DNA of 15,903 bases. Origin: Candidatus Geohabitans tengchongensis. GTDB lineage: Bacteria > Sysuimicrobiota > Sysuimicrobiia > Sysuimicrobiales > Humicultoraceae. A program made the translations under genes and the position numbers. The stretch spans positions 316,411 to 332,313 of the forward strand of contig JAVKIH010000001.1 of assembly GCA_031459625.1 (NCBI GenBank). Reading direction: 5' to 3'. Position 1 is the first letter of the stretch; every line of letters begins with the position of its first letter. A model generated the notes under the pieces. The model was not told where the DNA came from. It saw only the letters and a program-made list of their open reading frames with translations, and ran no database searches. Of the stretch, positions 1 through 15,903 are shown piece by piece.

Positions 1-1404
1 GAGCTGTCCCGCCACCACCACCATCTCGCCCGGTTGCAGGCCGCGCACGACCTCCACGCGGGTGCCGTCGCTGACGCCCACCGTCACCGGGCGGGCGCGA
101 GCCGTCCCATCCTCGACGACGAAGACGGATCGGACGCCGTTCTGCTCGAGGACCGCCTCGGCGGGAACGGTGAGGGCCCCTATGCGCCGGATCAGCAGGA
201 GCTCGACCCGCGCGGTCATCCCGGGGCGGAGAAGAGCCTCGGGGTTGGGGACGCGGATCCGGGCCTCCGCCGTGCGCGTCGTCGGGGCCAGGACGGGACT
301 CACCGAGGTGACCTCCCCCGCAAAGCGGCGCGACGGAAGTGCGTCGGGGCGCACCACCGCCGGCGTGCCGGGGCGCACCGCCGCCAGGTCCTGCTCCGCC
401 ACCGGCACCACCAGGAAGACCGGATCGACGTCCACGAGCTGCAGCAGCGGCGTGGCCGGGGTCACCGTGGCACCCGGGTCGACCAGCCGCCGCCCCACGA
501 TGCCGCCGGTGGGTGCCCGCACGACGCTCTCCCGGAGGAGGTTCTCGGCCTGGCGCAACGCCACCTGGCTCTGCGCGAACTGGCTCTGCGCCTGACGGTA
601 GGCCACGGCCGCCTGCGCCGCCTGCTGCTCCGCCTGCCGCAGGGCGACCTCCGCCTGCCGGACCTGCCCGCGCGCCACCTCCACCTCCTCGGGCCGCGGC
701 CCGCGCCGCAGCAGGGCCAGCTGCTCCTCGGCGGTGCGCAGGCGGGTCTCCTGCATCGTCACCTCCAGCCGGGCCGACTCCACCGCCTGGCCGGAGACGA
801 AGCCTTGTGCGTACAGGTCCTCCATCCGCCGCAGTTGCGCGCGGGCGAACTCCAGGCTGGCCCGGGTCTGGCGGACCTGCTCTTCCGCCTGCCGCACCTG
901 CTCCGGCGGGGTCCCGGCCAGCACCTGGGCCAGGCGGGCCTGCTGGGTGGCCAGCGCGGCCCGGGCCTGTTCCACCGCCAGCGCCTGGGTGCGCATGGCC
1001 CCGCGCGCCTGCTCCACCAGGACGCGCTGGGTGTTCGCGGCCGCCCGGGCCTGCTCCACCTGGAAGCGCAGCTCCTTGGGGTCGAGGCGCACGAGAGCCT
1101 GGCCCGCCGCCACGCGGTCGCCTTCCGCGACGAGCACCGCCTCCACGACCCCGCTGATGCGCGGCTGGACGTCCACCCGGGCTTCGGCGACAACCTCCCC
1201 GACAAAGGTCCGCCGGACCTCCAGGGTGGCCCGCCGGACCCGCGCCACCTGGACGGGGACGGCCCGCGGCCCGCGCACGCCGGTTGCGCCCGCGGGCCCG
1301 GGAGGAGCCTCCTGGGCGGAGCGGGCGCGCAGCGCTTCGGCGGTACGCCAGGCGAAGAGCCCGGCCACCGCCAGCACGCCCGCCACAACCAGCGCCTTGC
1401 GCAT
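1..1404 (-). CDS. Efflux RND/HlyD-family periplasmic adaptor (membrane fusion protein), 3' end outside window
   Basis: Not in the ORF track; translated by hand. ATG at 1404-1402 overlaps the TolC stop (TGATG). MRKALVVAGVLAVAGLFAW (TM anchor), AVPVQVARV, VDVQPRISGVVEAVLVAEGDRVAAGQALVRLD (lipoyl-like half), long Ala/Gln coiled coil, and GLQPGEMVVVAGQL at the window edge. Confidence 0.93.
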   Translation of the reverse strand, partial: MRKALVVAGVLAVAGLFAWRTAEALRARSAQEAPPGPAGATGVRGPRAVPVQVARVRRATLEVRRTFVGEVVAEARVDVQPRISGVVEAVLVAEGDRVAAGQALVRLDPKELRFQVEQARAAANTQRVLVEQARGAMRTQALAVEQARAALATQQARLAQVLAGTPPEQVRQAEEQVRQTRASLEFARAQLRRMEDLYAQGFVSGQAVESARLEVTMQETRLRTAEEQLALLRRGPRPEEVEVARGQVRQAEVALRQAEQQAAQAAVAYRQAQSQFAQSQVALRQAENLLRESVVRAPTGGIVGRRLVDPGATVTPATPLLQLVDVDPVFLVVPVAEQDLAAVRPGTPAVVRPDALPSRRFAGEVTSVSPVLAPTTRTAEARIRVPNPEALLRPGMTARVELLLIRRIGALTVPAEAVLEQNGVRSVFVVEDGTARARPVTVGVSDGTRVEVVRGLQPGEMVVVAGQL

Positions 1405-2768
1405 CACGGCAGCACCGCCTGTGCCGTGGCCCGCCGGAAGGCCGCCAGCGTCGTCCAGCGGTCGGCCATCGCCTGGGCCAGCGCGGTCTCGGCCGCAGCC
1501 AGGTCGGTGCGGGCCGTGGTCACTTCCAGCAGCGTCCCGACCCCGGCGGCGTACCGGCCCTCCGCCACGCGCAGCGCCTCGCGGGCGGCCTCCGCCGAGC
1601 GGCGCGCCGCCTCGACCTTGGCTGCCGCCGTGAGCGCCTGGGTTCGCGTGGCCACCGCCTCCTGCCGCACCTGGGCGCGGAGCGTCTCCAGGCGGGCCCG
1701 CGCGGTGTCCAGCGCCGCCCGGGCCTGCTCCACCTGGGCGGCGCGGCGGCCGGCATCGTACACAGGCAGCGACAGCCCGACCCCGACAGACCAGGCCCCG
1801 CCGGCGGCCGTGCCGGTCCCGGTCCCCACTAGGACGTAGCGGCCGTCGAGGGTGGCCGTCACCCCGCCCTGGAACATCGCCACGGCCAGCGCCGCTTCCG
1901 CTGCACGGACCTCGGCCAAGGCGCGCCCGACCTCGGGCCGCGCCAGGGCGCGCTCGACCGCGGCCGGCTCGGGCACGTCCACGGTGGGAGGCGGGGCCGG
2001 GGCCGTCACCGCCACCGGGGTGCCGGGCTCCAGGGCGAGCGCGGTCCGCAGCGCGGTGCGGCGGGTCTCGAGCTGGCCGCGGGCGTCCAGCAGGTCCACC
2101 TCCGCTGCCGCCAGCGCCGCCTCGGCCCGGACAACGTCGGCGCGGGCGACGCGTCCCGCACGGAAGTTGGCCTCCGCCGCCTGGAGCTGGGTGCGGGCCT
2201 GGGCCACGGCCTGCTCCCGCAACGCCACCACCTGCTCGCCGGCCACCACGTTCATGAACGCCTGGACCGCGGCAAAGGCCACCTCGGCCCGCGTCGCCTC
2301 CAGCCCGAGCCGGGCCGCCTCGGCCTGGGCCTCCGCCTGACGGATCTGCGCCTGGCGGACGCCCCCATCGTAGACCAGGTAGGTGACGCCGACGGAGAGG
2401 GTCCCCGAGACGCCGGCCGGGCTCGCGCTGGGGCCTCCGGTCAGGAGCACCGACGGACCGAGCCCCGCCCGGGCCAGGCGCACCTGCGCCTCCGCGGCGC
2501 GGGCGGCGGAGGCGGCCGCGTGCACCTGCGGGTGGCGTTCCACGGCCTGCGCTACCGCGGCGGGCAGCGTGAGCGGCGCAGGCGCCTGCGCCACGACGGG
2601 CGCCGCCGCCTGTGCGCCGCCTCCCGCCTGGGCAGGGACCATGCCCATCGCGCTCCCCGCCCCAAGCGCCATGACGGCGATTTTGAGGAAGGTCACCGCA
2701 ACCTGGAGTCGGCGGTGGAGGACCGGGGAGCGTGAGCGAACCGGGTGGTCATGACCGCCAGACGACAT
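1404..2768 (-). CDS. TolC-family outer membrane efflux protein (~454 aa)
   Basis: LTLPAAVAQAVERHPQV, YLVYDGG, LSLPVYDAG, AEGRYAAGVGTLLEV and the duplicated efflux-protein repeat. Start moved from 2957 to ATG 2768, which has AGAGGAGG just upstream on the minus strand. Confidence 0.92.
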   Translation of the reverse strand: MSSGGHDHPVRSRSPVLHRRLQVAVTFLKIAVMALGAGSAMGMVPAQAGGGAQAAAPVVAQAPAPLTLPAAVAQAVERHPQVHAAASAARAAEAQVRLARAGLGPSVLLTGGPSASPAGVSGTLSVGVTYLVYDGGVRQAQIRQAEAQAEAARLGLEATRAEVAFAAVQAFMNVVAGEQVVALREQAVAQARTQLQAAEANFRAGRVARADVVRAEAALAAAEVDLLDARGQLETRRTALRTALALEPGTPVAVTAPAPPPTVDVPEPAAVERALARPEVGRALAEVRAAEAALAVAMFQGGVTATLDGRYVLVGTGTGTAAGGAWSVGVGLSLPVYDAGRRAAQVEQARAALDTARARLETLRAQVRQEAVATRTQALTAAAKVEAARRSAEAAREALRVAEGRYAAGVGTLLEVTTARTDLAAAETALAQAMADRWTTLAAFRRATAQAVLP

Positions 2769-2899
2769 CCTGCCTCCTCTACGGGCGTCGTGCGCTCGAC
2801 GGCACAGCAAGGCCTGCTCTCTGGAACGCGGGGTCACCGCGGCTGGTTCGCTCCGGCCACCGCGCCTTCCTCTCCCCCGTTCTTCCTCGGCCCCGTCCG

Positions 2900-2929
2900 T
2901 TGACGCTCCTTCGCGAGAGGTGCTACAGT
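2900..2929 (+). promoter_or_regulatory. Putative sigma70-type promoter for the pyrophosphatase cluster
   Basis: TTGACG (2900-2905), 18-nt spacer, extended -10 TG-c-TACAGT (2921-2929). Same architecture as the promoter at 11389. Confidence 0.6.
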
Positions 2930-2997
2930 CGGCCCGGGCTTTCACGAGCTCGTTCAAGGCCCAGACAATGACCGTTTTTGGCCCATCTCGGGCTGTG

Positions 2998-3021
2998 CGC
3001 GCCGGCAGATCTGCCGGCGCG
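2998..3021. repeat. Perfect 24-bp palindrome in the putative hppA leader
   Basis: CGCGCCGGCAGATCTGCCGGCGCG is its own reverse complement. Confidence 0.85.
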
Positions 3022-3058
3022 TCGTGCGCCCGCCCTGTGGTGGGCGGCTGGAGCGACG

Positions 3059-5035
3059 ATGCCCGTACCTGTGGAGACCTCGGCCTTTAGCGCGGCCGGC
3101 ACGGCCGTGCTCGGTCTGGTCTTTGCCGCCGTCACGGCCCGGTGGATCCGCCGGCGCGAGGACGGGACCGCCCGCATGCGCGAGATCGCCGCGGCCATCC
3201 GCGAGGGGGCGATGGCCTTCCTGGCCCTGGAGTACCGCGTGCTCGCCCTCTTCGTGCTGGTCGTCGCCCTCCTGCTGGCCGTGGCCCTGCGCTGGGAGCT
3301 GGCCGTGGCCTTCGTCACGGGGGCCGTGCTCTCGGCCTCCGCCGGCAACGTCGGGATGCGCGTGGCCACGCTGGCCAACGTGCGCACCGCGGCCGCCGCG
3401 CGGCGGGGCATCCCGGAAGGGCTCACCGTGGCGTTCCGCTCGGGCGCGGTGATGGGCTTCTCCGTCGTGGGGCTGGCCCTGCTCGGCATCTCGCTCCTCT
3501 GGGTGCTCTTCCACCGCAACCCCGAGGTCGTCTTCGGCTTCTCCTTCGGCGCCTCGTCCGTGGCCCTCTTCGCCCGGGTGGGCGGCGGGATCTACACCAA
3601 GGCCGCCGACGTGGGGGCCGACCTGGTGGGCAAGGTCGAGGCCGGGATCCCCGAGGACGACCCGCGCAACCCGGCGGTGATCGCCGACAACGTGGGGGAC
3701 AACGTCGGGGACGTGGCGGGGATGGGGGCCGACCTCTTCGAGAGCTACGCGGGCTCGGTGATCGCCGCCCTGGCCCTGGGGGTGGCGGGCGGCGACGCCC
3801 GCGGGGCGGCCGCCCCCTTCCTGCTGGCGGCGGTCGGGCTCGTGGCCAGCCTGCTGGGGACGTTCGTCGTCTCCGGCCGCACCGCCTCGCCCCAGGCGGC
3901 GCTCAACCGCGGCATCGTGGGGGCGACCGGGCTCACGGCGGTCCTGGCGGCAGGGCTGAGCTGGTGGCTGTACGGGGCGCTCGCCGTCTGGTGGGCCTTC
4001 CTGGCCGGGCTGGTCGCCGGCGTCGTCATCGGCTTCGCCACGGAGTACTACACCAGCAGCCACGCCCGGCCCACCCGGGCGGTGGCGCAGGCGGCGGTGA
4101 CCGGGTCCGGGACCAACATCATCGCGGGGCTCGCGCTGGGCATGGTGAGCGTGGCCGTGCCGGTGCTGGCGGTGGGCGCGGCCATCCTCATCGCCTACCA
4201 GGTCGCCGGCATCTTCGGGATCGCGCTCGCGGGGGTGGGGATGCTCTCCACCCTGGGGATCACCCTCGCGGCGGACACCTACGGCCCGGTGGCCGACAAC
4301 GCCGCCGGGATCGCGGAGATGGCGGGACTCGGGCGCGAGGTGCGCGCGCGGGCGGAGGCGCTGGACGCCGTGGGGAACACCACCGCGGCCATCGGCAAGG
4401 GGTTCGCCATCGGCTCGGCGGCCCTCACCGCGCTCGCGCTGCTGGTCTCCTACGGGCAGGTGGCCGGTGTGGCCACGGTCAACCTCCTGAGCCCGCTGAC
4501 GCTGGTGGGCGTCTTCCTGGGCGGGATGATGCCCTTCCTCTTCAGCGCCTTCGCCATGTCGGCGGTGGGGCGGGCGGCCATGCAGATGGTGGAGGAGGTG
4601 CGCCGCCAGTTCCGCGAGATCCCCGGATTGCTCCGCGGCGACGGCGACGCGCGCCCCGACTACGGCCGCGCCGTGGCCATCGCCACGGGGGCGGCCATCC
4701 GGGAGATGGTCCTCCCCGGCCTGCTGGCCGTGGTGGTGCCGGTGGTGACGGGGTTCCTGCTCGGGCGGGAGGCGCTGGCCGGGCTGCTCGGGGGCTCCAT
4801 CGTGACCGGCTTCCTGGTGGCGGTGATGATGGCCAACGCCGGCGGGGCCTGGGACAATGCCAAGAAGTACATCGAGGAGGGCCACCTGGGCGGAAAGGGC
4901 TCGGAGGCGCACAAGGCCGCGGTGGTGGGCGACACCGTGGGCGACCCGTTCAAGGACACCGCCGGGCCTTCCCTCAACATCCTGCTCAAGCTGATGGCCG
5001 TCATCGCCATCGTCATCGCCCCGCTGTTGCGGTGA
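3059..5035 (+). CDS. hppA: Membrane-bound pyrophosphatase, K+-dependent class, probably Na+-translocating (~658 aa)
   Basis: [64 protein letters not shown]. The K+ determinant reads GNTTAAIG (Ala...Gly) and the gate helix reads [10 protein letters not shown] 3059 follows GGAG. Confidence 0.96.
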
Positions 5036-5126
5036 CGGCGCGTCCGCGCACGCCGGCGGGCCCCGGAGGGTGTAGGCAGCGACAGGCCCCGGCAGCTTGG
5101 GGTCCGCGCGCGAGGAGGGAACGACC

Positions 5127-7490
5127 GTGGAAGGACAGGGACTGAGCGAGTCGCAACTCCGCCTGCCGCACTTCGGCGGGGTGGAGCAGGCCATCCTCTG
5201 GGCCGTGCTCGCCGCCGCCGTGCTGGCCCTGGTCTATGGGTGGTGGCTGCGGGCGCGCGTCACTCGGCGCGACCCCGGGACGCGCGAGATGCAGACGGTG
5301 GCCGGCGCCATCCAGGAGGGGGCGCTGGCCTACCTGCGCCGGCAGCTGCGGGCGATGCTGCCCTTCGTCGTGCTGGTCACCGGCGGCCTCTACGTCCTCT
5401 ACCGGCCCATCTACGCCGACCGGCCCGTCCTGGCCCTGGGCGTGGCCGCGGCGTTCCTGCTCGGCTGCTTCGCCTCCTACGGGGCCGGCTACGTGGGGAT
5501 GACCTCGGCGGTGCAGGGCAACGTGCGGGTGGCCAGCGCCGCCCGCCGCTCCTACCGCGAGGCGTTGGAGATCGCCTTCCAGGCCGGGACGATCTCCGGG
5601 ATGTTCACGGTGGGGCTGGGGCTGCTCGGCGCCACGGTGATGTTCATGCTCTTCCGCGAGGACGCCATGCGCGTGCTGGTGGGCTTCGGGTTCGGCGGTT
5701 CGCTGGTGGCCGCCTTCATGCGCGTGGGCGGCGGGATCTACACCAAGGCCGCCGACGTGGGGGCCGACCTGGTGGGCAAGGTGGAGGTGGGCATCCCCGA
5801 GGACGACCCGCGCAACGCCGCCGTGATCGCCGACAACGTGGGGGACAACGTGGGCGACTGCGCCGGGATGGCCGCCGATGTCTTCGAGTCCTATGAAGTG
5901 ACCCTGGTGGCGGCGATCATCCTGGGGGCGGCGACCCTGCTCGAGCCCGCCTTCATCGAGCGCTACGGGGGCATGGCCGCCGCCAGCGCCTTCGCCCTCA
6001 AGCTGATCCTCTTCCCCCTGGCGGTGCGCGCCGTGGGCGTCTTCGCCTCGCTCGTGGGCACCTGGCTCGTCCGGGGCAGCGACGAGGAGGTGGGCGACCC
6101 GATGCGGCCCATCAACCGCGGCTTCTACGCCTCGGCGCTCCTCTCCGTGGCGGGCTTCGGCCTCGTGAACTGGCTCTACCTGCGCGATCCCGTCACCGGC
6201 ACCCCGGACTTCCGCTTCTTCCTGGCCACGCTGATGGGTATCGTGCTGGCCCTGGTCATCGGCTGGCTCACCGAGCTCTTCACCCACGAGGACCGCGGGC
6301 CGGTGGGGGAGATCGCCTACGCCACCCGCACCGGTCCCGCCACCATGCTGCTCACCGGGTTGGGCACGGGGCTGGAGAGCAGCGTGTGGGCCATCGTGGC
6401 CATCGCCGCCACCATCCTGGGGTCAATGGCCATCTTCGGCGGCGACCCGGCGCTGGCCGCCTACGGCATCGCCCTGGCCGGGCTGGGGTTGCTCACCACC
6501 ACCGGCTTCATCCTGGCCATGGACACCTACGGCCCCATCGTGGACAACGCCAACGGCATCTTCGAGATGTCCGGCGTGGAGCGGGGCGGGGAGACCACGG
6601 CGGGCCGCATCGTGGCGCGGCTGGACGCCGTGGGGAACACCACCAAGGCGCTGACCAAGGGCTTCGCCATCGCCACGGCGGTGGTGGCGGCCATCGCCCT
6701 CTTCCGCTCCTTCGTGGGCGAGGCCCGCCTGCTGGTGAGCCCCGAGCAGCTGCAGGCGGCGGGAGCGGCGGTCCGCGCCCTGCTCGACCGGGTGGGCATC
6801 CAGGTGAACCTGCCGCAGGTCTTCGTCGGCCTGCTCATCGGCGGCGCGGTGCCCTTCCTCGTCTCCGCCTTCCTCATCCGGGCGGTGGGCCGCTCCGCCT
6901 TCCTGGTGGTCGAGGAGGTGCGCCGCCAGTTCCGGGAGATCCCGGGCCTGATGGAGGGGCGGGCCCGCCCCGACTACTCGCGCTGCGTGGACATCGTCAC
7001 CCGCGCGGCGCAGCGGGAGCTGCTCAGCCCGGCGCTGCTGGCCATCGGCGCGCCGGTGCTCGTGGGGTTCGGGCTGGGCGCGGGGGCGCTCGGAGGCTAC
7101 CTGGCGGGGGCCATCCTCACCGCGCAGCTGCTGGCCGTCTTCATGGCCAACACCGGCGGGGCCTGGGACAACGCCAAGAAGAAGATCGAGGACGGCTACC
7201 TGGGGGGCAAGGGCACCGACGCGCACAAGGCCGCCGTCATCGGCGACACGGTGGGCGACCCCCTGAAGGACACCGCCGGCCCGGCTCTCAACCCGCTGAT
7301 CAAGGTGATGAACCTGGTGGCCATCCTCATCGCCCCGGTGATCGTGCGGCCGTTGAGCCTGGAGGTGCGCGGAGGGGTGGCCCTGCTGGCCCTCCTCGTC
7401 ATCGCCGTGGGCGTCTACCTGAGCAAGCGCACGGCGCTGGGCCGGGAGGAGGTGCGCCCGCGCGTGGCGGGGGAGGTGGCCGGGAGCTAG
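5127..7490 (+). CDS. hppA: Membrane-bound pyrophosphatase, K+-independent H+-translocating class (~787 aa)
   Basis: Same catalytic motifs. The determinant reads GNTTKALT (Lys...Thr); also [15 protein letters not shown] 5127 follows GAGGAGGG at 5112-5119. Confidence 0.96.
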
Positions 7491-7495
7491 GCACG

Positions 7496-7580
7496 CCGTC
7501 CCCGGGCGCCGCGCGCCTTCCCCCGGCGCGCCGCGCTCCGGGGGACGGGCGCGGGAGCGGGCTCACCGGCCCGCTCCCGC
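7496..7580 (+). repeat. Two adjacent GC-rich intergenic hairpins without a U-tract
   Basis: Long imperfect stem at 7496-7548 (CCGTCCCCGG...CCGGGGGACGG) and a perfect 12-bp stem GCGGGAGCGGGC/GCCCGCTCCCGC (7551-7562 / 7569-7580). Confidence 0.65.
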
Positions 7581-7611
7581 CGGCCACCGCCTCACCTTGC
7601 AGGGCCTCACC

Positions 7612-9672
7612 ATGGCGCTGGCGACGCTCCGTCGCGTGCTCATCGGTCCGCCGCTGCCCACCCAGCGGTTGGTCCACGAGCGCCTCAACCGCATCCAGGG
7701 GTTGGCGGTCTTTGCTTCCGACGCGCTCTCCTCCTCGGCCTACGCCACGGAGGAGATCCTGCTGGTGCTGATGGCCGCCGGGGCGACCGCGCTGCCCCTG
7801 GCCTGGCCCATCGCGCTGGCCATCACCACCGTCCTGCTCATCGTGGCCTTCTCCTATCACCAGACCATCCACGCCTACCCCTCGGGCGGCGGCGCCTACA
7901 TCGTGGCCCGCGACAACCTGGGCGTGTGGCCGGGGCTCGTGGCCGCCGCGGCGTTGTTGATCGACTACATCCTGACGGTGGCGGTGAGCGTCTCGGCGGG
8001 CGTGGCGGCCATCACCTCGGCGGTGCCGGCGCTCTTCGGCCACCGCGTGGCCCTGGCGCTGCTGGCCGTCGCCGTGATCGCGCTCGTCAACCTGCGCGGG
8101 GTGCGCGAGTCGGGGACGATCTTCAGCGTCCCCACCTATCTGTTCATCGGGTCGATGCTGGCGCTGATCGCCCTGGGCCTCCTGCGGACCTGGGAGGCCC
8201 CGCCGGTGCGGCCGCGCCTGCCGGCCGAGGCGGCGGTGGTCCAGCCGCTGAGCCTCATGCTCCTCCTGCGGGCCTTCGCCTCGGGGTCGGCGGCCATGAC
8301 CGGGATCGAGGCGATCAGCAACGGCGTGCAGGCCTTCCGCCCGCCGGAGGCACGCAACGCCGGCATCACGCTCTTCTGGATGGCCGCCGTGCTCAGCACG
8401 CTCTTCCTCGGCCTCACCTGGCTGGCCACGCACCTGGGGGTGGTGCCGGTGGAGGAGGAGACGGTAGTCTCCCAGCTGGCCCGGCTGATCCTGGGCGCCG
8501 GTCCGGCGTACTACGTCGTCCAGGCCGCCACGGCCATGATCCTCATCCTGGCGGCCAACACGAGCTTCGCCGACTTCCCGCGGCTGGCCTCGATCCTGGC
8601 CCGCGACCGCTTCCTCCCCATCCAGTTCCGCAACCTGGGCGACCGGCTCGTCTTCGCTAACGGCATCGTCGCCCTGGCCGTGCTGGCCGGCGGGCTGATC
8701 GTCCTCTTCGACGCGCGGACGCATAGCCTCATCCCGCTGTACGCGGTGGGCGTCTTCCTCTCGTTCACGCTCTCCCAGAGCGGCATGGTGCGGCGGTGGT
8801 GGCGCCGGCGGGGCCGGGGGTGGGTGCACAGCCTGCTGATCAACCTGGCGGGAGCTGCGGCGACGGCGGTCGTGCTGGGCGTGGTGCTCGTGGCCAAGTT
8901 CGCCCAGGGGGCGTGGATTGTCGCCGGGGTGCTGCCCCTGTTCGTCGCGGCGATGCGCGCCGTCTACGGCCACTACCTGCAGCTGCGCCGGGAGCTGAGC
9001 CTGGCCGGGGCGCGGCCGCCGGCCGCCGAGGTGCACCACAAGGTGGTCGTCCCGGTCGGCGGGATCAACCGCGCCGTCCTGCCGGCCCTGCGCTACGCCC
9101 GCTCGCTGAGCGACGACGTGACGGCGGTGCACGTGGAGGTCGATCCGGAGGAGACGGCCCAGTTGCGCGAGCGCTGGCAGACCTGGGGGCTGGGCATCCC
9201 CCTGCGCGTGCTGCCCTCCCCCTACCGCTCCGTGCTCGGGCCCTTCCTCGACTACCTGGCCGAGCTGGAGTGGCGCGTGGGCTTCGACCAGTACCTGACC
9301 ATCGTGCTCCCCGAGTTCGTCCCCAGCCGCTGGTGGCACTTCCTGCTGCACAACCAGACCGCGCTGCTCTTCAAAGCCGCGCTCTTCCTCCGCCGCAGCC
9401 GCGCCGGGCGCATCACCGTGGTCACGGACGTTCCCTACTACGTCTCCCCGCCCGAGGCGCCCCAGCCGGCACCGGCGGCCGCTGCGGAGGTCGCCGCGCC
9501 CTCCCGCGGTGCCGTGGCCCTCCTGGCCGGGCTCCTCCTGGCCGCTGCGGGCCTGGCTCTCGCCCTGACCCGGGGCTGGGCGCCCCTCTGGCAGGCGCTC
9601 TTCGGCCTCGCGCTGCTCCTCCAGGTCGCCCTGGCCGCCTTCCTGCTCTTCGTCCGCTCGCTGGCCCGCTGA
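7612..9672 (+). CDS. kimA: APC-superfamily permease of KimA/YdaO type, probable K+/H+ symporter (~686 aa)
   Basis: RRVLIGPPL, FASDALSSSAYATEEIL, YPSGGGAYIVARDNLG, LIDYILTVAVS, TGIEAISNG, LIPLYAVGVF, and the cytoplasmic domain with SPYRS, PEF and LHNQ. Asp/Tyr/Glu residues equivalent to the B. subtilis KimA K+/H+ sites appear to be retained. Confidence 0.85.
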   Translation: MALATLRRVLIGPPLPTQRLVHERLNRIQGLAVFASDALSSSAYATEEILLVLMAAGATALPLAWPIALAITTVLLIVAFSYHQTIHAYPSGGGAYIVARDNLGVWPGLVAAAALLIDYILTVAVSVSAGVAAITSAVPALFGHRVALALLAVAVIALVNLRGVRESGTIFSVPTYLFIGSMLALIALGLLRTWEAPPVRPRLPAEAAVVQPLSLMLLLRAFASGSAAMTGIEAISNGVQAFRPPEARNAGITLFWMAAVLSTLFLGLTWLATHLGVVPVEEETVVSQLARLILGAGPAYYVVQAATAMILILAANTSFADFPRLASILARDRFLPIQFRNLGDRLVFANGIVALAVLAGGLIVLFDARTHSLIPLYAVGVFLSFTLSQSGMVRRWWRRRGRGWVHSLLINLAGAAATAVVLGVVLVAKFAQGAWIVAGVLPLFVAAMRAVYGHYLQLRRELSLAGARPPAAEVHHKVVVPVGGINRAVLPALRYARSLSDDVTAVHVEVDPEETAQLRERWQTWGLGIPLRVLPSPYRSVLGPFLDYLAELEWRVGFDQYLTIVLPEFVPSRWWHFLLHNQTALLFKAALFLRRSRAGRITVVTDVPYYVSPPEAPQPAPAAAAEVAAPSRGAVALLAGLLLAAAGLALALTRGWAPLWQALFGLALLLQVALAAFLLFVRSLAR

Positions 9673-9718
9673 CGCCGCACGGGACAGGGCGTCCGCGATG
9701 GGCTATGCTGGATTCTCG

Positions 9719-10705
9719 ATGCCCGACCCGTGGGTCGTCGTCTTCATCGTCCTGCAGCTGATCTACCTGGAGGGGATCCTCTCCATCGACAACGCGGCGG
9801 TGCTGGGGGCGATGGTCGCCCACCTGCCGCCGGACGAGCCGGTGCCGTGGCCCCGCCCGCTGCAGTTCCTCCAGGCACCGGTGCACCGCCTCCTGGGCGG
9901 GCAGCGGCCCGCCGCCCTCAAGGTGGGCCTGCTGGGCGCCTACCTCGGGCGCGGGCTCATGCTCTTCCTGGCCTCCTGGGTAGTGCGGAACCGCTGGTTG
10001 CTGCTGCTCGGCGGCCTCTACCTGGTGAAGCTCGGCGTCGACCACCTGGGGGAAACGCCGCGGGAGGCGGCGGAGGCGGCGGGGGAGCCCCTCCCGAAGC
10101 TGGAGCGCTCCTTCTGGAGCGTGGTGCTGGCGGTCGAGCTGGCCGACCTGGCCTTCAGCCTGGACAACGTCGTCGCCGCCGTGGCCCTCTCCCGCGACTT
10201 CTGGGTGGTCATGACCGGGGTGGCGCTCGGGATCGTCACGATGCGCTTCGCCGCCGGCGTGTTCGTCCGCCTCATCGAGCGGTTCCCGGTGCTCGAAGCC
10301 GCCGCCTACCTGCTGGTGCTCACCATCGGCCTGGGCCTCCTGGTGGAGGACCTCCTCCACGTCCGGCCGAACGAGGTCCAGCGCCTGCTGATCTCCCTGA
10401 GCATCGTCGTGGGGGCGGTCGTCTACGAGCGAACGCCGGCCCTGCAGGCCCTGGGGCGTCGCCTGCGCTGGCTCCGGCGGGGGATCGGCGTCGTCGGCCT
10501 GCTCTTCATCTCCATCCTCAAGCCGCTCGCCTGGATCCTGCGCGGCATTCCCGTGCTGGCCCGGGCCCTGGTCCTGGTGGTGGCGGAGCGGCCCCGTCAC
10601 GAGGCGCTGCGGGAGGCTGAGGCCGCGCCCCGTCGGCCGGGGAGCGGTCGCCCGGCACTGGGGTCCAGGAACCCGGAGGAGAGGACGACCGGTCGGTCTG
10701 ACTGA
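9719..10705 (+). CDS. TerC-family membrane protein (~328 aa)
   Basis: LEGILSIDNAAVL, ALKVGLLGAYLGR, VELADLAFSLDNVVAAVALS, MRFAAGVFVRLIERFPVLE. ATG 9719 is preferred over 9698. Confidence 0.9.
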   Translation: MPDPWVVVFIVLQLIYLEGILSIDNAAVLGAMVAHLPPDEPVPWPRPLQFLQAPVHRLLGGQRPAALKVGLLGAYLGRGLMLFLASWVVRNRWLLLLGGLYLVKLGVDHLGETPREAAEAAGEPLPKLERSFWSVVLAVELADLAFSLDNVVAAVALSRDFWVVMTGVALGIVTMRFAAGVFVRLIERFPVLEAAAYLLVLTIGLGLLVEDLLHVRPNEVQRLLISLSIVVGAVVYERTPALQALGRRLRWLRRGIGVVGLLFISILKPLAWILRGIPVLARALVLVVAERPRHEALREAEAAPRRPGSGRPALGSRNPEERTTGRSD

Positions 10706-11351
10706 TCTCCCCAGGCCCGAGACATGGCCCTACCGGCTGGCCTACCGTGTGGTGCGCGCGGTGCTGGGGTGCTACCTGCGCCTGGCCGTGGAGGGGACGG
10801 CGCACGTACCGGCCGGGGCGGCCCTCCTGGTGGCCAACCACCCCAGCGCCCTCGACCCCGTCCTCATCGCCGCCGCCCTCCCGCGGCGTGCCGTCTTCAT
10901 GGGGGCGGCCGAGTTCCTCACCTGGCCAGTGGTGGGGTGGGTGATGCGGGCGTACGGCGTCGTCCCGGTGCGCCGGGGCCGGGTGGACGCGGCGGCCGTC
11001 CGCGAGGCGGTGCGGGTCCTGCGGGCGGGCGGCCTCCTCGTCATCTTCCCGGAGGGGCGGGTGGCGCCCTCCGGAGGGGCGCTCAGGCCCGGCGCAGGAC
11101 TTCTGGCCGCCGCCGCACACGTCCCCGTCGTCCCCGTAGCCGTCGTGGGCTCGTCGCGCGCCCTGCCGCTCGGCCGCTACCTTCCCCGCCCCGTCCCCGT
11201 GCGGGTGTGCATCGGTCCGCCGCTCCCACCGCCCCCGGACCGGGAGGCGGGGGAGCGCACGGTGGAAGAGGCGATGGCCTGGATCCGGCGCACCGCGGCC
11301 TCGCGACCGGCGGAGGCCTCGCCGGCGCAGCCCCCGGCGGGTTCCGCCTAG
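10698..11351 (+). CDS. 1-acyl-sn-glycerol-3-phosphate (lysophospholipid) acyltransferase, PlsC family; start uncertain (CTG 10698 or GTG 10749)
   Basis: VANHPSALD (NHxxxxD), PVRR, IFPEGR, VPVVPVAV. Confidence 0.9.
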   Translation: MTDLPRPETWPYRLAYRVVRAVLGCYLRLAVEGTAHVPAGAALLVANHPSALDPVLIAAALPRRAVFMGAAEFLTWPVVGWVMRAYGVVPVRRGRVDAAAVREAVRVLRAGGLLVIFPEGRVAPSGGALRPGAGLLAAAAHVPVVPVAVVGSSRALPLGRYLPRPVPVRVCIGPPLPPPPDREAGERTVEEAMAWIRRTAASRPAEASPAQPPAGSA

Positions 11352-11388
11352 CCGCGCCCCTGGGCGCCGGCTTCTTGACACCCGGCCC

Positions 11389-11416
11389 TTGACGGCCGGG
11401 ACGAGGGTGCTACCCT
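11389..11416 (+). promoter_or_regulatory. Putative sigma70-type promoter for the leader peptide/sulfurtransferase operon
   Basis: TTGACG (11389-11394), 16-nt spacer, extended -10 TG-c-TACCCT (11408-11416). Predicted TSS near 11423. Confidence 0.65.
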
Positions 11417-11429
11417 GAACCTAATCGTG

Positions 11430-11525
11430 ATGGTCATCGGGTTTGCGTACAGGCCGTTCACTCCGCGACAGTGCATCTGTCCCGGGCGGAGGCCGCGTGC
11501 CTTCGCCCGTCCCCGGCCGGCCTGA
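11430..11525 (+). CDS. Putative Cys-containing leader peptide, 31 aa: MVIGFAYRPFTPRQCICPGRRPRAFARPRPA
   Basis: ATG 11430 (in-frame GTG at 11427) lies a few nt after the predicted TSS with no SD. TGC-ATC-TGT at 11472-11480, TGA at 11523-11525. It precedes sulfur-metabolism genes and overlaps alternative helices. Confidence 0.65.
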   Translation: MVIGFAYRPFTPRQCICPGRRPRAFARPRPA

Positions 11526-11678
11526 TCCGCCGGCGCTGACACTCCCCCGAAGGCACCGCGGTCTCCGCCGTCGCTGACCGTCGCCCGCACGACAGGGCGG
11601 GCGGGCACGCCGTGCGGTTCTACCGCCTCCGCTGCGGTGGAACGGACGGACTCCGGATGTGAGGAGCGAGGTGGAGAC
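11485..11678 (+). promoter_or_regulatory. Putative translational attenuator (anti-anti-SD / anti-SD / SD switch)
   Basis: 11485-11505 pairs with 11548-11569 (21 bp, 1 G-U, 1 bulge). Alternatively 11561-11575 pairs with the SD region 11665-11678 (14 bp, 1 G-U, 1 bulge). Both helices need 11561-11569. Confidence 0.72.
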
Positions 11679-11679
11679 G

Positions 11680-12519
11680 ATGGCATACGCACACCCTGAG
11701 GTTCTGGTCGAGCCGGAGTGGCTGCAGGCGCACCTGGACGACCCCACGGTGCGCATCGTGGAGTCGAGCGAGAACACCGCGCTCTACGCGGAGGGGCACA
11801 TCCCCAACGCCCTCCTGCTGCACTGGCGGGAGGACCTGCAGGACCCGGTGGTGCGCGACTGGGTGAGTCGGGAGCGCTTCGCCCAGCTCCTGGGGGAGCG
11901 CGGCATCAGCGACGCGCACACCGTGGTCCTCTACGGCGACCGGCACAACTGGTTCGCCGCCTACGCCTTCTGGCTCTTCAAGTACTACGGGCACCGGGAC
12001 GCGCGGCTGCTCAACGGGGGGCGGGACCGCTGGGTGCGCGAGGAGCGCCCGCTCACGACGGACGTCCCCCGCTTCCCGCCGGCCACCTACCGCGCGGGGG
12101 ATCCCGACCGGCAGATCCGCGCCTTTCGGGACGACCTCCTGCGGCGGCTCGGCGACCGGTCGCTGGCCCTGGTGGACGTCCGCTCCCCCGAGGAGTACCG
12201 CGGCGAGCTGCTGGCGCCCCCGGCCTATCCCCAGGAGGGGGCTCAGCGCGGCGGGCACATCCCCGGGGCCGTGAACATCCCCTGGGTGCAGAACCTGCGG
12301 GAGGACGGGACGTTCAAATCCCCCGAGGAGCTGCGGCGCCTCTACGAGAGCGCCGGGATCACCCCCGACCGCGAGGTGGTGGCCTACTGCCGCATCGGGG
12401 AGCGCTCCTCCCTCACCTGGTTCACGCTGGGCTACCTGCTCGGCTACCCCTCGGTGCGCAACTACGACGGGTCCTGGACCGAGTGGGGCAGCCTGGTGGC
12501 CAGCCCCATCGAGCGGTGA
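11680..12519 (+). CDS. Tandem-domain rhodanese / thiosulfate sulfurtransferase (CysA/SseA-like, ~279 aa)
   Basis: YAHPEVLVEPEWL, YAEGHIPNA, LLNGGRDRW, VDVRSPEEYRG, GGHIPGA, active-site loop YCRIGERSS, YDGSWTEWG. ATG 11680 follows GAGGTGGAG. Confidence 0.96.
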   Translation: MAYAHPEVLVEPEWLQAHLDDPTVRIVESSENTALYAEGHIPNALLLHWREDLQDPVVRDWVSRERFAQLLGERGISDAHTVVLYGDRHNWFAAYAFWLFKYYGHRDARLLNGGRDRWVREERPLTTDVPRFPPATYRAGDPDRQIRAFRDDLLRRLGDRSLALVDVRSPEEYRGELLAPPAYPQEGAQRGGHIPGAVNIPWVQNLREDGTFKSPEELRRLYESAGITPDREVVAYCRIGERSSLTWFTLGYLLGYPSVRNYDGSWTEWGSLVASPIER

Positions 12520-12527
12520 GGGCACCC

Positions 12528-12986
12528 ATGGGATCGCCGCGCGCGCCCCACCCCACGACGGTCGACCACAACGCCATCAAGTTCGGCCAGGTGGTCATCG
12601 TCCTCACGGTGGCCGTGGCCTGGCTGGCCGCCCTGCCGGTCCTGGTGGCCGTCCTGGCGGCCGTCCTCCTGCTGAACGTGGCGCTGGGAGAGTCCGGGCC
12701 GCTCCGGCTCCTCTACCGTCACGTCGTCCTGCCGCTGCGGGTCGTCCGGCCCCACCCGGTGCCGGACGACCCCGCGCCGCACCGCTTCGCCCAGGGGGTG
12801 GGCGGCGGGGTCCTGGCAGTCGCCGCCGCCGCCTTTGCCGCCGGCGCGTCCGCGGTGGGCTGGCTCCTGGCGGCCCTGGTGGCGGTACTGGCGGCGGTGA
12901 ACGTCCTCTGGAACTTCTGCGCGGGGTGCTTCCTCTACGCGCAGCTCCGGCGGGCCGGCCTCATCCGCCGCCGCGAAGCCGCATGA
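12528..12986 (+). CDS. DUF4395-family membrane protein (~152 aa)
   Basis: C-terminal part of track ORF 11718..12986. VDHNAIKFGQ, DDPAPHRFAQGVG, FCAGCFLY and four hydrophobic segments. Confidence 0.85.
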   Translation: MGSPRAPHPTTVDHNAIKFGQVVIVLTVAVAWLAALPVLVAVLAAVLLLNVALGESGPLRLLYRHVVLPLRVVRPHPVPDDPAPHRFAQGVGGGVLAVAAAAFAAGASAVGWLLAALVAVLAAVNVLWNFCAGCFLYAQLRRAGLIRRREAA

Positions 12987-13429
12987 CCCGCCTGCTGGTC
13001 CTCCTCGCCATCCTCGCCGCGCTGGGGCTCGTCGCGCTCTGGCTGTGGCGCCGCCCGCAGGCGCTCACGCGGCGTCTGGCGCACACGGGGGCGCTCGACG
13101 GGCTGGTCCCGCCGGGCCGCCCGGCCATCCTGGCCTTTGCCTCCACGGACTGCGCCGTCTGCCGCAGCGCCCAGCGCCCCGCCCTCGACGAGGTTGCCGC
13201 GGCCCTGGGAGAGGCGGTGACGGTGCGCGAGGTGGACATCGTCCAGGAGCCGGCCCTGGCCCGGGCATTCACCGTCTTCACCGTGCCGAGCACCGTGGTG
13301 CTGGACGGCGAGGGGCGGGTCGTGGCCTTCAACGCTGGCTACGCCCCGCCCGATCGGCTCCGCCGGCAGGTCCTCCAGGCGGGCAGGAGCCCCTCCCCGC
13401 GGGGCGAACAGAGCGTAGGGCTCACCTGA
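12983..13429 (+). CDS. Membrane-anchored thioredoxin-family protein (~148 aa)
   Basis: ATGA overlap with the DUF4395 stop, N-terminal TM helix, FASTDCAVC (CxxC), VFTVPSTVVLD (cis-Pro loop). Confidence 0.88.
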   Translation: MTRLLVLLAILAALGLVALWLWRRPQALTRRLAHTGALDGLVPPGRPAILAFASTDCAVCRSAQRPALDEVAAALGEAVTVREVDIVQEPALARAFTVFTVPSTVVLDGEGRVVAFNAGYAPPDRLRRQVLQAGRSPSPRGEQSVGLT

Positions 13430-13575
13430 CCACCAAGAAGACGAGTCGCTGTGCGGGGAGGCCCAGGGCCGCTCGGTCCTGCACCATTGCCGGCGGGCAC
13501 CGCCGACCGAGCGAGACCGCCGGACCGCCGGGCGTCGGCGACCGGTGGGACCGCTGTGGGGGAGGGATGGGGTTC

Positions 13576-14181
13576 ATGCGCGTGCTGGCTGCGCTCATCG
13601 GTGTCCTGCTGTGCGCCACGGCGGCCGTCGGCCAGACGGTCAGGGGCGATGTGCGGGCCTGGCAGGAGATCTCGGCCGCCCGGGAGCGACTGAGCCGCCT
13701 GAAGACCTACCGGATGCGCGTCACCTCGTCGGGGCAGCCCGCGCCGTCGGTGGTGGAGCGGGTGAACCCCGACCGCTCCCGGATGGTGATGAAGCAGGGG
13801 GAGATCACCATCGAGTCGATCACCGTGGGGAAGGAGACCCGGTTCCGCATGGCGGGGCCCGGCATGCTCGGGACCTGGCAGTGCCAGGGAGCCCTGCCCA
13901 AAGGGGCTGCCCCGGCGCAACCGCCACAGCCGGGGAAGGCCGAGGGGGAGATCACGGTGCGCCGGCTGGGCCCGAGGACCGTCGCGGGCGTGTCCACCCA
14001 GGCCTACGAGTACGCGACCTCCGGCAAGGGCGGGACGACGACGCAACGGCTCTACGTCGGACGGGACGGGTTGCCGCGGCGTCTGGAGCTCCTCGGCGGG
14101 AAGGGCGGCCAACCCGTCACGACCGTCGACTACTACGACTTCAACGCGCCCATCACCATCCCGCTGCCGGCCTGCAGCTGA
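13576..14181 (+). CDS. Secreted protein of unknown function, paralog A (~201 aa)
   Basis: GGAGG at 13561-13565 then ATG 13576. Signal peptide MRVLAALIGVLLCATAAVG. Colinear similarity to the next gene. Confidence 0.82.
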   Translation: MRVLAALIGVLLCATAAVGQTVRGDVRAWQEISAARERLSRLKTYRMRVTSSGQPAPSVVERVNPDRSRMVMKQGEITIESITVGKETRFRMAGPGMLGTWQCQGALPKGAAPAQPPQPGKAEGEITVRRLGPRTVAGVSTQAYEYATSGKGGTTTQRLYVGRDGLPRRLELLGGKGGQPVTTVDYYDFNAPITIPLPACS

Positions 14182-14224
14182 TCCGCCGCCGTCATCCTGC
14201 GGATCCCCCGTGATCGGGCCAGGC

Positions 14225-14243
14225 GCTTAGCCTTTCGCTAAGC
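14225..14243. repeat. Inverted repeat GCTTAGC-N5-GCTAAGC, possible operator or hairpin
   Basis: Perfect 7-bp arms in a relatively AT-rich patch about 30 nt upstream of paralog B. Confidence 0.5.
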
Positions 14244-14274
14244 ATGCCCGCCTAGGGTTGTCCAAGGAGGGGGG

Positions 14275-15024
14275 GTGAGGGCCGTGCGCCTGGTCGCCGC
14301 GGTGGTGCTGGTGGTCCTGGCGGTCACGCCCGCGCCAGCCCAGCGGGTGAGCGGGGACGCGGGGGCCTGGGAGGAGGTCAAGGCGGCTTTCGACCGCCTC
14401 CAGGCCCTCCGGACCTACAGGATGATCATGTCGCTCGGTCCCGAGATGAGCGCCCAACGGCAGATGACGATCCTTACGGAGGTGGTGAACCCCGACCGGC
14501 GGCGGACGGTCATGGAGTTCCCGGAGGGCATGGCCGAGTCGATCATCGTCGGGCGCCAGCTGGCCTCCCGGTTCGTGAGCAAGACCAGTCAGCCGGCGGT
14601 GCCGCAGCCCTCGCTCGGGCTCGGGGGGCTGCTCAGCGCCTTCCTGGACCCGGTCGGTTTCCTCACCGGGTTCTTCTTGCAGGCGGCCATGAACGCCATG
14701 ATGCAGGCGGTCACGCAGCGCCTCATGGGGTGGCGGTGCCAGACCCTGGACGAGGGCGGCGGGAGCAGCGGTGGCCAGGGAGCCAGCGAGCCCGAGGTCG
14801 AGGTGCGGCGGCTCTCCGACGCGACAGTCGGCGGCGCCCCGGCGCGGGTCTACCAGATCGTGTGGCGGATGTCGGGACAGCGCGCCCATGAGGAGCGCCT
14901 CTCCGTCACCGCGGACGGGATGCCGCGCCGGTCGGAGGCGTTCGACCAGGGCAAGCCGTTCATGATCACGGACTACCAGGACTTCAACGCGCCCATCACC
15001 ATCGAGCTGCCGCGCTGCACCTGA
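14275..15024 (+). CDS. Secreted protein of unknown function, paralog B (249 aa)
   Basis: AAGGAGG at 14264-14270. Signal peptide ending in TPAPA. Shares TYRM, VNPDR, ESI.VG, W.CQ, VRRL, DG.PRR and DY.DFNAPITI.LP.C with paralog A. Confidence 0.85.
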   Translation: MRAVRLVAAVVLVVLAVTPAPAQRVSGDAGAWEEVKAAFDRLQALRTYRMIMSLGPEMSAQRQMTILTEVVNPDRRRTVMEFPEGMAESIIVGRQLASRFVSKTSQPAVPQPSLGLGGLLSAFLDPVGFLTGFFLQAAMNAMMQAVTQRLMGWRCQTLDEGGGSSGGQGASEPEVEVRRLSDATVGGAPARVYQIVWRMSGQRAHEERLSVTADGMPRRSEAFDQGKPFMITDYQDFNAPITIELPRCT

Positions 15025-15045
15025 CCGGGACGACCGCCTGGCGTC

Positions 15046-15074
15046 TTGACCCGGCCCGAGGCCGCGGGTAGCGT
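15046..15074 (+). promoter_or_regulatory. Putative sigma70 promoter for the T-box/proS transcript
   Basis: TTGACC (15046-15051), 17-nt spacer, TAGCGT (15069-15074), directly before T-box stem I. Confidence 0.7.
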
Positions 15075-15079
15075 AAGGC

Positions 15080-15903
<824 letters not shown>

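Follow-up and report, generated by a model that had tools for sequence, protein, structure and literature searches.

A conserved Pro-Arg-x-Cys-Ile-Cys leader and RNA hairpin upstream of sulfur operons in Sysuimicrobiota: a predicted cysteine attenuator of translation initiation

The sulfurtransferase operon and its leader

The window, by which we mean the whole 15,903-nucleotide stretch of Candidatus Geohabitans tengchongensis DNA analyzed here, encodes on its forward strand a two-domain rhodanese/sulfurtransferase of the CysA2/SseA-like type (11680-12519; two stretches matching PF00581, with NF008557 below its cut-off). It is followed by a DUF4395 membrane protein (12528-12986; PF14340) and a membrane-anchored thioredoxin-like protein (12983-13429; PF13098 and PF00085), with the start of the latter gene (12983) overlapping the stop of the DUF4395 gene (12986). 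Upstream of these genes, and on the same strand as all features described below, lies a 31-codon leader ORF (11430-11525) that lacks a Shine-Dalgarno (SD) sequence and encodes MVIGFAYRPFTPRQCICPGRRPRAFARPRPA*; an in-frame GTG at 11427, ahead of its ATG, is a second possible start. As recorded in a preliminary description of this DNA, its sole Cys codons are those of a C-I-C triplet (11472-11480), which comparison of homologues places at the end of a conserved P-R-x-C-I-C codon string (11463-11480) with UGU as the second Cys codon. Searches of NCBIfam with the peptides of 11430-11522 and 11427-11522, short queries for which such searches are weak, returned no family at E<=10. No Rfam covariance model reached its gathering score in the window (best E=2.4 for 11340-11720), and no terminator-like site was predicted within 11000-12000. 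Among metatranscriptomes one run contains the window stretch, but as a single flat 17-kb contig that may derive from DNA or may itself be where the window came from, and this contig is uninformative on expression.

The promoter proposed earlier at 11389-11416, predicted to be of sigma70 type (-35 at 11389-11394, extended -10 at 11408-11416), is plausible, but with its TTGACG, 16-nt spacer and TGn-TACCCT it matches the consensus at only 8/12 positions and falls under the promoter-scan threshold. This candidate gains support because 49/72 homologues share a TTGAC-type -35 element with an in-frame start 1-26 nt past the estimated start site. Transcription is thus predicted to start near 11423, giving a 5' UTR of approximately 4-7 nt in the window, as against 1-26 nt in the 49 homologues (<=12 nt in 33 of these).

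The two competing helices and the stop-codon hairpin described earlier are all present in the predicted folds. A long helix of 21 bp with one bulge (11485-11505 with 11548-11569; -43.3 kcal/mol) is predicted to trap the anti-SD segment, or segment 3 (11561-11575), which can instead pair over 14 bp, again with one bulge, with 11665-11678 (-23.6 kcal/mol), within the segment that holds the SD and start codon of the sulfurtransferase gene (11665-11682). An inner hairpin whose loop contains the stop codon of the leader (11516-11534) and two spacer hairpins that juxtapose anti-SD and SD (11578-11643) are predictions for the window only. The fold of the whole leader is stronger than that of shuffled sequences (z -2.95, 1/200), and the relay of arm 1, anti-SD and SD attains p=0.01 against 100 dinucleotide shuffles of the window spacer. 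Features absent from the preliminary description include a local hairpin at 11485-11507, the near-invariance of the UGU codon, an SD-burying segment at 11453-11466 and the other wirings discussed below. The local hairpin (-16.6 kcal/mol), which is the portion that almost every copy of the family has in common, is formed by arm 1 (11485-11493) and arm 2 (11499-11507); arm 1 is an SD mimic, and its core G at 11486 is separated by 11 nt from the Ile codon, counted from that codon's first base.

Constrained folding of the window leader switches in the direction predicted earlier. With the first Cys codon in the ribosomal A site the long helix forms with P=1.0 and the ribosome-binding site (RBS) can be opened for 5.5 kcal/mol; once the ribosome is beyond the Cys codons the anti-SD helix forms with P=1.0 at an RBS cost of 9.4-13.7 kcal/mol; and the ribosome-free leader requires 15.9 kcal/mol. 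With a 27-nt footprint the corresponding costs are 7.9 (first Cys codon), 12.5 (second Cys codon), 16.7 (stop codon) and 16.7 kcal/mol (no ribosome). The state with the second Cys codon in the A site is marginal, its outcome varying with the footprint chosen; with a footprint extending to +15 it is already OFF (anti-SD P=0.82). The earlier account of the OFF state as anti-SD pairing holds when a ribosome occupies 11485-11495, but once the ribosome has gone the long helix reforms (P=1.0), and the SD core and AUG are instead predicted to be buried by pairing of the 5' part of the ORF (11453-11466) with 11671-11684. Taken together, the RBS costs and the fold of the free RNA indicate that a ribosome at the Cys codons is the sole clearly open state in the window. 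The Cys codons themselves contribute only 0.1 bp with the SD, the codons immediately 5' of them pairing instead.

A conserved leader family and its operons

The window leader belongs to a set of conserved elements in which P-R-x-C-I-C codons precede a hairpin, the Ile codon and the hairpin being 10-12 nt apart. We gathered 30 loci by their rhodanese protein alone and then examined 1.5 kb upstream: PRxCIC was found at 21 of the 30 (the window included) and A-R-S-C-I-C at one more, so that the conservation of the Cys codons posited earlier is borne out. At the remaining eight, two of which have short flanks, no CIC leader was found in the sequence covered. A GTDB-wide search for ATCTGT plus hairpin only gave 85 matches; 62 of them have P-R-x-C in frame although the pattern made no such demand, and the other 23 are mostly in records titled as unrelated bacteria. 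With a looser pattern, matches were recovered in 83/94 genomes and 30/31 genera of Sysuimicrobiota, an uncultured soil and hot-spring phylum, amounting to 201 matches versus 37 in the reversed control (the latter figure summed by hand). The genome tally takes in two unpublished genomes (G008 and G018), on which alone no claim depends. All search patterns admitted only spacers of 4-7 nt, with the hairpin 10-13 nt from the Ile codon, and most demanded ATCTGT. Several kinds of match were set aside. Among the 150 matches listed 14 end in TGC, of which eight were fetched; these comprise one real leader (L146) and seven chance-like matches. Those PRxCIC pattern hits with a terminal TGC that were inspected around the first set of loci were chance matches, several of them antisense to genes, and G000:C1:245527 was likewise dismissed. 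Four fetched matches with 7-nt spacers (13 nt from the Ile codon) also appear to be chance occurrences.

The window genome has two copies, the second (C11:39048-39133) preceding an ABC transporter assigned by likeness to the SsuA/NMT1 family. Outside the phylum sample, a genome titled as uncultured Clostridia (G094) has three copies on three contigs, upstream of a rhodanese, an SsuA-like ABC transporter and a sulfite reductase, the proteins being 41-67% identical to their Sysuimicrobiota counterparts. As a model search of its phylum gave a match in just 1/151 genomes, leaving the 150 others without one, these copies may reflect either transfer or a chimeric bin. These out-of-phylum model searches covered samples of genomes, with 35 candidates scored per genome. 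In the phylum of a further genome, G096, 10/151 genomes matched the model at E<=1e-4, but only the short contig of G096 itself is convincing, L210 being a doubtful case; a peptide-only pattern gave scattered matches close to control level in 201 genomes of that phylum. In the phylum of G095 one of 151 genomes had a model match, which lacks both PR and a downstream gene, and no viral contig was found with the element. A search of the literature outside most subscription journals yielded no description of a PRxCIC leader. The family is real and conserved, and apparently undescribed.

The leaders precede cysteine and sulfur operons, comprising acquisition and sulfur-transfer genes from at least ten unrelated gene families. 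The first genes behind 152 elements encode DUF4395 (45), rhodanese (36), ATP-grasp (29), sulfite reductase (8), SsuA-like (5), OsmC (5), YeeE (4), TusA (2), cystathionine lyase (2), family-5 binding (2) and LipB (1) proteins, ProS (2) and others (11), several of these names being best matches under curated cut-offs; the two proS elements are false positives. Further genes behind elements code for SBP56, carbonic anhydrase and a MoeB-rhodanese. Element-led sets include YeeE/TsuA with TusA, cystathionine gamma-lyase with beta-synthase, and the RimK-like ATP-grasp proteins. The element also serves as a guide to function, placing DUF4395, RimK-like ATP-grasp, OsmC-like, family-5 binding, SBP56 and carbonic anhydrase proteins under predicted sulfur-starvation control.

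Reading frame, hairpin and wiring

An open ATG in the CIC frame, 9-90 nt upstream, is present in 66/73 leaders, versus 8 and 7 in the other two frames; the corresponding numbers in a metagenome set, which may share organisms with the first, are 88/99 versus 10 and 5. This is in keeping with the conserved short ORF anticipated earlier. The reading frame is preserved 5' of CIC whatever the length of the leader and is not preserved 3' of it, where subfamilies differ in having 5- or 6-nt spacers; neither length nor frame is constrained at the ends of the peptide. Of 79 leaders 77 retain P and R, with entropies of 1.73-1.78 bits at third codon positions versus 0.10-0.27 at positions 1-2 (a count that excludes rows L033, L090, L098 and L100 and retains among the 79 the false positive L064, a proS start). 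Synonymous variation is seen at P, R and the first Cys codon and once at the second (L146), and one Arg (L015) is preserved across a CGN-to-AGA change. These comparisons support translation of the leader ORF.

Codon use differs between the two cysteines: the first is TGC in 66 and TGT in 13, near the 11% TGT of the genome, whereas the second is TGT in 21/21 protein-anchored PRxCIC copies and in 136 of the 150 matches listed for a pattern permitting both Cys codons. Both are decoded by tRNA-Cys(GCA), UGU via wobble, and our literature search found no paper on UGU-specific cysteine sensing. Beside the conserved P and R, Tyr or Pro occurs two residues before. PR is absent from some real-looking copies (RxQCIC, RLTCIC, PLYCIC, PMKCIC and VATCIC). 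The description of the leader as a sensor made of CxC only is correct in that C-I-C is conserved but incomplete, as conservation extends to Pro-Arg, to UGU as the second Cys codon and to the fixed distance of a hairpin.

The distance from the core of arm 1 to the first base of the Ile codon is 11 nt in 76/98, 12 nt in 18/98 and 10 nt in 4/98 leaders, with pairing often reaching 1-3 nt further 5' than the core; a canonical arm 1 is missing in three of 22 protein-anchored leaders (L002, L003 and L015). Among 100 metagenome copies, the two middle pairs of the local hairpin, which were unanchored in the search, form in 92 and 93, respectively, and include GC, GU and AU types. Covariation of the long helix, another earlier expectation, is seen beyond the anchored core, where 217 of 315 cells are paired, versus a mean of 165 and a maximum of 184 in 2000 permutations, figures that overstate the case because the sequences are related and relatedness was left uncorrected. 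A model-fitted alignment (A3) is 87.9% paired with 13 double changes (0/500 shuffles); slid controls equal it in double changes, and its counts are weak, with about 20 six-nt-spacer rows misregistered. With Ile in the P site, UGU is the A-site codon. According to Bao et al. (PMC7282821), stem-loops 11-12 nt from the first P-site base hinder A-site tRNA binding and a distance of 13 nt relieves this; the matching geometry is suggestive of pausing, short of proof.

Examination of the other leaders refines the picture to one sensor with at least two wirings, the relay of the window being one of them. Class I, encompassing DUF4395, rhodanese and sulfite reductase operons as well as the window, uses the relay of arm 1, anti-SD and SD: the distant partner of arm 1 doubles as an anti-SD, at -18 kcal/mol or better in 39/45 DUF4395, 29/36 rhodanese and 8/8 sulfite reductase leaders. 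The relay attains p<=0.05 against shuffled spacers in 32/49 leaders with five-nt spacers, versus 1/17 of class II. With a 27-nt footprint at the stop codon the equilibrium switch of class I is weak (median +0.6 kcal/mol; 14/45 above 2, four below -2), and OFF there must therefore be kinetic or transient; the segment 5' of PR, which in the window would provide the second OFF route, pairs over >=4 bp in 18/45. In class II, the long ATP-grasp leaders, it is the CIC codons themselves that form a duplex with the RBS. This duplex is significant (p<=0.05) against 279 other RBSs in 11/13 six-nt-spacer ATP-grasp leaders, the Cys codons pair with the downstream SD region in 13/16, and the RBS cost without a ribosome rises by >2 kcal/mol in 15/16. 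Class II retains the local hairpin without an evident anti-SD role, and thus the hairpin fits a role in pausing. In a third group, mostly of short leaders, arm 2 is a perfect anti-SD in 25/53 versus 1/83 of class I, and folding gives no clear RBS switch. Pairing of the PR codons with arm 1 was considered and rejected (0/68 leaders at >=4 bp); with the RBS the P/R codons reach 4 bp in only 10/68. Class I, class II and the short-leader group would together make up one sulfur-starvation ribulon.

A candidate cysteine attenuator, its alternatives and known systems

We consider it likely that the element is a cysteine attenuator acting in cis on translation initiation and depending on a ribosome; the direction of control, the signal, pausing and translation in vivo are those parts of the model that we infer. 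A ribosome would start on the very short 5' UTR and reach C-I-C. Once Ile occupies the P site and UGU the A site, the start of the conserved helix would lie at the entry channel for the mRNA. If Cys-tRNA runs short the ribosome might wait with UGU in the A site, a pause that could be aided by the wobble-read codon and by a helix hindering A-site binding, as Bao et al. (2020; PMC7282821) would suggest. The paused ribosome would sit over the CIC codons and the 5' segment of the ORF, leaving arm 1 free to hold the anti-SD and the sulfurtransferase SD open (ON). When cysteine is ample the ribosome would run through arm 1 and the anti-SD could pair with the SD (OFF), and after its departure the 5' part of the ORF could bury SD and AUG (likewise OFF), both states being predictions from folding. 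Proven attenuators have consecutive Cys codons, and the presence of just two non-adjacent ones counts against this model.

It is conceivable, if rather doubtful, that the leader is a composite single-codon sensor, in which nascent P-R-x-C-I, the wobble-read UGU and the entry-channel hairpin at +11/12 jointly produce a long pause at one hungry codon or on reactive-sulfur modification of the nascent Cys. We regard it as unlikely that P-R-x-C-I is a nascent-peptide arrest sequence, which would stall in the exit tunnel on a sulfur metabolite or on the thiol state of the nascent Cys (sulfide, persulfide, oxidation), and not merely on a lack of Cys-tRNA, while operating the same RNA switch. Arrest would explain why the conservation of P and R is at the amino-acid level even though tRNA sensing needs the Cys codons only, why their codons show none of the arm 1 pairing and little of the RBS pairing noted above, and why the L015 Arg outlasts its codon change; many targets (rhodanese, YeeE/TusA and SBP56) also handle sulfane sulfur or sulfide. 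However, PR is dispensable in real-looking copies and may merely tune the pause, the fixed UGU points to decoding, and a plain starvation sensor would account for the targets in cysteine supply (sulfite reductase, cystathionine lyase and synthase, sulfonate uptake).

The output could also differ from that of the attenuator model. Rho-dependent attenuation of transcription, with SD pairing secondary, would accord with the presence of Rho in the genome, with the usually C-rich and G-poor 30 nt past the leader stop, with the lack of a clear RBS switch in short leaders, and with a weak suggestion to this effect for actinobacterial cys leaders by Seliverstov 2005 (PMC1262725). We nevertheless think it improbable: the anti-SD pairings are specific and covarying, the C-richness is partly the anti-SD itself, no intrinsic terminator was predicted in 11000-12000, and the mycobacterial precedent proved translational (10.1101/834739). 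Least probable of all is an element that acts as an untranslated riboswitch or protein-binding RNA with an incidental frame, or that encodes a trans-acting small peptide such as an ATP-grasp substrate. The near-invariance of ATCTGT as nucleotides and the ATP-grasp genes behind 29/152 elements are compatible with these proposals, but the frame tests, the synonymous variation (at L146 reaching even the second Cys codon), the freely varying peptide ends, the same leader ahead of so many unrelated gene families and the lack of an Rfam match speak against them.

Several known systems share parts of the proposed attenuator. Like the dnaX and HIV stem-loops (PMC7282821), the PRxCIC leaders place a helix 11-12 nt from the first P-site base, with putative pausing, but those stem-loops stimulate frameshifting, and PRxCIC leaders have no apparent slippery site. 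The leaders predicted for actinobacterial cys/cbs genes (PMC1262725) similarly place Cys codons before cysteine genes without an intrinsic terminator; there, however, Cys runs lie near the stop with no conserved hairpin described, whereas the PRxCIC leaders have mid-ORF Cys codons and a conserved hairpin. The proven uORF-based cysteine attenuators that our literature search turned up are all mycobacterial, with Cys runs. In mechanism, ermCL and cat offer a further parallel, in that an alternative-helix relay frees the SD and non-sensing leader residues are conserved; their signal is a drug, in contrast to the proposed cysteine signal here. TnaC, reportedly a ligand-sensing arrest peptide, is said to have conserved non-sensing residues as well, its signal being a free ligand.

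The closest counterpart is Ms5788A of Mycobacterium smegmatis, which reportedly belongs to an operon with DUF4395 and a CysA2-type sulfurtransferase. The following points draw on the report of Canestrari et al. on that system (10.1101/834739). In both cases a short 5'-most ORF carries Cys codons at which a paused ribosome would free the SD; as in the mycobacterial cysteine ribulon, several sulfur operons per genome are involved; and class II resembles Ms5788A in the direct pairing of Cys codons with the SD, whereas in class I the anti-SD is the relay helix. In place of the consecutive Cys codons of Ms5788A, the window and all aligned copies have C-I-C, together with a conserved PR, UGU and fixed-distance hairpin. 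Furthermore, one homologous module stands at all PRxCIC operons while the mycobacterial sORFs are for the most part independent of one another, as that report describes them (10.1101/834739). Ms5788A is leaderless; the 5' UTRs in the PRxCIC family, which belongs to a different phylum, are estimated at 1-26 nt, and an SD is present in some. The earlier suggestion that the window leader may be distinct from the Ms5788A family is upheld by its want of consecutive Cys codons and of any NCBIfam match. The window family probably works like Ms5788A without being a member of its family. The PRxCIC leaders thus bear on how a leader with merely two separated sensing codons might bring about a long ribosomal pause, and they single out PR, UGU and the hairpin distance as candidate parts of the sensor. 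They would constitute an independent, phylum-wide cysteine ribulon that operates with a minimal sensor on the same kind of operon as the mycobacterial one.

Genes associated with further copies of the leader

The leader, a short ORF with P-R-x-C-I-C codons and a hairpin proposed to act as a cysteine attenuator, occurs a second time in the genome of the window (G000) as a PRQCIC version on the reverse strand of contig C11 (locus L196, C11:39048-39133), where it precedes genes for an SsuA/NMT1-like binding protein, an ABC ATPase and a permease. At L052 and L081 two divergently oriented leaders are separated by about 1.4-1.5 kb, with an ATP-grasp/rhodanese operon behind one and an SsuA-like ABC operon behind the other. 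Among the genes preceded by the leader, one for a RimK-like ATP-grasp enzyme ranks third in frequency (loci L013-L025, L039, L041 and others), and is often accompanied by a gene for an SH3-like protein of 72–74 amino acids; the enzyme is a candidate thiol or gamma-glutamyl ligase. Leader-controlled operons also repeatedly encode a protein of 320–350 amino acids (cluster c8; L104:3186-4247 and relatives), whose neighbors are OsmC-like, rhodanese or cupin genes. A Pfam search with this protein recovered no family, the R2-like ligand-binding oxidases being a weak match.

A leader and a possible leader outside the phylum sample

Beyond the Sysuimicrobiota sample, leader L215 (L215:1471-1570; genome G094, contig C83) lies upstream of a rhodanese and a NifU/SufU-like gene, and contains an extra C-E-C close to its end. 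In a genome of another phylum (G167, contig C22), a PRQCIC-coding stretch that may be a leader (region L210:1500-1560) is situated 162 nt upstream of a DUF3034-like gene; the canonical hairpin was not found at this stretch.

Other genes of the window and the T-box leader

Two tandem membrane pyrophosphatase-like ORFs are present on the forward strand: the second (5097-7490) belongs to Pfam family PF03030, and the first (2978-5035) appears similar on visual inspection of the translated sequence. Two tandem, mutually related, secreted or lipoprotein-like forward-strand ORFs (13602-15024) separate the sulfur operon from the T-box; a Pfam search returned no family for them. In the genome as a whole, ARAGORN called one gene for tRNA-Sec(UCA) and two for tRNA-Cys(GCA).

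The T-box leader itself (15078-15267, forward strand) scores 34 bits (E=6.6e-6), which is under the Rfam gathering score; its specifier is CCC (Pro), and its antiterminator is complete. In relatives, a family I prolyl-tRNA synthetase is encoded downstream of the sulfur operon.
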